NCBI GenBank assembly: GCA_012735435.1 | Contig: JAAYHH010000011.1 | Span: 14,141-78,140 of the forward strand | Reading direction: 5' to 3' | Length of the DNA: 64,000 nucleotides | Source: Bacillota bacterium | GTDB taxonomy: Bacteria; Bacillota; Limnochordia; DTU087 | Shown here: positions 1-64,000 of the stretch, one piece after another | Layout of the letters: each line of letters begins with the position of its first letter | Position numbering within the stretch: the first letter of the stretch is position 1 | Made by a program: the position numbers and the translations under genes | The notes under the pieces: model-generated | What the model was told of the DNA's origin: nothing | Databases searched by the model: none | Seen by the model: the letters and a program-made list of their open reading frames with translations, nothing else

Positions 1-316
1 CCATGCTTGAAGTGAGGAGTGCTTTTACAGCAACGCCTCCTGTGGGTCCGGTAAGTGGTGGTGTGTCAGGAGAGGAGATCTTTTGCCCAAGCCCTCCGAA
101 GCAGCCGCTAAACAGGGTGCTGACAGCAACAATCACAAGGATAGCAGGGGTGATCTTCCGGTGAGAGAACCTGTCCTTTGGCCTACATTGTGCTAGTGAC
201 ACAAAAAATCGCCTCCTTGTCCCATCAGGGCAAGGCGGCGATTAATACAGCGGCAAACTTCCTGTGCCTTCGCCTTCAGTATAGAAGGCGGTGTCAGGGC
301 TGTCAAGTACTGCCAA

Positions 317-1453
317 TCACTCCGGACCAATGGCGGCAAAGGGGTTCTTATCCAGGGAGGCTATGAGCTTCTCCTTATCTACATGGGTATAGATAGTCGT
401 TGTTGAAATGTGCTCATGGCCAAGAAGCCGCATCAACGTCCGCAAATCCTCGCCATTGAGATAAAGGGCAGTGGCAAAGGTATGGCGCAGCTTGTGAGGT
501 GTTAGCATCAATTTCTTACTCTCCGGCAGGTCGGTGAGCCGCACGTAATCCTTTAGCTTCTGCTGAATAGCTCTAGGTGTAATCCTGGTGTACTTATTCC
601 CGAGAAAAAGCGCCATCCGGTGCCGGCCTTTAGCTTTGTGGCCGGGACGCACCTTCTTGTATTCTGCCACTGCTTCCCGCACTGCGGGAGGCACTGGGAC
701 AGGACGGTTTCTACCGCCTTTCCCGCCGGTAACCCTGTAAAACTCAGTATCCGGTCCTATGTCATCGACATTCATCTGCACGACTTCTCCAATCCGCAGG
801 CCCATACTCAGCATAATCAGAAAAATGGCATAGTCCCGCTGGCACCCGTGCTGCCGGACGGTATTTAGAAAGGTAAGGGCCTCCTGAGCAGTTAAGTGCA
901 TGGGGGCTTCATTGCGGTGAATGGTCTTGGTCTGCAGATCTCGGATTAAAGAGGGGTCTGACAAAAGCTGATGGTCAAAGAGGTAGCTGAAAAACCGCCT
1001 CACGGCCACAATCTTGCGGTTGAGAGTGGTTTGGGTATACCCCAAGGTTTCTTTGAGGAATAGGAAATATCCGACCAGATCATCGGCTGTGACAGCCTCA
1101 AGATCCACGGTAAAACTGTCCAGCAGCCGACTGGCCTCAGGTCCCAGTCTGTTATCGTTGGCTGCAAGGGCAGTTTCCAGCCTGTGATATGCTGTCTTGT
1201 CCTGGGGCGGAGTTACACAGTCGCATCGGCCCAGAACAAGATGCAGTTTAAGAAGGCGCAGGTCCGATCGGTAAGCTTTGGCCGTGTTGAGGCTCCGGTT
1301 GATGCCCAACGCGGCGATAAATCGTTCAACTTGAAGGTCAAAGTCTAACACTGAGAATACCTCCGGTATATCCTTATGTAGTGTTGATTCGCTGCAGCCT
1401 AGGGCGCTTCCTTGGTTTTGACTGATCTTGCTGGAGGGACCCGCAAGAGACAA
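317..1453 (-). CDS. tyrosine-type site-specific recombinase/integrase (XerC/XerD-phage integrase family)
   Basis: 378-aa ORF; C-terminal catalytic motifs HKLRHTFA and LGHEHISTTTIYTHV match the R-H-R-Y tyrosine recombinase signature; SAM-like N-terminal core-binding region. Confidence 0.85.
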   Translation of the reverse strand: MSLAGPSSKISQNQGSALGCSESTLHKDIPEVFSVLDFDLQVERFIAALGINRSLNTAKAYRSDLRLLKLHLVLGRCDCVTPPQDKTAYHRLETALAANDNRLGPEASRLLDSFTVDLEAVTADDLVGYFLFLKETLGYTQTTLNRKIVAVRRFFSYLFDHQLLSDPSLIRDLQTKTIHRNEAPMHLTAQEALTFLNTVRQHGCQRDYAIFLIMLSMGLRIGEVVQMNVDDIGPDTEFYRVTGGKGGRNRPVPVPPAVREAVAEYKKVRPGHKAKGRHRMALFLGNKYTRITPRAIQQKLKDYVRLTDLPESKKLMLTPHKLRHTFATALYLNGEDLRTLMRLLGHEHISTTTIYTHVDKEKLIASLDKNPFAAIGPE

Positions 1454-1553
1454 TCAGGGAAGAGCCTTATGTGAAAAGCTTGTAAGACCTTATGATGGTG
1501 TTTATCAGCAGAGCGACAGGACAGTTGGATAGTTATCAATGCCACCAGGATGC

Positions 1554-1955
1554 TTAGGTGTCAGCAGGGCACTGGCGCCTGTAAAGATGCTGATCAAGGC
1601 TGAGGCACAAGATTTTTCTTCTAGATAAATGGCAAACTTCCCTGCATTGCGCAGAAGATATATTATGCGAAGTGGCGAATGTGGTTATTCTGGGTAGTCT
1701 ATTGCCTCCGGCTATGCCTCTAGGTCTTGTCTCATGTCTTGCTAAGCGACCTATCAACTCTTTCCCTCGCATTGCTGTCAATAAGTAATCGTTAGTTTCT
1801 TCCTTTTGAAGTTTCGAATGTATTTGGATGCTAAACGTGAAGCCATGGGTTTTAAAGCGGCTGTAATCCTGTGGTCCAACGGCTTCAATGGAAAGTGTAA
1901 TATCAAATGCCCAGCGTGCCACAGAACCATCAGCTTCATTGGATGGATCGCGCAC
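1554..1955 (-). CDS. hypothetical ORF in AT-richer segment; may be partly spurious
   Basis: 133-aa ORF; only the N-terminal ~70 aa look protein-like, the C-terminus is R/C-rich; local AT content is higher than in the flanking genes. Confidence 0.2.
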   Translation of the reverse strand: MRDPSNEADGSVARWAFDITLSIEAVGPQDYSRFKTHGFTFSIQIHSKLQKEETNDYLLTAMRGKELIGRLARHETRPRGIAGGNRLPRITTFATSHNISSAQCREVCHLSRRKILCLSLDQHLYRRQCPADT

Positions 1956-1992
1956 GGATTATAGCCCAGACACTCACACATGTGTTTCATCA

Positions 1993-2373
1993 TCAGTTGC
2001 GACAGACTGCCATCGACGGAATCATCAGTATCTGTCCCGGCTGTAGATTCACTGACTCCAACTGGTTCAGCTTCCTAATCTCATAAACGGTCTTACGGGG
2101 ATCAGTCCCGGGTTTTGTTCTGCGGGCAATGTCCCAGAGTGTATCTCCTTGACGGACTACCACCGTTTTGTAGCTGGGTTCAGGCATGCTGTTGGATACT
2201 ATCCCAGCACTGACATGGAGCCCAATGAGCACAGCTGCCAGCACTACCAGAAACATACCAAAGAGTTTTGCCCGTAGAGATATGCCGGTACGCCTCTTAA
2301 GAGCCGTTTGGACGTACTTCCCGTGAGATCTAGTATTCATGCCGCCAAACCTTGGTTTTATCATATCAGCCAC
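1993..2373 (-). CDS. yneA: LysM-domain membrane protein, YneA-like SOS-induced cell-division inhibitor candidate
   Basis: 126 aa; one TM helix (LFGMFLVVLAAVLIGL) followed by a LysM motif (VVVRQGDTLWDIARR...GQIL); divergent from lexA with LexA boxes between them, as for B. subtilis yneA. Confidence 0.65.
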   Translation of the reverse strand: MADMIKPRFGGMNTRSHGKYVQTALKRRTGISLRAKLFGMFLVVLAAVLIGLHVSAGIVSNSMPEPSYKTVVVRQGDTLWDIARRTKPGTDPRKTVYEIRKLNQLESVNLQPGQILMIPSMAVCRN

Positions 2374-2410
2374 CTCCGGAACAGATGTCCTCTAGAACGG
2401 ATGTCCGTGA

Positions 2411-2424
2411 CGAACATATGTGCT
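2411..2424. promoter_or_regulatory. LexA (Cheo-type) SOS box CGAACATATGTGCT in the yneA/lexA divergent region
   Basis: matches the Gram-positive LexA consensus CGAAC-N4-GTTCG with one mismatch; lies between divergent lexA and the LysM gene. Confidence 0.55.
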
Positions 2425-2439
2425 ATCTATAGAGTAACA

Positions 2440-2454
2440 CGAACAACTGTTTCG
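2440..2454. promoter_or_regulatory. second LexA/Cheo-like box CGAACAACTGTTTCG
   Basis: GAAC-N4-GTTT imperfect palindrome ~30 bp from the first box, upstream of lexA. Confidence 0.45.
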
Positions 2455-2579
2455 GTCAAGACAAAAAATGGTATAAAGACGAACGGGCGTTTGCAAAGCC
2501 GTTAATCCCTGTGTTATAATGGAAAAGACTAACGCTGGAACGGATTTTTCAGGTAACTGCCTTGGGAGGGGGCCAGCTC

Positions 2580-3200
2580 ATGCGAGAGCTCACGGAGCGA
2601 CAGAGGGAAGTGCTGGAATTTATCAAGGAACGGGTTCGGGAAAAGGGATATCCCCCATCTGTTCGGGAAATAGGCGAGGCTGTGGGGCTGCGGAGCAGTT
2701 CTACGGTGCATGGACATCTTCGGCGCTTGGAAAGTAAAGGATATATTCGACGGGATCCCACTAAACCCCGGGCAATAGAGATTATCCATGATGATGAGCC
2801 CGCAGAGAGTCCCATGATAAAGGACCTAGTGTCTGTTCCACTTGTAGGAAGTGTTACAGCCGGGCAGCCCATCCTGGCCGTGGAGAACATAGAAGATTAC
2901 GTCCCTCTTCCCAGGGACTTTGCGTCAGATGAGGCTACCTTTATGCTGCGGATCAAGGGAGACAGCATGATCGATGCAGGAATCCTCGATGGCGACTATG
3001 TCGTGGTGCGGCAGCAGCCGGATGCCACCAACGGAGACATCGTAGTGGCACTCTTACAAGATGAAGCCACAGTGAAGCGCTTCTATCGAGAAGCCGATCA
3101 CGTACGGCTGCAGCCTGAGAATCCCCTCTATGATCCCATCATCACTACCGATGTGCAGATCTTGGGGAAAGTCATCGGAGTCCTGCGGAGGCTCCACTGA
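2580..3200 (+). CDS. lexA: LexA repressor (S24 peptidase)
   Basis: near-full-length similarity to B. subtilis LexA ([56 protein letters not shown], Ser/Lys dyad region); RBS GGGAGGGGG 7 nt upstream of the ATG at 2580; the ORF-track start at 2562 adds 6 aa. Confidence 0.95.
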
Positions 3201-3304
3201 AAACTTAGAATGCTCTCGGCACGGAAGCAAGGGGACCAAATCGGATAGTTTCCAGGTTCTCGCCGGCCCCCTGCTTCCCCGGTCGAGCGGTTTATGATAT
3301 AAAC

Positions 3305-3679
3305 CTATGAGGCCGAGTTCTCGTATTCTTCCTTAGTAATGAAAGTGCCGGATTCCAGCTGCTTGTTGACCACCCTATATGCTCCGTCGAATTCTAGGCG
3401 CAGCTGCATTCTGTTGAAACACCTATTGCCTACTATCGTCTTATTGATGAACATTTGGTATCCTTGGCTGCCTGCTTCCTCTCGCTGGATTTCCGATGAT
3501 TTGCGCAGGCGCAAAGCTAGCTTTTCCCCGCATTTGCTGCACTGAACGTAGACCCATACCGCATCCCTGGTAACCTCTACTCCCGGCTGCCTCGGGGCCT
3601 GACCCGCAGATGTCAATTTGTTCACCAGTTTCGCCAGTAAGCTCAATCTTAAACCTCCATAGCCTTTTCTGCTTGCCAT
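3305..3679 (-). CDS. hypothetical protein with CxxC motif
   Basis: 124-aa ORF; contains CSKCGEK, a possible Zn-binding motif. Confidence 0.35.
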   Translation of the reverse strand: MASRKGYGGLRLSLLAKLVNKLTSAGQAPRQPGVEVTRDAVWVYVQCSKCGEKLALRLRKSSEIQREEAGSQGYQMFINKTIVGNRCFNRMQLRLEFDGAYRVVNKQLESGTFITKEEYENSAS

Positions 3680-4068
3680 TCCTCAGACTCACTTGCCAAA
3701 GCACCCGATGTCCTCAGGACCTGCATCTGCTCCGAAGTCATTCCCAGCAGTGTGAAGAACATCTCCAGTGCCTGTTCTGTGCCCCGGAGCTGGGGATCAG
3801 CATTGTCCTGGGTACCAAAAAGAGGTAGTTTGGCATACTCCGCTGCCGCGGTCTTAAACGCCAAATCTACCCCTCTTGCTTCTACTAGCTCCATCAACTC
3901 AGTGTATTTCTGCCGTCGGCTTTCAGCTTGCACTTTCCAGAAATCGGGGTTGGATGTCAAGCTGCTGGCCAGAAGATCTTGCTTGGCTAGGCGCTTGAAC
4001 TTCTTCAACCCCCTGAGTACATCATCTTTGGCTACTTGTATCATTACGCATCCCCCCTCAATTGCCAT
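3649..4068 (-). CDS. hypothetical protein
   Basis: 139-aa ORF, no recognisable motif; co-oriented with and overlapping the next ORF. Confidence 0.4.
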   Translation of the reverse strand: MAIEGGCVMIQVAKDDVLRGLKKFKRLAKQDLLASSLTSNPDFWKVQAESRRQKYTELMELVEARGVDLAFKTAAAEYAKLPLFGTQDNADPQLRGTEQALEMFFTLLGMTSEQMQVLRTSGALASESEEWQAEKAMEV

Positions 4069-4323
4069 CGCTTACTTATTACTTCTACCCGATATTAACA
4101 AATCCTTTCAAGGTAAAGAGCGAATCCCAGCTTACTGGAGACTTTAGACAGCTCTGGGCGATGGTAACTTGCATATTCACGTGGTATAACCTATGCTGCA
4201 ACTGCGGGGAAAAGTAACCTAACATTAGCATTGGTTTGGTTTGCGGGTAATATGTACCCAGAAATCTTTCTTGGAAAACCCTATTTTTTTATAGACGGGC
4301 TGCGGTGCGGATCAGCGGCTGGT

Positions 4324-5010
4324 CTAGAAGGCACCGTGACGCTTAAGCTCACGGACTGCTTGAGGAGCTTGAAGATAGTGATAGATGGCCATGAAGTACT
4401 GCTGCTTTTCTTTATATGCAGCACTTAGGAGCAAATGGGTATACTGGTTTTCCCGGTCCAGTTCCAGTGCGTACTCTAGATGATATAGAGCACGATCAAT
4501 ATCTCCTCCCTGGGCATAGGTGAAGGCACAGAAATTCCGGGTCCAGACGTTGTTTGGGTCTAAACTAATGATCCGTTCAAAATAGCCGGTTGCTTGCTCT
4601 AGATCGCCAAAGGCGTAGCTGCCGAAGGCGGCACAATTGAGAAGCAGCACATCATCTGGAGAGTGACGCAGCTGATTTAGTTTATCCAAGACGAAGCTGG
4701 CGATTTCCTGCCGATATTCCTTATCGCCAGCAATGGACAATTCTTCCATTGCTTGTGCAAGCAACCCCATATTGGCGTAGGCGATTCCCCTTAGCAAACG
4801 GCTCTCTACTGTGTCGCTCTCCTTCTGGTCTTCAATAACTCGGGCCCAGTCTACAACCTGATTCTGAGGCTTGTCCTCGGCATAGACATAATCAGGCAGG
4901 ATGATCCCGGCTGCGGCAAAACAGCAAATAAGGACCATCAAAGATATATTTGCAATTAGCTGCTGCCAGAGATTATGATTTTTCATAACCCCACTCTCCC
5001 TATCCGCCAA
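4324..5010 (-). CDS. TPR-repeat protein with N-terminal membrane anchor
   Basis: 228 aa; N-terminal TM (LMVLICCFAAAGIIL) and repeated A/Y/L-rich 34-aa TPR-like units. Confidence 0.6.
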   Translation of the reverse strand: MADRESGVMKNHNLWQQLIANISLMVLICCFAAAGIILPDYVYAEDKPQNQVVDWARVIEDQKESDTVESRLLRGIAYANMGLLAQAMEELSIAGDKEYRQEIASFVLDKLNQLRHSPDDVLLLNCAAFGSYAFGDLEQATGYFERIISLDPNNVWTRNFCAFTYAQGGDIDRALYHLEYALELDRENQYTHLLLSAAYKEKQQYFMAIYHYLQAPQAVRELKRHGAF

Positions 5011-5248
5011 ATAACAAATCCACTCCCAAGAATGCTGTCTGCAGCACTACTGAGGCCTGAAATATCCAAATCGCCAACCTGATTAGCACTGCCAGCAGTC
5101 TCAAGCAGCGGTTCTGGTGAACTTCCTCGGACACACTAGATCCCAAAAGGCTCTCCCATGCCCAGACATATACACCAATGCCCAAGAAAACCAAAACCCC
5201 GCTTGCCAGCGCTGTGGACAGCATAACTGTACTTAGATGCATGATCAT
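5000..5248 (-). CDS. small membrane protein
   Basis: 82 aa with two hydrophobic helices; 11-nt overlap with the downstream TPR gene suggests an operon. Confidence 0.4.
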   Translation of the reverse strand: MIMHLSTVMLSTALASGVLVFLGIGVYVWAWESLLGSSVSEEVHQNRCLRLLAVLIRLAIWIFQASVVLQTAFLGVDLLFGG

Positions 5249-5295
5249 CCCCCTGGCAGCATATGCGGCTGCCGCACTAGGGGTACTGCCTCAAC

Positions 5296-6063
5296 CTAAT
5301 CCAGATTCCAACTGGCCAATTCCTTCATAAACTCCTCATGGGTCAGCTGGAAGCGGACCGGTGTGATGGAAATCCAACCATCCTTCACTGCCCTGGTGTC
5401 TGAATCGGGGCCTTCATCCATATCAACGGCTTCCCCCGTCAGCCAGTAATACGGCCGTCCCCAAGGGTCCTCCCGCTTTTCTACAAAGTCGCGGTATCTA
5501 CGGATCCCCACCCGGGTGATCTTAATTCCTTTCATCTCCTCTGCCGGCAGTCGAGGCAGATTTATATTCAATAAAGTGTCTTCCGGCAGGCCGTTTTTCA
5601 TAATAGCCCTGGCAGCTCCAGCGGCTAGCTGCGCTGCTTTATCCAATCCCAGCCACTCTTCAGAGTGATCAGATATGGATACTGCTATGGCGGGAATTCC
5701 CATGATTAACCCTTCCACTGCCGCCGATACTGTGCCGGAATACAGGACATCAGTGCCTAGGTTGGGCCCAGCATTTACTCCCGAAACCACTAACTGGGGC
5801 CGGTGTTCCAGCAGCACCTCTACCCCCAGTTTTACACAATCGGCTGGAGTACCATCCAGCTGGAAAGCCTGGACGGCACCGGGGATGCCGCTGATTTCAA
5901 CGGCCCGCAATGGTCGATGCATTGTTACAGCATGTCCCGTTCCGCTTCGCTCCTGATCCGGCGCCACTACACTTACAGTTCCCACTTCACTTAGGGCCCT
6001 GACCAATTCCCGCAGTCCCCTTGATCTAATTCCATCATCATTGGTCACGAGAATGTTCACCAT
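5296..6063 (-). CDS. surE: 5'/3'-nucleotidase SurE
   Basis: MVNILVTNDDGIRSRGL N-terminal SurE signature; start moved to MVNIL (ORF-track start 6084). Confidence 0.9.
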   Translation of the reverse strand: MVNILVTNDDGIRSRGLRELVRALSEVGTVSVVAPDQERSGTGHAVTMHRPLRAVEISGIPGAVQAFQLDGTPADCVKLGVEVLLEHRPQLVVSGVNAGPNLGTDVLYSGTVSAAVEGLIMGIPAIAVSISDHSEEWLGLDKAAQLAAGAARAIMKNGLPEDTLLNINLPRLPAEEMKGIKITRVGIRRYRDFVEKREDPWGRPYYWLTGEAVDMDEGPDSDTRAVKDGWISITPVRFQLTHEEFMKELASWNLD

Positions 6064-6074
6064 CCGGCCTCCTA

Positions 6075-6728
6075 CTACTGCCAAGTAATTTCTTTTACTT
6101 CTGGTAGAGCAGATAACTCCTGCATCAGCACCTCTAGACGAAGGTTATGGGGAGTTTCCACTTTCATTTCTACGTAGCATTCCCCATCATCGGTTGTATC
6201 TACTTTCATAGTGCGGATGTTAACCCTCTTTTGTCCCAAGAGCGTAGCTATGGCAGCCAGCTGGCCAGGTCGATCGGCAATATGCATCCGTAGAGAACGT
6301 TCCTCATGTGGGAGCAGGTACCTTTCCAGCCTGTTGACCAAGGTCAAGACTGCAAGAATGGTGGTTACAACGGCGCCTAGGTAAAATCCAGCACCAAGAG
6401 CCAGACCGATGCCAGCCACAACCCAAAGGCTGGCTGCCGTGGTAAGCCCCTTGATGCTCGTACCTTCCCTTAGAATGGTACCGGCACCAAGAAAACCGAT
6501 GCCGCTTACCACCTGGGCTGCGAGCCTGGCAGGATCCCGGGTTGTACCTATCCCAGACATCTCGAAGCCGTAGATGGAAATCAGCATAATTAAGGTTGAA
6601 CCTAGGCAAACAAGAATTTGAGTGCGAAATCCAGCGGCCCTGCCGTGGATTTCCCGCTCAAGGCCAATTAAGCCTCCGGCAGCAACGGCTAGAACCAGCC
6701 GTAGAATAATCTCCAATTGAGTCAGCAC
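6075..6728 (-). CDS. mgtC: MgtC/SapB family membrane protein
   Basis: AAGGLIGLEREIHGRAAGFRTQILVCLGS MgtC N-terminal signature; C-terminal ACT-like domain. Confidence 0.85.
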   Translation of the reverse strand: MLTQLEIILRLVLAVAAGGLIGLEREIHGRAAGFRTQILVCLGSTLIMLISIYGFEMSGIGTTRDPARLAAQVVSGIGFLGAGTILREGTSIKGLTTAASLWVVAGIGLALGAGFYLGAVVTTILAVLTLVNRLERYLLPHEERSLRMHIADRPGQLAAIATLLGQKRVNIRTMKVDTTDDGECYVEMKVETPHNLRLEVLMQELSALPEVKEITWQ

Positions 6729-6802
6729 CTAACTGTACCTCCCCCCGTTTTCAGCTCCCCAAAGGTACTCAAACCTCAGCCGGGATGAAGGAATTAGGTT
6801 TC

Positions 6803-7165
6803 TCAGCTTAGTTTGGTGTGGCAATTGGGACAAAATTCGTTCTCAGCATCTACCGCAGCGAAGCAGCGGTAGCAATCCCGCTTTAACGCACCTTTACAGT
6901 GGGGGCAAAAGGCAAGCCAGTCGAGGGCTTTCTTTTTGCAGTAGGGGCAAATGCGCATGGCACCTTTGGGGCGAACTAGAAGATATATGATTAAGACGAT
7001 AGCTGCACCAATGGGGCCTAACGGTCCGAGAAAAAAAAGGCCAACAAGCAGTGCGGTGGCGGCCCACAGGATGGGGTTGGCATCTCGTCCTTTAGCATCA
7101 CTGTAAGTCCAATAAGCAACTGGGCCTGCAAAGACCAGATTGATGGCCAGAGCTGTCCAATTCAT
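6803..7165 (-). CDS. membrane protein with C-terminal double zinc-ribbon
   Basis: 120 aa; two TM helices then CPYC..CPHC..CYRC..CPNC cysteine pairs. Confidence 0.6.
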   Translation of the reverse strand: MNWTALAINLVFAGPVAYWTYSDAKGRDANPILWAATALLVGLFFLGPLGPIGAAIVLIIYLLVRPKGAMRICPYCKKKALDWLAFCPHCKGALKRDCYRCFAAVDAENEFCPNCHTKLS

Positions 7166-7329
7166 GAATGCGGCGCTGTTTTCCAGAGCAATCCTTTAGA
7201 CGCGCCTTCTCCCCTTTCTTTGTAGACATTGGGCCTCCATCCAAAAACGAAGGAAGTCCATATTGCCAGTATTTCGTCAGACAGCCCAAAACCCCTGCCC
7301 TTGAAAGCACATGGTTTTTGCCAGTCCTG

Positions 7330-7980
7330 CTATAGCTGTCTTCCGATCTTAGCCTTAATCCGGCAAAGGGCATTATCAATAGACTTGGTATGGGTACCCA
7401 GCTCTTCGGCCATCTCTTTGTAAGATAACCCGTTGATGTAAAGCTTGAAAACTCTGTACTCAAAATCACTGAGGACTTCTTTTATGTAGCGCTGAGTATG
7501 CTGAAGCCTTTCCCGATCGATAACCAGCGCTTCTGGATCATCTACCCTGTTGTTGGAGAGCACCTCCATCAGGGTTCGGTCTCCCTCGGCATCATAAATG
7601 GGTTTGTGTAAAGATGTGTACGAGTTAAGGGGGATATGCTTCTGCCTGGTAGTGCCCTTGATGGCACTGATAATATTGCGGGTGATGCACAGCTTGGCGA
7701 AGGACCAGAAAGATGAGGAACCTGGAGTAAAATCACGGATTGCCTTGTACAGCCCGATCATCCCTTCTTGCAAGAGATCATCATCCTCAGCTCCCTGCAA
7801 GAAGTAGGGTCGGGTCCATATGTAGACTAACTTCTGATACTTGTACAACAAGTAATCAACTGCATCTTGACGACCAGCCTGGGCTTGCTTCACGATGTCT
7901 TCATCAGGCAAATCCCGGAAGGCCTTGAACCCATCGAAATGATAGTTGAGCGGCAATGCACTACCCATGGACATGACCAC
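7330..7980 (-). CDS. sigH: RNA polymerase sigma factor SigH (Spo0H)-like
   Basis: 216 aa; strong similarity to B. subtilis SigH (YLLYKYQ, LQEGMIGLYKAIRDF, TRQKHIPLNSYTSL.KPIYD..DRTL, SIDNALCRIKAKI). Confidence 0.8.
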   Translation of the reverse strand: MVMSMGSALPLNYHFDGFKAFRDLPDEDIVKQAQAGRQDAVDYLLYKYQKLVYIWTRPYFLQGAEDDDLLQEGMIGLYKAIRDFTPGSSSFWSFAKLCITRNIISAIKGTTRQKHIPLNSYTSLHKPIYDAEGDRTLMEVLSNNRVDDPEALVIDRERLQHTQRYIKEVLSDFEYRVFKLYINGLSYKEMAEELGTHTKSIDNALCRIKAKIGRQL

Positions 7981-8185
7981 TCCTTTGGCTCAAGAAAAAG
8001 AATGCTATGTTATCAATATCTACCAAATTGTACAATTCAACACAAGTACGGCAAATCCTTCAATCCAGCCGGAAAACGAAATATGCCCTTCCCGTCTCGT
8101 TCATCAGAACGCAGAACGGTAAGGGCATGTCACGGACAACTACTCTCTTTGGAGTAACACATATAACTCCAGCTTCGCCTCCTTT

Positions 8186-8569
8186 TTAGGTGGCTTGTGG
8201 ACTCTTCACCATCCCTTGCTTTATCACTCCCCTCTTTACCTCAGAGGAGTCGGTATCCTTGGCCTTAAAGTGCTCGAGCATGTAGTTCAGCGCATTCCAG
8301 GGATCAACTGTATCCCCGCAGGTGAATACGTCAATGGCAGCATACTCGTATTCCGGCCACGTATGAATAGCAAGGTGGGATTCAGAGATCACCACAACAC
8401 CACTTACTCCTTGGGGCGCAAATTTGTGAAATGCAACTTCCCGCACTTCCGCCCCAGCGTGCAGCGCCGCCTGTACCATGATGTTTTCGACCTGATCTCT
8501 GTCGTCCAATACCTTAGGATCACATCCATATGCTTCGCACAGGACGTGACGACCCAAAGCATTTTTCAT
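8186..8569 (-). CDS. speH: S-adenosylmethionine decarboxylase proenzyme (class 1, pyruvoyl)
   Basis: 127 aa; processing and active-site motif VISESHLAIHTWPE. Confidence 0.9.
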   Translation of the reverse strand: MKNALGRHVLCEAYGCDPKVLDDRDQVENIMVQAALHAGAEVREVAFHKFAPQGVSGVVVISESHLAIHTWPEYEYAAIDVFTCGDTVDPWNALNYMLEHFKAKDTDSSEVKRGVIKQGMVKSPQAT

Positions 8570-8692
8570 TCCATTCCCAGCCCCCTTCCGGTCTCTCCAC
8601 CCTTCTGTTGATGTGTGGTTTACGACTTTAACAAGAACATTTTAGCAGACCTGCCCTGCATGTCAAGCAGTGCAGGCTTAGCTTACTCCTCC

Positions 8693-9940
8693 TTATGCAG
8701 ACCCTTCGGTTTTTGACACAAGGGATTCCACTACATGCCGAAGAGCCAGCTCTACATGTTCTTTACACAGCCCTCCCTGCAGGTACGCTATATAGGGAGC
8801 CCGCAGCGGCCCATCAGCACTTAATTCTATGGAAGAGCCCTGAATGAAAGTACCCCCAGCCATAATGACGGGGTCTTCATAACCAGGCATATCCCCCGGC
8901 ACCGGCTGAACAAAGCTGTCTACAGGAGAGGCTGCCTGAATGCCCTGACAAAAGGTCAGCAGTGCTTCCTTTGTTGACATCTCCACAGCTTGAACAATAT
9001 CCCCTCTCGGCTCATTCCATCGGGGAGAAACGGGATACCCAAGATCTTCCATGACCTTTGCCGCAAGAACGGCTCCGGCAAGTGCCTCACCCACCACGTG
9101 GGGTGCCATCCACAATCCCTGCAGGATCCAGCGATTTAGCCCAAAGGTTGGTCCCAGCTTGCCCCCTAATCCCGGAGCTGTCATTCGATCAGCGACAGCC
9201 TCGAGGAGATGGGCACTACCAACTACATAGCCGCCCCCCGCCACTAGACCCCCGCCAGGATTTTTGATCAGAGAACCAGCTATTAGGTCCGCTCCCACGT
9301 GGCACGGCTCCTGGGTTTCGACAAATTCTCCGTAGCAATTATCGACGAAGATGATAGTCTTGGGGCTGATTTCTCTCACCAGGGAAACAATAGCTCCGAT
9401 TTCATCAATACTTAGGGCTGGGCGCCAGCTGTAACCCCGGGAGCGCTGAATTAGCGCCATTTTGGTTCCAGGGCTGACAGCAGCCAAAATTCCCTCTTTA
9501 CTCCATCTGCCCTCCTCATCCAGCGGTACCTCTCTATAGGAAATGCCCTGGCACACTAAACTTCGGGGCAAATCACCTTTTATGCCGATGACCTGCTGCA
9601 GGGTATCATAGGGGGCTCCAGTGAGGGAGATTAGCTCATCCCCCGGCTCCAACAAAGCCGCGAGGCAAGTGGCTATGGCGTGGGTTCCAGAAACCAGCTG
9701 AGGTCGAACCAGGGCAGCTTCTCCGCCAAAGATCTGGGCATATATAGACTCAATAGTTTCACGGCCGCTGTCGTTATAGCCGTAGCCGGTGCTGCCGGCA
9801 AAATGATACTCACTCACATGATGGTCTTGAAATGCCGCCAGTACCCGGGCTTGGTTGACCAGCTTAATCCTTTCGATCTCATCCCATTTGGGTCTAACGG
9901 CTGTCTTAGCTTCATGAATCAACTGCTGAACTGATTGCAT
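8693..9940 (-). CDS. PLP-dependent C-S lyase family protein (aluminium-resistance/YnbB-like, Met gamma-lyase fold)
   Basis: 415 aa; YnbB-family N-terminus (HVSEYHFAGSTGYGYND.GRE) and fold-type I PLP-enzyme layout. Confidence 0.7.
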   Translation of the reverse strand: MQSVQQLIHEAKTAVRPKWDEIERIKLVNQARVLAAFQDHHVSEYHFAGSTGYGYNDSGRETIESIYAQIFGGEAALVRPQLVSGTHAIATCLAALLEPGDELISLTGAPYDTLQQVIGIKGDLPRSLVCQGISYREVPLDEEGRWSKEGILAAVSPGTKMALIQRSRGYSWRPALSIDEIGAIVSLVREISPKTIIFVDNCYGEFVETQEPCHVGADLIAGSLIKNPGGGLVAGGGYVVGSAHLLEAVADRMTAPGLGGKLGPTFGLNRWILQGLWMAPHVVGEALAGAVLAAKVMEDLGYPVSPRWNEPRGDIVQAVEMSTKEALLTFCQGIQAASPVDSFVQPVPGDMPGYEDPVIMAGGTFIQGSSIELSADGPLRAPYIAYLQGGLCKEHVELALRHVVESLVSKTEGSA

Positions 9941-10072
9941 ATTATTCTCCTTATACAGTATCGATTCGATTATGAACTTGAGCTCCTGCTGCTTGCTGCT
10001 CTTGGACCAAGACTATTAACCTGCTGAACCAAGACTCTTCATGGAATCTATTGAAACTGGGCCCTTTGTTTC

Positions 10073-11239
10073 TTAAGAAAAGCGAATGCCGGCATCTTTA
10101 AGCCGCTTCAATGCTGCTTCAATCCTTTCCTTCTCGACACAAAGGGATATGCGGATATACCCCTCGCCATACTCACCATACCCATTTCCTGGTGTGACTA
10201 CAACTCCCGTCTTTTCCAAAAGCTCGGCGGCAAACTGTGTGGAGGTATATCCCTTGGGAACAGGGGCCCATACGTATATGGTACCCTTAGGTTTTTCGAT
10301 CTTCCAGCCTAGTTCCTGCAGACCCTCCACCATGAGATCCCGCCGCTCCCTGTAGACCTCTCTCATAACGTCTACAGAATCCTGGGGTCCACGTAAGGCC
10401 TCTATACCTGCCAGTTGGACAGCAGAAAAAACTCCAGAGTCGATATTGCCCTTAACCCTGGCTAAAGCTTCAATGACTTCTGCATTTCCGGCGGCCCAGC
10501 CCAGCCGCCAGCCGGTCATATTGTAGGTCTTGGAAAGGGAATGGAATTCGATGCCGACTTCCTTGGCACCATCGATCTCAAGAAAACTTAAGGGACGATA
10601 GCCGTCGAAGGCTACTTCGCTGTAAGCGGCATCATGACAGACGATGATATCATACTCCCGAGCGAAGGCAACGACATCTTCGTAAAACTCCCTGGGGGCC
10701 ACTGCTCCAGTGGGATTGTTGGGGTAATTGAGAAACATCAGCTTCGCCTGTTTGGCTATATCGGCGGGAATGGCATCAAGGTCCGGCAGGAATCCGTTCC
10801 GTTCCAAAAGGGGCATCTTATAGCTCCTGCCCCCGGCAAACAAGGTACCGGTGTTGTAAGCGGGATAACCGGGATCGGGAACTAAGTTAATATCCCCGGG
10901 ATCCACATAGCACAGGGAAATATGGGCTAGTCCCTCTTTGGAACCAATTAAGGCCACAATCTCAGAAACCGGGTCAAGTTCTACTCCCCGCCCTTCCCGA
11001 TACCAATCGGCTACCGCCTCCCGAAAAGCAAGCATCCCCTCATAGGTGGGATAGCGGTGGGTCCATGGTTCTTCTACCGCCGACTGCAGTCTCTTGATAA
11101 TGTGGGAAGGAGTTGGCCGATCGGGATCGCCTATTCCAAAGTTGATAATATCAACCCCGGCGGCCTTAGCCTTGGCAATCTTTTTGTCTATCTCAGCGAA
11201 CAAATACGGTGGCAGTTGTTGAATACGTTTAGCAGTTTG
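10073..11239 (-). CDS. dapL: LL-diaminopimelate aminotransferase (DapL-type class I aminotransferase)
   Basis: motifs [34 protein letters not shown]; probable start at [15 protein letters not shown]; the ORF extends to 11329. Confidence 0.75.
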
Positions 11240-11344
11240 CATCGAACCCGCGGCCAAGCCAAACGCCAGCTGTTCCTTCACCTTTAGTGAGGAAGGCAGG
11301 ATCGGCCGCCTCCACGCCTCCTTTATCAATTCAGTTGTATACTT

Positions 11345-11701
11345 TCAGGGCATAGAAAAAGCTCCCATAAGCAGATTCAATACTTGCCGGAAACATCCTG
11401 CAACTACAGGCCCAAATTCACCGCCTTGAGCTCCAGCTGTCCCATCTTCACTAACTGCTTCCAGGCTGCTATCGTGGTAAACATCGGGAGCACAGTCGGG
11501 CGTCTCTTGATCATGGTCGCTGCCGGCTGCAAGGGATCGGGAATCACAGATGGGACAGCAGCCCTCCTCAAGGCTTCGCCGCCTGGCATCCAAAAGGCCG
11601 TAGGCCATCCCTGCCTGAAACCCCTGGGCAAGTCCCAGCCGGCGGCCCGCCGCAAAACCAGCCAGTATACTCACAAGAATGATCAGTACTATCTTAATCA
11701 C
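11345..11701 (-). CDS. small Cys-rich membrane protein
   Basis: 118 aa; N-terminal TM helix, motifs GCCPICDS, PDCAPD, AGCF; start overlaps the upstream gene by 8 nt. Confidence 0.45.
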   Translation of the reverse strand: MIKIVLIILVSILAGFAAGRRLGLAQGFQAGMAYGLLDARRRSLEEGCCPICDSRSLAAGSDHDQETPDCAPDVYHDSSLEAVSEDGTAGAQGGEFGPVVAGCFRQVLNLLMGAFSMP

Positions 11702-12308
11702 CGGTTTGACCTCCCGTTCCTGCTCCCGATTCCTGGATGATTACAACCACCAGGCTGCCCAATAACACCAGCACCAACTTGAGCAGATCTAAATAGGCCG
11801 AGACAGCGACTGCCAACGCGGCTGCTAGGGCAGTTTCGACTACTCCCCACTTAACAGCCCAATTGCCGGCGCCGGTCAGCCGATCCTCCCGCCGATCCCG
11901 CAGATCATCGATGGCCTGTAAAGCAAAAATTGCTGTCCAAGAGGTCAGCATTTCCTGCCAGTCAAAAAAGAGGAAGGCAAGCAGTCCCAAAATTAAAGCC
12001 TCCTGCCATCCTGTCAGACCCAAGCTCAACGGTCGGGTTAAGTCCCCTCGCATTCCCATGGTATAACTAGCCCAGAAAAGGGTTACAGACCAAACCGGGT
12101 GAGCGGCGGCCCCGAGGCTTAAGGCCGCAAGGGCATAGGGTAAAGCACCTTCTTCAAGTTCAGCGGCCCAAGTCCTCTTGCCTATCATTTGATCGAAGGG
12201 AGCATCTAGATAATCATCCATCAGTTTGACAGCGGTGCCGGTAAAAAAACAGGCCAGGGCCGAGCGGATGAGGGAAAGCATGGGAAGGTCAAAGATGGCG
12301 CCAGACAA
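11694..12308 (-). CDS. integral membrane protein, uncharacterised
   Basis: 204 aa, multiple hydrophobic helices; start overlaps the GTPase gene end by 20 nt. Confidence 0.5.
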   Translation of the reverse strand: MSGAIFDLPMLSLIRSALACFFTGTAVKLMDDYLDAPFDQMIGKRTWAAELEEGALPYALAALSLGAAAHPVWSVTLFWASYTMGMRGDLTRPLSLGLTGWQEALILGLLAFLFFDWQEMLTSWTAIFALQAIDDLRDRREDRLTGAGNWAVKWGVVETALAAALAVAVSAYLDLLKLVLVLLGSLVVVIIQESGAGTGGQTGD

Positions 12309-12897
12309 ATTGTTTCACCTCGGCAAAGCCGGTTTTAAGCAGTGCAGAAATTGGGAGAATTACATGTCCGGGAAACTCCCGGCGAATCTGAACTAAACCG
12401 GCGGCGGCTTCTGGCAGGTCCATTTTGTTGGCGAGAATAGCATATCCTGTCCGCATACCGCCGAATTGAGCAACTTGCCAGTCCACGGGTCCCACAGCCT
12501 CCACTGCGCCCTCCTTACCGACGCTGCTGGCATCAATCAAGTGCAGGATGACGGCAGCTTCCCGAACTTGGGCCAGGGTCTGGGCCATGGCCCGCCTGAC
12601 CATTGATTCTTCGGGAATGCCGTCGGTGAGGCCGCTGGTATCCAGTAGGGCAAAGCGCTTTTTGCCCTTAAGTCCCGGCATCTGAATCTCCAAGCGCTGT
12701 AAACCTAAGGTATGGTGGGGATTTGGACTGGTAAGTTCCTCTACGGCCTCCTTTTGAGTTAAGGTTCGGCGATATGTTTCCCCGTTGGGGGTGGTGAAAT
12801 CTATATCGAGCCGGGAGACCCCGAGGTAGCCGGCAAAGTTGACGGCAAAAAGGGTCTTGCCCACATTAGCTTTGCCGATGATCATGCAAGCTTTCAA
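12289..12897 (-). CDS. small P-loop GTPase (TRAFAC-class G domain only)
   Basis: G1 GKANVGKT, G3 DTSG, G4 NKMD; 202 aa; 2-nt gap from the spoVK stop. Confidence 0.7.
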   Translation of the reverse strand: MKACMIIGKANVGKTLFAVNFAGYLGVSRLDIDFTTPNGETYRRTLTQKEAVEELTSPNPHHTLGLQRLEIQMPGLKGKKRFALLDTSGLTDGIPEESMVRRAMAQTLAQVREAAVILHLIDASSVGKEGAVEAVGPVDWQVAQFGGMRTGYAILANKMDLPEAAAGLVQIRREFPGHVILPISALLKTGFAEVKQFVWRHL

Positions 12898-12899
12898 GC

Positions 12900-13865
12900 T
12901 TACAATCCCTCCCCGAAATCCTCCGCTTCTATATACATCAGGTCTTCCCGGGTCACTTCGCCTGGCTTCTGCACCAACCGGACGGCCTGCCGGCGAATAG
13001 CCAGCTCAATCCAGTTGCGGACGGTGCGGGCATTACCGAAGGTATATGAATCATTACGCAAACCCCTCTGAATCAAAAGGGCCAGCCGCCGGCGCGCTCC
13101 TTCACTCAATCGGTATTGGCGTTTTTCGAGCATCAATTCTGCGATGGCAAGGAGCTCCTGGGCATTGTAATCAGGAAAATCTATATGGATAGGAAACCGA
13201 GACCGCAAACCGGGATTGCTCTGGAGGAAAAAGTTCATTTCCTCGGTGTATCCCGCCAGGATGAGGATGAACTCCTGCTTGTGGTCCTCCATAGCTTTGA
13301 CCAAGGTGTCTATGGCTTCCTTGCCAAAATCCTTTTCGCCGCCCCGGGCAAGGGAGTATGCCTCATCGATAAACAAAATGCCGCCCAGAGCCTTCCTAAT
13401 CTGTTCCCGGGTTTTCTGGGCAGTATGCCCGATATATTCCCCCACTAGGTCTGCCCGTTCCACCTCCACCAGGTGTCCCCTAGGCAGGACTCCCATATGG
13501 CGAAACATGCGGCCTAAAATTCTAGCTACGGTAGTCTTGCCGGTACCGGGATTTCCCCGGAAGATGGTATGGAGAACCAGCGGCTCGGTAACCAGCCGTT
13601 CTTCTGTCCGCCGCTTTTGAATCTGTACAAAGGCTTGAATCTCCCTAACAAGCTGCTTGACCTCTGTTAGGCCGATTAGCCCATCTAATTCAGCCAATAC
13701 ATCCTTTAGCTTCTCCTGGGTTTCCTTAGGCTGGCTGTTTGCAATTTCAACCCGCTCTCCTATAGTTCGAAAAAGGGCAAAGGCTTCGGCCGGCGAAACC
13801 CTGCCCTCCTCCAGCCAGTCCAGGACTTCTTCCACTGTCATCGGGGCTAAATTGCGGTTATGCAT
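12900..13865 (-). CDS. spoVK: stage V sporulation protein K (AAA+ ATPase, SpoVK/CbbX family)
   Basis: Walker A GNPGTGKTTVARILG, Walker B ILFIDEAYSL, SpoVK-type motif KEAIDTLVKAMEDHK..ILAGY. Confidence 0.85.
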   Translation of the reverse strand: MHNRNLAPMTVEEVLDWLEEGRVSPAEAFALFRTIGERVEIANSQPKETQEKLKDVLAELDGLIGLTEVKQLVREIQAFVQIQKRRTEERLVTEPLVLHTIFRGNPGTGKTTVARILGRMFRHMGVLPRGHLVEVERADLVGEYIGHTAQKTREQIRKALGGILFIDEAYSLARGGEKDFGKEAIDTLVKAMEDHKQEFILILAGYTEEMNFFLQSNPGLRSRFPIHIDFPDYNAQELLAIAELMLEKRQYRLSEGARRRLALLIQRGLRNDSYTFGNARTVRNWIELAIRRQAVRLVQKPGEVTREDLMYIEAEDFGEGL

Positions 13866-14011
13866 CCTCCCACCCCACGGATGCTGTGTTTTCGGTGCCT
13901 TATCATATATATGTAAATAGGCTTGTAAATGTGTTGATGATTAGGCATAAAAAAAGAAAAGAGCTCCTTCTGCAGCTCCTTTCTTTACAAAACAAAAGAG
14001 TTACGTGGGCT

Positions 14012-14251
14012 TTACTCTCCATTTGAAGGGGTGGCTAGAGTGAAGGGCTTTTGAGGTGTAATCGTTGAAATAGCGTGCTTATAAATCAAGTCATTTCTTC
14101 CGTCGCTTTCCAGCAGTACAGTAAAATTGTCGAAGGCCCGAATAAGTCCCCGCAGCTGCACTCCATTAATCAGATAGATGATGACTGGAATATGTTCCTT
14201 ACGAATCTGATTGAGATAGAAATCCTGCAATCCAATCGCTGTTTTTGCCAT
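14012..14251 (-). CDS. hfq: RNA chaperone Hfq
   Basis: Sm1/Sm2 motifs [36 protein letters not shown] and YKHAISTI; RBS GAGGAG 6 nt before the ATG at 14251; the ORF-track start 14335 is an upstream extension. Confidence 0.95.
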
Positions 14252-14313
14252 ACATGCTCCTCCTAATGCTGCCCGACTGCCGTTGATACACCCCCATGCA
14301 TTCGTATTTCCTT

Positions 14314-15249
14314 TCATATGTGAAAATTCCTCCAATAAATGGACACAATCTTGTGTACTGCGTCACGAATATTTAATCGGTCGAGGTCCAGCCATACGAT
14401 TTCCTTGTCCCGCCGGAACCAGGTTAGCTGGCGCTTGGCGTAGCGGCGGGTATCCCGCTTAAGGAGGCGAACAGCCTCCTCCAAATCATACTCTCCCCGC
14501 AGGTAGCCCACCAACTCCTTGTAGCCTAGGGCCTGCATGGCTGTGGAATCATCACTTAGGCCCTGCTGTAAAAGGCCCCTTACCTCATCCAACAGTCCAG
14601 CCTCCATCATGAGATCGACCCTGGCGTTGATGCGCTCATAGAGCCTGGCCCGATTGCGAATGAGTCCAAACTTCACCGATCTATGCCTGGGTCCCCGCTC
14701 CCTTTGCATCTTAAGGTGCTGGGAAAGGGCCTGACCTGTGGAATAGAATACTTCCAGGGCCCTGATAATCCGGCGGCGGTCATTGGGATGAAGCCTCCGG
14801 GCTGTTTCTGGATCCACCTGGGCTAGCTGCGCATGGAGCGCTTTGTTGCCCTTAATATCCGCCATCTCCTCCAACCTAGCCCGGAGCTCCGGATCCTTTC
14901 CTTCGGGGCTAAACACAAATCCCTGCAAGACAGCTTGAATGTAAAGCCCAGTACCCCCAGTCAAGATGGGAGTCTTGTCCCTTTTGGCCAGGTCTGCAAG
15001 AACTTCCTCCACCATGGCCTGGTAATCAGCGACGCTGAACTCATCTTGAGGATCAACTACGTCCAACAGGTGGTGGGGGATCCCCTGGCGTTCCTCTTCT
15101 GTGGGCTTGGCCGTGCCGATATCCAAGCCTCGATAAACCTGCATTGAATCGGCGGAGATAATCTCTCCATCTACCTCTTTTGCTACCTCAATGGCCAGCT
15201 CCGTCTTGCCTACTGCTGTAGGTCCTACAATTACCAATATGGGGCGCAT
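14314..15249 (-). CDS. miaA: tRNA dimethylallyltransferase MiaA
   Basis: P-loop [26 protein letters not shown]; start at MRPILVIVG. Confidence 0.95.
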
Positions 15250-15277
15250 GCCCTTCACTCCCACTGTCGTAATTGAT

Positions 15278-17116
15278 TTAGCGCCTGCCGAACCGCCGAT
15301 GAATATCATCTAGTGCCAGCCGCACTATCACAGGCCTGCCGTGGGGGCAAGTAAAGGGGTTCTTGGTATTTAAGAGGCTGTCGATCAGGTCTTGCATCGA
15401 TGTCGGTGATAGTTTTTCACCGGCCTTGACAGCTCCTTTGCAGGCCATGAGAATTAAGGCATTCTCCCGATAATCATTAGTCTCTCCCTTAGTGATAACT
15501 CCCAACAACAGCTCTTCCAGGTCCTTTGCTCCTATCCCGGAAAGTTGAGCAGGAACCGAACGGACCAGGCAGTCCTTTGAGCCGAACTCCTCAACCTCAA
15601 AGCCCAGCTCCTCTAGCCTAGACGACCATTCCAAGATAGCCGCTGCCGCCGCTGGTCCCAGCTCCAAGTGGATTGGTACAAGGAGGGGCTGGGTCTTAAT
15701 GCGGCTTGTCTCTAGTTCTCCTAGAAAACGTTCATAAAGGATCCGCTCATGGGCTGTGTGCTGATCGATCAGCCATAATTCCTTTTCTGCTTCAACCAAG
15801 ATATATGTTGCCTGAAACTGTCCCAGGATCCGGTGGAATGTGTGCTTAGGAGCAAGGCCAGTGTCGGCATTACCACGATGGGAAGGTGCGGCATCTGGTG
15901 TGGAAACCTTTCGCTTGCTCTCAGTGGTGATGGTGACATCACTAGAGGGCAGCCTGCAGCCAGCTTCGATCCCGGCTGCCTTCTTCGGCCGTACCGGGGG
16001 AATCACCGGGATTGCTCTTCTTTCCAGTGAAGGAGAAGGCGCATCCATGGTCTCCTGCACAAAGCTCGGCTTCCCGGCAGGTTCCGTAGTCTCATCCTGC
16101 CGGGGAAAGGCCCAGGGCTCAAAGGGTGTCGTTGCTTCCAGGGCCTGCTTTACAGCCAGCAGCACCTGCCGGTATACTTCGCTGCTCTCACTTAAGCGGA
16201 TCTCCCGCTTGGTGGGATGTACATTGACATCGACCCTGCTTGGCTCTATGGTCAGTGCCAGCACTCCGATGGGAAAACGGCGCCGGGGAAGCAGGGTTTG
16301 GTAGCCCTTTTCCATGGCACTGGCAAGCAGGGGGCTTTCAACGACCCGCCCGTTGACAAGGAATGTCTGTGCCTGCCTATTGCCCCGGTGAATTTCCGGT
16401 TTGCAAATATATCCGCTGATGGTGAGATAGCCGCTCTCCCGGTAAACAGGAACTAGATGTTTGCCGATGCGGGAGCCGTAAATACTCCACATTACCGCCT
16501 CCATGTTGCCGTCACCCGGCGTAACAAAGATCTCTTCCCCATCAGATACCAATCGAAAGCGGACATTGGGATTAGCTAAGGCCAATCGTCCCACAATATC
16601 AAAGACGTAGCGCCGCTCGCTGGCTGCTTGATTGAGGAATTTATAGCGGGCAGGAGTATTGAAAAAAAGCCTCTGTACAGTAACTGCTGTGCCAATGGGC
16701 GCCCCTACACTCTCCAGACGGATCCTTCTGCCGCCTGAGAAGGCGATCAGTGTTCCCATGGGAGCTTCTTGGGTTCTAGTTACCATCTCCAACTCCGACA
16801 CAGCCGCGATGCTGGGCAGTGCTTCACCCCGAAAGCCCAAGGTGACAATCCTAAAGAGGTCATCGGCTGAGCGGATCTTGCTGGTGGCGTGGCGTTCAAA
16901 GGCCAGGGGTACTTCTTCCGGCGGGATGCCGTGGCCGTTGTCTACGATCCTCAGATACTCCTTACCGCCCTCTCGGATTTCAATATCGATACTGGTGGCT
17001 CCAGCATCCAGGGAGTTTTCCACAATTTCCTTGACAACCGAGGCCGGCCTTTCTACAACTTCGCCGGCGGCGATCTTGTTGGCAGTATTCTCTTCCAAAA
17101 CTATAATTGGAGTCAT
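15278..17116 (-). CDS. mutL: DNA mismatch repair protein MutL
   Basis: GHKL ATPase N-terminus (KIAAGEVVERPASVVKEIVENSLDAGA, DNGHGI); C-terminal dimerisation/endonuclease region. Confidence 0.95.
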   Translation of the reverse strand: MTPIIVLEENTANKIAAGEVVERPASVVKEIVENSLDAGATSIDIEIREGGKEYLRIVDNGHGIPPEEVPLAFERHATSKIRSADDLFRIVTLGFRGEALPSIAAVSELEMVTRTQEAPMGTLIAFSGGRRIRLESVGAPIGTAVTVQRLFFNTPARYKFLNQAASERRYVFDIVGRLALANPNVRFRLVSDGEEIFVTPGDGNMEAVMWSIYGSRIGKHLVPVYRESGYLTISGYICKPEIHRGNRQAQTFLVNGRVVESPLLASAMEKGYQTLLPRRRFPIGVLALTIEPSRVDVNVHPTKREIRLSESSEVYRQVLLAVKQALEATTPFEPWAFPRQDETTEPAGKPSFVQETMDAPSPSLERRAIPVIPPVRPKKAAGIEAGCRLPSSDVTITTESKRKVSTPDAAPSHRGNADTGLAPKHTFHRILGQFQATYILVEAEKELWLIDQHTAHERILYERFLGELETSRIKTQPLLVPIHLELGPAAAAAILEWSSRLEELGFEVEEFGSKDCLVRSVPAQLSGIGAKDLEELLLGVITKGETNDYRENALILMACKGAVKAGEKLSPTSMQDLIDSLLNTKNPFTCPHGRPVIVRLALDDIHRRFGRR

Positions 17117-17119
17117 TCC

Positions 17120-19831
17120 CTATTTCTCCTTACGCAGGCGAGCTTGCCACTCAACAAGTCGATTGAGAGCTTCAAAGGGCGTCATGTGGGTTAGCTCTGC
17201 TGTTTCGATCTCCCTCAGGATCTCAGCTTCCAAGCTGCTTCCCTCCAGCACGTCCTGTGAAGCTGCCAGCTCTTCCTGAAGCTCCAAGTGGGATGAGCGG
17301 TCTGCAGCCCCCTTTGCTGCCATTTCCTTGCTATTATCAGTTCCACGGTCTTCTTGGTCCGCTCCGGTCAAAAAGAACCCATCCAGTCTCAGCTGCTTGT
17401 ACGGCTGTTCAGGCTCCAGATCCTTTAGAACCGACTTTGCCCTTTCCAAAACGCCCTTGGGAAGTCCAGCCAAGCGGGCAACATGAATACCGTAACTTCG
17501 GTCCGCTGCGCCCTCTGCTACCTTGTAGAGGAAGACGACTTCCTTCCCATCCTCCCAGACTTCCATCCTCAGATTCTTGATCCTGGGTCTAGTCAAAGCC
17601 AGTTTTGCCAGCTCGTGGTAATGGGTTGAAAAAATCGTTCTGGCCTTAGTGACATCGTGGATATATTCAGCAATGGCCTGGGCGAGGGCCATGCCGTCAT
17701 AGGTGGAAGTGCCTCTTCCAAGCTCGTCGATGATAATCAAAGAACGGGGTGTGGCTTGACTGAGAGCGATATTCACTTCACTCATTTCCACCATAAAGGT
17801 ACTTTGTCCGGTACCAAGATCATCGGCTGCCCCTACCCTGGTGAAGATCCGGTCAACAAGGCCGATTTGGGCCTTATCAGCCGGTACAAAGGAGCCCATC
17901 TGAGCCATCAAGGTGATCAAGGCCACCATGCGTAAGTAAGTGCTCTTTCCAGCCATATTGGGACCGGTTAGGATTAGCAGCTGGGCTGTTTCATCATCTA
18001 GATAAACATCATTGGGAACAAACTGACCTTGGGGAAGCATTGCTTCCACCACCGGGTGCCGGCCTGCCTTAATATCGATGGACTTATCCTCCCGGATTTC
18101 CGGCCGGCAGTAGCGGCGCCGTACAGCTACCTCTCCAAGGGCCGCCAGGACATCCAACTGGCTGAGGACCCCTGCCAGACGCAAGAGCCGGGAAGCAGCC
18201 CCGTTTACCTGATCACGGATTTCGAGGAAGAGTTCGTACTCAAGCTGAATAGCCCGTTCCTCAGCTCCCAAGATGAGATTTTCCTTCTCCTTCAGCTCCG
18301 GGGTAATATACCGCTCGGAATTGGCCAGAGTCTGCTTTCGCTGGTAATGGTCAGGGACACTGGCTAGATTAGCCTTGGTCACTTCGATGTAATAGCCGAA
18401 CACTTTATTGAAACCGACCTTTAGGCTCTTAATGCCGGTTCTTTCCCGCTCAGCCGCCTCCAAAGCCGCTATCCAATCCTTGCCTTCCCGGGCGGCGGCC
18501 CGCAGCTGATCCAGCTCCTCGCAGTATCCCGGCCGGATGAGGCCGCCATCCCGCACCACGGCTGGAGGCGAATCCACCAAACTCTTCTGTAAAAGCTCAG
18601 CAAGTTCCGGCAGTGGATCTAGACTTTGGGCTAGTTCCTTCAATCTCGGTGCCTTGGCGGCAGCCACTGTTTGGTTTAGATCGGGGATTTTCAAAAGGGA
18701 CCTGCCCAAAGCCACTAGATCTCGGGGATTGGCGCTGCCGTAGGTTATCCGGCCTACTAGTCTCTCCAGATCGTAGATCCCCGACAGCTGCTCCCTCAGT
18801 CTAGTACGCATGGGGGTATCTTTGACCAATTCTTCAACAGCATCCAGCCGCTCTGTAATCTCCTCTTTATCCAGCCTGGGCTGCAGCACCCACTGGCGAA
18901 GCAGCCTGCCCCCCATAGCGGTGACGGTTTCATCCAGGAGCCAAAGTAAAGACCCTTTGTATTCACCATCCCGCAGTGTCTGGGTCAGCTCTAGATTGCG
19001 GCGGGTGGCCGTTTCCATCAGCATGTAGCTTTCCACCGAGTAAACGTTGACGGTAGTAATATGGCTCAGTACCCGCCTCTGGGTATCATTGAGATAAGAC
19101 AGCAGGGCGCCTCCGGCTCGAACAGCAGCGGCAGCATCGTCTAGACCAAAGGAGCTGAGGGATTTGATCCCGAAATGCCGAAGCAGCACTTCACTGGCGT
19201 AGGCATACCGCCAGCCTCGCTCTTCATATGGAGACAGCGTACAGTCGAGGCGTCTAACCGCCTCAGCTTTCCAGCTGGGCTCAGCATCTAAAGAGGGATC
19301 CAAGAGGCATTCTGCCGGAGCCAAACGTTCCAGCTCGTTCCAGAGCTTGTCCTCTGCCCCTGCACCCTGTATTTCTGTCACGGCAAAGTAGCCGGTAGAA
19401 ACATCCACCACCGCTAACCCGTAATATTTCTGATGGCGGCAGACAGCGGTTAAGTAGTTGTTGGCCTTATCATCCAGGAGTTGAGGTTCAATGACGGTTC
19501 CCGGTGTAACTACTCTCACTACTTCCCGTTTCACTACACCTTTGGCCGTCTTAGGGTCTTCTACCTGTTCGCAGATGGCTACCTTGTAGCCGGCCCGCAC
19601 CAGTGCCGCCAAATATCCTTCCACAGCGTGATAAGGCACACCGCACATGGGCAGCTCTTTTCCTTTTCCCATTTCCCGACTGGTTAAGGCAATATCTAAA
19701 ACCCGGGAACCGATCTCTGCATCGGCACCGAACATTTCATAAAAGTCTCCCAGGCGAAAAAGGAGCAGCGCATCTTGATGCTGCTGCTTGATGGAATAGT
19801 ACTGCCTGAGCATCGGTGTGAGATTCTCCAT
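17120..19831 (-). CDS. mutS: DNA mismatch repair protein MutS
   Basis: TPMLRQYYSIKQQHQDALLLFRLGDFYEMF mismatch-binding domain; Walker A GPNMAGKST; start at MENLTP. Confidence 0.95.
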   Translation of the reverse strand: MENLTPMLRQYYSIKQQHQDALLLFRLGDFYEMFGADAEIGSRVLDIALTSREMGKGKELPMCGVPYHAVEGYLAALVRAGYKVAICEQVEDPKTAKGVVKREVVRVVTPGTVIEPQLLDDKANNYLTAVCRHQKYYGLAVVDVSTGYFAVTEIQGAGAEDKLWNELERLAPAECLLDPSLDAEPSWKAEAVRRLDCTLSPYEERGWRYAYASEVLLRHFGIKSLSSFGLDDAAAAVRAGGALLSYLNDTQRRVLSHITTVNVYSVESYMLMETATRRNLELTQTLRDGEYKGSLLWLLDETVTAMGGRLLRQWVLQPRLDKEEITERLDAVEELVKDTPMRTRLREQLSGIYDLERLVGRITYGSANPRDLVALGRSLLKIPDLNQTVAAAKAPRLKELAQSLDPLPELAELLQKSLVDSPPAVVRDGGLIRPGYCEELDQLRAAAREGKDWIAALEAAERERTGIKSLKVGFNKVFGYYIEVTKANLASVPDHYQRKQTLANSERYITPELKEKENLILGAEERAIQLEYELFLEIRDQVNGAASRLLRLAGVLSQLDVLAALGEVAVRRRYCRPEIREDKSIDIKAGRHPVVEAMLPQGQFVPNDVYLDDETAQLLILTGPNMAGKSTYLRMVALITLMAQMGSFVPADKAQIGLVDRIFTRVGAADDLGTGQSTFMVEMSEVNIALSQATPRSLIIIDELGRGTSTYDGMALAQAIAEYIHDVTKARTIFSTHYHELAKLALTRPRIKNLRMEVWEDGKEVVFLYKVAEGAADRSYGIHVARLAGLPKGVLERAKSVLKDLEPEQPYKQLRLDGFFLTGADQEDRGTDNSKEMAAKGAADRSSHLELQEELAASQDVLEGSSLEAEILREIETAELTHMTPFEALNRLVEWQARLRKEK

Positions 19832-20038
19832 TGTTATCGGTCCCCCTCCCAAGATAGTGCTTCTGCAACGGTTCTGACGGCTCCTGCCCCGCTGAGCCGG
19901 CTTGCAGCAAAGAAAAATGCCTTGAGAGTTAATGTCTCAAGGCCGGTTTATCACTGTATGGGCCTTTCGTGGCCTTTAAGATACTGTAATCCTTCGGTGC
20001 TCAAGAGAGGCATCGTCAGCAGTCAGGGCTGCGCCCCT

Positions 20039-20458
20039 TTAGTCGGAAATATCGGGCTCCCGGCCACTATGGATATAGGCAGCCTCCTCGATCCAGTAAG
20101 GGGTCTGTTCGATGATCCCATAAATCTCTTCCTCCTGAGCCCGGTCCAAGGGTTGGGTCAGGTTAGGCAGGGACAGGAACTTAACGGCGTCAATGCTGCA
20201 GAAAACTGCTTCACTGGTAATCTCTGTGACTGCATTGGCAGGTACCGGTACGTGGCGGCCGCTCTTGATGTCATAGACGATCAGGTAGCGGATGGTGTAC
20301 ATCTCAGGCTCTACAAGCTGGCGGACTATGCGCCCGCAGGGGATCTGATCCCGGCTTACAAGCTCCAGCTGCCATATTTCTCGATTGCCTACCTCCAACA
20401 GTGTCCCAGCCGGGACGACGCCTCCAGCTATATCCTTTGCCCCCTGCCGCTTCTCCAT
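20039..20458 (-). CDS. hypothetical protein, possible PRC-barrel domain
   Basis: 139 aa; IRYLIVYD...GRHVPVPANAV is reminiscent of PRC-barrel proteins; position between miaB and mutS. Confidence 0.35.
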   Translation of the reverse strand: MEKRQGAKDIAGGVVPAGTLLEVGNREIWQLELVSRDQIPCGRIVRQLVEPEMYTIRYLIVYDIKSGRHVPVPANAVTEITSEAVFCSIDAVKFLSLPNLTQPLDRAQEEEIYGIIEQTPYWIEEAAYIHSGREPDISD

Positions 20459-20487
20459 AGACTGTGCCTCCCTGCCTCAATACCTTC

Positions 20488-21813
20488 CTAGACCAGCTCA
20501 CCCACTAGACTCCAGGTTTGGGCTTCAGTGATCTTCACTCTAACCAGCTCCCCGGTTAAATCTTGACTGCCGGTAAACAGCACGGTTTTAGCTGTCCTGG
20601 TCTTGCCTGTCAGCATCTGGGCATCGCCCTTGCTTGTACCTTCCACCAGGACTTCCACTTCACTTCCCACCAGTGCTTGATTCCGCTCCAGGCTGATCTT
20701 GTTCTGGAGGTCTATCAGCTGGTAAATTCTCTCTTTCTTAACTTCCTCCGGCACCTGATCCGGCATATCTGTCGCCGGTGTACCCTTCCGGGGAGAATAG
20801 ATGAAGGTGAAGGCCGAATCAAATCCTACTTTCTCCACCAAGGAGAGGGTGTCGGCGAAATCGGCATCGGATTCACCGGGAAAACCAACCATGATGTCGG
20901 TAGTCAAGCTGATTCCCGGCACCTCTTGCCGTACCTTCTCTACTATTTCCAGATAATATTCCCGGGTATACCTCCTATTCATGCGCCGCAGCACATTGTT
21001 GCTTCCCGCCTGAACAGGAAGGTGAAGATGCTCGCATACCTTCTCCAAGCGGCCGAGCTGCTGGATCAGTTTGCCACTGATATCCTTGGGATGGGATGTG
21101 GTAAAGCGGATCCGTTGGATGCCTGGGACCCCATTAACCAGCTCCAAAAGATCGGCAAAATCGGTGTCGGACTGCAGATCCTTTCCATAGGAGTTCACAT
21201 TCTGACCCAACAGAGTTACCTCTTTAACGCCCCTAGCGGCCAGGCTCCGGATCTCATCCAAGATGGCCTCGGGGGTACGGCTGCGCTCCCTGCCACGGAC
21301 ATAGGGCACAATGCAGTAAGAGCAGAAGTTGTTGCATCCATGCATGATGGTGACAAAGGCCTTGAAATCGTTGTCCCGGAGCGCCGGTAGACCCTCAATT
21401 GGCTCGCCGGCGTCATCGAGAATCTCAACTACCCGTTCACCAGTTGTACATATCCTATGCAAGAGCTCCGGCAGCCGATGAATATTGTGGGTGCCAAAAA
21501 ACAGGTCCACATGGGGAAGACGCTCCAGCATCACCGGCAGTTCCTCTTTCTGCTGGGGCATGCAGCCGCAAATTCCGATGATCAGCCCAGGATTCTTATC
21601 CTTGAGCTCCTGCAGCTGGCCGACCTGTCCGTAGACCTTTCTCTCTGGGTTCTCCCTGACGCAGCAGGTATTGTATAAAATGAGATCGGCATCCTCCGGG
21701 CTGTCTGTAAAGCTGTAACCCTCTTGCTGAAGCAGCCCCCGGATGGTCTCAGTGTCCCGTTCGTTCATCTGGCAGCCAAAGGTACGAATATAGGCTAGGC
21801 GTTTTTCTACCAT
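20488..21813 (-). CDS. miaB: tRNA-2-methylthio-N6-dimethylallyladenosine synthase MiaB (radical SAM)
   Basis: N-terminal MTTase cluster YIRTFGCQMNERD, radical-SAM CxxxCxxC (HGCNNFCSYCIVP), C-terminal TRAM domain. Confidence 0.95.
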   Translation of the reverse strand: MVEKRLAYIRTFGCQMNERDTETIRGLLQQEGYSFTDSPEDADLILYNTCCVRENPERKVYGQVGQLQELKDKNPGLIIGICGCMPQQKEELPVMLERLPHVDLFFGTHNIHRLPELLHRICTTGERVVEILDDAGEPIEGLPALRDNDFKAFVTIMHGCNNFCSYCIVPYVRGRERSRTPEAILDEIRSLAARGVKEVTLLGQNVNSYGKDLQSDTDFADLLELVNGVPGIQRIRFTTSHPKDISGKLIQQLGRLEKVCEHLHLPVQAGSNNVLRRMNRRYTREYYLEIVEKVRQEVPGISLTTDIMVGFPGESDADFADTLSLVEKVGFDSAFTFIYSPRKGTPATDMPDQVPEEVKKERIYQLIDLQNKISLERNQALVGSEVEVLVEGTSKGDAQMLTGKTRTAKTVLFTGSQDLTGELVRVKITEAQTWSLVGELV

Positions 21814-21968
21814 AGGCAATCGCCGCAGGAAAGCAGCACACTCTCCTTTCCAAACAACATCATAAGACACCAAGGCAGCAGGCTAGACGAGAGGTCTTCA
21901 CCCTCAAGTCTCCAGCTGCCCTTAGCTTGTCCACTTGTCTACACAGGTATCTGAATTGCCGTTACTCC

Positions 21969-22709
21969 CTAATGATATTGATGCTTTACTTCATCTAACG
22001 CATCGTCATGGTAGGAAGTCTCAGGATCGGCATCTAAGTGATCCACCCTTTGACCCGTCACCATGAACATAACCCGTTCAGCGATGTTGGTTGCATGGTC
22101 GGCAATTCGCTCCAAGTATCTAGCCACAAGCAGCAAATTAATGGCCTGACGGGAAACCTGGTCGCTCCTTCCCTCGAGAACAATACCGATTAATTCATCA
22201 AAAAGCTGCGAGTACATTTCATCAATTGGATCGTCTGCCTGTCTTACAGCTTCCGCCAACTCGAGGTCCCGGTCTACAAAACAAGTCAGGCTGTCTCTAA
22301 CCATGGCCTTGGTCTTTTCAGCCATGATGGGAATATCGATGAGAGGCTTGATCAGAGGCTCCTCCCCAATTCGCAAAGTCAGTTCAGCAATGTTGCAGGC
22401 GTTGTCTCCAATTCTTTCCACATCGGTGGTGATCTGAAAGATTGCCACTACAGTTCGCAAGTCTGAGGCCAAAGGCTGCTGCAAAGCGATTAGGCGCATG
22501 CAGCGCTCCTCTATATCGATCTGCATTTCGTCTACAATGTCGTCCTTCTCCAGCACAGACTGAGCCCCGGCCAAATTCTGAGTACTTAGATAGTGAACAG
22601 CCTCGTGGATCTGCTTTTCTACCAAACTGCCCATCTTGAGCATTTCCGCTTGGATACTTTGTAATTCCCTATGGAAACCTTCCCTTGTCACGTCGAAAGC
22701 CCCCTCCAT
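21969..22709 (-). CDS. phoU: phosphate signalling complex protein PhoU
   Basis: two PhoU repeats (E.R.D, ERIGD.A.NIAE, ERIADHATNIAE). Confidence 0.9.
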   Translation of the reverse strand: MEGAFDVTREGFHRELQSIQAEMLKMGSLVEKQIHEAVHYLSTQNLAGAQSVLEKDDIVDEMQIDIEERCMRLIALQQPLASDLRTVVAIFQITTDVERIGDNACNIAELTLRIGEEPLIKPLIDIPIMAEKTKAMVRDSLTCFVDRDLELAEAVRQADDPIDEMYSQLFDELIGIVLEGRSDQVSRQAINLLLVARYLERIADHATNIAERVMFMVTGQRVDHLDADPETSYHDDALDEVKHQYH

Positions 22710-22723
22710 TTGCTGGAGTCAGT

Positions 22724-23491
22724 CTAACTGAATCTACCAGTGATATAGTCTTCGGTGCGTTTATCCTTGGGCCGTGCAAAAACATCTGAAGTAGGGCCGA
22801 ATTCAACTAAAAACCCTTCCGACAGAAAGGCTATGTAATCGGAAACTCTACCAGCCTGCTGCATGCTGTTGGTAGCCAAAACCAAAGTGTACTCCTGCTT
22901 TAGTTCCAGGATCAGGTCCTCAATTTTCGCTGCCGACACAGGATCGAGGTTATAAGCAGGGTCGTCGATTAGCAGGACCTCAGGCTGTACAGCGAGGGCA
23001 CGGGCAATGCACAGCCTGGCCTTTTGACCCGGGGATAGGTTGAGGGCAAATTCCTGCAGCCTGCCTTTCACCTCATTCCACAGGCCCGCCTGTTTTAGGC
23101 TCCGCTTAACTATTTCATCCAGCTCCCGTCTATCCCTAACCCCGTGGAGCCGGGGGCCATATGCTACGTTTTCGAAGATGCTCTTAGGAAACGGAGAAGG
23201 ATGGCGGGCAATTAACCCTACCCGGCGCCTTACCTCTGTCACATCAGCATCGGGTCCGTAGATGTCATGGCCATCTAGCAGCACTTGTCCTTCTGTTCTA
23301 ACATTATCCCAAAGCTCATTCATGCGGCAAAGGGATCGCAGCAAACTGGACTTGCCTGCCCCGCTGCCGCCAATGACAGCGGTGGCCGCCCCGGAGGGAA
23401 TGTTCAAACTGATGGAGGACAGGGCCTGGAAGTCGCCATAATATACACTCAGATTCCGCACTACCAGCTTAGGGTGTCGCACTAGTACCAT
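22724..23491 (-). CDS. pstB: phosphate ABC transporter ATP-binding protein PstB
   Basis: Walker A GGSGAGKSS, signature LSPGQKARLCIARA, Walker B LLIDDP; PstB-type C-terminal TGRFS. Confidence 0.9.
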   Translation of the reverse strand: MVLVRHPKLVVRNLSVYYGDFQALSSISLNIPSGAATAVIGGSGAGKSSLLRSLCRMNELWDNVRTEGQVLLDGHDIYGPDADVTEVRRRVGLIARHPSPFPKSIFENVAYGPRLHGVRDRRELDEIVKRSLKQAGLWNEVKGRLQEFALNLSPGQKARLCIARALAVQPEVLLIDDPAYNLDPVSAAKIEDLILELKQEYTLVLATNSMQQAGRVSDYIAFLSEGFLVEFGPTSDVFARPKDKRTEDYITGRFS

Positions 23492-24351
23492 CTACCTCTT
23501 TCTCGTTCATGAACACTGCCAGCCAAAGAATCTCCAGTCCTTTTCAACCTAAGGGCTGCCCCCTGAAGACAGACGGATGTCAGTACCAGCAGCAGAGCAG
23601 TCCCAAAATGGTGTGGACTGGCCACTTCACCAGATTCAACTACCGACCGATACAAGTGGTACGGCAATGTGGATAGGGATTGGCCGTGAAAGCTCGGCCA
23701 AGCAGCTGCGATCATGATCACAGGCGCTGTTTCGCCGCCTACCCGGGCCATTCCCCCCAAAGCTTCCGCGGCTAAGAAGCGTCCGGCACAGGGCATCAGT
23801 GCCCCCCAGGTGGTCTGCCAACGAGAGCCGCCGAGGGCCAGACTGTCTCTGCGAAAAGAAACCGGTACCTCCTTTAGGGCCGAGTATGTCACAGAGACCA
23901 ACTGCGGCAGCAGCCATACCGCCGATGTCAATAGAAAGATCAGTGTCTGTTTCCCTTCTCCGAAGTATGGTGCAAGGGCACCCCAGCCAAATAAACCGTA
24001 TACTATGGGGGGCATCTCTGCAAGGCCTCCGACAGCGGCGAGCATCCACTGCTTCAGACGATTTTCCCTCGCGTATTCGCTCAAGTACACTCCAGCCCCT
24101 ATTGCGAGGGGCAATGCTAAGAGGGCTCCTCCAAACAACAGGGATAAAGTGCGGAACCAGAGGGGCAGCAGTATATTATCGGTCTCAGCAAAAGCACCGT
24201 CTCTGAAAAACCTGACTAGCGGACCGAACCCCCTGAAGACTAGGTATCCTACATAAAAGATCAAAATCCCTGCTGCTAACCAAGAGATCAGTATAATTGA
24301 TGAGTAAATGATTCCACCAGTATATGTCTGGGGGCTGTGCCTGTCTCTCAT
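23482..24351 (-). CDS. pstA: phosphate ABC transporter permease PstA
   Basis: 289-aa polytopic permease directly upstream of pstB, 10-nt overlap. Confidence 0.8.
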   Translation of the reverse strand: MRDRHSPQTYTGGIIYSSIILISWLAAGILIFYVGYLVFRGFGPLVRFFRDGAFAETDNILLPLWFRTLSLLFGGALLALPLAIGAGVYLSEYARENRLKQWMLAAVGGLAEMPPIVYGLFGWGALAPYFGEGKQTLIFLLTSAVWLLPQLVSVTYSALKEVPVSFRRDSLALGGSRWQTTWGALMPCAGRFLAAEALGGMARVGGETAPVIMIAAAWPSFHGQSLSTLPYHLYRSVVESGEVASPHHFGTALLLVLTSVCLQGAALRLKRTGDSLAGSVHERERGRWY

Positions 24352-25235
24352 TCTTGTACCCTCCAGTGACTCTGCATGAAGCGGCGGCCTAGGCTGGAAA
24401 TAGCCAGGGATAAGATCATAATCAACATGGCCATGGGAAAGAGTTCGGAATGGTGCCAGCCCAGCTCTGCTCCCATTACAATCGCCGTCGGCACGGTAAA
24501 CAGCCTGTGGTCCTGACTTGCCGTTAAGCTGCTTCTGGCAGCTGCTTGCCAGAGCATCAGGACGATAGCAGTATCCCCCATGGTTCTGCCCAAACCGAAA
24601 AATCCCGCAGCAGCAATACTGGATCTAGCCGCGGGATAGACAGTATAAACTATAGTCTGCCAACGGCTTGCACCTAGTGCGTAGGATGAAGCCCTTAGAG
24701 ATGGCGAAATTCGCCTGAAATGCTCGATCAAGAAGGATGCAAGAGAGGGATAAACCATCAGTGCCAGAAGAAGGGAAGCAGCTGGATATAGCCTTAGTGG
24801 GGATGTTCCTTGAGAAGACTCATAGTAACCGAGCCAAACCAGCCCGATAAATCCAATAACCACCGAAGGAACTGCGGATAACACTTTTATGGTAGTCCAG
24901 AACATCTTCGCCGGTTTGGAAGGTGCCAATTCGGTTATATATAAAGCAGAAAGAAGGCCGACGGGTAAGGCGACTACCACCGCTCCTGCGGCAATTACTA
25001 GAGAATTAACTACTGCCGTCAAAATCAAATCCAAATCCAGGTCCACCAAGAGTACGGAGCGAACGGCTCCTATGACTACAAAAATCACCACAGCAGCCAA
25101 CACCACGAGGGTTGCTGCGGTTGCTAGCTTAAGAATCGTCTCTGGGCCAAAACGAAATGTCTGACCAGTACTTGCCAGTTTCTCCTTGGTGCTTTCAATA
25201 CCCATGCTGACTCTATTCATACTGTCAGGGCACAA
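24348..25235 (-). CDS. pstC: phosphate ABC transporter permease PstC
   Basis: 295-aa polytopic permease, 4-nt overlap with pstA; the true start may be downstream of the ORF-track Met. Confidence 0.8.
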   Translation of the reverse strand: MCPDSMNRVSMGIESTKEKLASTGQTFRFGPETILKLATAATLVVLAAVVIFVVIGAVRSVLLVDLDLDLILTAVVNSLVIAAGAVVVALPVGLLSALYITELAPSKPAKMFWTTIKVLSAVPSVVIGFIGLVWLGYYESSQGTSPLRLYPAASLLLALMVYPSLASFLIEHFRRISPSLRASSYALGASRWQTIVYTVYPAARSSIAAAGFFGLGRTMGDTAIVLMLWQAAARSSLTASQDHRLFTVPTAIVMGAELGWHHSELFPMAMLIMILSLAISSLGRRFMQSHWRVQE

Positions 25236-25404
25236 ACCCAGGGGAGGTTACTGGGTCACGCCATGCCTCCTCTCGGGCCTACAGCAGCCGGGTTGGTAAG
25301 TAATCCAGCTGATATTAGCGGTCTATTGGAACCTGGCATTAGCTGCATAACTCTCAACAGTTAAAGGTGGCCCCCTACCTCACCAAAGGCCACTTACCTA
25401 CACT

Positions 25405-25441
25405 ATTTAATTTTACCATGTTGGTGTTACCTGATTGTTAC
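25405..25441 (-). promoter_or_regulatory. candidate PhoP-type Pho box (direct repeats GTAACA-N5-GTAACA) plus TAAAAT -10 element upstream of pstC
   Basis: minus-strand sequence TGTAACAATCAGGTAACACC-N8-TAAAAT, resembling TT(A/T/C)ACA direct repeats at 11-bp periodicity. Confidence 0.3.
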
Positions 25442-25588
25442 AAGCGTGCTAACTTCTCGTAACGGGGCAGTCGCCACTTCCATTCCATTTGGTTCAGGTT
25501 CCGTAAAATACATTCGCTTCTACCCCATCAAGGACCTGCCAAGATTTCCCCGAAGCAGGACTGGAAAATGGTTAACGGGCAGGCAATA

Positions 25589-25617
25589 TTGACAATTGTG
25601 GCCAGTCATGGTATATT
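25589..25617 (+). promoter_or_regulatory. near-consensus sigma-A promoter (TTGACA-17 bp-TATATT)
   Basis: TTGACA at 25589-25594, 17-nt spacer, TATATT at 25612-25617; would drive the small plus-strand ORF. Confidence 0.55.
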
Positions 25618-25716
25618 AAAGATGAAAATAACGTGTATACAGGATACATGATGTGTAAGCGTTTGTAGGCGTTCGGATAGATGTCGGCGGGTAGATACTT
25701 TGAAAGGAGTGATCCC

Positions 25717-25887
25717 TTGATAATCTCTGTCGGCAACCGGGAGATTACTATCAAGGTCCGCGAACAGTCAAGACCGGAAATCGCGGAGAGAGTGTACCGT
25801 CAGCTCCTTAGGGAGAGAGAAGTTCAGAAGGATCGGGATGCTGCCTACGCCCGTCTGTTGTTTGGTCAGGGGATTCACTTAAACTAG
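25717..25887 (+). CDS. small hypothetical protein (~56 aa), possible swapped-hairpin/AbrB-MazE-like fold
   Basis: RBS AAAGGAG 6 nt upstream of TTG at 25717 (alternative ATG at 25681 has a poor RBS); flanked by the strong promoter and a downstream terminator; ISVGNREITIKV is weakly MazE/AbrB-like. Confidence 0.4.
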   Translation: MIISVGNREITIKVREQSRPEIAERVYRQLLREREVQKDRDAAYARLLFGQGIHLN

Positions 25888-25910
25888 ACCACTGCAAGCG
25901 TAACAGTATG

Positions 25911-25972
25911 AAAAAGCAAACTGCGATGCTATACCACTCAAGGTACAAGGCATCGCAGTTTGTTTATTCTTT
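25911..25972. terminator. bidirectional rho-independent terminator
   Basis: 12-bp stem GCAAACTGCGATGC/GCATCGCAGTTTG with T-runs on both sides; ends the small plus-strand gene and the minus-strand SLH gene. Confidence 0.6.
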
Positions 25973-26017
25973 ATGCAGCAAAAAGATTTCCAAGCTAGGT
26001 ATATGCACTCAGGCTAT

Positions 26018-27574
26018 TTAGTTTACAAACCCGATAATCAACGCCAGTACCGCTGCAATGGTTGCGATATTGGCGGCACTCTTAAGACTCTGATTCTGCT
26101 TCTCAGCATGGGTTCGGTAGCTGTCAAACTCATCCCGCAGCTCCTGCAGCTGCCGCTCCAGCCGCTGTTCCCGCATTAGGGCTGCATTGATCTGGGCAGA
26201 TGATTGTGTAATCACCCGCTCATCAACGGCTGCCAGGGCAGACTCTGTGGCGCTTACCCGCTCCTGCAGTATAGAAACAGCTGCCTGCAGCTCTTCAACG
26301 TAATCCTGCAGATCTGCAAGATCCTTGCTGTCAGCTGCTGCACCCTGCTGCAAGATATTGGTCCTCTTGTCTAAGGCAGCGATCTTCTGAGAAATATTTA
26401 CAAGGTCTGTCTGGACTGCCTCCAAACTCCTAACCAGGTCTTGACGCAGACCGCTGACATCCTTCATCAATTGCCCATCCGCGGCAGCCATAGCTTCTCC
26501 CTGTTTCAAGACTTGATCCTGGAGCGCCTGCACATCTTCGGCAAGTGCAGCCGTCTCCTCAGAGCGGGCAAGTCTTTCCTCCGCTACAGCCTGCTGCAGC
26601 TGTCCAATTTCAGCGGTTAGCTGATCATCCCTCTGGGCGGATTCTTCTTGCCAGCTGCTCAGCTCTTGCTCCATTTGGACAAGCTGCTGGACAACCTCAG
26701 ACAGGCCCTTTTCCACCCGACTGATCTCTTCTGCCAGTTCAGCATCGGCCTCTTGCATGGCGTTCTGCAGTAAGCTTAAAGCCGCATCCCGTTCCGCAAA
26801 GCTGCTCTGGACCTTTACACCCAAAGCCTCCTCCAGCGCTACTAGTGAGTCAGTGTGGAGTGCCAGCATCCGGGTGTGCTCATCTAACCTTGCTTCATTG
26901 GCTTCAACAGCGGCCTCGGTATCGGCCAGGGCTGCTGCCTGTTTGACAAGCTCATCCTCAAGGGCTTGAAGCTTACGGCCCTGGTCAGCAGCCTGCTGCC
27001 TAAGGTCTGCATCAGCAGCTTCGAGGCGCCGGGTGGTATCGGCAACCTGCTGCTGGAGGGCGGCAATTTCCGCCAATATGGCTGCTGCCTGCTCCTGTAT
27101 AGAGGTGCGGATAGCTGCATCTTCCTGCTCCATTGTGTCGATGACCTTAGTCACAGTCTCATCCATTACCTGAACACGACGCTGGGTTTCGGTAACGGAA
27201 GCTGACAGCTCTTCCCTTTGATTATACCACCGTACAAGTTCATCCCTAAACTCGGTAGAAAGTGTCCGGAGCAGTTCCAAATCCTCCTGAGTTACACCCA
27301 GCTGCCCTTTTTCGATGTCCACTAGGAGCCGGCCAACTACTGAAGCCAGCGTATACCTATCGACAGGTCTCTGACCTTGAAAAGTTCCATCGGTATAGAG
27401 AGCAAGATAACCTTCCTGGACTAACTTTTGAACACCCTCATAGGCCCAATGGTCTGCAGGCACATCGCTGATCTGCTGTGCAGTCTGCTGGGCAAAAACA
27501 AGATTCCCCTGACCTACCAACAGCAGCAAAAACAGTAGTACAACTCCTATTCTTCGAATTGTCCTCGACTCCAT
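26018..27574 (-). CDS. SLH-domain protein with long coiled-coil and C-terminal membrane anchor
   Basis: signal peptide; SLH motif DVPADHWAYEGVQKLVQEGYLALYTDGTFQGQRPVDRYTLASVVGRLL; ~380 aa of Q/A/E/L-rich heptad-like sequence; C-terminal hydrophobic helix NIATIAAVLALIIGFVN. Confidence 0.7.
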   Translation of the reverse strand: MESRTIRRIGVVLLFLLLLVGQGNLVFAQQTAQQISDVPADHWAYEGVQKLVQEGYLALYTDGTFQGQRPVDRYTLASVVGRLLVDIEKGQLGVTQEDLELLRTLSTEFRDELVRWYNQREELSASVTETQRRVQVMDETVTKVIDTMEQEDAAIRTSIQEQAAAILAEIAALQQQVADTTRRLEAADADLRQQAADQGRKLQALEDELVKQAAALADTEAAVEANEARLDEHTRMLALHTDSLVALEEALGVKVQSSFAERDAALSLLQNAMQEADAELAEEISRVEKGLSEVVQQLVQMEQELSSWQEESAQRDDQLTAEIGQLQQAVAEERLARSEETAALAEDVQALQDQVLKQGEAMAAADGQLMKDVSGLRQDLVRSLEAVQTDLVNISQKIAALDKRTNILQQGAAADSKDLADLQDYVEELQAAVSILQERVSATESALAAVDERVITQSSAQINAALMREQRLERQLQELRDEFDSYRTHAEKQNQSLKSAANIATIAAVLALIIGFVN

Positions 27575-27630
27575 TTCCTCCCGCCCCCTGTCAATCTTCT
27601 TTGCTCCTCAGTGTTTTCCCAGCACCTTTG

Positions 27631-29664
27631 TTACCTGGCAACAGTAACCGGCAGTTCCATGGGTCCCAATTCGATCACCTGTCCACTGGTGGTGGTCAGC
27701 TTGGTACCCAGCAGCTGGATGACACCGGTGCCTTCAGCGCCTGCCACAAACCGGATTGAACACAGGTTACCTGTCAATCGACTGGGTCCCAGCTGTGAAA
27801 GCCCCCGGAGTTTCACCTGGATAATGCCCTGTGACGGCTGCAGCTCCACCTCCATCGGAGCGGCATCTCCCACGGCAGCCGATAGAGGTGCCAGGACCTC
27901 GCCCCGCTCTACTCCAAGGCGGCCGCCGGCTACCCGCATCAGGTCCACTGGAAACTTAAGCAAGAACTCTGCCTCTTCGATGTTCTTCAGATTATAGCCC
28001 CTTATGGCCGTCTTCATAGGCCCTCCCACAACAGCGGGGCCTGTCCCCTCTGCGATGAGTCTGATCATTTGGGGAAGCTGCGGTATGCTGATAAATTCAT
28101 TTACAATCAGCGGTTCGGTGGCACCGGACTCCACCCTCACCGAATAGGGCAGGCTGTCACTGGCCACATCGGTTGGGGTTAAGAACCACTGAACCACAAT
28201 GGACTCCTGTGGACCGAGATCTCCGCAGAGTTTAGTCCGCCCCTCACCAGGGGCCAGCTGAAGCCCCAAGGGTGCCTGCCATTGGGCATGAACCCACGGT
28301 GCATTCATTTCACCGACATTGGTGATGGTGGCCCTAACGGCAAAGGGTACCGGCTGCAGACTTCCATCTTCAACTAAGAGACGGGGCGGTGCGGAGATTT
28401 TCACCTGCAGTTCGGCAGGTTTGGCGATCCTAACTTGCCGCCGCACCCGGTTGGGCTCACTGTTGGCAGCTTCAACCTTTACTTCGTAGCTGATTTCACC
28501 TCTAATATGGTCAGCCACTTCCACTTGCCAGGCCAGCTGTACTGACTCTCCCACTTCCAAATTACCCAGGCTGCCGCCGGCCTCCTGTCCAGGAACCAGG
28601 GACAAGCCGCTGGGCAGTTCAATGGCTATCCTAACATCCCTAGCCTCACCTTCGCCGCTGTTCTCCAGATAGGCGACAATCGGGAACCTTGTCGGTCCGT
28701 CGGGGGCGTGGGAGACTACAGCAGGTGATGTGACTCCCAAGGAAAGCTTTCCGGGAGCAATGGTTATACCGCCAAGCCCGTAGTAAGTTACCCAAGTAAC
28801 GCTCTCGCCGGGACCGAGGGTGACCGGATCCCAAAACATAGCAATCGCCGAATCCAGCTCAAATTCACCCTTCCGGAGGAAAATGCGGCCAGGGTCAAAA
28901 TCAAAATCCCAGATGCTCTCTGCCAAAGCTCCCCAGTTGCTGAAGTACACCCGATCAGGCGGGGTTACCCCTGAACCCCGCAGGGTTCCCTGGGACATAA
29001 CCTGGGGATCGGCCAGGGAGTCGAATGCCTGCCAAAACTCCGGTATAGCTCCTCCGGTAAACAATGTATCGGTAGTAACAGCCTGCTGCTCTACCCTAAA
29101 GGGGGCACCGTCATTGGCGCCCAACATAGTATCCAGCATAAGCCGCATGGCTACGCTGTGGGAAACAGAATCCTCATTGGTCAAAGTATAGGCAATCCGG
29201 GCTGTATCTTGCAGACCAGTGGTGCTGCTTCGGGTAAAGCTGAGGATCTGCTCCGCTTTCACCGGCCCTAGTTTATATACAGTGCTGATGGCATTTCCCT
29301 GGATAACTTCGGGTCCTGAGATCAGCTCCCCGAATGGTCCTTGTCTTCCAGCGGAGGTCTGTGTCGGACCGCCAAATACATAGTTGCGACCGTCTATTTG
29401 GATCGTGGTGTAAGAAGTCCAAGGATCGGCCATGCCGTAAACTAAGGGTTTGTTTTCATCACCGATCCGGTCAGGATCTCCGCCGGTGGTGTTGATGGAG
29501 AACCGGCCGGTGTTTTCTTCGCCTCCGTTGACAATGATGGAAATGTATTCATTGGCGACAATGATATTGCTGCCGACGTTACCTTCGACCATAGCCCGGG
29601 CCTTCTCTACTTCACAGCTAATCAACATGACCGCAGCCAGGGCAATTGCCAACCAGCGCCGCAT
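27631..29664 (-). CDS. large secreted protein with beta-sandwich (CARDB/DUF11-like) repeats and cohesin-like C-terminal domain
   Basis: 677 aa; signal peptide MRRWLAIALAAVMLISC; repeated G.S..L.W.VEV-type beta-sandwich segments; no catalytic motif recognised. Confidence 0.5.
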   Translation of the reverse strand: MRRWLAIALAAVMLISCEVEKARAMVEGNVGSNIIVANEYISIIVNGGEENTGRFSINTTGGDPDRIGDENKPLVYGMADPWTSYTTIQIDGRNYVFGGPTQTSAGRQGPFGELISGPEVIQGNAISTVYKLGPVKAEQILSFTRSSTTGLQDTARIAYTLTNEDSVSHSVAMRLMLDTMLGANDGAPFRVEQQAVTTDTLFTGGAIPEFWQAFDSLADPQVMSQGTLRGSGVTPPDRVYFSNWGALAESIWDFDFDPGRIFLRKGEFELDSAIAMFWDPVTLGPGESVTWVTYYGLGGITIAPGKLSLGVTSPAVVSHAPDGPTRFPIVAYLENSGEGEARDVRIAIELPSGLSLVPGQEAGGSLGNLEVGESVQLAWQVEVADHIRGEISYEVKVEAANSEPNRVRRQVRIAKPAELQVKISAPPRLLVEDGSLQPVPFAVRATITNVGEMNAPWVHAQWQAPLGLQLAPGEGRTKLCGDLGPQESIVVQWFLTPTDVASDSLPYSVRVESGATEPLIVNEFISIPQLPQMIRLIAEGTGPAVVGGPMKTAIRGYNLKNIEEAEFLLKFPVDLMRVAGGRLGVERGEVLAPLSAAVGDAAPMEVELQPSQGIIQVKLRGLSQLGPSRLTGNLCSIRFVAGAEGTGVIQLLGTKLTTTSGQVIELGPMELPVTVAR

Positions 29665-29720
29665 TAATCACCAGCCCCCTAACTGTAGTATCGTTTCATT
29701 GGCGATCTATCGAGGAGCCA

Positions 29721-30647
29721 CTACTCGTTCCGGACATACCTGACACCATCGTAAAGAATCGATACCCTAAACTCCGGCGGACCGCTGAAGGAGACAGTTA
29801 CCGTCAGAATATAATCCTCCAGCAGCGGCTCCATTCGCCATCCGTTCTGGATAGTTAAGCTTGCTACCTGGTCTAGGCTTGCTGCCCCGGAAGACTGGAT
29901 GATGTCAATCCGGGTTGCTCTAGTAGACCCCTTGGGGACATAGGCATCCAGCTTCACAGTGCCTGCCAAGCCCTCGTTAATTGCATTCTTGGGGTACTGA
30001 ATCCGGCCACCGCCTGCTACCAGAGTGCTTGCCGCCGGCAGTGGAGGCAGTGGCGGTGGCGAAGGTGGTGTCGGTTCTGCCTCTTCATCGCTTTCTGTCT
30101 CGGATGAAGAACCGCCTGGTTCGCCGGCAGGGGCAGAATCGCCTCCAGCCATGACAGCATCTTGACCTTGCTCGCTGGTCAGGATTTGCTCCCCATTGCT
30201 GTCAGGCTGCGATAGAGCCTCTTCACTGGCTGCCGGATCCGGCTCAGGTTCAGGCTCAGGCACTACCCTGGTGTCAGGAGTCTTAACTTCCTCTTGGGGA
30301 GCCGGGGTCGTCTCCTGCGGCTTTGGTGCTGGCTCCGGTTCAGTCTTGGTTACCTCGGCCTTGGCAGTTTCAACCGGTTCCGGTTCTTCCTTCGGTGGCG
30401 TGGGTTCCTGACGACGGGGAGTTTGCTGCTGCGGCTGCTGCCTGACCGCTTGGGTTCTAGGCGCTGGCTGCTGGACCTCTACGGGTACAACAGAAATAAT
30501 ACCGCCGCCAGGACCTGCAAAAAGGCCGGGTCCAACCGCAAATTCCCAGCGGGGAAAGACAAAGAACAGCATTGCGTGAAGGATAAGCGAAATCAAGACA
30601 AAGGCTCCAAAGGAGCGGTCTGACTCATCTCCTGTATACATTGCCAC
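29721..30647 (-). CDS. TonB-like energy transducer (N-terminal TM, Pro/Glu-rich linker, TonB C-terminal domain)
   Basis: TM FGAFVLISLILHAMLFFVF; PEPEPEPDP/PKPQ linker; C-terminus GGRIQYPKNAINEGLAGTVKLDAYV...IDIIQSSGAASLDQVASLTIQNGWRMEP matches the TonB-C fold. Confidence 0.75.
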   Translation of the reverse strand: MAMYTGDESDRSFGAFVLISLILHAMLFFVFPRWEFAVGPGLFAGPGGGIISVVPVEVQQPAPRTQAVRQQPQQQTPRRQEPTPPKEEPEPVETAKAEVTKTEPEPAPKPQETTPAPQEEVKTPDTRVVPEPEPEPDPAASEEALSQPDSNGEQILTSEQGQDAVMAGGDSAPAGEPGGSSSETESDEEAEPTPPSPPPLPPLPAASTLVAGGGRIQYPKNAINEGLAGTVKLDAYVPKGSTRATRIDIIQSSGAASLDQVASLTIQNGWRMEPLLEDYILTVTVSFSGPPEFRVSILYDGVRYVRNE

Positions 30648-30691
30648 ACCACCTCCCCTCGGATTTGGCTGACGCCAAAGGGTGTACCATG

Positions 30692-31105
30692 CTACCTGCC
30701 CCGGGGTTCAACTGCAAGGCCAAAGCGATATCCTCCCAGCTGCCGAACAACATCCATTACTTGAACTATATAATCATAGCGAGCCTCCCGGTCAGCTTTA
30801 ATGACGACAAAAAGGTCCGGCCTTTTCTCCAATGCTTTGCCGACCTCTGACCTTAGAGTATTACTACTGACCTGACGCTCACCCAAGAACATCCGTCCAT
30901 CTTTAGCTACAGAAATGGTGATCTGGCTGCTGGCTTGTCTGTCCCAACTTGCCGCCTTGGGCAGTTCAAGATTCAATCCTGCTGGATGGGTCTTAAAGGT
31001 CGTAGCCAGCATGAAGAACACCAAAACAGAAAAAATAATATCAACCAGCGGCACTATTTGAATCGTTGGCTTTTTGTTGCGGACAGAGCGGCGGGCTATC
31101 ATCAC
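30692..31105 (-). CDS. exbD: biopolymer transport protein ExbD/TolR
   Basis: 137 aa; IQIVPLVDIIFSVLVFFM N-terminal TM typical of ExbD/TolR; 4-nt overlap with exbB. Confidence 0.8.
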   Translation of the reverse strand: MMIARRSVRNKKPTIQIVPLVDIIFSVLVFFMLATTFKTHPAGLNLELPKAASWDRQASSQITISVAKDGRMFLGERQVSSNTLRSEVGKALEKRPDLFVVIKADREARYDYIVQVMDVVRQLGGYRFGLAVEPRGR

Positions 31106-31743
31106 ACATCACCCCTCGCCTCAAAGATGGCCAACAGCTCCGAAGAGCGTTTGTTGATATCAACCACTAGGCGGTCGATTAATCCCGAAAGGTAAGAATA
31201 AATCAGAGTACCCGGAATGGCGATTACTAAGCCGGTTGCAGTTGTAATTAGGGCTTCTGCAATTCCTGTGCTTAAGGCAAGGGTATCATCTAAGCCGCCA
31301 ACCGCTGAAATCACTTGAAAACTATTGATAATACCTGTTACTGTACCTAAGAGACCAAGCAACGGTGCAGCGGTGATGATTGCATCGAGAAGTCCCAGCC
31401 GGCGTTCCATACGGAAGACCTCTTCATAGGCCACTTCTTCCAAGCGCTCTCGGATAAACTGCTTGTCCTTATCATAATGGGCTATCCCCGCCGCCAGTAC
31501 AGCCGCAACCGGGCCTCTGGTTTTCTTTGCTATCTGGATAGCTTCCAGGATTTTGCCTTGCTGAAGAGCCAGTTTAATGTCATCCATCAAATCCTCTGTA
31601 TCTACTCGACAGCGAAGCAAGTAGACCAGCCTTTCGAGAGAGACAGCTACCATCAATACAGAGCAAAGCAGCAACGGGATCATTACCGGGCCGCCCCGAA
31701 TGATCAAATCCAGCATTCTATATACCTCCACTCCGTCCCACAT
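31102..31743 (-). CDS. exbB: MotA/TolQ/ExbB proton-channel protein
   Basis: 213 aa; three TM helices; LLGLLGTVTGIINSFQVI and TTATGLVIAIPGTLIY ExbB/TolQ signatures. Confidence 0.8.
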   Translation of the reverse strand: MWDGVEVYRMLDLIIRGGPVMIPLLLCSVLMVAVSLERLVYLLRCRVDTEDLMDDIKLALQQGKILEAIQIAKKTRGPVAAVLAAGIAHYDKDKQFIRERLEEVAYEEVFRMERRLGLLDAIITAAPLLGLLGTVTGIINSFQVISAVGGLDDTLALSTGIAEALITTATGLVIAIPGTLIYSYLSGLIDRLVVDINKRSSELLAIFEARGDV

Positions 31744-31930
31744 TCATTGGGTAAGACTATTCGACAATCAGGTACCATATCCTTCCTGGCTATTCCCTTG
31801 AGAAACTCCCACGAGAATTTCCTCTAAAGGCCTACGTGCTTCCCTGATTTTCCCCTCTTGGCATTTTCGACAAGGCAAGAGACAACTCCTGCCGTCAAAA
31901 GTCCATCTGAAACAAAGAAAGACGTGGATA

Positions 31931-31960
31931 TGAATAGGGAAATGTCCCCAGGATATGCTA
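31931..31960 (+). promoter_or_regulatory. forespore sigma-G/sigma-F-type promoter (TGAATA-17 nt-TATGCTA) upstream of the SASP gene
   Basis: -35 TGAATA at 31931-31936, -10 ATATGCTA at 31953-31960, resembling the sigG consensus TGAATA-N17/18-CATACTA. Confidence 0.5.
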
Positions 31961-31997
31961 CCATCAAGATGCTTTTCGACGGGAGATGGGATCTATA

Positions 31998-32213
31998 ATG
32001 GATAGGGAATTAGAAGCAGTTCGGGATCGAGCCATGGACCAGCTCAAGCATGATTTAATAAAAGAGATGGGCTTGTGGGACCTAGTGCAGACCGAAGGCT
32101 GGGGAGCACTGCCGGCCAAGGACTGCGGCCGTATCGGTGGGAAGATGGCAACGAGGCTCAGCCCCAACATCCTCCGGAAAATAGCTGACATGAGCCAAAC
32201 ACAGGGCAAGTAG
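31998..32213 (+). CDS. alpha/beta-type small acid-soluble spore protein
   Basis: 71 aa; SASP pattern LDQLKHDLIKEMG ... GRIGGKMATRLSPNILRKIAD (K.EIA.E.G / GG.M..RLV); RBS GGGAGATGGG. Confidence 0.75.
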   Translation: MDRELEAVRDRAMDQLKHDLIKEMGLWDLVQTEGWGALPAKDCGRIGGKMATRLSPNILRKIADMSQTQGK

Positions 32214-32240
32214 GAAGCGGGCTGTTGATGGCAACAAAAA

Positions 32241-32266
32241 AGGCGGTGACCCTGTCGTCTACCGCC
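32241..32266 (-). terminator. rho-independent terminator downstream of the GNAT gene
   Basis: hairpin GGCGGTGACCCTGTCGTCTACCGCC followed on the minus strand by UUUUUU. Confidence 0.5.
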
Positions 32267-32278
32267 CTGGGGATCTTC

Positions 32279-32845
32279 TCAGCCTGCCAAGAGCCTGTAC
32301 TGGGGATGAATTTCATAAAATTCGTCTCTTAGGATGCGCATCAAATAGATTTCCCTCAGCTCCTCGGAACTCCGTGTTCGAATGAGCTTACCCTCTTTCT
32401 TAAATCCGGCCTTCTCATAACAGCGAATCGCAGGGCGATTGGTGCTGGCGACACGCAAGTATACGCGGGAAAGCTTCATTTCACCAAAGGCATAACACAG
32501 GAGGGCTGTAACGCTCTCCAATCCATAACCTTTTCCCCGATAATCACCTTCGCCGATGCGGATTCGAAGCTCTGCATCGCCGCTGCGCCAGGCAATGTGG
32601 TCTAACTCAATATCACCGATGGGAACTCCATTTCGGGTGGTAATTACCAGCCGTCGGATATGGCGGTTGCTGCGCTGTTTTTCATACCACTCCTGACAAT
32701 CCGCCAGGGTTTCAGGATAACCATCATCCTCCATATAATGTCCTACTTCTGGGTCCTTGGTCCATTTAACTATCTCGGGAAAATCCGACGGCATAATCGG
32801 CCGGAGGATGATCCTCTCCCCTTCAATTTTCATGTCTGCTGCCAC
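32279..32845 (-). CDS. GNAT family N-acetyltransferase (RimL-like)
   Basis: 188 aa; GNAT core around IGDIELDH...RIRIGEGDYRGKGYGLESV. Confidence 0.75.
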   Translation of the reverse strand: MAADMKIEGERIILRPIMPSDFPEIVKWTKDPEVGHYMEDDGYPETLADCQEWYEKQRSNRHIRRLVITTRNGVPIGDIELDHIAWRSGDAELRIRIGEGDYRGKGYGLESVTALLCYAFGEMKLSRVYLRVASTNRPAIRCYEKAGFKKEGKLIRTRSSEELREIYLMRILRDEFYEIHPQYRLLAG

Positions 32846-33014
32846 CTCTTTGCCTACAGCATCTGCTGCGTTGTTTAAGCCGCGAAATCTGGTTCGTCTA
32901 CAGTTACTAGCGGGCGATTCCTAAGTTAAGGCTTCTACTTAGATTTCTACTTAATCAGAGCCTAACCTTTAGGCAATAGCAGCCAGTCATGCCACGTGAC
33001 AGCAAAGGTGACAA

Positions 33015-33779
33015 CTATTCCATCAGGGACTCCCGCAGTAGGCCGGTAATCCGTTTCTCCAGTCTTGATACCTGCCCTTGGGAAATCCCCAGCATTTCCG
33101 CCACTTCAGTTTGGGTTCGCTCTTGTATAAAACGCAGGACCACAATGGCCCGATCCCTGGGGGACAGCTCCTCACAAGCCTGCTTCAGGGCGTAGTTTTC
33201 TATCCACGTGTCCGATTCCGGCTCTACTCCCAGCTTGTCTTCCAGATGAAGGGCGCTTTCACTGTCTTCGTGAATGACTTCGTGGATGGATAGTATAGGA
33301 GCCACTGCCTCCAAGGCCTCAACTACTTCCTCCCGCTCCATGCCCAGTAAGTCACCGATTTCCCCTGGGGTTGGCGCTCTGCCCAAGCGCTGCTCCAAAC
33401 TATCCCTTGCCCTGATGGCTGCCGCGGCTTTCTCCCGCAAGGTACGGCCAAGCTTAATAGCCCCTTCCTCCCGGAGAAAGCGGCGGATTTCCCCCATGAT
33501 CACCGGCACCGCATAGGTGGAGAATTGAACACCGTAGGAAAGATCAAAGTTATCAATTGCTTTGACAAGTCCGATGCAGGCTACCTGGAACAAATCATCA
33601 AGTTCTCCTCTGCCGCTGAAGCGCTGAGCGATGGACATGGCCAGCCGCAGGTTGGCCTCAATCAGCTGCTCCCTTGCTTCAGCATTGCCAGCCTGTGCTT
33701 CAGCCAGCAGGCTCTGGACTTCCTCTGAGGTTAAGCTCAAAGCTGGAGGCAGTTGGATCTTGCCTGAAGGCTCTTGCAT
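33015..33779 (-). CDS. sigF: sporulation sigma factor SigF
   Basis: 254 aa; near-colinear with B. subtilis SigF (DLFQVACIGLVKAIDNFDLSYGVQFSTYAVPVIMGEIRRFLRE, SQGQVSRLEKRI); directly follows spoIIAB. Confidence 0.9.
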   Translation of the reverse strand: MQEPSGKIQLPPALSLTSEEVQSLLAEAQAGNAEAREQLIEANLRLAMSIAQRFSGRGELDDLFQVACIGLVKAIDNFDLSYGVQFSTYAVPVIMGEIRRFLREEGAIKLGRTLREKAAAAIRARDSLEQRLGRAPTPGEIGDLLGMEREEVVEALEAVAPILSIHEVIHEDSESALHLEDKLGVEPESDTWIENYALKQACEELSPRDRAIVVLRFIQERTQTEVAEMLGISQGQVSRLEKRITGLLRESLME

Positions 33780-33791
33780 AGTGCTCTCTCC

Positions 33792-34238
33792 CTAAGAATG
33801 CACTCGGGCCTGAGTCGGTGACTTGATCATGAACAAAGAGGTTCCTCTACCCGGCTCTGAATCGATCTCCAGCTTGTCCATGTATTCCCGTACAAAGACA
33901 AGACCCAGCCCCATTCGTTCTTCCGGTTCTGTGGTAAAAGCTGGTTCCAAGGCCTGTTCTACATCGGCTATACCGCGCCCCTCGTCCTTCACCGTTATTT
34001 CCAATCGATCATTGGTCAGCCGGCAGGTAACGGTGATCTCGCCCTCCGTGCCCTTATAGCCGTGGATCACCGCATTGGATACCGCTTCCGATACTGCAAT
34101 CTTGATCTCATCAAGTTCATCGAGGGTAAACTCCAGCTGTGATGCGAAGAGAGCAACAGCGGTTCGGGCAAAACCTATGTTGGCCGCCTTGCTGGGAAAC
34201 CGCATTACCACCTTGTTTTCGACAGTTTCCATCATCAT
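33792..34238 (-). CDS. spoIIAB: anti-sigma F factor SpoIIAB (GHKL kinase)
   Basis: 148 aa; AVSEAVSNAVIHGY N-box, G-box GLGLVFV; 4-nt overlap with spoIIAA. Confidence 0.9.
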   Translation of the reverse strand: MMMETVENKVVMRFPSKAANIGFARTAVALFASQLEFTLDELDEIKIAVSEAVSNAVIHGYKGTEGEITVTCRLTNDRLEITVKDEGRGIADVEQALEPAFTTEPEERMGLGLVFVREYMDKLEIDSEPGRGTSLFMIKSPTQARVHS

Positions 34239-34582
34239 CTTCCCCCAATCTGAGCCAGTGCTTGTTCTTCAGTATCGGCAAACTGCATAATCCGTTCCAT
34301 GCCGGCCATTCTCAGCACCCGCCGTACTGGATCCACAGCCTTAAGGGCTACCACTTTCCCTGCCCGGGCTTGAATCTGTTTGTACCGCCCCAAGAGAACT
34401 CCGAGACCTGAACTGTCGATAAAGTCAACATTCTCCAGATCCCAAATCAAGTGATGAACCTTGGAATTCTCCGCCAAGGCCGCGTCCACCCGTTCCTTGA
34501 CCTCAGCAGCCGTAGCTAGGTCCAGCTCGCCTCCTAAAGATACAATCAATGCCCTTCCCTTCCGCCTAATCTCTATATCCAC
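34235..34582 (-). CDS. spoIIAA: anti-sigma factor antagonist SpoIIAA (STAS)
   Basis: STAS motif DLENVDFIDSSGLGVLLGRYKQ; probable GTG start at 34582 with RBS GGAGGGG; the ORF track starts at a TTG at 34597 with no RBS. Confidence 0.85.
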   Translation of the reverse strand: MDIEIRRKGRALIVSLGGELDLATAAEVKERVDAALAENSKVHHLIWDLENVDFIDSSGLGVLLGRYKQIQARAGKVVALKAVDPVRRVLRMAGMERIMQFADTEEQALAQIGGR

Positions 34583-34825
34583 CCTCTGCCCCTCCAAAAA
34601 TTAATGCAACCAAAGCAACTGCAATAAAAGTTAGGTGTCCGTTAAATGTATTTTCACGCACATCTGATAAATTCCTGCTAGACAGCTAAACCGTTGCTGC
34701 AAGTCGCAGCAAGCAGTCCAGCCAAAAGCAGAAAGAGGAGCCTCTAAGCTCCTCTTTGCACTTAACTGCCTTATGGGCACTATTAGTTGCAGTAATTATG
34801 CCCTGTCAAGGACCTTGGTCCCAGG

Positions 34826-36091
34826 TTATCGATTAGGCGATTGGCCCGGCACGATGCTTTGCAGCAGCCGTTTGGACATTCTAAGCAGCATTTGAACTAT
34901 ATTGGCCCTTTCCACATCACTGTCAGCCACTATTTCCACTCTGGCAATCTCCATGCCGCTGCGTTTTACCACCAGCTCACCTAAAACTTCGCCTTTCCGT
35001 AAAGGCGCAACCAACTCTTTTTTCCAATCAATTTCCCGGGTCAATTCTCCTTGACTGCCCCTGGGCACGCCCACGGTAAGTTCTTCTACAGTACTGACAG
35101 ACACCTTTTCTTCTTTACCCCATGAAACCACCGCCTCCCCCAGGGGTTCCCCCGGCCGGGCAATAGTTACCGGCTCATAGGTGCGAAAACCGTAGTCCAG
35201 CAAGGTCACAGTGTCCTTTCTGCGAGCCTCCTTGGTAGGAGCACCAAGGACCACTGAAATCAGCCGCATGCCGTCTCGCTCTGCTGTGGCCGCTAAACAG
35301 AAACCCGCTTCTGATGTCATGCCGGTCTTAATGCCGTCTAAGCCCGGATACCCGTAGCGTCTACCGGACTGCAGAACCCGGTCAAGGAGCTCATTGAGGG
35401 TATATAGGTGGGGTTTGCCCGTGGTGTCGGGACGCATGGTATATTCATGGGTCGACACCAGCTCAATCAGGTGGGGAACCCGTACGGCATGGCGGGATAG
35501 CAGTGCCAAATCATAGGCAGAGGAGTGGTGCTCTGCATCCAAGCCCAGGGTCCTGGGGGGCAGTCCGCTGGCATTGCTGAAAACTGTATTCTTCATCCCC
35601 AGCTCCTGTGCCCTGCGGTTCATCTCGGCTGCAAAATTTGCTTCAGAGCCTGACAAATACTCCGCTACAGCGACAGCGGCGTCATTTGCAGAACCCACTG
35701 CAATGGCGTAGAGCATGTCTTTCATCGTCATTTGCTCTCCGACTTCCAGCCAAATCTGGGAGCCTCCCATATTGGCAGCATATTCACTGGTGGTAACTAT
35801 ATCATCGAAAGAGGCCTTGCCAGCTTCTATCGCCTCTAGTGCCAGCACTAAGGTCATTATCTTGGTGATACTTGCCATGGGAAGAGGAAGATGCATGTCT
35901 TTTTCGTATATCACCTCGCCTGATCTGGCCTCCATAAGGACAGCTGCCTTTGCCGAGATGTCGAGTTCTTGGCCCCGGACTGGCACGACACCAAGGGTGC
36001 TAAGGCAGAGTGCAGTCAGCAAGATGATAGCGGCGGTTCTCTTCTGGACAAATGGCAATTGAATCCCTCCTCTGCCATATCTCTTCTGCAT
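34826..36091 (-). CDS. dacF: D-alanyl-D-alanine carboxypeptidase (DacF-like, sporulation)
   Basis: signal peptide; SxxK active site (ASITKIMT), SGN and KTG motifs; upstream of spoIIAA as in B. subtilis. Confidence 0.85.
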   Translation of the reverse strand: MQKRYGRGGIQLPFVQKRTAAIILLTALCLSTLGVVPVRGQELDISAKAAVLMEARSGEVIYEKDMHLPLPMASITKIMTLVLALEAIEAGKASFDDIVTTSEYAANMGGSQIWLEVGEQMTMKDMLYAIAVGSANDAAVAVAEYLSGSEANFAAEMNRRAQELGMKNTVFSNASGLPPRTLGLDAEHHSSAYDLALLSRHAVRVPHLIELVSTHEYTMRPDTTGKPHLYTLNELLDRVLQSGRRYGYPGLDGIKTGMTSEAGFCLAATAERDGMRLISVVLGAPTKEARRKDTVTLLDYGFRTYEPVTIARPGEPLGEAVVSWGKEEKVSVSTVEELTVGVPRGSQGELTREIDWKKELVAPLRKGEVLGELVVKRSGMEIARVEIVADSDVERANIVQMLLRMSKRLLQSIVPGQSPNR

Positions 36092-36151
36092 TCTTTCTTC
36101 TGCTGCTACATTTTATAAGCTATGTCTTGGCGGCTGTGGTTATGCCGGGAC

Positions 36152-37468
36152 TTACCTGGAAACACGAGCCAAGATCAGAGAAAGGGGCTTAGTCGGGAGA
36201 TCCCCTATCTCAATGGAAGCCTCTACCTTTCCAACAGCAGTTTCAACTACTTCAGGGGTAGGTCCATAGACCTTTGCTATCACCTGTCCTGCTTCGATTT
36301 TATCGCCTACCTTCACCATTATTTCTAAACCTGCACTTAGGTGAATGTCGTCCTCTATCCGCTGCCTGCCAGCACCCAGCTCCATGGCAATTAAGCCGAT
36401 CTTCTTGGTGTGTATGCGGGTGACATAACCAGATTTCGGCGCAACAGCATCTGAACATACCGGTGCCTGAGGCAGAAGTCCAGGCTCTTCGATAATCGTG
36501 GGATCACCGCCCTGCGCTGCAATCATTGCCCGGAATTTTTCTATCGGCAGACCCTTCTCCATGACCTCCACCAGCAGGTGCCGGCCTTCTTCGGGGGTGT
36601 TTGCTTTCTCTGCCTGAACCAACATCTCGGCTCCCAAGGCCAAGCAGAGTTCAGTCAAATCCTCAGGACCCGCTCCCTGGAGGGTAGCGATGGCTTCCCG
36701 GACCTCCAGGGCATTGCCGACGGCATAACCCAAGGGCTGATCCATATTGGTGACTAAGGCTGTAGTGCGGCGTCCGGTCTTGGCTCCGATATCCACCATG
36801 GTCTCTGCCAAGAGCTTCGCCCTAGATAGCTCCTCCATGAAGGCTCCGCTGCCTGCTTTCACATCTAAGACGATGCGGCTTGCTCCAGCGGCTATCTTCT
36901 TGCTCATAATGGAGCTGGCAATCAAGGGGATGGAATCTACCGTGGCGGTTACATCCCGGAGAGCATACAGCTTCTTATCAGCCGGCACTAGATTGCCGGT
37001 CTGCCCCACAACGGCAAGTCCAGCTTCTTCAACAGCTCGAATAAACTCCGTTCTGGTCAAATCGAAGCGAAATCCCGGGATGGAACTCAGCTTGTCCAGG
37101 GTGCCGCCGGTATGTCCCAACCCGCGCCCCGACATCTTGGCTATTTTGACTCCGGCTGCCGCAACCCACGGAAGCAGTACTAAGGTGGTCTTATCCCCTA
37201 CTCCCCCGGTGGAGTGCTTGTCTACCAGTTCGTCTCCAAACTCCGGCCACGTCAGTAATTCTCCGGAGTCGACCATGGCCATGGTAAGTTCTGCAGTGGC
37301 TTCTGCGCTCAGTCCCTTGAAGTAAACAGCCATACACCAGGCCGCCATCTGGTAATCTGGTATGCGGCCCTCTGTATATCCATCGATCAGGAATCGAATT
37401 TCCTCCCGGGAAAGCCCAAGGCCGTCCCGGGTCTTGGTAATGATATCATACACCCTCACGGCATTCAC
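36152..37468 (-). CDS. pdp: pyrimidine-nucleoside (thymidine) phosphorylase
   Basis: 438 aa, colinear with B. subtilis Pdp (DKHSTGGVGD, KMSGRGLGHTGGT, SIPLIASSIMSKKIAAGA). Confidence 0.9.
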   Translation of the reverse strand: MNAVRVYDIITKTRDGLGLSREEIRFLIDGYTEGRIPDYQMAAWCMAVYFKGLSAEATAELTMAMVDSGELLTWPEFGDELVDKHSTGGVGDKTTLVLLPWVAAAGVKIAKMSGRGLGHTGGTLDKLSSIPGFRFDLTRTEFIRAVEEAGLAVVGQTGNLVPADKKLYALRDVTATVDSIPLIASSIMSKKIAAGASRIVLDVKAGSGAFMEELSRAKLLAETMVDIGAKTGRRTTALVTNMDQPLGYAVGNALEVREAIATLQGAGPEDLTELCLALGAEMLVQAEKANTPEEGRHLLVEVMEKGLPIEKFRAMIAAQGGDPTIIEEPGLLPQAPVCSDAVAPKSGYVTRIHTKKIGLIAMELGAGRQRIEDDIHLSAGLEIMVKVGDKIEAGQVIAKVYGPTPEVVETAVGKVEASIEIGDLPTKPLSLILARVSR

Positions 37469-37477
37469 CCTTCCCCT

Positions 37478-38674
37478 TTACTCTAGCCTGGCGGCCAAGA
37501 GATTCCAAAAACTGGTGCCTGGTCCCTCCCAAGAAAGGCCGAAGAATTCGGTGATGGATGCACCTACATCGGCAAAGGTCTGCCGGACTCCAACGGGAAT
37601 ACATCCGGTGAGGCGTTTACTGGTCACCAACAAAGGCACATACTCCCGGGAATGATCTGTACTCTCTGTTGTTGGATCGCAGCCGTGATCCGCGGTAATT
37701 ATGAGAAGATCACTGGGAGCCAGCTTTTCCAAAATAGGTTCCAGCTTGGAATCCAGCTCCTCAAGGCCCCTGGCGTAGCCTTCTGCATCGTTCCTATGTC
37801 CCCACAGTGTGTCAAAATCAACAAAGTTGGCAAAGATGAGGCCCTCATCCCGCAGCTCATCCATGGCCTCAAGCACTGCTTCCTGAACCTCATTGTTGTT
37901 GTGGGCCGGAAAAGCCTTGGTAATACCTCTGCCTGCGAAAATATCGGGAATCTTGCCGATGCCGTAAACAGCATAGCCGGCCTCCTTCAGGCGATCCAGT
38001 ACGGTGGGTCTTACCGGAGGCAAGCTGAAATCCCGGCGGCGATCGGTCCTTTGAAAGGCACCGGGTTCCCCGATAAAGGGCCTGGCTATGACCCGACCAA
38101 CTCCATGCTCACCCTGCAGCAGTCCTCTGGCTATTTCACAGAGCTCATACAGCCTGTCCAAGCTGATGACCTCCTCGTGGGCTGCAATTTGGAACACGCT
38201 GTCTGCCGAAGTGTAGACTATGGGGAAGCCTGTTGCCATATGCTGTTTCCCCAGCTCTTTAATAATTTCAGTGCCGGATGCCGGCTTGTTCCCTAGAACC
38301 CTTGTGCCGATCAGCTCTTCAAAGGCGCTGATTATTTCCTCGGGAAACCCATTGGGATAGACCGGGAAGGGCCTGTCTAGAATAACTCCCATTATCTCCC
38401 AATGACCGGTGGTTGTATCCTTGCCGGGAGACTTTTCTGCCATTTTGCCCCACGCTGCCTTGCAGGCTTTGTTGGGATTAACCCCTGTGATGGGCACGAT
38501 GTTGCCCAGTCCCAATTTCTCCAGGTTAGGCAGATGAAGCCCTCCCACTGCCTCAGCCACATTGGGCAAAGTAGCACTTCCTTCATCGCCGTATTCTGCG
38601 GCATCCGGCAGCTCGCCAACTCCTACGCTGTCTAAAATCAAGACTATGATTCTGCGCTTGTCCATACTGTCCAC
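37478..38674 (-). CDS. deoB: phosphopentomutase DeoB
   Basis: 398 aa; N-terminus [16 protein letters not shown] and metal-binding TADHGCDPT motif. Confidence 0.9.
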
Positions 38675-38891
38675 CCCTGGTCCCAGAATCCCTAGGGGCT
38701 GGTGTCCTCCTCTCTATCAACGTCTAGACACCGTTCTTCCAGCAGTACCCCTTTTGATTAATTATAGCCCCAAGGTTAGAGTCCCTTGCAGTGAATGAAG
38801 GCATCTGACTGCTTGCCATCATACCATTGACACTTCTGTAAACACTTCTAGGCCGCCGGCTGGTTACCTGCTCCAGGACCGCCCTGGATTT

Positions 38892-39146
38892 TTACCACCA
38901 AGCCGCAAAGAAAGAAGCCGCAAGTGATACCTGCGGCTTATCCAGGAGTCTGCAGCTTGAAGGCAAGAACTCCTCCGGCAAGATGGGCGGTTCGGTCTCT
39001 TCCTTGTCAACTCTGGGCCAACCGCTGATTAGCCAAAGGGCGAGGATGATAATCACCAAAATGATCAGCGGTTTGGCAACTGCCCTTAGGCGCCGGCCTA
39101 ATCCCCGCAAGGAGATCACCCAAATCACCGCTATCCCCCATTTCAC
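38892..39146 (-). CDS. small membrane protein (doubtful)
   Basis: 84-aa ORF with two hydrophobic stretches; no other support. Confidence 0.2.
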   Translation of the reverse strand: MKWGIAVIWVISLRGLGRRLRAVAKPLIILVIIILALWLISGWPRVDKEETEPPILPEEFLPSSCRLLDKPQVSLAASFFAAWW

Positions 39147-39182
39147 CCAAAAATCTTGGAGAACTACTGCCGGAGCGGTTGA

Positions 39183-39863
39183 CTAAAGGTAACGGGATGC
39201 CGTTTCAATAAGTGTCGGTGTGACGAAGGTCTCCACCAGGGTCGCTGCGCCCATTAATCCACATGCTCCAATTGTCAGCAGGGTGGTTCGGAAAAATTGC
39301 TGGTACATGTTGATGTCCCGGCGTCCCATAAGGGTTCGCAAAGCAGACCAGGAAAAACTCAAGGATGCACCGCCGGCCAAGATGATGGCCGGGACCACCA
39401 GGAGATTATGTGGAACCACCGATACAACTGCCAAGGCAATGCCTTTGAAGACCATTTCCTCCACCATGAAACCTACGGTAAATCCCAAAACAAAGCCCCG
39501 CAGGAAGAGTAGGGCCAGAACGAAGGGTGCTCCCAATACCGATAAGCCCAAAAGCCATATCAGCCCTACAGTCTTGGTAACGTTTTGAACAAAGGTCTGG
39601 CGGACAGCGGTGGGTGAGCCGGCGGCTTCAGTTTCGGGAAAGGCTTCAAAGAAGGTCTGAATATAGCCTGCCAGATCATTTCGCTGTTCGGCACTTAGGG
39701 CTTTGACGGCAAAGGCGCCGCTGATGGTACCCATGATAAATACTACAAGAACAAACATATATGCGGCAGTGCGGCGGCGAAAATAGCCTTGGAAAGCTCC
39801 CCGTACTTGTCTGGCCATGGCAGTGCCTCCTCTTTGCCCCGACTGCAATTCCCTTCTTGTCAC
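39183..39863 (-). CDS. spoIIM: stage II sporulation protein M-like membrane protein
   Basis: 226 aa; 5-6 TM helices, size and position as for SpoIIM; true start may be the internal MARQVRGAF. Confidence 0.55.
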   Translation of the reverse strand: MTRRELQSGQRGGTAMARQVRGAFQGYFRRRTAAYMFVLVVFIMGTISGAFAVKALSAEQRNDLAGYIQTFFEAFPETEAAGSPTAVRQTFVQNVTKTVGLIWLLGLSVLGAPFVLALLFLRGFVLGFTVGFMVEEMVFKGIALAVVSVVPHNLLVVPAIILAGGASLSFSWSALRTLMGRRDINMYQQFFRTTLLTIGACGLMGAATLVETFVTPTLIETASRYL

Positions 39864-39903
39864 ACCATCCTTATGCGTTTTTTGGGCGCTTTATGCTAGG
39901 GAG

Positions 39904-40503
39904 TTACAGCAGGTGGGAAACATCATTGACGCTGACCAATTCAAGATCCTCAAGATTAGTGCCTTGGACAATGCTGATGCCGCCGTTGTCCAAAATGTGC
40001 TGGGGGTGACTCTGACCTTCAATCCACGCCAAGAGCGCCCGCAGAAGCCCGCCGTGGGATACTACGATTCCCGTCTGCCCTGGATATTGGGTCAGTACCC
40101 AATCCAAGGCCTTGATGCTCCTTTCCCTCAATTCTGCCAAGGTTTCACCGCCGCCGGGGGCGGCCGACATGGGGTCTTCCCTGGTCTTCTGCCATTCTTC
40201 AGGATACAGCTCCTGAATCTCAGCTCTGGTCAGGCCCTCCCAGCGCCCGTAATTCCGCTCCCGCCAGAGGAGACAGCTGATTACCGGAAGCGCCAGTTTA
40301 CGCCCTATGGGGGCTGCTGTGTCCAGGGCCCGGGTCAGATCACTGCTGATTATGAAACTGGCCTTTACCTCAGCTAGATGCTCCGCCGTCCGCTCCGCTT
40401 GCTCGCGGCCTTTATCGGTCAGGGGGATGTCTGTCTGCCCTTGGTATCGCTTTGCTTGGTTCCACTCAGTCTCGCCATGCCTGACGAGATAGATCGTAGT
40501 CAT
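39904..40503 (-). CDS. histidine phosphatase family protein (phosphoglycerate mutase-like / alpha-ribazole phosphatase-like)
   Basis: RHG catalytic motif LVRHGETEWN; 199 aa. Confidence 0.8.
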   Translation of the reverse strand: MTTIYLVRHGETEWNQAKRYQGQTDIPLTDKGREQAERTAEHLAEVKASFIISSDLTRALDTAAPIGRKLALPVISCLLWRERNYGRWEGLTRAEIQELYPEEWQKTREDPMSAAPGGGETLAELRERSIKALDWVLTQYPGQTGIVVSHGGLLRALLAWIEGQSHPQHILDNGGISIVQGTNLEDLELVSVNDVSHLL

Positions 40504-40518
40504 TTCATCGACTCTCCT

Positions 40519-41697
40519 TCAGCATTCCTGGTGGTTCTTGACGCGGCCGTAACGCCCACCCCCGCCCTCGGCTAGAGCAAGACGCCCTTCCCTGGCAGCA
40601 GCGATGTTTTCAGCCACCTTGGTTCCAACCACATCCTCCAGCTCCCCAAGGGATGTTCCGTGGAGTATCTCCATCTCGGTGCCGAAGGCCTCCAGAAGCT
40701 TATTTAGGGTTTTCTTGCCGACACCGGGAATGAACTCCAAGGGAACTTGGTGAATATAAGGAGGACGGTTTGGGGGATGTACGGGTTCATTTTCATCGGC
40801 GATGGCGGTGATGCGATCCAGCACCCCTACAACGACCTTATCGCTGTCACACCTGCTGCATTGATAAACCGGGGGAGCACCCTCAACTACCCTTTCACAC
40901 TTAAGGCAAAAGGTCCGGTGATACTTGCCCAAGCGTGGCTCTAGACCGTAATTGGCCAGAATTATGTTTTCCGGGTCACCAGCAAGTGCTTTGCAAAAAT
41001 GGGCAAAGTCAGGTTTTATCAGCTTTAGCTTGTTGTATTCCCGGGCAATTTTGGGAAGGGAATGGGCATCTGAATTGCTCAAAAACCGTACATTGGATAA
41101 TTCATGGATTCTATCAGCCAAGTAGGTATCGGAACTTAACCCCAGCTCCAAGGCAGTAAAGTCTACGCCAATTTCAGCTAAGCGCCTTACGCAGTTGCCG
41201 TAAACGCTCTTGAAGGGGGTGAAGGCATGGGCCGGCAAGAAAATCCCTGAAAGTTCACGTACTACGAACTCATTGACTTCCTGAATCTCGAGACTAGCCC
41301 GCTGAGAGCTCAGGGAAATATTGGTAATAGCCCCAGATAAGAATTGGCTTAGCTCCTCCATGGTCTTCAAGGAAGGGGTAAAGGCGAGGAAATGGGCACT
41401 TCCTCCTTGAGGTCCCCCGAGCTCAATCTCTGCCCCTAGAAGCAGGGTGACCTTCCCCAGATAATCCAAGCCTCCACCTGGAAGAGCTGTCAAGTCGCCT
41501 CTATCAACCAATGCCCGAAGGTCAGCCAATACAGCTGGAGAAGCGCAGTCGACGATGCCGGCGATTTGTATTCCTTTGCGTTCTGAGCATTCCTTTAGTA
41601 TTCCTTCTACAGTTAAGGCGGGTGAGGCAGTAATTTTCACCGGAGCTCCGCACCCGGCCCGGCCGATATGGATGTGCAAGTCAGCAAAAAAGATCAA
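40519..41697 (-). CDS. endonuclease Q-like (TIGR00375 family) PHP-domain nuclease with Zn-ribbon and HhH
   Basis: N-terminal PHP motif IFFADLHIHIG; C4 zinc ribbon CLKCERV...CSRCDSDK; C-terminal helix-hairpin-helix IPGVGKKTLNKLLEAF; true start is TTG at 41697 with RBS AGGAGG (the ORF-track Met at 41805 lacks an RBS). Confidence 0.6.
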   Translation of the reverse strand: MIFFADLHIHIGRAGCGAPVKITASPALTVEGILKECSERKGIQIAGIVDCASPAVLADLRALVDRGDLTALPGGGLDYLGKVTLLLGAEIELGGPQGGSAHFLAFTPSLKTMEELSQFLSGAITNISLSSQRASLEIQEVNEFVVRELSGIFLPAHAFTPFKSVYGNCVRRLAEIGVDFTALELGLSSDTYLADRIHELSNVRFLSNSDAHSLPKIAREYNKLKLIKPDFAHFCKALAGDPENIILANYGLEPRLGKYHRTFCLKCERVVEGAPPVYQCSRCDSDKVVVGVLDRITAIADENEPVHPPNRPPYIHQVPLEFIPGVGKKTLNKLLEAFGTEMEILHGTSLGELEDVVGTKVAENIAAAREGRLALAEGGGGRYGRVKNHQEC

Positions 41698-41869
41698 TAA
41701 AAATACCTCCTGGTTCCAAGACAAGGCTGCAGTTGGACGAAGCCTTTGTGCTCCTTCAATTGCTACATCCACTGCAAAATACCAAAAAGGCGCCATACCT
41801 GTCAAGGCAGTGTTTAGCAGAAACCTGCCGCAACAGGATGACGCTGGTTCTCCTGTGCTGATTCGATCA

Positions 41870-42982
41870 TCACTTATTTTTGTCTAATAGCCACCGGGCT
41901 GCCAGCCACCCCGCGGCCCCGCCGGCCCGGAAAAAGGCTGGGTCATCTGACGGCCTCCTTCCCATGGAGGTGACCTCCACCTGGTATTCTTCAAGGAGCT
42001 CTAGGGTTCGGTCTTCTTGTATCCAGTAGATATGGTGGCGGCGGTCAAGACCTAGCTCCTCTATCTGCTGCTGCAGGTGCATGCCTTCATCGCCTCCTAA
42101 TTGGGGCAAAGGAAGGTGACAGGCAGTATGGCAGAGCCGCATAAGGACAGTGCAGGTGTGGTGGCTTAAACCGTAGTGGCGCGGCCGCTTGTCTGCCAAA
42201 CTAATCCTAGGCACTGCGATTGCCCTTCCCCCTAAAGAATTGACGGCATCTAGAATAGGAGCTGTTTCCAGGGCTGTTGTGCCAAAGAGTGTTCCAGTAC
42301 CCACAACCCCAGGCCCCATGGCGACGACGCAGGCGTCTGCCTTGGCAGCGTGCTTTGCTGCTAGAAGTCCTGAATAGATGTTCACGGCTTCGAGATCACC
42401 GCCAAAGGCATGCCCAACAGTAATGGCCATAGTGATCAGACCTTTTTCTTTAAGGGACGCCGTCAGTTTGCTGAAAGCCAGCGGCAAAGCAGCGCCGTCG
42501 GTCATCAGGTATGCCAAGCGGGTTGGCCCCGGGGCGAAATGGTTAAATACCACAGCTATCGGTGCGATCAGACTGTGGAGGCTTGCTACCATGACCGGCA
42601 TACCGGCCAGGGAGTCAGCTTCTTGGAGTGTTGAGTGATATGGGCTCTTTTCTTCTTCCACTGACAAAGTGGCTAGCTGCAGGGGTGTATACCGAAGTTT
42701 CATGATATGACCGTTTAATTTGGGAGAATGCTTTGCCTTAAGGGGCTCTTTAACGCGCTGTTGGGGAATAGAGCTGATGACAAAGTGTACCCCGCCGGTT
42801 CCCAAATCTAAATCAACCGCGGTGGTGTTAAGCTCCACCAAATCTCCCGGGGAAACATCTCGGCTAAGCTGCCGGTAATTAACGGCGGAGATTAACTCAC
42901 CTTCGATTTCTACTTCCAGTTCTTGAATATGTACAGTGGTTTTATTGACTTTATTCACCTTGCCCCAGGTTCGGTTGAGCAT
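41870..42982 (-). CDS. uncharacterised conserved protein (DUF3866-like)
   Basis: 370-aa ORF; no catalytic motifs; tentative family assignment from memory of the domain. Confidence 0.4.
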   Translation of the reverse strand: MLNRTWGKVNKVNKTTVHIQELEVEIEGELISAVNYRQLSRDVSPGDLVELNTTAVDLDLGTGGVHFVISSIPQQRVKEPLKAKHSPKLNGHIMKLRYTPLQLATLSVEEEKSPYHSTLQEADSLAGMPVMVASLHSLIAPIAVVFNHFAPGPTRLAYLMTDGAALPLAFSKLTASLKEKGLITMAITVGHAFGGDLEAVNIYSGLLAAKHAAKADACVVAMGPGVVGTGTLFGTTALETAPILDAVNSLGGRAIAVPRISLADKRPRHYGLSHHTCTVLMRLCHTACHLPLPQLGGDEGMHLQQQIEELGLDRRHHIYWIQEDRTLELLEEYQVEVTSMGRRPSDDPAFFRAGGAAGWLAARWLLDKNK

Positions 42983-43317
42983 AGTTATCCCTCCGAACCG
43001 CCCTAGCGGTAGTGAAAAACATTGCCTTAACTAGAATTGCCGTGAACGGCGGGAAAGATGCGGATAGCACAGCTAGAGCGTGGATATTCTCGAACATCCT
43101 ATGCCAATCTGCGGCAATGGAGAAGGGCATACCCTAGGGCCTGGAAAACTAGCCAAAAAAATAAAATTCCGCTGGGTGGGGATCCCCGCGGAAACTTGCA
43201 GTACTATTTTCCAACAGCCTCCTGCCTTATCTAACCGTTACTTACTCGTGTAGGTTCTGCATATCCAGATAACCGGATATGCAGACCTTTCCGCCGATTT
43301 TGCCGGTAATCAGCCGC

Positions 43318-45459
43318 TTAGGATCGCGGCCGCTTTCCCCGGCCGTTGCGGCCCCTCTTGTTCTCAGTTACCTCCAATGCTTCGGGACGGGCCAGATTGA
43401 TTCTACCCATACGGTCAATTTCGATTACCTTTACGGTAACAGTCTCTCCAACCTGGACCACATCTTCCACTTTGTCTACCCGGCCTTTGGCCAGCTTCGA
43501 GATATGGAGCAGCCCTTCCTTGCCTGGAAGCAGTTCCACAAAGGCACCGAAGTCCACGATTCGCTTCACCGTTCCCAAGTAAGTTTCGCCTACCTCCACA
43601 TCCTTCACCAAGAGCTCAATCATCTTTTGAGCCCGGTCCCCTGCTTCTTGGTCGGTGGCAGCTACATAAACCCTGCCGTCATCTTCTATATCAATGGTGA
43701 CACCAGTTTCGTCGATGATCTTCCTGATGGTCTTGCCCCCTGGGCCGATGACATCCCTGATCTTGTCCACAGGAATCTCCATAGTGAAAATCCGGGGAGC
43801 GTAGGGTGACAACTCCTCCCTGGGACGCTCGATGATCTCCAGCATTTTCCGGAGAATGTACATTCTCCCTTCCCTGGCTTGAGCCAAGGCCTGCTGCAGG
43901 ACGTCCCAGATAACGCCTTGGATTTTGATATCCATCTGTAAAGCGGTAATGCCCCGTTCCGTTCCAGCGACTTTGAAATCCATATCTCCCAAGGCATCCT
44001 CCATACCCTGGATGTCGGAGAGAATGGAAAACTCATCGCCGTCTTTGACCAATCCCATGGCGATGCCTGCCACTGGGCGCTCAATGGGAACACCGGCATC
44101 CATGAGGGCCAGGGTACTGCCGCAGACGCTGGCCATGGAGGAAGAGCCGTTGGATTCCAAGACCTCTGACACCAAGCGGATGGTATACGGGAATTCTTCT
44201 TCTCCAGGAATCATCGGCAGAAGCGCCCGTTCCGCCAAAGCACCATGACCGATCTCCCGGCGGCCGGGACCCCGTATGGGACGGACTTCACCGACGCTAA
44301 AGGACGGGAAATTGTAATGGTGGATATAGCGCTTGCTGTCTTCGTAACCTAGATCATCCAGGAGCTGTTCATCGGACTTGACGCCCAGTGTACAGGTTGT
44401 GAGAACCTGGGTCTGCCCCCGGGTAAAGACAGCCGATCCATGGGCCCTAGGCAAGATGCCCACTTCACAGGTTATCTGCCGAATCTCATCCAATCCTCGG
44501 CCATCGGGTCTTCGCTTTTCATGGATAATCATGTTTCGGACGATTTCCTTAATCAAGGCTGCAATCACCCGATCAAGGGCCTGTTCCTTTTCAGCAAAGA
44601 CCTCTTCTCCAAATTCCTCCAAGTACTCTGCGTGGAGGGTCAGACGGACATTGTCCACATCTTCTTCCCGACTCAGCTTATCAGCGTTGCGCAGGGCTTC
44701 CTGAAGTCGGGCTGTTCCCCTTTCCCGCACCCACTGGTCCACGTCAGCATCAATGTCCGGTAGCTCAAATTCCTTCTTGGGCTGTCCAATCTGTCTAACT
44801 ATTTCCTCTTGAAATTCCACCAGAGTTATTACATATTGGTGCCCAAACTTGATGGCCTCAAGGACAATCTCCTCAGGGACTTCATTGGCCCCTGCTTCCA
44901 CCATGGTCACCGCATCTTTGGTGCCGGCGACAACTAAGTGGAGATCGCTTTTCATCTGCTGCTCATAGGTGGGGTTGATGACAAACTCGCCGTCGACTCG
45001 GCCGACGATGACGCCGCCTACAGGTCCGTTGAAGGGAATATCGGAGATGGATAAGGCAGCGGAAGCTCCTACGAGGGCCGTAATGTCAGGAGCATTGTCT
45101 TGGTCTACGGAGAGAATTGTAGCCACAATCTGGACATCGTTGCGCATACCCTCGGGAAACAGTGGTCTCAAAGGGCGATCAATCATCCTTGCTGCGAGAA
45201 TAGCTGCTTCACCGGGACGACCTTCCCGGCGTCCCCAGCCGCCCGGCACCTTCCCAACTGCATACATTCGCTCTTCGTAGTCAACCAACAAAGGGAAAAA
45301 ATCTATACCCTCTCGAGGTTCTTTGGACATGGTAGCTGTCACTAGTACTACGGTATCCCCATAGCGCATAAGTACGCTGCCGTTGGCCTGTTTTGCCAGG
45401 GCGCCGGTCTCGACGGTTAGTGTTCTCCCTCCCAGTTCCAGCTGAAATTCCTGTTTCAT
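43318..45459 (-). CDS. pnp: polyribonucleotide nucleotidyltransferase (PNPase)
   Basis: two RNase PH domains, KH ([15 protein letters not shown]) and S1 ([21 protein letters not shown]) domains; RG-rich C-terminal tail; start at MKQEFQ. Confidence 0.95.
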
Positions 45460-45596
45460 TCTTCGTACCTCCTTAGGGTTCAATGGCCACTCTCGCCCGG
45501 CATTGACTCGTTCCTCCTGATCAAGTGTACCGGCCGTTATGATAAGTATCTTCTTGTTTTCCCACGGGCATTCCAGCCCGGGAAAGTCAGAGTGGT

Positions 45597-45627
45597 CATG
45601 TGAAGAAGGAGCGGGGTTACCGCTCCT
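45597..45627 (-). terminator. rpsO terminator / pnp leader hairpin
   Basis: stem AAGGAGCGG-GGTTA-CCGCTCCTT between rpsO and pnp, as in the known rpsO-pnp arrangement. Confidence 0.35.
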
Positions 45628-45637
45628 TCACTTACGA

Positions 45638-45916
45638 TTACCCTCGTATGCCGAGTTTGGCGATAAGGGTTCGATACCGTTCAATGTCTCGTTCCCGAAG
45701 ATAGTCAAGCAGCCCTTTTCTCTGACCAATCATTTTCAGCATGCCCCGTCGGGAATGGTAGTCCTTCTTGTGTACCTTGAGGTGCTCAGTTAGATCACTG
45801 ATCCTCTTGGTGAGAATCGCTATCTGCACCTCAGGTGATCCAGTATCAGAGTCGTGGAGCTTATACTCATCGATGATTTGACGCTTGATATCTTTGTCCA
45901 GAGCCACTAACTTCAC
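45638..45916 (-). CDS. rpsO: 30S ribosomal protein S15
   Basis: [30 protein letters not shown]15 signature. Confidence 0.95.
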
Positions 45917-46014
45917 CTCCTATACTTGAAATCCCCCCAGCCCAGAACGGCGTTGGAGGAGTTCGCCGAACCGAGTCAAGGGTTCCAAACACCGTATTCA
46001 CTATATCATAAAGC

Positions 46015-47034
46015 TTAGAGGCTGTAAATCTTTTCTGCAGGGGCAGAGCCGCTCTTGCTTTCTACGCCGGTTTGGAAGAGTCTGCGGGCATTCTGGATAT
46101 CCCAGGCAACTTGCCTTTGCAGTTCCTCGCTGCTGGCGAATTTTTGGATAGGGCGAAGATACCGGTGGAATGAAACCTCTAGCTCTTTGCCGTAATAAGC
46201 TGCCTTATGGTCCAGCACATGCACTTCTACTGCCCGGACCTTTCCATCAAAGGTTGGTTTCATGCTGATACTCAAAACACCTATCAGCTCCTGCCGGCGG
46301 GCGGCGAGCTTGCCTCCATCCTCAGCTCCTATCTCCCTCACCGTAACTGCGTAAACTCCATCTTTAGGTATCAGCCGATCTTCATTCACTTCCAGATTGG
46401 CGGTGGGAAACCCCAATTTTCTGCCCCGGCCGTCGCCTTGGATAACCGGACCGGCTAGACGGTAAGGACGGCCCAGGAGCTTGCCAGCTGTTTCTACATC
46501 TCCTTCTTGGAGCAGCCCCCTAATCCGGGTGCTGGATACTTTTTCACCATCGACAATCACAGAAGGCACTGTGGTCACCGATTGTATCCCCCAGCGGGAG
46601 CCTTCTTTCCGCAGGAACTCGGTGGTGCCTCGGCCCTTGTATCCAAAGGTAAAATCCCCTCCGGCCGCTACCGCCGCAACTCCCAGCCGGTCCACTAAAA
46701 TCTTCTTGATGAACTCTTCAGGTTCCAATCCAGCCAGCCCTTCATCGAAGATCAACTCTACAACAGCTTCGATACCAAGTTCCCACATGTATTGTCTCCG
46801 CTCATCCGCTCCTGTCAACAGCGGCGGCACTTCATCTGGCTTGACAATGGAAAGAGGATGGCGGTCAAAGGTGACTAGTGCCGGTGTCAGTCCTAGGGAA
46901 GCTCCAAGTTCCACTACTTGGGCTGCAATGGCCTGATGCCCCAGGTGCATTCCATCGAAAAAGCCCAATCCGGCTGCCATCCCTGTATTGAGCGCACTGC
47001 TGGTAATTCTGCCATCCCGCCAATAAATCTGCAA
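46015..47034 (-). CDS. ribF: bifunctional riboflavin kinase / FAD synthetase
   Basis: GFFDGMHLGHQ nucleotidyltransferase motif; C-terminal riboflavin kinase PTAN motif (GFPTANL). Confidence 0.9.
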   Translation of the reverse strand: MQIYWRDGRITSSALNTGMAAGLGFFDGMHLGHQAIAAQVVELGASLGLTPALVTFDRHPLSIVKPDEVPPLLTGADERRQYMWELGIEAVVELIFDEGLAGLEPEEFIKKILVDRLGVAAVAAGGDFTFGYKGRGTTEFLRKEGSRWGIQSVTTVPSVIVDGEKVSSTRIRGLLQEGDVETAGKLLGRPYRLAGPVIQGDGRGRKLGFPTANLEVNEDRLIPKDGVYAVTVREIGAEDGGKLAARRQELIGVLSISMKPTFDGKVRAVEVHVLDHKAAYYGKELEVSFHRYLRPIQKFASSEELQRQVAWDIQNARRLFQTGVESKSGSAPAEKIYSL

Positions 47035-47069
47035 ACCACACTCACCCCTGGTTCAGGTTCCAACTCTTG

Positions 47070-48071
47070 TTATTCCGAGGCCGAAGGAAGCAGCCTTACC
47101 GGCTGCAGCACTCCACCCGCTTTTCCCCGGGGAGTACGGCCAACCCCTAGAAATCTGCCTTGGCCGTCATATACCCGCAGCAGGCTGGTGGCCATTGGAT
47201 CTTCTTCGACACTTGCAGTCACTTCAACGTTAACGGGCTCAAGCCACTTCTTTACTTCCTTCACCGGTACAAAGCCGCCGTGACGCAGACGCCTGGCTGC
47301 TTTGCCGCTTAGCACAGCTCCAGGGAGATGACCTACTCCCCGATCCATAGGAATCAAGGCTGAGGGATTCGGAAGTGTACTTGCTTCTGTTTTTGCTTTC
47401 GTTTTCGGACCCGACTCCATTAGTTCCTCCAATGTGAGGGCATCCTGCAGCGACCAGGGGCCAACTCCTGTTCGAATCAAGAACGACATATGACTCGGCA
47501 CCTGGAGATATTCCCCCAGGTCTTGGCAGAGAGTGCGGATGTATGTGCCCTTTGAGCACGTAACATCGAAAAGGAATGTGTCTCCATACCCCCACTCTCC
47601 CCGGCGCCATTGGCCTACGGGATCAAGTCTAAGAATCTTCACCCGTCTAGCCTTTCTCTCAACTGTCTTTCCCTGCCGAGCCAATTGATAAAGGCGCTGT
47701 CCCTGATGCTTCACCGCTGAAACCATAGGCGGAATCTGCTCTATTTCTCCCCGAAAAGCATTAAGGGCCTTAAGCAGCTGTTCATCGGTAAAGGAAAACT
47801 CCCAGTCTTCTTTTACTACTTTACCGCCGGCGTCTTGGGTATCTGTGGATTTTCCAAACCAAAGCTCCGCTCGATAAGCCTTGATATGATCCTCCATGTA
47901 TGGAATCAATCTGGTTGCATTCCCTACACACACTACCAGGATGCCGGCTGCACCCGGGTCAAGGGTGCCTGTATGCCCCACTCGCCTTTCGCCGAGCTGC
48001 CGTCTAACGACATTTACCACATCATGGGATGTCATTCCCGGGGGTTTGAGAAGCACCAAAATGCCGTCCAT
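47070..48071 (-). CDS. truB: tRNA pseudouridine(55) synthase TruB
   Basis: GILVLLKPPGMTSHDVV and HTGTLDPGAAGILVVCVG catalytic Asp motif; PUA domain; start at MDGILVL. Confidence 0.9.
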   Translation of the reverse strand: MDGILVLLKPPGMTSHDVVNVVRRQLGERRVGHTGTLDPGAAGILVVCVGNATRLIPYMEDHIKAYRAELWFGKSTDTQDAGGKVVKEDWEFSFTDEQLLKALNAFRGEIEQIPPMVSAVKHQGQRLYQLARQGKTVERKARRVKILRLDPVGQWRRGEWGYGDTFLFDVTCSKGTYIRTLCQDLGEYLQVPSHMSFLIRTGVGPWSLQDALTLEELMESGPKTKAKTEASTLPNPSALIPMDRGVGHLPGAVLSGKAARRLRHGGFVPVKEVKKWLEPVNVEVTASVEEDPMATSLLRVYDGQGRFLGVGRTPRGKAGGVLQPVRLLPSASE

Positions 48072-49083
48072 CCTGGTCTTCGCCCCCCTTTCCCCCTGAC
48101 TGGTTGGAGAAGTCAGATGCCAGCAGGTTGGCGGCTGTCTCCAACACAAGGGCTTTGGCCTCCGGTAACGGCTTGTTAATTGTACACCCTGCCGCGTACA
48201 TATGGCCGCCGCCCCCAAATAAACCAGCTAGTTTGCTCGCGTCTATATTATCCCGGGAGCGAAAACTAACCTTGGTTCTTTCTGCTTCCAGCTCTCTAAA
48301 CATAATTGCCAGCTTTACCGTCTTGATCATTCGGGGATACTTAATCAGATCTTCCGACTTCTGACCGCTCCACTGTCTTTCACCGAGCATGGTTCTGGTT
48401 ACGGTAATCCAGCTCATCTCGCCCCGGGGACTGATCTCCAAGGTGTCCAGAGCTGCCCGCATGAGGTCAACTTCTTCGTAAGCCCTGTTTTCATATAGGT
48501 GTACAGCTATCTCGGCAGGGTTTGCTCCACATTTAACCAGTTCACTTGCGATGGACAGTACCCTGCTGTTGGTATTGCTGTAGCGAAAGGTTCCTGTATC
48601 CCCGGATAACGCGGCATACAGGTTGACAGCCATGGCCTCGGTCAGGGGGACATGCAGGTACTCAGTGATCAGCTCGTAGATGATTTCTCCAGTGGCTGCA
48701 GCCTTTGGGTTAATGTAAAAGGCCTGGCCAAAGCCTGGATTTGTCCCGTGGTGATCAATATTGATTACCGGCACGCCTGACCGCAGGTATGGAACTAGTC
48801 CGCCGCACCTATCCGGTTCACAGTCTGCAACAATAACTGCATCCACGGAGGGACTAAGATTCTCGCTGAAAACCTTGCATGATTCTATACCAGGCAGGAA
48901 ATCAAACCAATCTCCTAATGGGTCAGGAGAAACGCAGACGGCCCCCTTGCCTATCGCCTGCAAAGCCTGCTGGAGGGCCAACCCAGACCCGACGCTGTCG
49001 GGGTCCGGGTCGACATGCCAAGTAATTAAGAATTTCTTGTATGCTCTTATTGCTTGAGCTACTTGTTCAAGGGAACCCACCAC
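48022..49083 (-). CDS. nrnA: DHH/DHHA1 phosphoesterase NrnA (oligoribonuclease/pAp phosphatase)
   Basis: DHH motifs HVDPDPDSVGS, DHH (NIDHHGTN), DHHA1 GGGH; C-terminal ~25-aa extension overlaps the truB start by ~50 nt. Confidence 0.8.
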   Translation of the reverse strand: MVGSLEQVAQAIRAYKKFLITWHVDPDPDSVGSGLALQQALQAIGKGAVCVSPDPLGDWFDFLPGIESCKVFSENLSPSVDAVIVADCEPDRCGGLVPYLRSGVPVINIDHHGTNPGFGQAFYINPKAAATGEIIYELITEYLHVPLTEAMAVNLYAALSGDTGTFRYSNTNSRVLSIASELVKCGANPAEIAVHLYENRAYEEVDLMRAALDTLEISPRGEMSWITVTRTMLGERQWSGQKSEDLIKYPRMIKTVKLAIMFRELEAERTKVSFRSRDNIDASKLAGLFGGGGHMYAAGCTINKPLPEAKALVLETAANLLASDFSNQSGGKGGEDQDGRHFGASQTPGNDIP

Positions 49084-49478
49084 TATAAATCTTCTCCTAG
49101 AGTTGAAGCTGTATCTTGGTCCTCAGAATCAGAGCTCTCCTCCCTGAGCTCTCTGAGAAGCTGGGAGATGCGGGCGCCTCTCTCTATGGATTCATCCCAT
49201 CGGAAGACAATCTCCGGAGTATGCCGTAAGCGTATCCGTTGGCCGATTTCTGAGCGAATATAGCCAGTAGCCCGCTCAAGTCCCTCCATAGCTGCTCTCT
49301 TTGTATCATCGTCCCCTAACACACTTACAAATATCTTAACATGACGGAGATCCCGGGAAACTTCCGCATCTGTCACTGTAACAAAGGCGACCCGCGGATC
49401 CTTCATTTTCCGAATGATATCGCTTGCCTCCTGCTTAATCGCTTCCCGGACTCTTTGTACCCGCTGGTGGGTGGCCAT
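49083..49478 (-). CDS. rbfA: ribosome-binding factor A
   Basis: RVQRVREAIKQEASDIIR...VTDAEVSRDLRHVKIFVSV RbfA KH-like fold motifs. Confidence 0.9.
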   Translation of the reverse strand: MATHQRVQRVREAIKQEASDIIRKMKDPRVAFVTVTDAEVSRDLRHVKIFVSVLGDDDTKRAAMEGLERATGYIRSEIGQRIRLRHTPEIVFRWDESIERGARISQLLRELREESSDSEDQDTASTLGEDL

Positions 49479-49519
49479 ATTCCTCATCCCCTTCTTCAGC
49501 CCTTAGTGGTGATTATCGG

Positions 49520-51709
49520 CTAGAGTGTCCGCTTTACCTCCTTGAGGACAAAGACTTCAATTTCATCGCCTTCCTTGATGTCGTTGAAGCGTTCTATGCC
49601 GATTCCACACTCATAGCCTTGGGAAACTTCCCTAACGTCATCCTTAAATCGCTTGAGGGAGGAAATCTTGCCTTCATGGATCACTACATTATTGCGCAGC
49701 AGCCGCACTTGGGCATTGCGGAGGACCTTACCATCGTCAACATAGCATCCTGCTACAACTCCTACGTTGGGAACCCTAAATGTTGCCCGCACCGATGCTC
49801 TTCCCAGAACCTCTTCCACATAATCAGGTTCAAGGAGTCCCTCCATAGCTGCCTTCACATCATCAATCGCGTCATAGATGACCCGATAAGTCCGAATGTC
49901 CACCTTCTCCCGTTCTGCCACCCGGCTGGCAATAACATCGGGGCGAACGTTAAAGCCGATGATCACAGCATCGGAGGTAGCTGCCAAGAGGACATCACTT
50001 TCGGTTATGCCTCCAACGGCGTCATGGATCACCTTTACCTGCACTTCATCGGTGGACAGGCGTTCCAAAGCCTGACGAACAGCTTCTACTGAGCCCTGCA
50101 CATCAGCCTTAATGATCAAGTTGAAATCCTTAACTTCACCTTGTTTGATACGCTCAAACAGACCATCGAGGGTGATGGGTGCAGTTCTGCTTAGCTCTGC
50201 TGCCCGTTTCTCCTCTTGCTTCTGGGCTGCAATCTGTCTTGCTAGCTTCTCATCCTCAAGAGCCACAAGTTCATCTCCGGCCTCCGGCACATCGGAAAGG
50301 CCAACTACCTCCACCGGAGTTGACGGACCGGCTTCTTCCAGACGCCTGCCGGAAGCATCGTTCATGGCCCGCACTCTTCCGGAAACACTACCGGCAATTA
50401 CGGCATCGCCCACCCGCAAGGTTCCGTTGCGGATCAAGACGGTGGCCACAGGTCCCCGGCCTTTATCCAACTTGGCCTCCACAATGGTGCCCCTAGCTAA
50501 CCTGTCGGGATTTGCCTTGAGCTCCTGGAGATCTGCCACCAATAGGATCATTTCCAGCAGATCATCTATGCCTTCTTTTCGTAGTGCTGAAATATTTACG
50601 CAAACTGTATCGCCGCCCCACTCCTCTGGAACCAGACCCAGTTCAGCCAAGCTCTGTTTTACCCGGTCCGGATTTGCCTCGGGGCGATCCATTTTATTGA
50701 TGGCAACAATAATAGGCACATCGGCTGCTTGGGCATGGCTGATAGCCTCCCGGGTTTGCGGCATCACGCCATCATCAGCAGCTACGACTAAGACAGCAAT
50801 ATCGGTAACCTGTGCACCCCGGGAACGCATGGCGGTAAAGGCCTCATGGCCGGGAGTGTCTAGGAATGTGATTTTCCGCCCCTCAAGCTCCACCTGATAC
50901 GCGCCGATATGCTGGGTAATTCCACCAGCTTCCTGCTGGGTTACCCGACTCTCCCGGATGGCATCCAACAGTGTTGTCTTGCCGTGATCTACATGTCCCA
51001 TAATAGTGACGATAGGCGGGCGAGGCTGAAGCTTTTCAGGCGGGTCCTCAACATCGGCCAAAGGATCCACTGTCTCGATCTCTGGAAGTATTACCTTGAA
51101 ACCGAGGTCCTCCGCTACTGTAGCAGCAGCCTCCCAGCTGATGCTCTGGGGAACTGTTGCCATTATACCTATGCCCATCAGCTTCTTGATGATGGTGGCA
51201 GCGGGGATGCTCATGCGGCTCGCCAGTTCCTTCACAGTAATGCTTTCCGGAATCTCGATCTCCTTAGGCCTTTGCGGAGCAGACTTTGGACTGCGAGAAG
51301 AAGGCTGGCGCCTCAAATCTTTCCGGCCCTTCCGCCGATGCCGCCTGCCGGTTGAAGCATCTTCATCATCGGCCGCGATTTGAGCCTGTGCCGCAGCCTT
51401 TGAAGGACGTTTAGAGGAGGTCTTAGGCTTTTTCCCATCTGCTTCTGCCTGCATCGTCTTGCTCTGCACCGGCTCCTCTCTCTTTGCCTTTTTCTGTGCC
51501 GGTTTTTCTTTCGGTTCTGCTGCCTTGGGCTTCTTTTGCTTCTTATCTTTTTCCTGGGCGAAGTGTTCTCTGACTAGATCGGCCACGTCTTCCTCCAGAG
51601 TGCTCATGTGATTCTTGACATCTGCTCCCAGATCTTGCAGAACCTCAACAAGCTGCTTACTTTTCATTTCAAGTTCTTTAGCTAGTTCGTAAACTCGAAC
51701 CTTTCCCAT
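49520..51709 (-). CDS. infB: translation initiation factor IF-2
   Basis: G domain [27 protein letters not shown]; N-terminal Lys/Ala-rich region. Confidence 0.95.
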
Positions 51710-51738
51710 TAACCATCACCCCTACCTTGGTCCGCGAA

Positions 51739-52068
51739 TTACTCTACTCTTCCATCGTTGCCCTCTGCCTCCGTTTTCCTGGTATTCACAGCCTTCATAA
51801 TCGCCTGGGCCATTCCGGCATCCTTGACGCAGAGAACTGCCCGGGCAGGTTTGCCAATAGCCGCTCCCAACTGTTCCTTGGTCCCCATGTATATGACGGG
51901 AACTCCCTTGGCTGCCTTCTCAAAGGTCGCCTTTGTTCCGGCACTGGCATCGCAAGCCAGCACCACCAACTCTATACGCCTTCGCCGCAAAGCTGCCAGA
52001 CAGCTGTTGTACCCAGAAATCAAGTTTCCGCTTGCCTGGGCGAATCCCAGCAAACTCAGTGCCTTCAC
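51739..52068 (-). CDS. ylxQ: L7Ae-family RNA-binding protein YlxQ
   Basis: LLGFAQASGNLISG...LVVLACDASAGTKATFEKAAKGVPV L7Ae fold; GTG start overlaps the ylxR TGA (GTGA) at 52068; the ORF-track N-terminal extension is spurious. Confidence 0.75.
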   Translation of the reverse strand: MKALSLLGFAQASGNLISGYNSCLAALRRRRIELVVLACDASAGTKATFEKAAKGVPVIYMGTKEQLGAAIGKPARAVLCVKDAGMAQAIMKAVNTRKTEAEGNDGRVE

Positions 52069-52337
52069 ATGACTCTCTCCAGTTCCTCTCTGAGTCTCTC
52101 GATAGTTTCCGGGGCGATGGCCACCTCCAGGGCTCTTTCCAGCTGCTTTTTTTTCAATGCCCGTTCCATACAGGCCGTATCGGGGCACATGTAAGCACCC
52201 CTGCCGGATTGCTTCCCGGTGGGATCAAGCAAGATCTCCCCTTCGGGGGTTCTTACGACACGAATTAGATCCCGCTTAGGGCGCACGGTACGACAGCCGA
52301 TACATGTTCTCTGTGGAATCTTCCGCTGTTTCGCCAC
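52065..52337 (-). CDS. ylxR: YlxR (DUF448) RNA-binding protein
   Basis: KIPQRTCIGCR...RDLIRVV...GRGAYMCPDTAC motif; located between nusA and ylxQ. Confidence 0.85.
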   Translation of the reverse strand: MAKQRKIPQRTCIGCRTVRPKRDLIRVVRTPEGEILLDPTGKQSGRGAYMCPDTACMERALKKKQLERALEVAIAPETIERLREELERVM

Positions 52338-52375
52338 CCTGCCATCACTCCTTCACAACCCGCTGTCTGCAGTTC

Positions 52376-54139
52376 TCATTCATCGAATTCCCAACGCAAA
52401 TCGGCCAAGTCCTTGAGAGTCTTCTTGTCTTTACCCTGCTGCTTGTTGTCTTCTTCACTCTCATCCTGGAACTTAACTTTGAGGTCATCCAACCGTCCCG
52501 CAAGGGTAAAACCGCTCTCATCATCCTCAGGTCCTGCAACATACTCAGAAATTTCCACTTCGTCCTGCTGCTGATCTCCGGAAAACAAAGTGGGCAGCGG
52601 TTCTTCTTCAATTAGTTCTTCCTCAAGCAGAGATTCTAGATCCTGTTTGCGGGTCTTGCGGCTCCTTGCCTTACCCAGCCCGGCGGCCGGTTTGGGCGTC
52701 CGCCTCCGCCAGAGGGTATCTTCATCCAATTCGGTTTCTATCTCCTCGGGCTCTTCATCCAGCTCATCGACGTCATCATCTAGAGCTGCCTGCTCCAAGG
52801 GTTCTGATTCGTCATCGGCATAAACCGAGAGCTCTTCTTCGTGCTCTTCCTCCAGCGGCAGTTCCTCGAGATAGTCGGATTCATCAGCTTCCTCTGGAGC
52901 AGTTTCCTCATCCAATTCCTGCTCATCGTCAGCTGCCGTCAGCTCACCATCCTCACTGACTGTATCGCCTTCTTCAAGTTCACTATCCGCTGCAACTACT
53001 GCCGCAAGGTCTTCATCTTGAGCCGTTAGGTCTTCCTCGCCGGAGACCTCGTCAATCTCCTCGTCCTTAGGTGTTGCCCGTTCAAAGGCTTCCTTGGCCA
53101 GGATCTGGGCCATTTGCTCCTGGCTCTTGATATCTATTCTCCATCCGGTAAGCCGTGCCGCCAGCCTGGCGTTTTGTCCTTCTTTCCCGATGGCCAGGGA
53201 CAGATGATTGTCCGGCACCACGGCTCTAGCCGTTTTGGTCGATTCATCCAGGTAGGTCTTAACTACATGGGCTGGGCTCAGGGCATTGGCTACAAACTCT
53301 TCTTCTATTGGCGCCCAGGGGATAATGTCAATCTTTTCACCCCGCAGCTCCGATACAACAGCCTGGACCCGCATGCCCCTTGGACCTACACATGCGCCCA
53401 CAGGATCGACATTTGGGTCCCGAGAATAAACTGCTATCTTGGTGCGGGCGCCGGCTTCCCTGGCCACTGCCTTGATCTCCACTGTTCCATCGTAGATTTC
53501 TGGAACTTCCATTTCAAACAAGCGCAGCACCAGGCCCGGATGTGTTCGGGAGACTGCTATATGGGGTCCCTTGCCGGTTTGTCGAACTTCGCTGATGTAG
53601 ACCTTGATTCTGGTCCCCTGGGTGAGCGGTTCGCCCGGCATTTGATCAGACGGGGCCAAAACCGCCTCTGCCTTGCCCAGGTCAATAATCACATTGCGGT
53701 TTTCCCTGCGCTGAACAATGCCGGTGACGACGTCTCCTTCCCTATTCTTAAATTCATCATAGATGAGCGCCCTCTCGGCTTCCCGAATCCTCTGGATAAC
53801 CACCTGTTTGGCAGTTTGAGCAGCTATGCGGCCGAAATCCTCGGGGGTTACCTCTACATCGACGACATCATCCAGCTTGTAGTTGGGGTCCATAGCCTGG
53901 GCTTCCTGCAAACTGATCTGCAGGGAATCATCGGTTACTTCGTCAACTACAACCTTGCGGGCGTAGACATTGATTTCCCCCGTGTTTTCATCAACTTCTA
54001 CCCTCACGTTTTGGGCTGTCCCATAGTTGCGCTTATAAGCCGTAGTGATGGCAGCCTCTATGGCTTCTAATATGATTTCTTTAGTAATTCCCCGCTCTTT
54101 TTCCAACTCGTTAAGAGCGCTCATCACTTCGAAGTTCAT
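52376..54139 (-). CDS. nusA: transcription termination/antitermination factor NusA with long acidic C-terminal extension
   Basis: N-terminal domain, S1 and KH1/KH2 (IGKEGQNARLAARLTGWRIDI); ~230-aa E/D-rich low-complexity C-terminus. Confidence 0.9.
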   Translation of the reverse strand: MNFEVMSALNELEKERGITKEIILEAIEAAITTAYKRNYGTAQNVRVEVDENTGEINVYARKVVVDEVTDDSLQISLQEAQAMDPNYKLDDVVDVEVTPEDFGRIAAQTAKQVVIQRIREAERALIYDEFKNREGDVVTGIVQRRENRNVIIDLGKAEAVLAPSDQMPGEPLTQGTRIKVYISEVRQTGKGPHIAVSRTHPGLVLRLFEMEVPEIYDGTVEIKAVAREAGARTKIAVYSRDPNVDPVGACVGPRGMRVQAVVSELRGEKIDIIPWAPIEEEFVANALSPAHVVKTYLDESTKTARAVVPDNHLSLAIGKEGQNARLAARLTGWRIDIKSQEQMAQILAKEAFERATPKDEEIDEVSGEEDLTAQDEDLAAVVAADSELEEGDTVSEDGELTAADDEQELDEETAPEEADESDYLEELPLEEEHEEELSVYADDESEPLEQAALDDDVDELDEEPEEIETELDEDTLWRRRTPKPAAGLGKARSRKTRKQDLESLLEEELIEEEPLPTLFSGDQQQDEVEISEYVAGPEDDESGFTLAGRLDDLKVKFQDESEEDNKQQGKDKKTLKDLADLRWEFDE

Positions 54140-54161
54140 TTAAGTGCCCTCCTGTTTCCAG

Positions 54162-54626
54162 CTAAAACTCGATAGCCAGGTTGGCCTTTGCTACCTGGTC
54201 CCGAGGAATCCTAGTAATTTCGCCTCCGGATTCAACTACCACAGCGCCATCTTCCAATCCCACAAGCTTTCCTTCCCATACCTTCTTACCCTGATAGGGA
54301 GCATAGGTCTTGATATGTACCAATCGTCCCGCAAACCTGGTAAAGTGTTCATCACGGGTGAGAGGCCTTTCCAGACCGGGTGAAGATACCTCCAGGGAAT
54401 AGCTGCCGGGAATGGGATCGACTTCATCCAGCCGCGAGCTGAGGCGGCGGCTTACCTTCTCACAATCATCCAGCCCAACTCCGCCTTCTTTGTCGATGAA
54501 CACCCTCAAGATCCAGTCAGGGCCTTCCTTGGTATATTCAACGTCAACTAATTCCAGCTCTGGGTAGTCGGTTAAAATCTCCTCTGTCAGCTGAGTAGTT
54601 ATCCGCTCTATCTCTTGTCGAGCCAT
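54162..54626 (-). CDS. rimP: ribosome maturation factor RimP
   Basis: LELVDVEY...ILRVFIDKEGGVGLDDCEKVSR RimP signature. Confidence 0.9.
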   Translation of the reverse strand: MARQEIERITTQLTEEILTDYPELELVDVEYTKEGPDWILRVFIDKEGGVGLDDCEKVSRRLSSRLDEVDPIPGSYSLEVSSPGLERPLTRDEHFTRFAGRLVHIKTYAPYQGKKVWEGKLVGLEDGAVVVESGGEITRIPRDQVAKANLAIEF

Positions 54627-54867
54627 CTTTCAGCCTCCGTTTCTTTTCTTAACACCCCAATATATGTAAAACACGCTCACCATGAGTCTAAGCAAACTGG
54701 CGGTAGAGGCCCTCAACTATAGCCTGCCGCGTTACCCCTTTTACTACGAAAGAGTGGGACTCACCCACTCTTCCAAAAAAAACTACCGGCGCTGTGAAAA
54801 ATTCAGAGCCGCGCTTTGCTCCCCATCTTAACGGTAGTGGGGATACTCCGCGGCACTTTCCGTTGCT

Positions 54868-54896
54868 AGTATACCACTTTTCCGCATCATTGACAA
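54868..54896 (-). promoter_or_regulatory. sigma-A-type promoter of the rimP-nusA-infB operon (TTGTCA-17-TATACT)
   Basis: minus-strand -35 TTGTCA (54891-54896) and -10 TATACT (54868-54873), 17-nt spacer; ~230-nt structured leader before rimP. Confidence 0.5.
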
Positions 54897-54944
54897 GGCT
54901 TTCGGCAGCCGAAAGCGGCTAAAAAGTGCAAACAGCGGATATGT

Positions 54945-57900
54945 TTAGAAAAGTGACAGCTGGGAGGTTTTGGGAAGCCCGGCTAGTGCTCCGTGGGCAC
55001 CTAGGGTTTCAATGACCGTTCGACTGACGCCGCACCTCATCCTGATATCCTCCCATGATGCAAAGGGTCCCTCTTCCCTGCCCTGGGCCAGCATCAGGGC
55101 TGCCCCTTCCCCTACTCCCGGTACAATTGCCAGGGGCGGCCTCAGCTCTTCCCCTTCGATCACAAAGCGGTTGGGATGGGACTTGTATATGTCAACGGTA
55201 TGAAAATCTATTCCCCGGAGCATGGCCTCCATAACGACTTCAGCCACTGTCAGCAGACTTTTCTCTTTAGCAGTGGCGCTGCCGCCTTTGGCGGAAATGG
55301 AATGGATGATCTCCTTTACACCTGCAAGGCCGCCCGTGATCAGCTGAACCTCGAAGGTATTAACCCGGGTAGAAAAATAGGCAGCGTAATAGGCCAGGGG
55401 ATAATGTACCTTAAAGTACGCTATCCGGAAGGCCATGGTCACATATGCCACTGCATGGGCCTTGGGGAATAGGTAGCTGATCTTTTTGCAGGAGTCGATG
55501 TACCACTGGGGGACTCCTACTTTTTCCATGGCCTCAACGTCTTCAGGTCTTAATCCCCTTCCCTTCCGGACCCTTTCCATGATTACGAAGGCGGTCTCTG
55601 GTTCCATCCCCTTTTGAATAAGGTAATTCATGATGTCATCCCGGGTGGCGATGGCCTGGCTAAGGTCAGCAGTTCCGTTCTTGATCAACTCTTGAGCATT
55701 ATTGGTCCAGACATTGGTTCCATGGGAAAACCCGCTGATACGCACCAGTTCTCCAAAGGACTTGGGCCGGGTTTCCTCAAGCATCTGCCGGACAAAACGG
55801 GTGCCGAACTCAGGAACGCCCAAAGTCCCAACGGTAGTGCCAAGATCATCGGGGCTTATCCCTAAGGCCTCCACACTGGAGAAGATGCTCATGGTAGCAG
55901 GGTCATCAAGCGGTATATCCAGGACCGGCACTCCAGTCATATCCTCCAGCATCCGGAGCATTGTGGGATCGTCATGGCCGAGAATATCCAATTTCACCAG
56001 GTTGTCGCTGATGGCATTGTAATCAAAATGGGTAGTGATGGTGCCGCTGGCAGCATCATTGGCCGGGTACTGTACCGGTGAAAACTCGTTGATATCCCGG
56101 CCTTCGGGAACCACAATCATGCCGCCGGGGTGCTGGCCGGTGGTACGCCGCACTCCAGTACAGCCCTTGACCAGCCGGTTGATTTCAGCGGTTCTGGCAG
56201 TTTGCCCTTTGCTTTCTAAGTATTTGCACACAAAGCCGTAGCTGGTCTTCTCCGCCAGTGTGCCGATGGTGCCCGCCCGGAACACGTATTCTTTGCCGAA
56301 AAGCTCCTCTGTGTACTTATGAACACAGGCCTGATATTCCCCGGAAAAATTGAGATCTATATCAGGCACCTTTTCCCCGTGAAAGCCCATGAAAACCTCA
56401 AAGGGGATATCAAAGCCCAATTTTCGGTATTGTGTACCGCATTGACAGTGCTTGTCTGGCAGGTCGATACCAGTTTGTACTGAACCATCGGTAATAAATT
56501 CCGCATGGTGGCACTGGGGACAAACATAATGGGGCGGCAGGGGATTTACCTCGGTCACCCCGCAGAGGGTAGCCACCAGTGATGAGCCCACAGAACCCCG
56601 GGAACCTACCAGATAACCATCGCTGAGGGATTTTTTTACCAGCTTGTGGGCAATCAGATAGAGAACAGCAAATCCGTTGCCGACAATGGCATTTAGTTCC
56701 TTCTCAATCCGCTCCTTGACCAGCGGGGGCAGCGGATCACCATACAGCTTCCGGGCGTTGGCATAGGTCATCTCGGTGATCTGCTCTTCAGCTCCTTCGA
56801 TCTTGGGGGCATGCAGGCCGTCGGGGATGGGCCGCAGCTCTTCGATCATTTCCGCGATGCGATTGGGCCCGTGGATCACCACTTCCCTGGCAGTCTCTTC
56901 ATCGAGATACGCGAACTCCGCCAGCATTTCCTCAGTTGTCCGGAAAAACAAAGGTGCCTGCCTTTCAGCATCTTCATATCCTTGACCGGCCATCAGGATG
57001 CGGCGGTAGATTTCATCCCATGGATGCAGGTAGTGGACATCGCAGGTAGCCACCACCGGTTTTCCCAGACGCTCTCCTAGAGCAACAATACCCCGGTTGA
57101 TCTCCTCTAGGTCTTCTTGTGACTGGACTTTATCACCGATCATGAAGGCATTGTTGCCCAACGGCTGGATTTCCAGGTAATCATAGAAATCGGCTATTTT
57201 CATCAGCCGTTCTTCATCGCTGCCTTGCAGGAAAGCTTGGTACACTTCACCAGCTTCACATGCGGAACCGATGATGAGACCCTCTCGATACTTCTCAATC
57301 AATCGGCGGGGCAGACGGGGCCGGCGGTAGAAATACTTTAGATGGGATAGGGATACCAGTCTATACAGGTTGTGCAGGCCCTGCTGATTTCTAGCCAAAA
57401 GTACTATGTGATAGGAGGGAGCCCTGGGGTCATCCCCATCGATGAGATACCCTTCCATCCCGTAAATTATCTTGATGCCGGCCTTCTTGCCGGCGAAGTA
57501 AGCCTCGGGAAAAGCTTGGACGACGCCGTGATCCGTGATGGCAACTGCCTTGTGGCCCCAGCTTGCTGCCAATTGGATAATCTCTCCGACATCGACAGTT
57601 CCGTCCATAGCAGACATCTTGGTATGAAGATGCAGCTCAACCCGCTTTTCAGGGGCCTCATCCCGCCGAACAAATTCAGCGAGGGGCTCCTGGATCTCTA
57701 TGTCGTTGGGCAGCATAGTGAGCTCCTGGGTATAGCGATCCCACTGGACGGAGCCCCTCACCCGCAGCCAGACGCCCGGGCTGAGTTCCGGTGCCAGCCG
57801 GGGAGCATCTTCATCTTCGAAAAGCTTAAGGGTAATAGAATCGCGATAGTCGGTGAGGTCGATCATTACCAAGCGCCGACCGCTCCGGAGTTCCTTTTCC

Positions 57901-58433
57901 TCGACCTTGATGATTTCACCGGCAGTGACGTAGGAACGCTCTTCGTCGGTGATCTCAGCTATAGAACGGGGTTCCTCCCGGATAGACCGTCCCTTCAATA
58001 CGCCCCTTGAGCCTTTCTTGGCAGAGACTTCAGTTTGCTTGGGCGGGGGATCTTCGATGGCTTGGCGACTAGCCCGTTCCATTACATATGACATATAGGT
58101 AGCTTCGTCGGCAAGGAGGAGATCACTGATCGGAGGTTCAAGAGACTTGTGGTTTTCGCCAACAGCTACGTCAAAGGAAACTGACCGCACCCCTGGCAGA
58201 AATTTCACCAGGGCTTGACTTAAGGTGTCCAATTCTCGGCGACACAGTTCCCCTCCAGCTGCTAAACAGATTTTCCACTCCTGGCGTTGGCAGTGAACCA
58301 AGATTCTTTCTACAACAGCTCGGGCGGCTGTTCCTTCACAGCTTACTGGAAGTTGAGCCGCCCGCAGGAAATCTGATAGGGATTGCCCTTTGGTTCGGGG
58401 AGTTACTACATATACAGTTGCATTACCAGCCAC
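54945..58433 (-). CDS. polC: DNA polymerase III PolC-type lacking the 3'-5' exonuclease domain
   Basis: OB domain, PHP (RVELHLHTKMSAMDG), Zn-finger (CPQCHHAEF...CQCGT), palm/fingers (DIDLNFSGEY, GQHPGGMIVVP, ILGHDDPT, KAHAVAYV), C-terminal SQLSLF clamp-binding tail; PHP is continuous (IIYGMEGYLIDGDDPRAPSYHIVLLARNQ) where B. subtilis PolC carries a ~200-aa DEDDh exonuclease insert; total 1162 aa. Confidence 0.9.
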   Translation of the reverse strand: MAGNATVYVVTPRTKGQSLSDFLRAAQLPVSCEGTAARAVVERILVHCQRQEWKICLAAGGELCRRELDTLSQALVKFLPGVRSVSFDVAVGENHKSLEPPISDLLLADEATYMSYVMERASRQAIEDPPPKQTEVSAKKGSRGVLKGRSIREEPRSIAEITDEERSYVTAGEIIKVEEKELRSGRRLVMIDLTDYRDSITLKLFEDEDAPRLAPELSPGVWLRVRGSVQWDRYTQELTMLPNDIEIQEPLAEFVRRDEAPEKRVELHLHTKMSAMDGTVDVGEIIQLAASWGHKAVAITDHGVVQAFPEAYFAGKKAGIKIIYGMEGYLIDGDDPRAPSYHIVLLARNQQGLHNLYRLVSLSHLKYFYRRPRLPRRLIEKYREGLIIGSACEAGEVYQAFLQGSDEERLMKIADFYDYLEIQPLGNNAFMIGDKVQSQEDLEEINRGIVALGERLGKPVVATCDVHYLHPWDEIYRRILMAGQGYEDAERQAPLFFRTTEEMLAEFAYLDEETAREVVIHGPNRIAEMIEELRPIPDGLHAPKIEGAEEQITEMTYANARKLYGDPLPPLVKERIEKELNAIVGNGFAVLYLIAHKLVKKSLSDGYLVGSRGSVGSSLVATLCGVTEVNPLPPHYVCPQCHHAEFITDGSVQTGIDLPDKHCQCGTQYRKLGFDIPFEVFMGFHGEKVPDIDLNFSGEYQACVHKYTEELFGKEYVFRAGTIGTLAEKTSYGFVCKYLESKGQTARTAEINRLVKGCTGVRRTTGQHPGGMIVVPEGRDINEFSPVQYPANDAASGTITTHFDYNAISDNLVKLDILGHDDPTMLRMLEDMTGVPVLDIPLDDPATMSIFSSVEALGISPDDLGTTVGTLGVPEFGTRFVRQMLEETRPKSFGELVRISGFSHGTNVWTNNAQELIKNGTADLSQAIATRDDIMNYLIQKGMEPETAFVIMERVRKGRGLRPEDVEAMEKVGVPQWYIDSCKKISYLFPKAHAVAYVTMAFRIAYFKVHYPLAYYAAYFSTRVNTFEVQLITGGLAGVKEIIHSISAKGGSATAKEKSLLTVAEVVMEAMLRGIDFHTVDIYKSHPNRFVIEGEELRPPLAIVPGVGEGAALMLAQGREEGPFASWEDIRMRCGVSRTVIETLGAHGALAGLPKTSQLSLF

Positions 58434-58464
58434 TTTCAGGATCCTTTCCAGTTGCAGTAAGTTC

Positions 58465-59133
58465 TTACTTAGGTCCCAAAACTTTTATAATCTCCCAGTA
58501 CATCTTGAGACGGTTTCGTGCCCCTGGAATAAATCCTTGCTTTTCCTCTTTCATGACGTGGGACACATCTTTAAGCAGTACCTTTTCCACTCGAATGCCA
58601 TTGGCAGCCACATACTTGGAGATGGCTACTTCTACGCCGTACCGGCTATCTTCCAGCTGGGGGATGTCCTCGAGGATCTCCCGGCGGATAGCTCTCTGGC
58701 CCGAGAGAAAAGGCGTTATCTTCTGGGCTATAGTAGTCGGCGCCCGTCCGCCTGCAAATATCCCCACAGTCATATCTGTCCTGCCGGAAACCACCGGCTC
58801 CAGCAGGTCGTAACAGTGGGCTTCAGTGAGCCCAACTAAGTCTGCATCTACAAACAGCAATATGTCGGCTGAGGTTGCCTTGGCCCCAGCCTTCATCGCG
58901 CCGCCCTTGCCCCGGTTGGGATAGAGACTGATCACCCTTGCTCCGAGGCTGCTGGCCACTTGAGCAGTACGATCCGATGACCCATCATTGACCACGATCA
59001 CTTCATCGATGGCCTTGCACCTTTGCAGCACCTGGAGTATACTGCCGATGGTATATTCCTCGTTGTAAGCAGGAACCACGGCAGCAACCTTAGGCTTACT
59101 TGCTGCTATTTCTCCGCTACTGCGTGCGCACAC
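58465..59133 (-). CDS. family 2 glycosyltransferase (Dpm1/DPG-synthase-like)
   Basis: VVPAYNEE...VVNDGSSD...DAD GT2 motifs; probable GTG start at 59133 (RBS GGAG), overlapping the proS stop by 15 nt; the ORF-track start is 59175. Confidence 0.7.
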   Translation of the reverse strand: MCARSSGEIAASKPKVAAVVPAYNEEYTIGSILQVLQRCKAIDEVIVVNDGSSDRTAQVASSLGARVISLYPNRGKGGAMKAGAKATSADILLFVDADLVGLTEAHCYDLLEPVVSGRTDMTVGIFAGGRAPTTIAQKITPFLSGQRAIRREILEDIPQLEDSRYGVEVAISKYVAANGIRVEKVLLKDVSHVMKEEKQGFIPGARNRLKMYWEIIKVLGPK

Positions 59134-60847
59134 ACTCGGACTCCGCGATGGCTCTTGTGATTCGGTCTTGAACATGACTCACCACTTCATTCAATGAGAT
59201 CAAATACTCTTCACCGGTGGCCCGCCAGCGGATTTCAACTTGTCCATCCGCCAAGCCCCGGGGCCCGACGGTAATCCTAAGGGGAAATCCAATTAAGTCA
59301 GCATCCTTGAACTTCACACCTGGACGTTCATCTCTATCGTCGATAACCGCTTCTACTCCTGCTTTGGTAAGCTCCCGGTAAATCCTCTCCGCTGTGGTTC
59401 TCTGCTGTTCATCCCGATAACTAACCGGAACAATATCTACATGATAAGGTGCAACACTGATGGGCCAGCATATACCGTCATCATCATGGCACTGCTCGAT
59501 GATGGCTGCCATTGTCCGGCTGATTCCGATGCCGTAGCAGCCCATGATCAGCGGCCGCTCGACACCATCTTCGTCGGTAAATGTGGCACCCAACGGCTCG
59601 CTGTATTTGGTTCCCAATTTGAAAACCTGTCCAACCTCAATACCTCTAGCACCCTGCAGAACGCCCTTGCCGCATGGGCATGGGTCACCGGGCTGGGCCT
59701 TGCGGATATCGACAACTTTATCTGGTACAAAATCCCGTCCCGGCTTAACACCCTGGAGGTGAACATCTACTGCATTGCCGCCCGCGATGCCGCCTTCTAT
59801 GGCCATCACCGCCGGATCAGTGATAATCTTGCAGTGCTTTAAGCCTATGGGTCCGGCAAATCCCCGGGGAGCTCCAGTCACCTCTTCGATGGTCTTATCG
59901 TCGGCAAGCTCAACCTCGAGGCAGCCAATTGCCCTGGCCAGCTTGATTTCATTCACCTCATGGTCTCCCCGCAGTACTGCGGCTACCACTTGATCGCCGC
60001 CTCGATAGATCAAAGTTTTTATCATTTCGCTGGCAGGCCGGTTAAAGAACTTCTCCAAATCCTCAATGGTCCTGACATCTGGAGTTGCGACTTCAACCAA
60101 GGGTTCCTCTCGGCCTGTGGGTTCAGCAGGCGGCGTAAGGCATTCGGCCTTCTCAACATTCGCGGCATAATCGCAGCTTGAGCAGTAGACGATTTCCGCT
60201 TCGCCTGCATCGGCTAAAGCCATGAATTCGTGGGTCTGATCTCCGCCAATAGCGCCAGAATCGGCCTCAACCGGCCTGGTAGTAAGGCCGCAGCGGGCGA
60301 AAATTCGCTCATAGGCATGGAACATTGTCCAATAGCTCTTATCCAGACCCTCCTCATCCCGGTCAAAGGAGTAGAGGTCCTTCATAATGAACTCTCTTCC
60401 TCGCATGACTCCAAATCGGGGGCGAATTTCATCTCGGTATTTATTCTGGATCTGATATAACATTAGAGGCAGCTGCCTGTAGGAGCGTACCTCATTCCTG
60501 ACCAACGCAGTTGTGATTTCCTCATGGGTAGGACCTAAACAAAACTGCCGCTCATGGCGATCGATCAGTTTAAACATCTCTTCGCCGTAATCATCCCAGC
60601 GGCCTGTCTCATGCCACAATTCTGCAGGCTGGACAATAGGCAAGAGAACCTCCTGGCCTCCGGCAGCATCCATTTCTTCCCGCACGATCTGCATAATTTT
60701 CTGCAATACCCGGAATCCCAAAGGCAGATAGGAATAAATCCCAGCCGCGACCTTTCGCATCATCGCAGCCCTCAGCATTAATCGGTGGCTTGCGATTTCA
60801 GCTTCTGCAGGAACTTCCCGTAAAGTCGGCATCAACAGCTTCGACAT
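59117..60847 (-). CDS. proS: proline--tRNA ligase
   Basis: class II aaRS motifs; N-terminus LLMPTLREVPAEAEIASHRLMLRA typical of bacterial ProRS, with editing domain; start at MSKLLMP. Confidence 0.95.
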   Translation of the reverse strand: MSKLLMPTLREVPAEAEIASHRLMLRAAMMRKVAAGIYSYLPLGFRVLQKIMQIVREEMDAAGGQEVLLPIVQPAELWHETGRWDDYGEEMFKLIDRHERQFCLGPTHEEITTALVRNEVRSYRQLPLMLYQIQNKYRDEIRPRFGVMRGREFIMKDLYSFDRDEEGLDKSYWTMFHAYERIFARCGLTTRPVEADSGAIGGDQTHEFMALADAGEAEIVYCSSCDYAANVEKAECLTPPAEPTGREEPLVEVATPDVRTIEDLEKFFNRPASEMIKTLIYRGGDQVVAAVLRGDHEVNEIKLARAIGCLEVELADDKTIEEVTGAPRGFAGPIGLKHCKIITDPAVMAIEGGIAGGNAVDVHLQGVKPGRDFVPDKVVDIRKAQPGDPCPCGKGVLQGARGIEVGQVFKLGTKYSEPLGATFTDEDGVERPLIMGCYGIGISRTMAAIIEQCHDDDGICWPISVAPYHVDIVPVSYRDEQQRTTAERIYRELTKAGVEAVIDDRDERPGVKFKDADLIGFPLRITVGPRGLADGQVEIRWRATGEEYLISLNEVVSHVQDRITRAIAESECVRTQ

Positions 60848-60927
60848 TCTCAATTTCAACACCCCCGAAATCAAAACAATTGTAACAGACCGTCAGAATC
60901 CCTGTCAATATCGGGGAAACGGCCCAA

Positions 60928-62070
60928 TTACCGGTTGGAGCCCTTCATATCCTTGGCCAAGTCTTCTACGGCCTTAACCAGCACATCCACTGCATCTTCT
61001 GCCGGAAACTGTCCCATTAACTTCCCTTTTCGAAAAAGCACAACCTTATCCCTACCGCCGGCAATGCCGATATCCGCATCTTTGGCCTCACCGGGTCCAT
61101 TGACTACACAGCCCATCACCGCTACCTTGAGGGGCACCGTTAGGTTCTGGAGGCGGGATTCCACTTGCTTGGCAATCTTGATAAGGTTAATCTGACAGCG
61201 TCCGCAGGTGGGACAGGATACAATCTCAATCCCACGTTGCCGAAGGCCCAGGGACTGCAGAATACCGTATGCAACCTTCACTTCCTCCACCGGATCGCCG
61301 GTCAAGGAAACCCGGATGGTATCCCCAAGGCCCATGGCGAGAATAATACCGATTCCCACGGAAGACTTGATGGTCCCGTGGAAAGTTGTCCCTGCTTCAG
61401 TAATTCCCACATGGAGAGGGTACTCCACTCGACTGGCAATCAGTTGATACGCCTGGACAGTGGTGGCAACATCGGAGGCCTTCAAGGAAACGACGATATC
61501 GTAAAAAGATTCATTCTCCAGGATCTTGATGTGCTGCAGTGCGCTTTCCACCAAGGCCTCCGGCACCCGGCCCCCGTATTTATCCAAGAGGGGTTTAGCC
61601 AGAGAGCCGGCATTTACCCCGATGCGGATTGGTATATTTCGCTCTTTAGCGGCAGACACCACTGCTTCCACTCGCTCCCGGCTTCCTATATTGCCGGGGT
61701 TGATTCGCAGTTTGCTGACACCGGCCTCCACCGCCTGTAGTGCCAGCCTGTAGTCAAAATGAATATCAGCAACAAGGGGCAGGTCAGCCTCCCTGCAGAT
61801 CTTTGACAGCGCAGCCGCAGCCTCTTGATCGGGAACCGCAAGCCGCACCAGCTCGCAGCCTGCCTCTTTGAGGGAAGCGATCTGGGCTAGAGTGGCCTTA
61901 ACATCCCGAGTATCGGTGTTGGTCATGGATTGCACAGCTATAGGTGCACCGCCTCCAATTGGCACGTCTCTAACACGGACACATCGAGTGCTGCTGCGAA
62001 GGACAATATCCCCCTGGGAAGCGTTGAACTTAATTAAAGGCATCATTGCTTGATTCAGCTCGTCTTTCAA
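60928..62070 (-). CDS. ispG: 4-hydroxy-3-methylbut-2-en-1-yl diphosphate synthase (IspG/GcpE)
   Basis: TR.V.VG.VPIGGGAPIAVQSMTNT N-terminus; C-terminal 4Fe-4S motif SCPTCGRC; true start may be the internal Met (MMPLIK). Confidence 0.9.
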   Translation of the reverse strand: MKDELNQAMMPLIKFNASQGDIVLRSSTRCVRVRDVPIGGGAPIAVQSMTNTDTRDVKATLAQIASLKEAGCELVRLAVPDQEAAAALSKICREADLPLVADIHFDYRLALQAVEAGVSKLRINPGNIGSRERVEAVVSAAKERNIPIRIGVNAGSLAKPLLDKYGGRVPEALVESALQHIKILENESFYDIVVSLKASDVATTVQAYQLIASRVEYPLHVGITEAGTTFHGTIKSSVGIGIILAMGLGDTIRVSLTGDPVEEVKVAYGILQSLGLRQRGIEIVSCPTCGRCQINLIKIAKQVESRLQNLTVPLKVAVMGCVVNGPGEAKDADIGIAGGRDKVVLFRKGKLMGQFPAEDAVDVLVKAVEDLAKDMKGSNR

Positions 62071-62187
62071 CTGGTGCTACCCTCCCTTCCAGGAAGACTG
62101 GGGAAAGCCCCTGAAGTTAATGCAAAGCCTATTCAGAACATAGCTGTTCTACCGCTGTACTTTTTGCCGCTCTCCGCCGAGCCTGGA

Positions 62188-63240
62188 TCAAAGAATACTC
62201 AACCGGGCCAGGTCCTTATAGGTGGCAAAAAGCATTAACAAGAGCAGGAAAGCCAAGCCGATAAACTGTACCAGGCCCTTCTGCTCAGGCTCCAAGGGAC
62301 GGCCCCTCACTGCCTCCCAAAGGAGCATCACCAGCCAGCCGCCGTCTAAGACCGGAATGGGCAGGAAGTTGAATAATCCCAAGTTGATGCTGAGCACCGC
62401 TGCTATGAACAAAACAAACATTATGCCCCGGTTGGCAGATTCGCCCACTATCTGGAAAATTCCTATGGGACCGGCAATATCCGGTTCGATCCTTCCGGTG
62501 ATCATCCGCACAATGGAGATCACAATATCCCTGGATACGAAATAGGTTTGCCTAAGGCCGGTATAGAGTGACTCTCCCAGGGACTGCCTCGGTTTTTCCA
62601 CCATCCCCACGCCCAGCCGAGCCCGGTTAAGTTCCGGGTCTAGTTGCGGCGTAATTGTCAGATGCAGCGTTCTATCTTCCCTGACAATTGTAATGGGAAT
62701 CTCTTCATCGGGGTAGCGGGCAACTATTCTGTTGATTTCCCCGATGGAGGTGATTTTCTCTCCAGCTACCTCGGTAACCACATCACCGGGGAGCAGCCCA
62801 ATCTGGGCAGCCGGCGAACCAGGCTCAACTATTTGTACTGTTGGGGGGATGAAGACCAACCCCATGTACAGTGCAAAAAGGAGGACAGCCAGGATAAAGT
62901 TCATGATGGGTCCTGCAGCTATCACCGCCAGCCGCTGCCAAAGGCTCTTTTGATTGAAGCTTCCCTCATCTTCATCGGGGATTATCTCATCTTCATCCTC
63001 GGGGATATCCATACCCGCCAGCTTAACAAATCCGCCGAAGGGCAGGATCCGCAGACTGTAAACGGTATCTTGTCTTCGCCGCTTCCACACAGCAGGGCCA
63101 AAGCCCAGGGCAAATTCATAGACCTTTACTCCCACAGCCTTAGCAGCAAGAAAGTGTCCCAACTCATGGACAAATATCGTCGGACCCAAAACAAGCACAA
63201 AGGCTAAGAGCAGATTCAAGGCAACCATCCTTTCTGCCAA
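62188..63240 (-). CDS. rseP: RIP site-2 zinc metalloprotease RseP/RasP
   Basis: HELGHFLAAK HExxH motif, PDZ domain, LDGG motif (PIPVLDGGW). Confidence 0.9.
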   Translation of the reverse strand: MAERMVALNLLLAFVLVLGPTIFVHELGHFLAAKAVGVKVYEFALGFGPAVWKRRRQDTVYSLRILPFGGFVKLAGMDIPEDEDEIIPDEDEGSFNQKSLWQRLAVIAAGPIMNFILAVLLFALYMGLVFIPPTVQIVEPGSPAAQIGLLPGDVVTEVAGEKITSIGEINRIVARYPDEEIPITIVREDRTLHLTITPQLDPELNRARLGVGMVEKPRQSLGESLYTGLRQTYFVSRDIVISIVRMITGRIEPDIAGPIGIFQIVGESANRGIMFVLFIAAVLSINLGLFNFLPIPVLDGGWLVMLLWEAVRGRPLEPEQKGLVQFIGLAFLLLLMLFATYKDLARLSIL

Positions 63241-63252
63241 GTGCCGACCAGG

Positions 63253-64000
63253 CTAAACGCCCAGCATCCTAAACAGGTACTCGCGACCTTCAGCGTCTGC
63301 CTCCAGTATATCTTCAAGGTCGGGTTTCATTACCCCTTGGTGCTGTTCCAAAGCTGCTTCGATCAGACGGGGAATATCGGTAAAACCGATCCGCCCCTGC
63401 ATAAAGGCCTGCACCGCCACCTCGTTGGCAGCGTTTAACACTGTGGGAAAGGTACCTCCTGCAGCCAACGCTTCATAGGCCAAGGGGAGACAGGGAAATC
63501 GCTCAGCATCGGGAGCCTCAAAGTCTAGCCGGCCCACTTCGGTCAAGGAAAGTCTTTCCACCGGACTGCTCAGCCTCTCCGGGAATGTCAGAGCGTACTG
63601 GATAGGCAGCCGCATATCGGCAACTCCCAGCTGAGCTATGACGCTTCCGTCACTGAGCTCAACTAATGAATGGACGATGCTTTGGGGATGGATCACCACC
63701 TCAATGCGGTCCGGCGGCACTTGGAACAGCCAGTGGGCTTCAATGACCTCCAAACCCTTGTTCATGAGGGTGGCAGAATCGATGGTGATTTTCCCGCCCA
63801 TGTTCCAGGTGGGATGGGCCAGGGCTTCTTCAACGGTAACTCGCTCCAGCTCATCCTTGGTACTCTCTCGGAAAGGACCTCCGGAGGCAGTTAGAATTAC
63901 TTTATGCAAATCCCGGTCCCCTACACCCTGCAGGCACTGGAAGATGGCGCTGTGTTCGCTGTCGACTGGAAGGAGCCGAACATTGTGCTCTCTGACTGCA
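63253..64000 (-). CDS. dxr: 1-deoxy-D-xylulose 5-phosphate reductoisomerase (3' part; 5' end beyond window)
   Basis: [12 protein letters not shown]...[10 protein letters not shown] catalytic region continues in-frame to the window edge; C-terminal domain present. Confidence 0.85.

Follow-up and report, generated by a model that had tools for sequence, protein, structure and literature searches.

Organization of the lexA–recombinase locus

The window, that is, the whole stretch of DNA analysed here (64,000 nucleotides, mean G+C content 52.7%), originates from a member of the Bacillota. At its left end, genes encoding a lipoprotein, a tyrosine recombinase, and a small LysM protein are located on the − strand and are followed by lexA on the + strand. 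The following features were assigned (window positions, strand):

1–202, − strand: 5′ part of a lipoprotein gene with the lipobox LFSGC, running off the left end of the window
278–306, − strand: sigma-70-like promoter TTGACA-17-TATACT before the lipoprotein gene (consensus scan 11/12, a pattern match only)
317–1351 (probable start), − strand: gene of a Xer-type tyrosine recombinase, 344 amino acids (PF00589, 3.2e-34; PF02899)
1352–1992, no strand: AT-rich non-coding spacer, 641 bp, 46.0% GC
1646–1673, − strand (recombinase strand): putative dif-type core site ACTTCGCATAA-TATATC-TTCTGCGCAAT, 28 bp, 11-6-11
1993–2364 (probable start), − strand: YneA-like LysM gene (lysM) for a small, membrane-anchored protein of 123 amino acids (PF01476, 3.7e-11)
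2394–2407, 2411–2424, and 2440–2453, no strand: three LexA-type boxes in and downstream of the lysM promoter (pattern search)
2459–2454 (−35, TTGACC) and 2436–2431 (−10, TACTCT), − strand: lysM promoter, read from the sequence
2480–2493, no strand: LexA-type box CGAACGGGCGTTTG, overlapping the lexA −35 box, one mismatch to CGAAC-N4-GTTCG
2491–2520, + strand: lexA promoter TTGCAA-18-TATAAT with a TG extension (consensus scan 10/12)
2580–3200 (probable start), + strand: lexA (TIGR00498, 269 bits, cut-off 110.95; PF01726 and PF00717)

The gene starts given here differ from those of the mechanically determined open reading frames (ORFs). The recombinase ORF covers 317–1453 (378 amino acids from a TTG at 1453). 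Because the homologues begin at residue 35 of this ORF, which corresponds to a GTG at 1351, and because this GTG is situated 8 nt after a GGAGG motif (1360–1364), the gene probably comprises positions 317–1351. The original prediction of a tyrosine recombinase on the same strand as the LysM gene was correct in family and strand, whereas its length of 378 amino acids probably has to be reduced to 344. The LysM ORF spans 1993–2373 up to a GTG at 2373, and the start at 2364, behind a GGAGG motif, is the probable one. For lexA, the mechanical ORF starts with a TTG at 2562, the alignment to the family model begins at residue 7, and the ATG at 2580 is the probable start.

The lexA product exceeded the cut-off of TIGR00498 and contained both the winged-helix and the S24 peptidase domain. 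The LysM protein has a hydrophobic or transmembrane segment in its N-terminal part and the LysM domain at the C-terminus. With 55.5 bits, it narrowly missed the cut-off of the YneA model NF010723 (60 bits); the YneA-type architecture, i.e., a small protein with a transmembrane segment and a LysM domain, encoded divergently from lexA by a gene whose promoter contains LexA boxes, is complete. The YneA-like gene is kept beside lexA in most relatives. The SOS arrangement of the original prediction, with lexA divergent from a LysM membrane protein, was thus borne out by the profile matches and by the conserved LexA boxes between the two genes. Two boxes had been proposed (2411–2424 and 2440–2453); both exist, but the total number is four. 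LexA-box matches with up to two mismatches were not enriched in the window as a whole (15 found, 16.9 expected); 4 of the 15 lie within 100 bp, all between lexA and lysM. The columns of the boxes at 2394–2453 are conserved in an alignment of six sequences, and the box at 2480–2493 is also present in relatives. Clusters of three to four boxes recur in the same intergenic region of the relatives checked, down to a recombinase identity of 65% (equivalent clusters in L001, L016, L135, and L137; L numbers denote related loci). The lexA<>yneA-yneB-ynzC locus of Bacillus subtilis is alike in that lexA is divergent from a small gene for a transmembrane LysM protein and in the LexA boxes between the two genes.

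The AT-richer segment noted earlier in front of the recombinase gene is real. The spacer (1352–1992) has a G+C content of 46.0%, compared to the window mean of 52.7%, and belongs to the lowest 1% of the 640-nt windows. Its ORFs had been called doubtful, and neither the 133-amino-acid nor the 71-amino-acid ORF matched a Pfam or NCBIfam family. Counterparts of the former were found only in L001 (48% over 54 amino acids) and L007 (36% over 58 amino acids), where the identity of the flanking genes is about 90%. The L001 match corresponds to positions 1560–1721 of the window and spans a conserved island of DNA. A protein-coding spacer was rejected because family matches are absent and the conservation of the ORF is confined to this island. 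A structured RNA or riboswitch in the spacer was also rejected, since no Rfam family was detected in the whole window and the fold z-score was +0.77. Among relatives, neither the length (about 370 bp to 1.3 kb) nor the sequence of the spacer is conserved, and the spacers could not be aligned apart from the one island.

A dif-type site upstream of the recombinase gene

In the spacer alignment, conservation is confined to one island (1646–1673), which consists of two near-palindromic 11-bp arms around a 6-bp centre and is located 295 bp upstream of the recombinase start. It is unique in the 64-kb window, with 0 occurrences expected by chance. The related loci (up to 21 kb; L014, L015, and L136 incompletely covered) contained one site per locus examined, located 5′ of the recombinase gene and oriented like it. 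In 16 loci with 12 distinct sequences, obtained from genome and metagenome scans, the site lies 66–629 bp upstream of the gene. The consensus of 14 distinct recombinase-linked sites is C-AcTTCGcATAA-TAnnnn-TTCTgCGaAnt-G. Its core, ACTTCGCATAA-N6-TTCTGCGAAGT, displays the architecture of a dif site, namely, two dyad arms of about 11 bp around a centre of 6–8 bp. When the arms are extended to 14 nt, 8–13 of the 14 positions match the mirror image in the 14 sites, and one T/G asymmetry between the arms (CATAA vs. CAGAA) is retained in all of them. The central 6 bp differ by lineage (TATATC, TATGGA, TAAACC, TATACC, and TATGTC), whereas the arms are conserved, a pattern that would be expected of a recombinase core site.

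Low G+C content and palindromy are listed among the features of dif sites, and several proteobacterial dif sites have an identical inner left arm, TTCGCATAA (PMC2731167). A XerD-type arm (TTATGTnAAnT) is absent; both arms resemble the XerC-type arm. Many unrelated metagenome contigs, among them a small circular replicon, also contain the half-site pair; the half-site sequence itself is not specific to the lineage of the window.

In L013, L135, L137, and L138, the site is located 4.3–9.8 kb from the gene, again as a single copy in unchanged orientation. Even where 4–10 kb of other genes lie between the site and the recombinase gene or lexA, the site persists; it is an independent element. The linkage of gene and site, which may characterize Xer systems with a single recombinase (PMC5357621; PMC2731167), was found here as well, with the site detached by 4–10 kb in four lineages.

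Properties of the recombinase

The recombinase has the catalytic set of the Xer subgroup (R-K-H-R-H/W-Y). All six catalytic residues (R, K, H-x-x-R, H, and Y) align with those of Escherichia coli XerD, which we take to be R148, K172, H244, R247, H270, and Y279. The best NCBIfam scores were obtained with XerC (TIGR02224, 179.3 bits, cut-off 335.15), XerD (TIGR02225, 169.8 bits, cut-off 329.6), XerA (NF040815, 166.2 bits, cut-off 220), and XerS (NF003462, 114.5 bits, cut-off 267); none of the cut-offs was reached. The site, with 28 bp and a 6-bp centre, also differs from the XerS-type site of 31 bp with an 11-bp centre. Among the PDB sequences, XerD was the best match (7.9e-25) and XerA the second (7.4e-24), and the match to XerH was weaker (5.4e-13). 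XerA was the best fold match of the AlphaFold2 model (pLDDT 81.7). The N-terminal domain contains a helical insertion of about 40–50 amino acids. The C-terminus lacks the RQ..QQ residues, which contact FtsK in E. coli XerD (PMC5357621).

The family is narrow, with identities of 63–93% followed by a drop to 37% or less, and appears to be vertically inherited. A search of 2.9 million viral contigs yielded no relative, and a viral origin of the recombinase was rejected.

Related modules in Clostridium and other genomes

Proteins annotated as XerC in Clostridium perfringens and Clostridium malenominatum share 32%–33% identity with the recombinase and are likewise encoded beside lexA. Their scores (222–231 bits) also remain below the XerC and XerD equivalog cut-offs; the recombinase and these clostridial relatives are about equally distant from XerC, XerD, and XerA. 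The site ACTTCGCTAAA-TATACA-TTTAGCGAAGT, which is perfectly palindromic in C. perfringens, is situated 360 or 24 nt upstream of the annotated gene, and the GC skew switches within about 1.5 kb of it. A systematic dif prediction published in 2011 failed for C. perfringens; that analysis was limited to strains with XerCD orthologues and included this species (Kono et al., PMC3025954).

Three more homologues, from metagenomes and Papillibacter, have sites of the type ...CAAAA-TAWAAA-TTTTG... 30–510 nt upstream of their genes, which suggests that site arms and recombinase protein may vary together. In L144, genes encoding Zot and Rep_trans proteins are directly adjacent to the site, which is reminiscent of filamentous phages integrating at dif. 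Recombinase-like ORFs with 29% identity beside sites with the same arms in L022 and L026 look truncated or phage-associated and were left out of the evidence.

Strand bias around the site

To the left of the site, the GC skew of the window is +0.06, compared to −0.094 in the 62 kb on its right, and 53 of the 57 long ORFs point toward the site. In L018, whose recombinase is 91% identical, the skew on the recombinase side is −0.078 over 11.4 kb. The two sides of the site in L016 have skews of +0.088 and −0.045, and the genes converge. The cumulative-skew maximum of L132, L133, and L134 lies 31 nt from the start of the site, although the gene is 9.8 kb away. A change from positive to negative skew across the site, as at a replication terminus, was thus found in the window, L016, L018, and L132–L134 as local evidence; it is weak or ambiguous in L006, L137, and L138. 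The skew on the left side exceeded that on the right in all 15 loci tested, which represent about eight lineages. In the clade of the window itself, the cumulative skew peaks at lexA, which has the opposite orientation, 1.4–1.6 kb from the site. No reversal of gene orientation takes place at the site: the recombinase gene and about 5 kb of genes downstream remain on one strand. The site lies where the local strand bias resembles a replication terminus.

In the 62-kb arm, GAGCTGG and AAGAAGA are among the 7- and 8-mers with the strongest skew, a result confounded by the location of 93% of the genes on one strand. The known polar motifs of the KOPS/SRS type, GAGAAGGG and GGGNAGGG, are too rare in this arm to gauge polarity.

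A putative Xer/dif module and the number of its recombinases

The recombinase gene (317–1351) and the 28-bp site (1646–1673) probably form a Xer/dif module for chromosome dimer resolution at a terminus-like position. In view of the conserved site at a terminus-like switch of strand bias, the recombinase is most likely the chromosome dimer resolvase of the cell, and neither part of an SOS operon nor the integrase of a mobile element. Recombinase protomers would bind the two nearly identical 11-bp arms, and the two sites present on one chromosome dimer would synapse. Strand exchange across the 6-bp centre would then convert the dimer into monomers before division, presumably licensed by a translocase of the FtsK/SpoIIIE type. 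Recombination activity, dimer resolution, the stoichiometry of a single recombinase, and translocase control are what we infer from these features.

The chances that the system works with a single recombinase, as XerA, XerH, and XerS do, appear to be about even, because the arms mirror each other, both are XerC-like, a XerD-type arm is lacking, and the gene is linked to the site. Alternatively, the site could be a chromosomal dif processed by the recombinase together with a second, XerD-like recombinase encoded elsewhere, comparable to CodV/RipX of B. subtilis. This alternative differs in stoichiometry alone, and the dif reading is common to both. The name 'XerC' given by NCBI to the clostridial relatives and the presence of C. 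perfringens in the XerCD-orthologue strain set of Kono et al. (PMC3025954) are in accordance with it, as is the ability of B. subtilis RipX to bind both half-sites (PMC5357621). However, the near-mirror arms, perfectly symmetric in C. perfringens and without a XerD-type arm, and the gene-linked site, which in the literature is typical of single-recombinase systems (PMC5357621; PMC2731167), argue for one recombinase. The same applies to the scores of the recombinase and its clostridial relatives below the XerC and XerD cut-offs and to their about equal distance from XerC, XerD, and XerA. No second recombinase was found within the 64-kb window, which is a weak argument. A partner recombinase is therefore conceivable, yet we regard it as rather doubtful.

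Relation to the SOS cassette and to mobile elements

The original prediction had offered two explanations for the recombinase gene, an SOS-induced operon and the edge of an integrated element. According to the former, transcription from the LexA-repressed promoter of the yneA-like gene would read through the spacer, so that DNA damage would induce the recombinase along with the division inhibitor. lysM and the recombinase gene share one strand, the order lexA/lysM/recombinase is retained in most close relatives, and the homologous Clostridium gene also neighbours lexA. A consensus scan of the 641-bp spacer detected neither an intrinsic terminator on the − strand nor a consensus promoter, and read-through is hence possible in the lineage of the window; such scans are simple consensus matches, which non-canonical elements can escape. 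On the other hand, a LexA box upstream of the recombinase gene is absent in every lineage, and the linkage to lysM is not conserved. L006, L013, and L138 lack lexA and lysM on that flank; in L135 and L137, 4–7 kb including genes on the opposite strand intervene; in C. perfringens and C. malenominatum, the gene divergent from lexA and the recombinase gene converge. The spacer itself varies in length and sequence. In B. subtilis, the SOS operon includes yneB, a resolvase-like gene of the serine recombinase family. Here, in contrast, the gene following the yneA-like one encodes a tyrosine recombinase; the 641 bp between the two genes contain the putative recombination site of this enzyme, and a linkage to lysM is not conserved among relatives. 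An SOS operon is therefore unlikely and not the best reading. Most likely, the neighbourhood of lexA reflects a shared position near the terminus and not coregulation.

The latter explanation, in which a prophage, integrative and conjugative element (ICE), or island lies left of the window, with the recombinase as the integrase at its edge and the site serving as attL or attR, is very improbable. The recombinase does match generic phage integrase families (phrog_1, 9.7e-43), and the surroundings of the site are plastic: L004, L006, L013, L135, and L137 carry different insertions there. However, the flanks represent conserved chromosomal synteny in relatives with 63–91% identical recombinases. 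One flank comprises surE-TPR-...-lexA, the other the lipoprotein gene, SIR2, thyX, dnaD/dnaC-like genes, and purD, and these downstream chromosomal genes are conserved in all relatives. The lipoprotein gene was recognized by tblastn with the L001 protein (75% identity over 61 amino acids) and is found downstream of the recombinase gene in L001, L006, L013, L017, L135, and L138. The check for a tRNA and att repeats suggested in the original prediction was negative in the window. No tRNA was found, and direct, att-type, or inverted repeats around the recombinase gene were limited to short matches at chance level, so that such repeats were discarded. A second copy of the site was absent from the window and from the scanned loci of its lineage. 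The lack of viral relatives and the narrow, apparently vertical inheritance of the family also contradict a mobile integrase. A conserved chromosomal Xer-type gene in relatives, without flanking repeats, had been named in the original prediction itself as evidence against its two explanations, and this is essentially the outcome here.

A DNA invertase of a phase-variable switch, which might for instance flip a promoter in the spacer, is the least credible explanation: the recombinase gene adjoins a non-coding AT-rich segment and its product is weakly similar to the tyrosine-type invertase model NF007371 (2.2e-11, cut-off 222 bits), but the site is single, without an inverted partner in the 64 kb or in the locus of any relative, and is kept even up to 9.8 kb from the gene.

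Comparison with known Xer systems

With the XerA/dif system of archaea (Pyrococcus, Thermoplasma), the putative Xer/dif module shares the 28-bp site of the 11-6-11 type, and XerA is its best fold match and second PDB sequence match. XerA/dif comprises one Xer-type recombinase and a 28-bp site with 11-bp inverted repeats and a 6-bp centre; in some species, gene and site form one module (PMC5357621). In contrast to XerA, the recombinase has a bacterial host, scores below the XerA model (166 vs. 220 bits), and contains the N-terminal helical insertion. Independence of FtsK has been reported for XerA.

In the XerS/difSL system of streptococci and lactococci, a single recombinase gene is immediately adjacent to the terminus site, and both form one module (PMC5357621; PMC2731167). 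The arrangement described here resembles it as a gene–site module in a Firmicute, and both recombinases lack the RQ..QQ residues of XerD. However, difSL is longer (31 bp vs. 28 bp here), its centre comprises 11 bp instead of 6 bp, and its arms are unequal; moreover, the score with the XerS model was less than half of its cut-off. XerH/difH of Helicobacter and Campylobacter is similar in having a single recombinase of comparable length (363 amino acids) and a site that is gene-linked in most species. In contrast, the sequence similarity to XerH is below that to XerD or XerA, and the difH arms AGTTATGAAAA and AAAAGTTTGA are unrelated to those found here; they recall the ...CAAAA-TAWAAA-TTTTG... 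sites of L142–L144.

XerC–XerD/dif (E. coli; CodV–RipX in B. subtilis) is alike in its 28-bp 11-6-11 site at a GC-skew switch, in the catalytic residues and the fold, and, for proteobacterial dif, in the inner left arm. Unlike in that system, a mirror copy of the left arm replaces the canonical XerD arm here, gene and site are linked, and the model scores are low (179 vs. 335 bits for XerC, 170 vs. 330 bits for XerD). The dif site of B. subtilis, which we take to be ACTTCCTAGAA-TATATA-TTATGTAAACT, is presumably located roughly 25 kb from lexA/yneA.

Implications

An AT-rich gap next to an integrase gene thereby becomes a concrete, testable cis element, and the 28-bp site may serve as a marker of the replication terminus in genomes of uncultivated Bacillota from metagenomes. 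The recombinase is annotated as a generic integrase because the curated models leave it unnamed, and such a label invites false calls of prophages or islands. The site might also be an entry point for foreign DNA, as suggested by the repeated insertions beside it and by the filamentous-phage-like genes in L144. The module of C. perfringens and C. malenominatum provides a candidate dif where systematic prediction had failed (PMC3025954), and C. perfringens is genetically tractable. If one recombinase suffices, the use of a single Xer recombinase, found in streptococci, epsilonproteobacteria, and archaea, would extend to Clostridia.

More tentatively, a broad group of Clostridia may resolve chromosome dimers by an undescribed Xer lineage, acting alone on a gene-linked, mirror-symmetric 28-bp dif. 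This group would unite the uncultivated biogas lineage, Clostridium sensu stricto, and Oscillospiraceae-type genomes, and its recombinases would fall below all curated thresholds for XerC, XerD, XerA, and XerS. Such a lineage would account for the failed dif prediction of 2011 for C. perfringens (PMC3025954). Where a yneA-like gene repressed by LexA lies directly upstream of the module, read-through would link dimer resolution with the arrest of division and with the SOS response.

Gene order and SOS region at the left end of the window

The left end of the window contains a tyrosine recombinase gene and, separated from it by an AT-rich spacer, a small LysM gene divergent from lexA. The features are:

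1-202, minus strand: 5' end of a lipoprotein gene (tblastn/ORF)
317-1453, minus strand: tyrosine recombinase (mechanical ORF; probable start GTG at 1351)
1646-1673, recombinase strand: dif-type site, ACTTCGCATAA-TATATC-TTCTGCGCAAT
1993-2373, minus strand: small membrane-anchored LysM gene (mechanical ORF; probable start ATG at 2364)
2394-2407, 2411-2424, 2440-2453 and 2480-2493: LexA-type boxes (pattern search)
from 2562, plus strand: lexA (TIGR00498, 269 bits vs. a cut-off of 111; probable start ATG at 2580)
3305-3679 and 3649-4068, minus strand: two small overlapping genes beside lexA (124 and 139 aa)

Homologues and ribosome-binding sites indicate that the genes are shorter than the mechanical ORFs. 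The recombinase, which follows the LysM gene on the same strand as originally predicted, probably starts 8 nt after a GGAGG sequence and would thus comprise 344 rather than 378 amino acids; the LysM protein probably has 123. With these starts, the spacer extends from 1352 to 1992 (641 bp). Its GC content of 46.0% (window mean 52.7%) falls in the lowest 1% of 640-nt windows, so that the AT-rich stretch without a convincing gene is real.

With up to two mismatches allowed, the pattern CGAAC-N4-GTTCG matched 15 times in 64 kb (16.9 expected by chance), and four of these matches fall within 100 bp in the lexA/lysM intergenic region. All four are in conserved columns of the alignment with five relatives, and three or four clustered boxes recur at this place in the relatives checked, down to 65% recombinase identity. 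The LysM promoter (−35 TTGACC, −10 TACTCT) has one box between its two elements and two just downstream, and the fourth box overlaps the −35 element of the lexA promoter. The yneA-type arrangement is therefore upheld, including the two boxes noticed before, although their number is four. The LysM protein narrowly misses the cut-off of the curated YneA model (55.5 vs. 60 bits) and resembles YneA in its architecture and in the genomic setting of its gene. The gene is fairly described as YneA-like and SOS-controlled, and we infer that its product may inhibit cell division.

In one relative (L004, approximately 4950-5200; alignment columns 177-350), an insertion of about 250 bp within the lexA/lysM intergenic region holds a further CGAAC-type half-box (CCGAACGCATATTC). 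The 124- and 139-aa genes beside lexA are without Pfam or NCBIfam match and share 60% to 93% identity with their counterparts in those relatives that retain lexA at the locus. In most relatives, the gene 3' of the recombinase is on its strand and encodes a lipoprotein of 336 to 378 aa (e.g., L001 7253-8359, L006 4278-5414, L013 11119-12129, L135 11105-12121). The lipoprotein has a lipobox, a weak DUF4493 match and an fn3 match, and is without PHROG match.

A conserved dif-type site upstream of the recombinase gene

Relatives of the recombinase were taken from species-level genome bins. Five of them retain the order surE, TPR gene, two small genes, lexA divergent from lysM, gap, recombinase. 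In an alignment spanning lexA to the start of the recombinase gene, the genes and the LexA boxes matched, and the gap was unalignable save for a near-invariant island of about 31 nt. The 28-bp site in the spacer has the 11-6-11 layout of dif and has a single copy in the 64-kb window, where chance would give none. It lies 66-629 bp upstream of the recombinase gene and shares its orientation in all eight close loci of the genome scan and likewise in eight loci of the metagenome scan.

In relatives at 65% to 70% identity, the arms are unchanged and the central 6 bp read TATGGA, TAAACC, TATACC or TATGTC. The arms of a tyrosine recombinase core site bind protein, while the centre need only match between partner sites; retained arms with a drifting centre are therefore expected of such a site. 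As mirror images, the two consensus 11-bp arms agree in all but one position; when they are extended to 14 nt, up to 13 positions agree. One T/G asymmetry, CATAA vs. CAGAA, is kept in 14 of 14 sites. The distance between site and gene is 9.8 kb in L013, 4.3 kb in L135, 6.8 kb in L137 and 6.9 kb in L138, still with one copy in the same orientation. As it is detached from the gene in these four lineages, the site must be more than a promoter or operator of the recombinase gene or a terminator of the LysM gene.

The spacer was also considered as coding sequence. Weak tblastn matches of a 133-aa spacer ORF overlap the conserved DNA island in L001 and are hence no indication of coding, so that a protein-coding spacer was rejected and the earlier doubt about the spacer ORFs was justified. 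No Rfam family was found in the spacer, and its predicted RNA structure was not above that of shuffled controls.

GC skew switches at or near the site

Over the 62 kb to the right of the site, each 4-kb step has a negative GC skew (mean −0.094), and 53 of the 57 long ORFs (≥120 aa) are on the minus strand, pointing toward the site. In essence, the window represents a single replichore arm that ends at the left edge of the window. Left of the site, skew over the remaining 1.6 kb is +0.06, and a relative with a 91% identical recombinase (L018) provides 11.4 kb of the far side with the matching sign change. The cleanest test of a terminus comes from a lineage with site and gene far apart (L132, L133 and L134), whose other flank was retrieved via a neighbouring peptidase gene: cumulative skew peaks 31 nt from the site start, with skew values of +0.09 to +0.115 on one flank and about −0.05 on the opposite flank. 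In L016, the skew changes sign and the genes converge. Left-side skew exceeded right-side skew in 15 of 15 loci tested, drawn from about eight lineages. L006, L137 and L138 show a weak change, and in the window's own clade the local skew maximum is located about 1.5 kb from the site, at the oppositely oriented lexA. The order from positive to negative is that of a terminus, not of an origin.

Breaks in synteny are concentrated at the site or the recombinase gene, as are insertions:

L006 1-2900 and L013 196-10000: upstream flank with ABC transporter genes instead of lexA
L135 1612-10000, L137 2852-10000 and L138 1729-8617: 4-7 kb of unrelated genes between site and recombinase gene; in L138, the upstream flank also carries other unrelated genes
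L004 7306-10509: a 1067-aa ORF between recombinase and lipoprotein gene

The surroundings of the site appear to be a plasticity zone.

The recombinase forms a narrow Xer-like family

The family comprises nineteen clusters at 63% to 93% identity, and the next proteins share at most 37%. The best curated matches (XerC 179, XerD 170, XerA 166 and XerS 114.5 bits) are all well below the cut-offs. Among solved structures, the best sequence matches were E. coli XerD (7.9e-25) and archaeal XerA (7.4e-24); XerH was weaker (5.4e-13). All six catalytic residues could be placed in the alignment with XerD, relative to which the N-terminal DNA-binding domain has an insertion of about 40-50 residues. In an AlphaFold2 model (pLDDT 81.7), whose best fold match is XerA, this insertion forms two extra helices. 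E. coli XerD contacts FtsK through RQ..QQ residues (PMC5357621), which the C-terminus of the recombinase lacks.

Related modules in Clostridia and half-sites elsewhere

Outside the family, the closest proteins are those named "XerC" in Clostridium and related genera (31% to 35% identity); these are also below every curated Xer cut-off and have part of the N-terminal insertion and a C-terminal NP(L/F) motif in common with the recombinase. In C. perfringens and C. malenominatum, the xer gene is located beside lexA, in the order xer, small convergent ORF divergent from lexA, lexA, Met gamma-lyase gene, hfq, miaA, mutL. An 11-6-11 site, ACTTCGCTAAA-TATACA-TTTAGCGAAGT, perfectly palindromic in C. 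perfringens, is found upstream of "XerC":

L139 5640-5667 and L140 5640-5667: C. perfringens, 360 nt from the annotated start
L141 5949-5976: C. malenominatum, 24 nt from the annotated start

A strong switch from positive to negative skew lies within about 1.5 kb of the clostridial site. For C. perfringens str. 13, Kono et al. reported a failure of their dif prediction (PMC3025954), and the position of the site near lexA and the skew switch makes it a candidate dif for this species. In the literature searched, no paper was found with these site sequences in such a context.

The gene divergent from lexA in C. perfringens (L139 7177-7569, minus strand) encodes not a LysM protein but a very acidic protein of 130 aa with an N-terminal Cys-rich motif (CDVYNGKICDNCGDC), which is without Pfam match. 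The intergenic region has a GAAC-N4-GTTT box, located just upstream of lexA.

Three further homologues, from Papillibacter and two metagenomic contigs, have sites with different arms, A(G/T)TCA(A/C)CAAAA-TAWAAA-TTTTG..., 30-510 nt upstream of the gene; none of the three has lexA nearby. A skew switch was seen in L143. In L144, filamentous-phage-like genes for Zot (PF05707) and a rolling-circle Rep_trans protein (1-7956) abut a palindromic site (7943-7970) upstream of the Xer homologue; a 1401-nt segment is repeated 2436 nt apart, and this locus holds one complete site only. Phages that integrate at dif via the host Xer machinery show such an arrangement, which is no more than suggestive of an element integrated at dif.

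The half-site pair of this recombinase family, TTCGCATAA-N6-TTCTGCGAA, was common in unrelated soil contigs of 55% to 67% GC in the metagenome scan (L019-L128; e.g., L036, L042 and L059), where it takes the form GCGAACTTCGCATAA-N6-TTCTGCGAACTTCGC with a highly variable centre. Two of these contigs carry paired copies:

L101 143-170 and 4912-4939: head-to-tail assembly of a 4769-bp circular replicon
L081 172-195 and 5307-5330: probably also circular

The L101 replicon has one such site and no recombinase, and in this it resembles a plasmid with a cer or pdif site.

A probable Xer/dif module at the replication terminus

We consider it likely that site and recombinase form a Xer/dif module for chromosome dimer resolution at the replication terminus. 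Linkage of site and gene has been named as a possible hallmark of Xer systems with a single recombinase, among them XerS and XerH, and the archaeal XerA site consists of 11-6-11 inverted repeats (PMC5357621; PMC2731167). Judged from this linkage, from arms that mirror each other and from the lack of an arm of the XerD type, the chances that the module would operate with a single recombinase are about even; the rival is a two-recombinase version, in which a partner XerD-like recombinase would be encoded elsewhere in the genome.

The original prediction of an SOS-induced recombinase operon is supported for the control of the LysM gene. For the recombinase, three findings speak against co-regulation: no LexA box precedes its gene, lineages differ in how the gene is oriented with respect to the SOS genes, and the link to lexA is broken in several of them. 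In this particular lineage, read-through from the LexA-controlled LysM promoter into the recombinase gene is possible, as neither a terminator nor a promoter was found in the spacer. The lexA neighbourhood is old and common to Clostridium, and in B. subtilis lexA lies near dif as well. A shared location near the terminus explains it better than co-regulation. The other earlier proposal, the edge of an integrated element, is not supported, given one site copy in 64 kb and no relative of the recombinase among 2.9 million viral contigs; the single copy also leaves an invertible switch unsupported.

The dif-type site within the spacer is new relative to the original prediction. Relative to the literature searched, what is new is a Xer/dif module, of a kind already known, in a recombinase lineage that curated models leave unnamed. 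Its significance is moderate, and would be greater if the module works with a single recombinase or is coupled to the SOS response.

Follow-up and report, generated by a model that had tools for sequence, protein, structure and literature searches.

Organization of the spoVK operon

In the window (the whole stretch of 64,000 nucleotides analysed), an ORF check found four genes on the minus strand, with the coordinates and spacings reported in the initial annotation. The first is spoVK (12900..13865), encoding an AAA+ ATPase of 321 aa recognized by TIGR02881, by the signatures of its clade and by synteny. It is followed by genes for a 202-aa GTPase made of a stand-alone G domain (12289..12897; MMR_HSR1 match, G1 to G5 motifs and AlphaFold model), a 204-aa membrane protein with about 7 helices and two Asp-rich motifs, putatively a mini UbiA-like protein (11694..12308), and a small single-pass protein of 118 aa with a TM helix, a G-x3-G repeat and a CPxC pair (11345..11701). 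We refer to the last three genes as the trio and to all four as the cassette. The spoVK stop (12900) and the TTG start of the GTPase gene (12897) are separated by a gap of 2 nt, the TTG start of the membrane protein gene (12308) overlaps the GTPase gene (stop at 12289) by 20 nt, and the GTG start of the small protein gene (11701) overlaps the membrane protein gene (stop at 11694) by 8 nt. These non-ATG starts, in 3 of the 4 genes, have Shine-Dalgarno-like sequences (GGAGG, GAGGTG and GGAGG) 7-10 nt upstream. The same 2-nt gap and 20-nt overlap, as well as an 8-nt overlap at the third junction, are present in the independent gene calls of a contig with 77% identity (L001). The gene hfq lies upstream of spoVK and ynbB lies downstream.

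An intrinsic-terminator-like hairpin follows hfq (13953..13986, minus strand), with a 13-pair stem and then a T run. It is kept in close relatives and is predicted to separate hfq from the spoVK operon. A promoter-like stretch, AACACATTTACAAGCCTATTTACATATATATGAT, was found by motif match upstream of spoVK (13895..13935, minus strand) and is conserved in loci L008-L012 and L023. It fits the sigma-E/sigma-K mother-cell type (AC-N17-CATA...) and fits sigma-70 equally well (TTTACA-16-TATGAT, 10 of 12 consensus matches), leaving the probable sigma factor of the operon promoter ambiguous between the two. Of 43 loci, 22 contain the pattern AC-N15-18-C[AG]TANNNT[AG] upstream of spoVK, whereas 1.1 were expected and the reverse strand has 0; the window's own copy narrowly misses this strict form. 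The B. subtilis gene is transcribed from sigma-E and sigma-K promoters (PMC517825).

The terminator-like hairpin after hfq, the promoter-like site before spoVK and the conservation of the junctions across genomes (see below) support the prediction, made in the initial annotation, of a single translationally coupled operon of four genes headed by spoVK. The B. subtilis spoVK gene is reportedly monocistronic.

SpoVK and its N-terminal domain

The window SpoVK scores 412.2 bits with TIGR02881, versus 280 with CbbX and 238 with EccA, which is 11 bits short of the curated TIGR02881 cut-off (422.95 bits). This shortfall is general to SpoVKs outside Bacillus, since other cassette-type SpoVKs score 403-425 and the clostridial-type ones among the cassette-less proteins (401-445 overall) score 401-413; the AAA+ cores score alike with and without the cassette. 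The Walker A and B motifs read GNPGTGKT and FIDEAY. All the clade signatures given in PMC11513918, namely GY at sensor 1, an Asn placed four residues ahead of the first Arg finger, and a second such finger, can be read in the window translation as AGY, N-x3-R (NPGLRSRF) and GNARTVRN (GNARxVRN). B. subtilis SpoVK, an AAA+ protein of this SpoVK/CbbX/EccA clade, was recently shown to stimulate MurG at the surface of the forespore (PMC11513918). The description of its role as poorly defined, from which the initial annotation had started, is therefore outdated.

The window protein and B. subtilis SpoVK share an orthologous AAA+ core, the clade signatures and the neighbourhood (hfq upstream, hflX/ynbB downstream), but they differ in their N-terminal domain and in that the window gene heads a four-gene operon. 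The B. subtilis domain is short, with three beta-strands and a helix (PMC11513918), whereas the window SpoVK does not match this Bacillus-type domain and has a putatively helical motif, EEVLDWLEEGRVSPAEAF, instead. The cassette-type helical domain covers residues 9-32, MTVEEVLDWLEEGRVSPAEAFALF (13770..13841, minus strand), and its profile matches all 49 SpoVKs that precede a GTPase of the family (42 of them at >=8 bits) and none of 7 sampled orthologues without the GTPase. Among the latter, L094 and L096, with a beta-strand-rich domain of the Bacillus type, give no match. The cassette-less control group is small, since only L088-L097 were usable SpoVK orthologues in the metagenome scan with the SpoVK alignment, the other matches being mostly non-orthologous AAA+ paralogues (scores of about 300, long ORFs). 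The type of N-terminal domain appears to co-vary with the GTPase over these 7 negatives, a pattern for which common ancestry, and not function, could be the reason.

The GTPase

MMR_HSR1 (PF01926) is the sole Pfam match of the GTPase, at 35.9 bits with a cut-off of 21.9. The G1 (GKANVGKT), G2 (PHHT, with T63), G3 (DTSG), G4 (NKMD) and G5 (SAL) motifs are intact and conserved. In the AlphaFold model (pLDDT 88), a beta-hairpin plus helix is inserted between G1 and G2 (residues about 29-55), and the chain ends right after the G domain, so it has neither the KH domain of Era nor the tandem G and KH-like domains of Der. In fold, the model comes closest to the G domains of Era, FeoB, MnmE, Der and HflX, with TM-scores of 0.60-0.65. 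With these TRAFAC proteins, Era, Der (EngA), MnmE, FeoB and HflX, it shares G1-G5, the P-loop Asn, the hydrophobic residue after the DxxG Gly and the fold; unlike them, it stands alone, without a KH, HflX-N, second G or membrane domain.

All equivalog cut-offs are far above the scores obtained (Era, 22 bits vs 237; Der, 28 vs 307). The best NCBIfam match, HflX, is weak as well, with 30.2 bits against a TIGR03156 cut-off of 216.75 and coverage of the G domain alone, and Der, Obg and TrmE match the GTPase better than HflX does in profile comparison. The family comprises 212 clusters, all of about 200 aa, with a conserved insert and motifs of its own, and its members are always encoded beside spoVK or the pair of membrane proteins. 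On sequence grounds, these GTPases form a new and discrete family, with G domains resembling those of Era, Der and MnmE.

The membrane protein and the small protein

The polytopic membrane protein, of about 200 aa, has 7 helices in its AlphaFold model. Its motif 1 is DDYLDAPFD..KRT and its motif 2 is DDLRDRREDRLTGAGNWAVKWG. The two-motif arrangement of UbiA (NDxxDxxxD; DxxxD then G..[ST/N]xA) is present, as DDYLDAPFD and DDLRDRREDRLTGAGNWA, and in the family alignment D31, D32, D35, D134 and D138 are invariant, while D39 and D135 are nearly so. Motif 2 also has local profile similarity to UbiA/DGGGP synthase. The match to PF01040 reaches 21.2 bits over the second half of the protein alone, below the gathering score of 34.2, and a few homologues carry a precomputed PF01040 match. 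The nearest structural neighbours are isoprenoid-diphosphate enzymes, not transporters. Applied to the sequence, the positive-inside rule places both motifs and the Arg/Lys-rich loops on the cytoplasmic side and predicts the N-terminus to be outside. The likeness to UbiA, MenA and DGGGP synthase lies in the two Asp-rich motifs, with UbiA spacing and flanking residues, placed as in the UbiA superfamily at cytoplasmic helix ends and followed by short cap helices. It differs from the superfamily in the modelled number of helices, 7 instead of nine (two fewer). We suggest that it is a mini UbiA-type prenyltransferase-like protein.

The small protein consists of an N-terminal TM helix, a G-x3-G repeat (GRRLGLAQGFQAGMAYG), the stretch LLDARRRSLEEG, CPIC and a variable tail, and the consensus of a 53-sequence alignment is GYxxGRRxGxxEGxxxGxaxaPLxLRxxxlExgxCPxC. 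The initial description of a Cys-rich protein is overstated: the window copy has five Cys, but only one CPxC pair is conserved family-wide. Weak matches to Yae1_N and FliH, below threshold, fall on the G-x3-G repeat. The helices of Yae1/Lto1 and FliH resemble it in having five Gly at four-residue spacing, located here just past the membrane anchor; the small protein differs in being membrane-anchored and in carrying CPxC, and homology is unsupported. An ORF with the small-protein signature is found 3' of the membrane protein gene in every complete cassette.

HMM searches placed the three downstream proteins in no specific family of Pfam, NCBIfam or PADLOC. In the PADLOC defence models they had no match, and the AAA+ protein had generic weak matches alone; an anti-phage defence reading was rejected because the accessory proteins have no PADLOC match. 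Full-text literature searches turned up nothing that links spoVK with hflX or with a prenyltransferase, and for spoVK in an operon with a GTPase they gave only the SpoVK/MurG paper (PMC11513918), its preprint and an unrelated phage paper. In the text of the SpoVK/MurG paper and its preprint, GTPase appears in the reference list alone. The SpoVK-GTPase-mini-UbiA operon is apparently undescribed, as the initial annotation had anticipated.

Conservation across genomes

A scan of GTDB with a 10-sequence alignment of the GTPase as query gave 51 GTPase-bearing species loci (L008-L058); matches L059-L087 were left out as unrelated Der/Era-type GTPases. The four genes are in order and adjoining in 42 of the 51. 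In 2 loci (L029 and L037) the trio lies 4.3 kb away from spoVK, with an ABC-F ATPase gene and an MFS gene between, 2 others (L054 and L056) have spoVK and the GTPase gene without the two membrane proteins, and in 5 spoVK is fragmentary or undetected, including L035, with unrelated genes upstream. Conserved homologues exist for all 4 cassette proteins, and the cassette is conserved in about 50 species-level loci from three classes of Firmicutes, with Limnochordia, Alicyclobacillaceae (Bacilli) and several lineages of Clostridia represented, both in isolates and in MAGs. Tepidanaerobacter, Thermaerobacter and a Peptococcaceae MAG are among the taxa. Absence of the trio beside spoVK in relatives had been named at the outset as evidence against a module; the trio is present in related and distant genomes alike.

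The junctions were compared in 58 loci. The 20-nt overlap between the GTPase and membrane protein genes is found in 42 of them, and the junction between the membrane protein and small protein genes is mostly -1 to -17 nt. Between spoVK and the GTPase gene, 49 loci could be measured, and 34 of these have a spacing of -4 or +2 nt. This geometry is kept though the proteins are merely 30-50% identical. The membrane protein and the small protein are present or absent together in every locus examined.

The genes flanking the cassette vary between loci. In Thermaerobacter a full-length HflX-like gene (Pfam HflX domains) adjoins it, and in Alicyclobacillus and others an ORF for a GTPase of about 430 aa (weak matches) comes after the small protein gene. 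The operon sits in an ancestral hfq - spoVK - hflX - ynbB neighbourhood, with the trio inserted between spoVK and hflX, and many spore-forming Firmicutes have inherited it as one unit. The trio is strongly linked to spoVK, though not obligatorily. As the trio is detached from spoVK in L029, L037 and L035, each time with its own upstream CATA-type element, it does not strictly depend on spoVK in cis. L035 also has the G domain and the membrane domain in one ORF. We down-weighted this fusion as Rosetta-stone evidence, since the N-terminus of the membrane protein is predicted outside and one wrong base within the 20-nt overlap could create it.

Possible role of the module

We tentatively favor, at somewhat less than an even chance, a GTP-regulated, polyprenyl-diphosphate-binding membrane platform on which SpoVK docks during spore-envelope synthesis. 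The three downstream products would form a complex on the cytoplasmic face of the membrane, in which the mini UbiA-like protein would bind Mg2+ and the head group of a polyprenyl (di)phosphate through its two invariant Asp-rich motifs, the ligand being most plausibly an undecaprenyl-linked envelope precursor. The small TM / G-x3-G / CPxC protein would be its obligate partner and scaffold, and the Era-like GTPase would be the switch, for which activation by K+ and dimerisation is more probable than activation by a GAP, given the P-loop Asn and the hydrophobic residue after the G3 Gly. SpoVK would dock through its cassette-specific helical N-terminal domain, which would bring the hexamer to work at the membrane on an enzyme that makes lipid-linked precursors of peptidoglycan, by analogy with the effect of B. 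subtilis SpoVK on MurG at the surface of the forespore. In lineages such as Bacillus and Clostridium, the trio would have been lost and the N-terminal domain exchanged for another.

The support cited for the platform consists of the conserved cassette and its junctions, the co-inherited membrane pair, the distinctness of the GTPase from the neighbouring HflX, its intact G motifs and Era/FeoB/MnmE-like fold, the Asp motifs, the co-variation of the N-terminal domain, the promoter motif and the known action of SpoVK on MurG. Counted against it are the trio being separable from spoVK (L029, L037 and L035), the GTPase occurring without the membrane pair (L054 and L056), the 7 negatives on which the N-terminal correlation rests and the fit of the window promoter to sigma-70 as well.

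A possible alternative, to which we give less credence, is that the trio works on its own, as a small prenyltransferase or polyprenyl-phosphate transferase under the control of its GTPase, making a spore-specific lipid or lipid-linked sugar and sharing a promoter with spoVK for timing, with no physical link. The UbiA superfamily includes polyprenyl-phosphate transferases of envelope synthesis, invariant Asp-rich motifs are expected of a catalytic site, and the trios detached from spoVK with CATA-type elements of their own would suit such an enzyme. However, a link to SpoVK itself is indicated by the tight spoVK to GTPase junction and by the co-variation of the N-terminal domain with the GTPase; L054 and L056, which retain spoVK and the GTPase after loss of the two membrane proteins, suggest that the GTPase is tied to SpoVK rather than to an enzyme. 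The body of about 200 aa and 7 helices, with two of nine UbiA helices missing, also counts against it.

It is improbable that the GTPase and the membrane protein form a FeoB-like, GTP-gated transporter of divalent metals in sporulation, with acidic residues lining an ion path instead of a diphosphate site. The acidic clusters fit the UbiA patterns ([ND]DxxDxxxD..KRT; DDxxDxxxDxxxGxxNxA) and lie at helix ends, not mid-membrane, and the structural neighbours are isoprenoid enzymes, although the best fold matches of the GTPase include G domains of FeoB and the invariant residues are mostly acidic. The single ORF of L035 has a FeoB-like architecture, but it conflicts with the predicted outside N-terminus and could come from the single-base error considered above.

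Still less probable, to the point that we give it very little weight, is that the short GTPase derives from an HflX G domain, through decay or duplication, and has a role linked to the ribosome, being present because hflX is the ancestral neighbour of spoVK. The GTPase does occupy the position that hflX has in the cassette-less loci L089, L093 and L096, and HflX is its best, if weak, NCBIfam match (30 bits), but the co-occurrence of full-length HflX-like genes with the cassette led us to reject this idea. The discrete family of 212 clusters, the better profile matches to Der, Obg and TrmE, and the conserved 20 nt by which the GTPase stop overlaps the membrane protein gene also contradict it. 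The idea that the genes are neighbours by chance, or through an artefact of gene calling in a single metagenome-assembled genome, which the non-ATG starts of 3 of the 4 genes and the apparent MAG origin of the window (the closest proteins are from MAGs) might evoke, is already refuted by the same genes, order and overlaps in isolates and MAGs of three classes, and is hardly credible.

Returning to the membrane platform, a broader version of it, which we consider speculative and rather unlikely, makes the four-gene operon the ancestral SpoVK system. An undecaprenyl-(di)phosphate-sensing, GTP-switched platform would recruit the SpoVK hexamer, by way of its helical N-terminal domain, to the site of cortex-precursor synthesis. 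The platform would have disappeared later in Bacillus and Clostridium, where a new N-terminal domain, relying on different localisation cues, would have evolved. If this were true, the trio would reveal how SpoVK finds the membrane and its client, and it would represent a new minimal class of polyprenyl-binding membrane proteins under a dedicated small GTPase.

The module defines three protein families that are unnamed in current curated libraries, and it indicates that Bacillus is the reduced case and not the general one. It addresses the question of how SpoVK is targeted to the forespore surface and regulated, offering as concrete candidate partners a GTPase, a membrane protein of predicted polyprenyl-diphosphate type and a small anchor. 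Together with the matching change in the N-terminal domain, by which SpoVK would bind substrates or partners, it points to the part of spore-envelope synthesis that involves the membrane and lipid carriers.

Gene order and conservation of the spoVK operon

All the relevant genes of the window lie on the minus strand. The genes mutL (17116..15278), miaA (15309..14314) and hfq (14335..14012) precede spoVK (13865..12900), which is followed by the genes of a 202-aa GTPase (12897..12289), a 204-aa membrane protein (12308..11694) and a 118-aa single-pass protein (11701..11345). The spacings given in the initial annotation (a 2-nt gap, then overlaps of 20 and 8 nt) are correct, and GGAGG or GAGGTG is found 7-10 nt 5' of each TTG/GTG start. 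A hairpin and then a T run (13986..13953) lie 3' of hfq, and a promoter-like stretch (~13935..13895) is present upstream of spoVK. We were not able to find a terminator in the window between the 118-aa protein gene and the following LL-diaminopimelate aminotransferase gene (10073..11329), whose likely ATG is ~100 nt downstream of the last cassette gene, so transcription may read through into it. A gene for a YnbB-type Met_gamma_lyase protein (9940..8693) and speD (8569..8186) come after.

Genes of the diaminopimelate pathway lie downstream of the cassette in two contexts that differ from each other: the aminotransferase in the window and in the looked-up neighbourhood L001, and DAP epimerase in another, L004 (6842-7732). 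This may be fortuitous, or may point to a connection with the supply of peptidoglycan or dipicolinate. The gene of a SigH-type sporulation sigma factor (7330..7980, minus strand) is 3.4 kb away from the operon. A 518-aa protein encoded elsewhere in the window (26018..27574, minus strand) has an SLH domain at its N-terminus, where it also weakly matches a cyanobacterial 'iron uptake porin' model; it could serve as an OmpM-like tether of the outer membrane, as would suit a diderm Limnochordia genome.

The order AAA+, GTPase, membrane protein and small ORF is repeated in six neighbourhoods obtained by exact protein look-up, with differing flanks that include mutSL-hfq, transposases, NadA/MFS, GerA and a divergent hflX. 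We found 253 GTPase homologues, nearly all of ~202 aa and named only 'GTPase' or 'HSR1', in MAGs; an exhaustive search gave 212 clusters at 50% identity, all of ~200 aa, and the family is discrete. Scanning one GTDB genome per species revealed 51 loci with a true member of the family, from Limnochordia MAGs, six Alicyclobacillus species and Effusibacillus consociatus (Bacilli), Tepidanaerobacter acetatoxydans and relatives, a Peptococcaceae MAG and Candidatus Acetocimmeria; the Thermaerobacter litoralis cassette came from protein look-up. Profiles of the four proteins found all the genes in order and on the same strand in 42 of these 51 loci. Between spoVK and the GTPase gene the spacing is -4 nt at 25 loci and +2 nt at 9, at the next junction it is -20 nt in 42/58, and -4 nt is the commonest between the membrane and small proteins. 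These distances are kept although the proteins are only 30-50% identical between loci, which argues for selection on coupled translation. The single operon previously proposed is a conserved, coupled one, with its start/stop geometry kept across loci.

The trio of downstream genes appears to be inserted between spoVK and its usual neighbor hflX, since a ~430-aa ORF with a weak match to the GTPase profile lies 3' of the small gene in Alicyclobacillus and others, at the hflX position of cassette-less loci, and a gene with Pfam HflX domains is divergently upstream of the Thermaerobacter cassette. By the same evidence, the short GTPase does not appear to be an HflX replacement.

The three downstream proteins

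HMM searches, a check suggested in the initial annotation, gave MMR_HSR1 for the GTPase, a single sub-threshold UbiA match (residues 123-187) for the membrane protein and no family match for the 118-aa protein; defence models matched none of the three. The G domain is the sole domain of the GTPase, as had been claimed, and scores are far under every equivalog cut-off (HflX, Der, Obg, Era). Its conserved motifs are G1 GxxNxGKT, T63 in PHxT, G3 DTxG followed by Leu, G4 NKxD and G5 SA, with R101, H119 and D122 invariant. In the model (pLDDT 88), a Ras-like core is extended by a beta-hairpin and a helix inserted between G1 and switch I. The closest solved folds are G domains of Era, FeoB, MnmE, Der and HflX (TM-scores 0.60-0.65), while sequence profiles rank Der, Obg and TrmE foremost. 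Two features seen here, an Asn in the P-loop and a hydrophobic residue following G3, are typical of K+-dependent, dimerisation-activated GTPases.

In the membrane protein, D31, D32, D35, Y58, G85, M86, E103, D134 and D138 are invariant, and D39 and D135 nearly so. Its DDYLDxxxD..KRT and DDLxDxxxDxxxGxxNxAxxxG stretches match the patterns of Asp-rich motifs 1 and 2 of UbiA enzymes, and the top PDB profile match is DGGGP synthase, at motif 2 (E = 0.02). The model (pLDDT 88, pTM 0.84) shows about seven helices, with both motifs at helix ends followed by short helices. The motif-bearing loops are the Lys/Arg-rich ones, which predicts that both motifs are cytoplasmic and the N-terminus external.

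Among 53 non-identical copies, the small protein has a hydrophobic helix, then GYxxGRRxGxxEGxxxGxxxxPLxLRxxxLExGxCPxC and a variable tail. From the Arg pair that follows the helix, the G-repeat and CPxC are predicted to be cytoplasmic.

SpoVK type and exceptions to the arrangement

The window AAA+ protein scores 412 bits with TIGR02881 (280 with CbbX, 238 with EccA), 11 bits below the curated cut-off. It was treated as a SpoVK orthologue, since clostridial-type SpoVKs without the cassette also fall below that cut-off (401-413 bits; Bacillus-type up to 445). The clade signatures of PMC11513918 are present.

The N-terminal domain of SpoVK tracks the cassette. SpoVKs preceding the GTPase share the motif E-E-[IV]-L-x3-E-x-G-x-[IV]-x-P-x-E-A, with one invariant Gly, and its profile, built from these positives, matches 49/49 cassette-linked SpoVKs (42 at 8 bits or more) and none in a negative set of only 7. 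Among ten further orthologues from a metagenome scan, the motif is found in two cassette carriers (L090, L091) and in L092, while seven cassette-less ones have other N-terminal domains, two of Bacillus type (MKNNGQISVVINSQKK...), a beta-strand-rich domain required for function (PMC11513918). Alicyclobacillaceae, although Bacilli, go with Limnochordia and Clostridia in this domain.

In two loci, L029 (700-4995) and L037 (707-5001), ~4.3 kb containing ABC-F ATPase and MFS genes (the latter oppositely oriented in L029) separate spoVK from the trio, which has its own CATA-type -10-like element upstream. No spoVK was found in the 3.4 kb of contig upstream of the L035 trio, occupied by PntB, two DUF1538 genes and a P-II-like gene. 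There, GTPase and membrane protein are read as a single 381-aa ORF (3411-4556), which may be genuine or may stem from an assembly error of one base in the 20-nt overlap; the fusion is suspect, since one lost base would produce it and the predicted topology puts the membrane protein's N-terminus outside. Of the cassette, only spoVK and the GTPase are present in L054 and L056, with ynbB directly next in L056. In L092 (908-1576), a SpoVK with a helical N-terminus is followed by a degenerate GTPase (G3 DTAA, G4 SKAD) and the membrane pair is absent, which may represent a stage of cassette decay. The membrane proteins are always gained or lost as a pair, and it is the GTPase gene that remains beside spoVK.

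Two side observations concern individual contigs. On the L056 contig, whose label 'Lutibacter sp. B2' would place it in Bacteroidota, there is a low-GC hfq - spoVK - GTPase - ynbB block (3721-6971) typical of Firmicutes; the bin is probably mislabelled or contaminated. In Alicyclobacillus mengziensis (L049, 4459-5004) and A. tengchongensis (L055, 4525-4989), the trio is intact but the only spoVK ORF detected upstream of it is partial (~180 bits), perhaps owing to a frameshift or because it is a pseudogene.

Promoter and proposed function

The pattern AC-N15-18-C[AG]TANNNT[AG], which resembles sigma-K and sigma-E promoters, is found upstream of spoVK in 22/43 loci (1.1 predicted by shuffles, 0 on the opposite strand), with perfect CATAnnnTA boxes in Alicyclobacillaceae and Tepidanaerobacter. 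Sporulation-type timing is only suggested, since the window stretch also matches sigma-70 at 10/12 positions and TATAAT occurs in several loci. In B. subtilis, spoVK has one sigma-E and one sigma-K promoter (PMC517825), and Limnochorda pilosa and T. acetatoxydans are listed among spore-formers by Galperin and colleagues (10.1101/2022.02.25.481979).

No paper came up in full-text searches that paired spoVK with hflX or with prenyltransferase. Combined with GTPase, operon and sporulation, spoVK brought up only the SpoVK/MurG paper (PMC11513918), its preprint and a phage paper unrelated to the subject. In the text of the first two, 'GTPase' occurs solely in the reference list (SpoIVA work); the 'select operonic arrangements' appear in a figure (Fig. 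3A), outside a text search.

The operon is conserved and coupled, and its three downstream products represent unnamed families, with GTPase and Asp-rich motifs intact. We suggest that the trio would form a cytoplasm-facing, GTP-switched membrane platform binding a polyprenyl (di)phosphate, onto which SpoVK would dock, being thereby tied to lipid-carrier-dependent envelope synthesis. The main rival explanation is that the trio is an autonomous enzyme system whose only relation to spoVK is shared timing. The proposed lipid-carrier link agrees with the MurG role of SpoVK in B. subtilis (PMC11513918). This mechanism is conjectural; the finding itself is relevant to researchers of both sporulation and the cell envelope.

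Follow-up and report, generated by a model that had tools for sequence, protein, structure and literature searches.

A conserved ExbB-ExbD-TonB-like gene module with a cohesin-fold protein and an SLH/coiled-coil anchor: a candidate energy-driven envelope machine of double-membraned Terrabacteria

Introduction

Double-membraned Terrabacteria tether their outer membrane by SLH proteins, and the Limnochordia are one of the three outer-membrane-bearing lineages of the Firmicutes. Omp-alpha of Thermotoga, which Engel et al. are said to have described in 1992, is reportedly composed of a signal peptide, an SLH domain at the N-terminus, a rod built as a coiled coil and a C-terminal hydrophobic segment. 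It is a tether spanning the periplasm (PMC10160955). The Tol-Pal system was detected in Gracilicutes alone, and its absence has been reported for diderm Firmicutes, Margulisiibacteriota, Armatimonadota and other diderm Terrabacteria (PMC12204202). Therefore, how the Terrabacteria without Tol-Pal couple inner-membrane energy to the outer membrane is an open question. In the same survey, tonB was usually not linked to its motor genes. Ton systems (tonB plus receptor) were reported in Armatimonadota and other Terrabacteria, and among the diderm Firmicutes they were detected in Negativicutes only. No Ton system was recorded in Halanaerobiales or Limnochordia, and the supplements of the survey hold no entries for either (PMC12204202).

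Here, we analysed a five-gene module in a 64-kb stretch of DNA (the window). No description of this module was found in the searchable literature, and the literature search returned no paper naming both Limnochorda and TonB.

Results

The five genes are all on the minus strand and run in one direction in the order of exbB, exbD, a tonB-like gene, the gene of a 677-aa protein (P677), and a gene for an SLH/coiled-coil protein (gene 5). An ORF check recovered each of them, as the original prediction of five co-oriented and tightly spaced genes had it. From exbB to gene 5, the spacing is a 4-nt overlap followed by gaps of 44, 56, and 56 nt. The cluster is bounded by a predicted sigma-H-type promoter before exbB and by a single strong terminator after gene 5. 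The intrinsic terminator (25910..25969, minus strand), a hairpin with a U-run, lies about 50 nt past the stop codon of gene 5. Its fold energy is –30.7 kcal/mol (z –6.7), and none of 200 shuffles folded as well. Inside the cluster, a terminator consensus scan gave only weak sites with at most 8 stem pairs, and their number was the same as in shuffles. The cluster therefore behaves as a single unit, in agreement with the predicted co-transcription. An Rfam search of positions 24000-33500 gave no match.

The predicted promoter, AGGATAT-N11-GTCGAAT (31759..31783, minus strand), is located 43 nt upstream of the exbB ATG. It fits the sigma-H consensus RNAGGAWWW / RNNGAATWW, which was taken from the literature (PMC8510167). 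The strict pattern has three matches in the 64 kb against 0.36 expected, and sigH is itself preceded by one of the other two. Of 65 related loci of spore-forming lineages, 47 have a looser form before exbB, against a background of 0.021. The motif is absent from all three Margulisiibacteriota loci and present in one of three Armatimonadota-type loci. Aligned upstream regions of 11 close relatives revealed a second, distal sigma-H-like element, AGGAGTT-N12-GTCGAAA (31865..31890, minus strand). It is a weaker match with two mismatches, conserved within the window's own clade, and is ambiguous because TGTCGAA is at the same time the core of the Spo0A box. For the conserved TGTCGAA, a sigma-H promoter is the preferred reading over a Spo0A box since AGGAW is co-conserved at a fixed spacing of 11-12 nt; the two readings are mutually compatible. 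In sporeformers, the five-gene operon thus appears to be transcribed from a sigma-H-type promoter.

The window belongs to a sporeformer, as had been claimed: dacF-spoIIAA-spoIIAB-sigF, a SASP gene, spoIIM, and sigH were found together with PolC. Housekeeping or sporulation genes account for every ORF of 580 aa or longer and for most others down to 150 aa. Those of 580 aa or longer in the window are all annotated and include no TonB-dependent receptor, so that the predicted lack of an adjacent receptor holds.

The residues by which the ExbB/ExbD/TonB class is defined are present in the motor parts. The exbB/tolQ-like gene (31102..31716, minus strand) encodes a proton channel subunit of 204 aa. 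Its longest ORF starts at 31743. The start at 31716 is more likely, with the ribosome binding site GGAGG preceding it and public gene calls giving 204 aa. The product matched Pfam MotA_ExbB (PF01618) at 2e-32 with 112 bits, well above the gathering score of 22.9. Among the NCBIfam models, TolQ gave 6.8e-27 and 94.6 bits (cut-off 221), and ExbB gave 1.4e-22 and 80.6 bits (cut-off 206). Because neither equivalog cut-off was reached, the subunit cannot be assigned to the TolQ or the ExbB subfamily. The exbD/tolR-like gene (30692..31105, minus strand; 137 aa) is the one overlapping exbB. Its product matched Pfam ExbD (PF02472) at 3.1e-28 with 98.8 bits against 25.4, and the translation has the protonatable Asp within the TM segment (VPLVDIIF).

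The tonB-like gene (29721..30647, minus strand) encodes a TonB-family force transducer of 306-308 aa, probably starting at 30641 (306 aa). The N-terminal TM helix carries the motor-coupling SxxxH motif (SLILH). It is followed by a P/E/T/Q-rich linker at residues ~55 to 205, with 13.6% Pro in the overall protein, and by a TonB_C domain (PF03544) at residues 216-294 with 36.8 bits against a gathering score of 24.6. The three-part architecture of TM helix, Pro/Glu-rich linker and TonB C-terminal domain in the original prediction was thus confirmed. The NCBIfam model tonB_Cterm scored 23.9 bits, slightly under its cut-off of 27.1, and the match of the C-domain to solved TonB C-domains was weak. 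An Armatimonadota homologue reached 82.5 bits with TonB_C. The SLILH and YP motifs are conserved in most loci. SxxxH occurs in nearly all products of the third gene from Limnochordia-type and Halanaerobiales loci and in the Armatimonadota-type loci L081, L083, and L084, and no such motif was seen within the first 60 residues of those from the Hydrogenispora-like group.

P677 (27631..29664, minus strand) has a signal peptide, and its AF2 model is all-beta with a pLDDT of 87. A mutarotase-like supersandwich (residues ~31-300) is followed by two Ig-like domains of the CARDB/NPCBM_assoc type (~307-527) and a domain (~533-677) with the jelly-roll cohesin fold of Cohesin (PF00963) in the model. Aldose 1-epimerase (galactose mutarotase) has a catalytic set of His/His/Asp/Glu, as in the L. 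lactis enzyme. This set was not found in P677. The supersandwich is predicted to be sugar-binding and, in the model, points together with the cohesin fold to binding roles. The description of P677 as a secreted beta-sandwich/cohesin-like protein stands for the fold. As to secretion, the protein most likely stays in the periplasm because the host is read as diderm. Its N-terminal strand (…NIIVANEYISIIVN…) might, as a speculation, be a TonB/TolA box; the model places it within a folded domain (pLDDT 86-89). Monoderm Clostridia have only the N-domain of P677, which is joined there to CBM3 or Fn3 and has no motor genes in its vicinity. The family is large, with more than 1200 clusters at 50% identity, and is now mislabelled ‘cellulosome anchor protein’.

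Gene 5 (26018..27574, minus strand) encodes an Omp-alpha-like anchor of 518 aa with a type I signal peptide and one SLH domain (Pfam, 1e-07). In the PDB, it matched SlpA (7zgx, 2e-10) and the V. parvula OmpM stalk (8bz2, 8bys, 8bym; ~1e-09), and its N-terminal region matched NCBIfam por_somb. By these sequence matches, gene 5 is homologous to OmpM/SlpA in its single N-terminal SLH domain and in the beginning of its coiled-coil stalk. On the other hand, it lacks the C-terminal porin barrel of OmpM/SlpA and has one hydrophobic helix in that place. Gene 5 had been called surface-layer-associated. This was not upheld, as its SLH region matches the periplasmic stalk of these outer-membrane tethers and not an S-layer protein.

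The coiled coil of gene 5 is about 410 residues long and segmented, and there is no Pro in 411 residues. A periodicity of 3.5-3.6 appears in local windows only, and the global heptad Fourier signal was not significant (z –0.1). The AF2 model has helices at 96-251, 259-409, and 416-516, being helical through residue 516 of 518. The hydrophobic segment at the end comprises ~17-26 residues (mean 18.8). The tail behind it is 0.22 aa on average, and there are 3.3 basic residues before the segment versus 0.2 after it. With the basic residues on the coiled-coil side, the helix looks unlike a stop-transfer anchor of the inner membrane, which is a soft argument. A Sec-exported protein with a C-terminal hydrophobic helix goes to the inner membrane by default. 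Considering the Omp-alpha precedent and the charge distribution, gene 5 would most likely be anchored in the outer membrane. The architecture is conserved in 60 distinct homologues. They measure between 138 and 1939 aa, a spread that does not easily fit a simple periplasmic spacer of fixed length; compared by eye across loci, the lengths of the tonB-like protein and gene 5 have no obvious relationship. The Armatimonadota versions have no SLH domain. Therefore, wall binding by gene 5 is not universal.

About 60 of 71 genome loci have retained the order ExbB-ExbD-TonB-P677-gene 5. They include Limnochordia MAGs, Ca. Darwinibacter, UBA3914 (= DTU010), Hydrogenispora and Capillibacterium MAGs, the cultured Fuchsiella alkaliacetigena (Halanaerobiales), and Halobacteroidaceae MAGs (PMC10608942). 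Among these loci, the identity of P677 falls to 38% and the flanking genes vary by lineage. In Limnochordia-type loci, the module directly follows dacF-spoIIA, and in Fuchsiella a sleB-like hydrolase gene adjoins it. In some Limnochordia loci, the gene directly before exbB encodes an ABC ATPase. LptB was considered for it and rejected, since it is GlnQ-like. The same order occurs in Ca. Margulisiibacteriota, where lptF/G adjoins in two of three distinct loci, and in Armatimonadota. In the six gene-called distinct loci outside Firmicutes, tonB and the P677 gene either overlap or lie end to end (–17 to +3 nt), which suggests that they may be translationally coupled there. Across the four lineages in which P677 and gene 5 follow tonB, the sequence identity is 35-48%. 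The five genes form one conserved unit. Failure of P677 and the SLH gene to be conserved beside exbBD had been named as grounds for abandoning the original prediction; they are conserved there in about 60 loci of four lineages. In the sample examined, the module was missing from monoderm relatives.

Discussion

The original prediction implied a paradox, a TonB in a wall-only (monoderm) sporeformer. The closest named relatives of the source are Limnochordia, and Halanaerobiales are also among its relatives; both have LPS outer membranes (bioRxiv 10.1101/2021.05.31.446380; PMC11456536). Since the closest named relatives bear an outer membrane, the puzzle largely dissolves. We infer from these relatives that the source genome is diderm. 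Among the outer-membrane markers sought, no BamA, Lpt or OmpM gene was found in the 64-kb window.

Because the P677 and SLH genes are conserved beside exbBD-tonB, it is reasonable to read the cluster as an envelope-spanning machine that is driven by PMF and has a coiled-coil tether and an exported partner. We propose, tentatively and at slightly less than an even chance, a dedicated PMF-driven trans-envelope module of outer-membrane-bearing Terrabacteria, present here in a sporulating, Limnochordia-related Firmicute. From family knowledge, the ExbB-ExbD stator of the inner membrane would turn proton flow into movement of the TonB-like protein, whose Pro-rich linker would let the C-terminal domain span the periplasm. 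Its dedicated partners would be P677 and gene 5, and not, or not only, TonB-dependent receptors; this partnership is suggested by synteny. Judged by synteny and folds, P677 may serve in the periplasm as an adaptor that binds sugar through its supersandwich and protein through its cohesin-type domain. Gene 5 may form a coiled-coil rod, probably trimeric, with an SLH head binding the wall (peptidoglycan or its polymer) and a terminal helix in a membrane, most likely the outer one as in Thermotoga Omp-alpha. The most likely function would be an energy-dependent control of outer membrane-wall tethering, for example in growth, in division, and in the transition to stationary phase and sporulation.

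The operon logic of this module resembles that of Tol-Pal: a 5:2-type PMF motor pair, a transducer with TM, linker and globular parts, a periplasmic beta-rich protein, and a wall-binding, membrane-anchored protein including a coiled-coil element. Its ExbB and ExbD also score slightly higher on the TolQ/TolR models than on the ExbB/ExbD models. However, all the scores with the TolQ/TolR/TolA models are far under the cut-offs, and the transducer ends in TonB_C rather than in TolA domain III. The module has neither a TolB beta-propeller nor a TPR protein like CpoB. Instead of an OmpA-like Pal lipoprotein, there is gene 5 with its type I signal peptide and SLH domain and without an OmpA domain. 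The module is thus an analogue of Tol-Pal at most. It is most likely a functional analogue, not a homologue, of TolQRA-TolB-Pal-CpoB. A wider scenario is possible and rather doubtful: the module would take the place of Tol-Pal in Terrabacteria, as an ancient PMF-driven machine whose TonB paralogue pulls on the sugar-binding/cohesin adaptor and in this way loads, unloads or repositions an Omp-alpha-like tether between outer membrane and wall. Early diderm Terrabacteria would have passed it on, monoderm Firmicutes would have lost it along with their outer membrane, and in sporeformers it would have come under sigma-H control.

Compared by architecture alone, gene 5 agrees with Omp-alpha of Thermotoga maritima in its signal peptide, single N-terminal SLH domain, long coiled-coil rod, C-terminal hydrophobic segment and lack of a beta-barrel (PMC10160955). 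It differs in being tied to a TonB motor, whereas Omp-alpha is tied to omp-beta, and in its variable length and the Armatimonadota versions without SLH.

The likeness to a canonical Ton system is in the three inner-membrane components with the SxxxH helix, the TM Asp of ExbD, and TonB_C with its YP motif. The latter is a bona fide TonB_C domain, and Ton systems are reported from Armatimonadota and other Terrabacteria. An ordinary Ton system that energises receptors encoded elsewhere, with P677 and gene 5 as unrelated envelope proteins on a shared transcript, is nevertheless unlikely in our view. No receptor lies in the 64-kb window; two non-receptor genes are linked instead, and they follow tonB in four lineages in spite of changing flanks and low identity, often with overlapping stop and start codons. 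Furthermore, a tonB fixed beside its motor genes is infrequent, and the survey records no Ton system for Halanaerobiales or Limnochordia (PMC12204202).

We give a lower chance to a remodeller of sporulation or stationary phase, which sigma-H would switch on at the onset of sporulation and which would alter outer-membrane/wall attachment for asymmetric septation or engulfment. The distribution of the sigma-H-type promoter, frequent in spore-forming lineages and mostly lacking outside them, agrees with this, as do the same motif at sigH, the place directly after dacF-spoIIA and the sleB-like neighbour in Fuchsiella. However, this promoter is a prediction, and many non-sporulation genes are also driven by sigma-H (PMC7438776). 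The module is also present in Margulisiibacteriota and Armatimonadota, phyla not known to sporulate. Therefore, its core function cannot be sporulation.

A device for glycan capture, uptake or display has a smaller chance still. P677 would bind external or periplasmic polysaccharide, its cohesin would recruit dockerin proteins, the SLH protein would hold P677 at the wall, and TonB would power import. The annotation of the P677 family implies such a device. The mutarotase/GH-N-domain-like and cohesin folds, the fusion of the N-domain to CBM3 (cellulose binding) and Fn3 in monoderm homologues, one AT-rich carrier with a cellulase and an aldose epimerase nearby, and the NCBI names of homologues are in favour of it. 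On the other hand, no glycoside hydrolases, dockerins, sugar transporters or receptors adjoin the module in the window and most loci, where the neighbours are housekeeping genes, and P677 has no route across the outer membrane. A single unit at conserved chromosomal positions is also unlike polysaccharide-utilisation loci. Likewise, in contrast to cellulosomal scaffoldin and anchoring cohesins, there is no dockerin partner or enzyme-bearing scaffoldin in the window, the P677 chain lacks SLH, the host is probably diderm, and the context is a motor operon. Finally, an anti-phage MotAB-like system such as Zorya was rejected, since the PADLOC defence models did not match the four non-coiled-coil proteins and gave only weak coiled-coil noise with gene 5.

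The five-gene module, conserved in at least four double-membraned lineages, may be a hitherto undescribed energy-driven machine of the envelope. A TonB-type motor linked to an SLH/coiled-coil anchor and a sugar-binding adaptor would be a testable candidate for coupling inner-membrane energy to the stability, constriction or remodelling of the outer membrane in Terrabacteria. It bears on the loss of the outer membrane in Firmicutes and on the targets that TonB-like transducers may have besides receptors.

Results

Five ORFs succeed one another on the minus strand from 31743 to 26018, and all of the predicted co-oriented genes were present: exbB, exbD, a tonB-like gene (gene 3), the gene of the exported 677-aa protein P677 (27631..29664) and gene 5 (26018..27574). 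A GGAGG ribosome-binding site, in agreement with public gene calls, places the start of ExbB at 31716, not 31743. By Pfam, the first product is a MotA/TolQ/ExbB-family channel (2e-32) and the second belongs to the ExbD/TolR family (3e-28), with the transmembrane Asp of ExbD present in the translation. The nearest NCBIfam models are TolQ and TolR, yet the scores are far under the equivalog cut-offs. Therefore, neither product was assigned to the TolQ/TolR or the ExbB/ExbD subfamily. The gene 3 product showed the three expected parts: at the N-terminus a transmembrane helix with SxxxH (SLILH), then a linker rich in Pro and Glu, and a TonB_C domain over the Pfam gathering score. It carries the YP and SSG..LD signatures.

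The genes overlap or are separated by 44–56 nt, in agreement with the predicted tight spacing. Terminator-like sites within the module are weak (≤8 stem pairs) and equal in number to those of shuffles, and gene 5 is followed, after about 50 nt, by a hairpin (–30.7 kcal/mol) and a U-run. A predicted sigma-H promoter upstream of exbB matches RNAGGAWWW-N11-RNNGAATWW, the consensus quoted in PMC8510167, with a mismatch only at its final position. In the 64-kb window the strict pattern has three copies, where 0.36 are expected. Of 65 related loci, 47 carry its relaxed form 5' of exbB (background 0.021); the three Margulisiibacteriota loci lack it. The promoter and terminator picture is a prediction from sequence. 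One of the two other strict copies (8035..8059, minus strand) precedes the gene identified as sigH (spo0H) at 7330..7980 on the minus strand (NF006148, 260 bits versus a cut-off of 208), which suggests autoregulation of sigH. A class I/II aminotransferase gene (10073..11329) may be a further member of the regulon; about 46 nt 5' of it stands a relaxed sigma-H-like motif, AGGATGT-N11-ATTGAAT (11375..11399, minus strand). An alpha/beta-type SASP gene (31986..32213, plus strand) is divergent from exbB, and their common 270-nt intergenic region contains both sigma-H-like elements. The 780-nt gap between the terminator and pstC (25235..26018) holds only a plus-strand ORF of 56–68 aa; no Pfam match was found for the ORF and no Rfam match for the gap.

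The source is clearly a sporulating Firmicute. PolC is encoded in the window, and spoIIA, spoIIM, the SASP gene and sigH bear out the endospore-former context. Two ENA metagenome contigs carry P677 in identical form, and its named relatives come from MAGs of Limnochordia and from digester MAGs named 'Bacillota bacterium'. One carrier, UBA3914, is GTDB DTU010 of the class Limnochordia (PMC10608942). The Firmicute lineages reported to have an LPS outer membrane are Limnochordia, Halanaerobiales and Negativicutes (bioRxiv 10.1101/2021.05.31.446380; PMC11456536). Therefore, both a TonB motor and an SLH stalk of OmpM-like type are expected there, and the original prediction's view of TonB/ExbBD as an anomaly in an SLH-bearing sporeformer finds little support. 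No outer-membrane marker was found within the window; judged by its relatives, the source genome is probably diderm.

Comparison of the window proteins with ORFs called in 75 fetched loci showed a conserved neighbourhood: about 60 of the 71 genome loci retain the order ExbB-ExbD-TonB-P677-gene 5. A profile search with context look-ups reached two further phyla. In Limnochordia-type loci the module usually lies 3' of dacF-spoIIAA-AB-sigF-GNAT, and in cultured Fuchsiella alkaliacetigena (Halanaerobiales) it is flanked by a surA-like gene and ndk/sleB. The Candidatus Margulisiibacteriota module comprises ExbB (189–219 aa), ExbD, TonB_C (169–219 aa), a P677 homologue (635–646 aa) and an SLH/coiled-coil/helix protein (161–180 aa). 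It adjoins holB and rpsU, and also lptF/G in two of three distinct loci. In the Armatimonadota module (TonB_C, 82.5 bits), gene 5 lacks SLH but still encodes the signal peptide, coiled coil and terminal helix. The tonB and P677 genes overlap or abut in all six gene-called distinct non-Firmicute loci. Clostridial MAGs labelled as monoderm (Alkaliphilus, Ruminococcus, Ruminiclostridium and others) retain the P677 N-domain alone, in proteins of 850–1190 aa with CBM3 or Fn3 in the two examined, and have no motor genes nearby.

Several loci show local peculiarities. In the monoderm-labelled MAGs, the N-domain opens large CBM3- or Fn3-containing proteins at L072 9139..13327 and L068 9794..12349; the L072 gene is directly 3' of agrB, with a CBM2-thermolysin gene near. 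A LOG/'Lysine_decarbox' (PF03641) gene stands immediately 5' of exbB in Margulisiibacteriota (L077 5234..6271, L079 5213..6238, L080 5361..6380). In Armatimonadota L083 (3209..3982) it is on the other strand, about 1.2 kb 5' of exbB and beyond a TetR gene. Within the Armatimonadota-type subfamily, an AT-rich lineage (35% GC) has a variant module (L081 6202..10530, also L082) that keeps the SxxxH helix of gene 3 without a TonB_C Pfam match; its gene 5 product (285 aa) is a coiled coil that carries the terminal helix and lacks SLH. Upstream stands a TetR gene, with cellulase and aldose-epimerase genes just past it. UBA3914 (L069 9968..12144) has its P677 homologue in two pieces, ORFs of 316 and 402 aa, through either a frameshift, pseudogenisation or an assembly error.

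P677 belongs to a large family, with 1270 clusters at 50% identity (E≤1e-30), yet its N-domain has no match in Pfam or NCBIfam. Two Ig-like domains of the CARDB/NPCBM_assoc type make up the middle of the protein. Mutarotase activity was ruled out because the conserved columns of the family alignment contain no His; the numerous invariant positions with Asp, Asn, Arg, Gln and Trp hint at a site that binds sugar or metal. The homologues carry type I signal peptides. In the window protein (residues 1–24, 29595..29664) the signal peptide ends in a lipobox-like LISC, limited to this protein; the closest relatives (P0001, P0004) have LIGC or LIAC. Plain AxA sites are the rule in more distant homologues, so any lipidation would be clade-specific.

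A signal peptide and one SLH domain open the gene 5 product; about 410 residues without proline and a terminal hydrophobic helix follow. Its hydrophobic residues show a local periodicity of 3.5–3.6, and AF2 predicts helices at 96–251, 259–409 and 416–516. Residues 30–239 align with the SLH-plus-stalk region of D. radiodurans SlpA and V. parvula OmpM. By this match and the predicted helices, gene 5 is a putative OmpM/SlpA-type tether with a single helix in place of the porin barrel. Thermotoga Omp-alpha has the same architecture (PMC10160955). Among 60 distinct homologues, the hydrophobic segment reaches the C-terminus (mean tail 0.22 aa), and basic residues average 3.3 in the 12 residues before the helix, on the coiled-coil side, and 0.2 after it. 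Positive charges of a Sec-exported stop-transfer anchor are expected on the C-terminal, cytoplasmic side. The opposite distribution speaks mildly for an Omp-alpha-like anchor, in the outer membrane or associated with an OMP, and against one in the inner membrane. The length range of 138 to 1939 aa argues against a simple fixed spacer. One Limnochordia clade has a coiled coil of 888–1939 aa with SLH head and terminal helix retained (L003 12133..17952, L048 9861..14303, L025 12186..15305, L028 12017..14683). Its partner TonB-like proteins are short (255–276 aa), and that of L003, the sole one checked, has no TonB_C Pfam match.

Discussion

A glycan capture or display device is one of three rival explanations of the module. 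An ordinary Ton system, with P677 and gene 5 as passengers, is unlikely because their linkage is conserved, the more so since tonB is usually not linked to exbBD (PMC12204202). In the same study, Ton systems (tonB plus receptor) among diderm Firmicutes were detected in Negativicutes only, and Tol-Pal in Gracilicutes only. Sporulation-specific remodelling cannot be the core function, since the module occurs in phyla not known to sporulate.

No description of this operon was found in the literature search, nor is it listed in the most relevant systematic study. The components are of known kinds; their combination and phyletic pattern appear undescribed. The order of motor pair, transducer, periplasmic beta-protein and wall-binding anchored protein parallels tolQRA-tolB-pal-cpoB, although the periplasmic parts are all non-homologous to those of Tol-Pal. 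P677 would be an adaptor, with one end binding sugar and the other capable of cohesin-type protein binding. TonB may bind P677, P677 may bind gene 5 or a wall polymer, and the gene 5 helix would sit in the outer membrane. The conserved linkage and the Tol-Pal-like arrangement favour a dedicated PMF-driven device that would act on outer-membrane/wall tethering.
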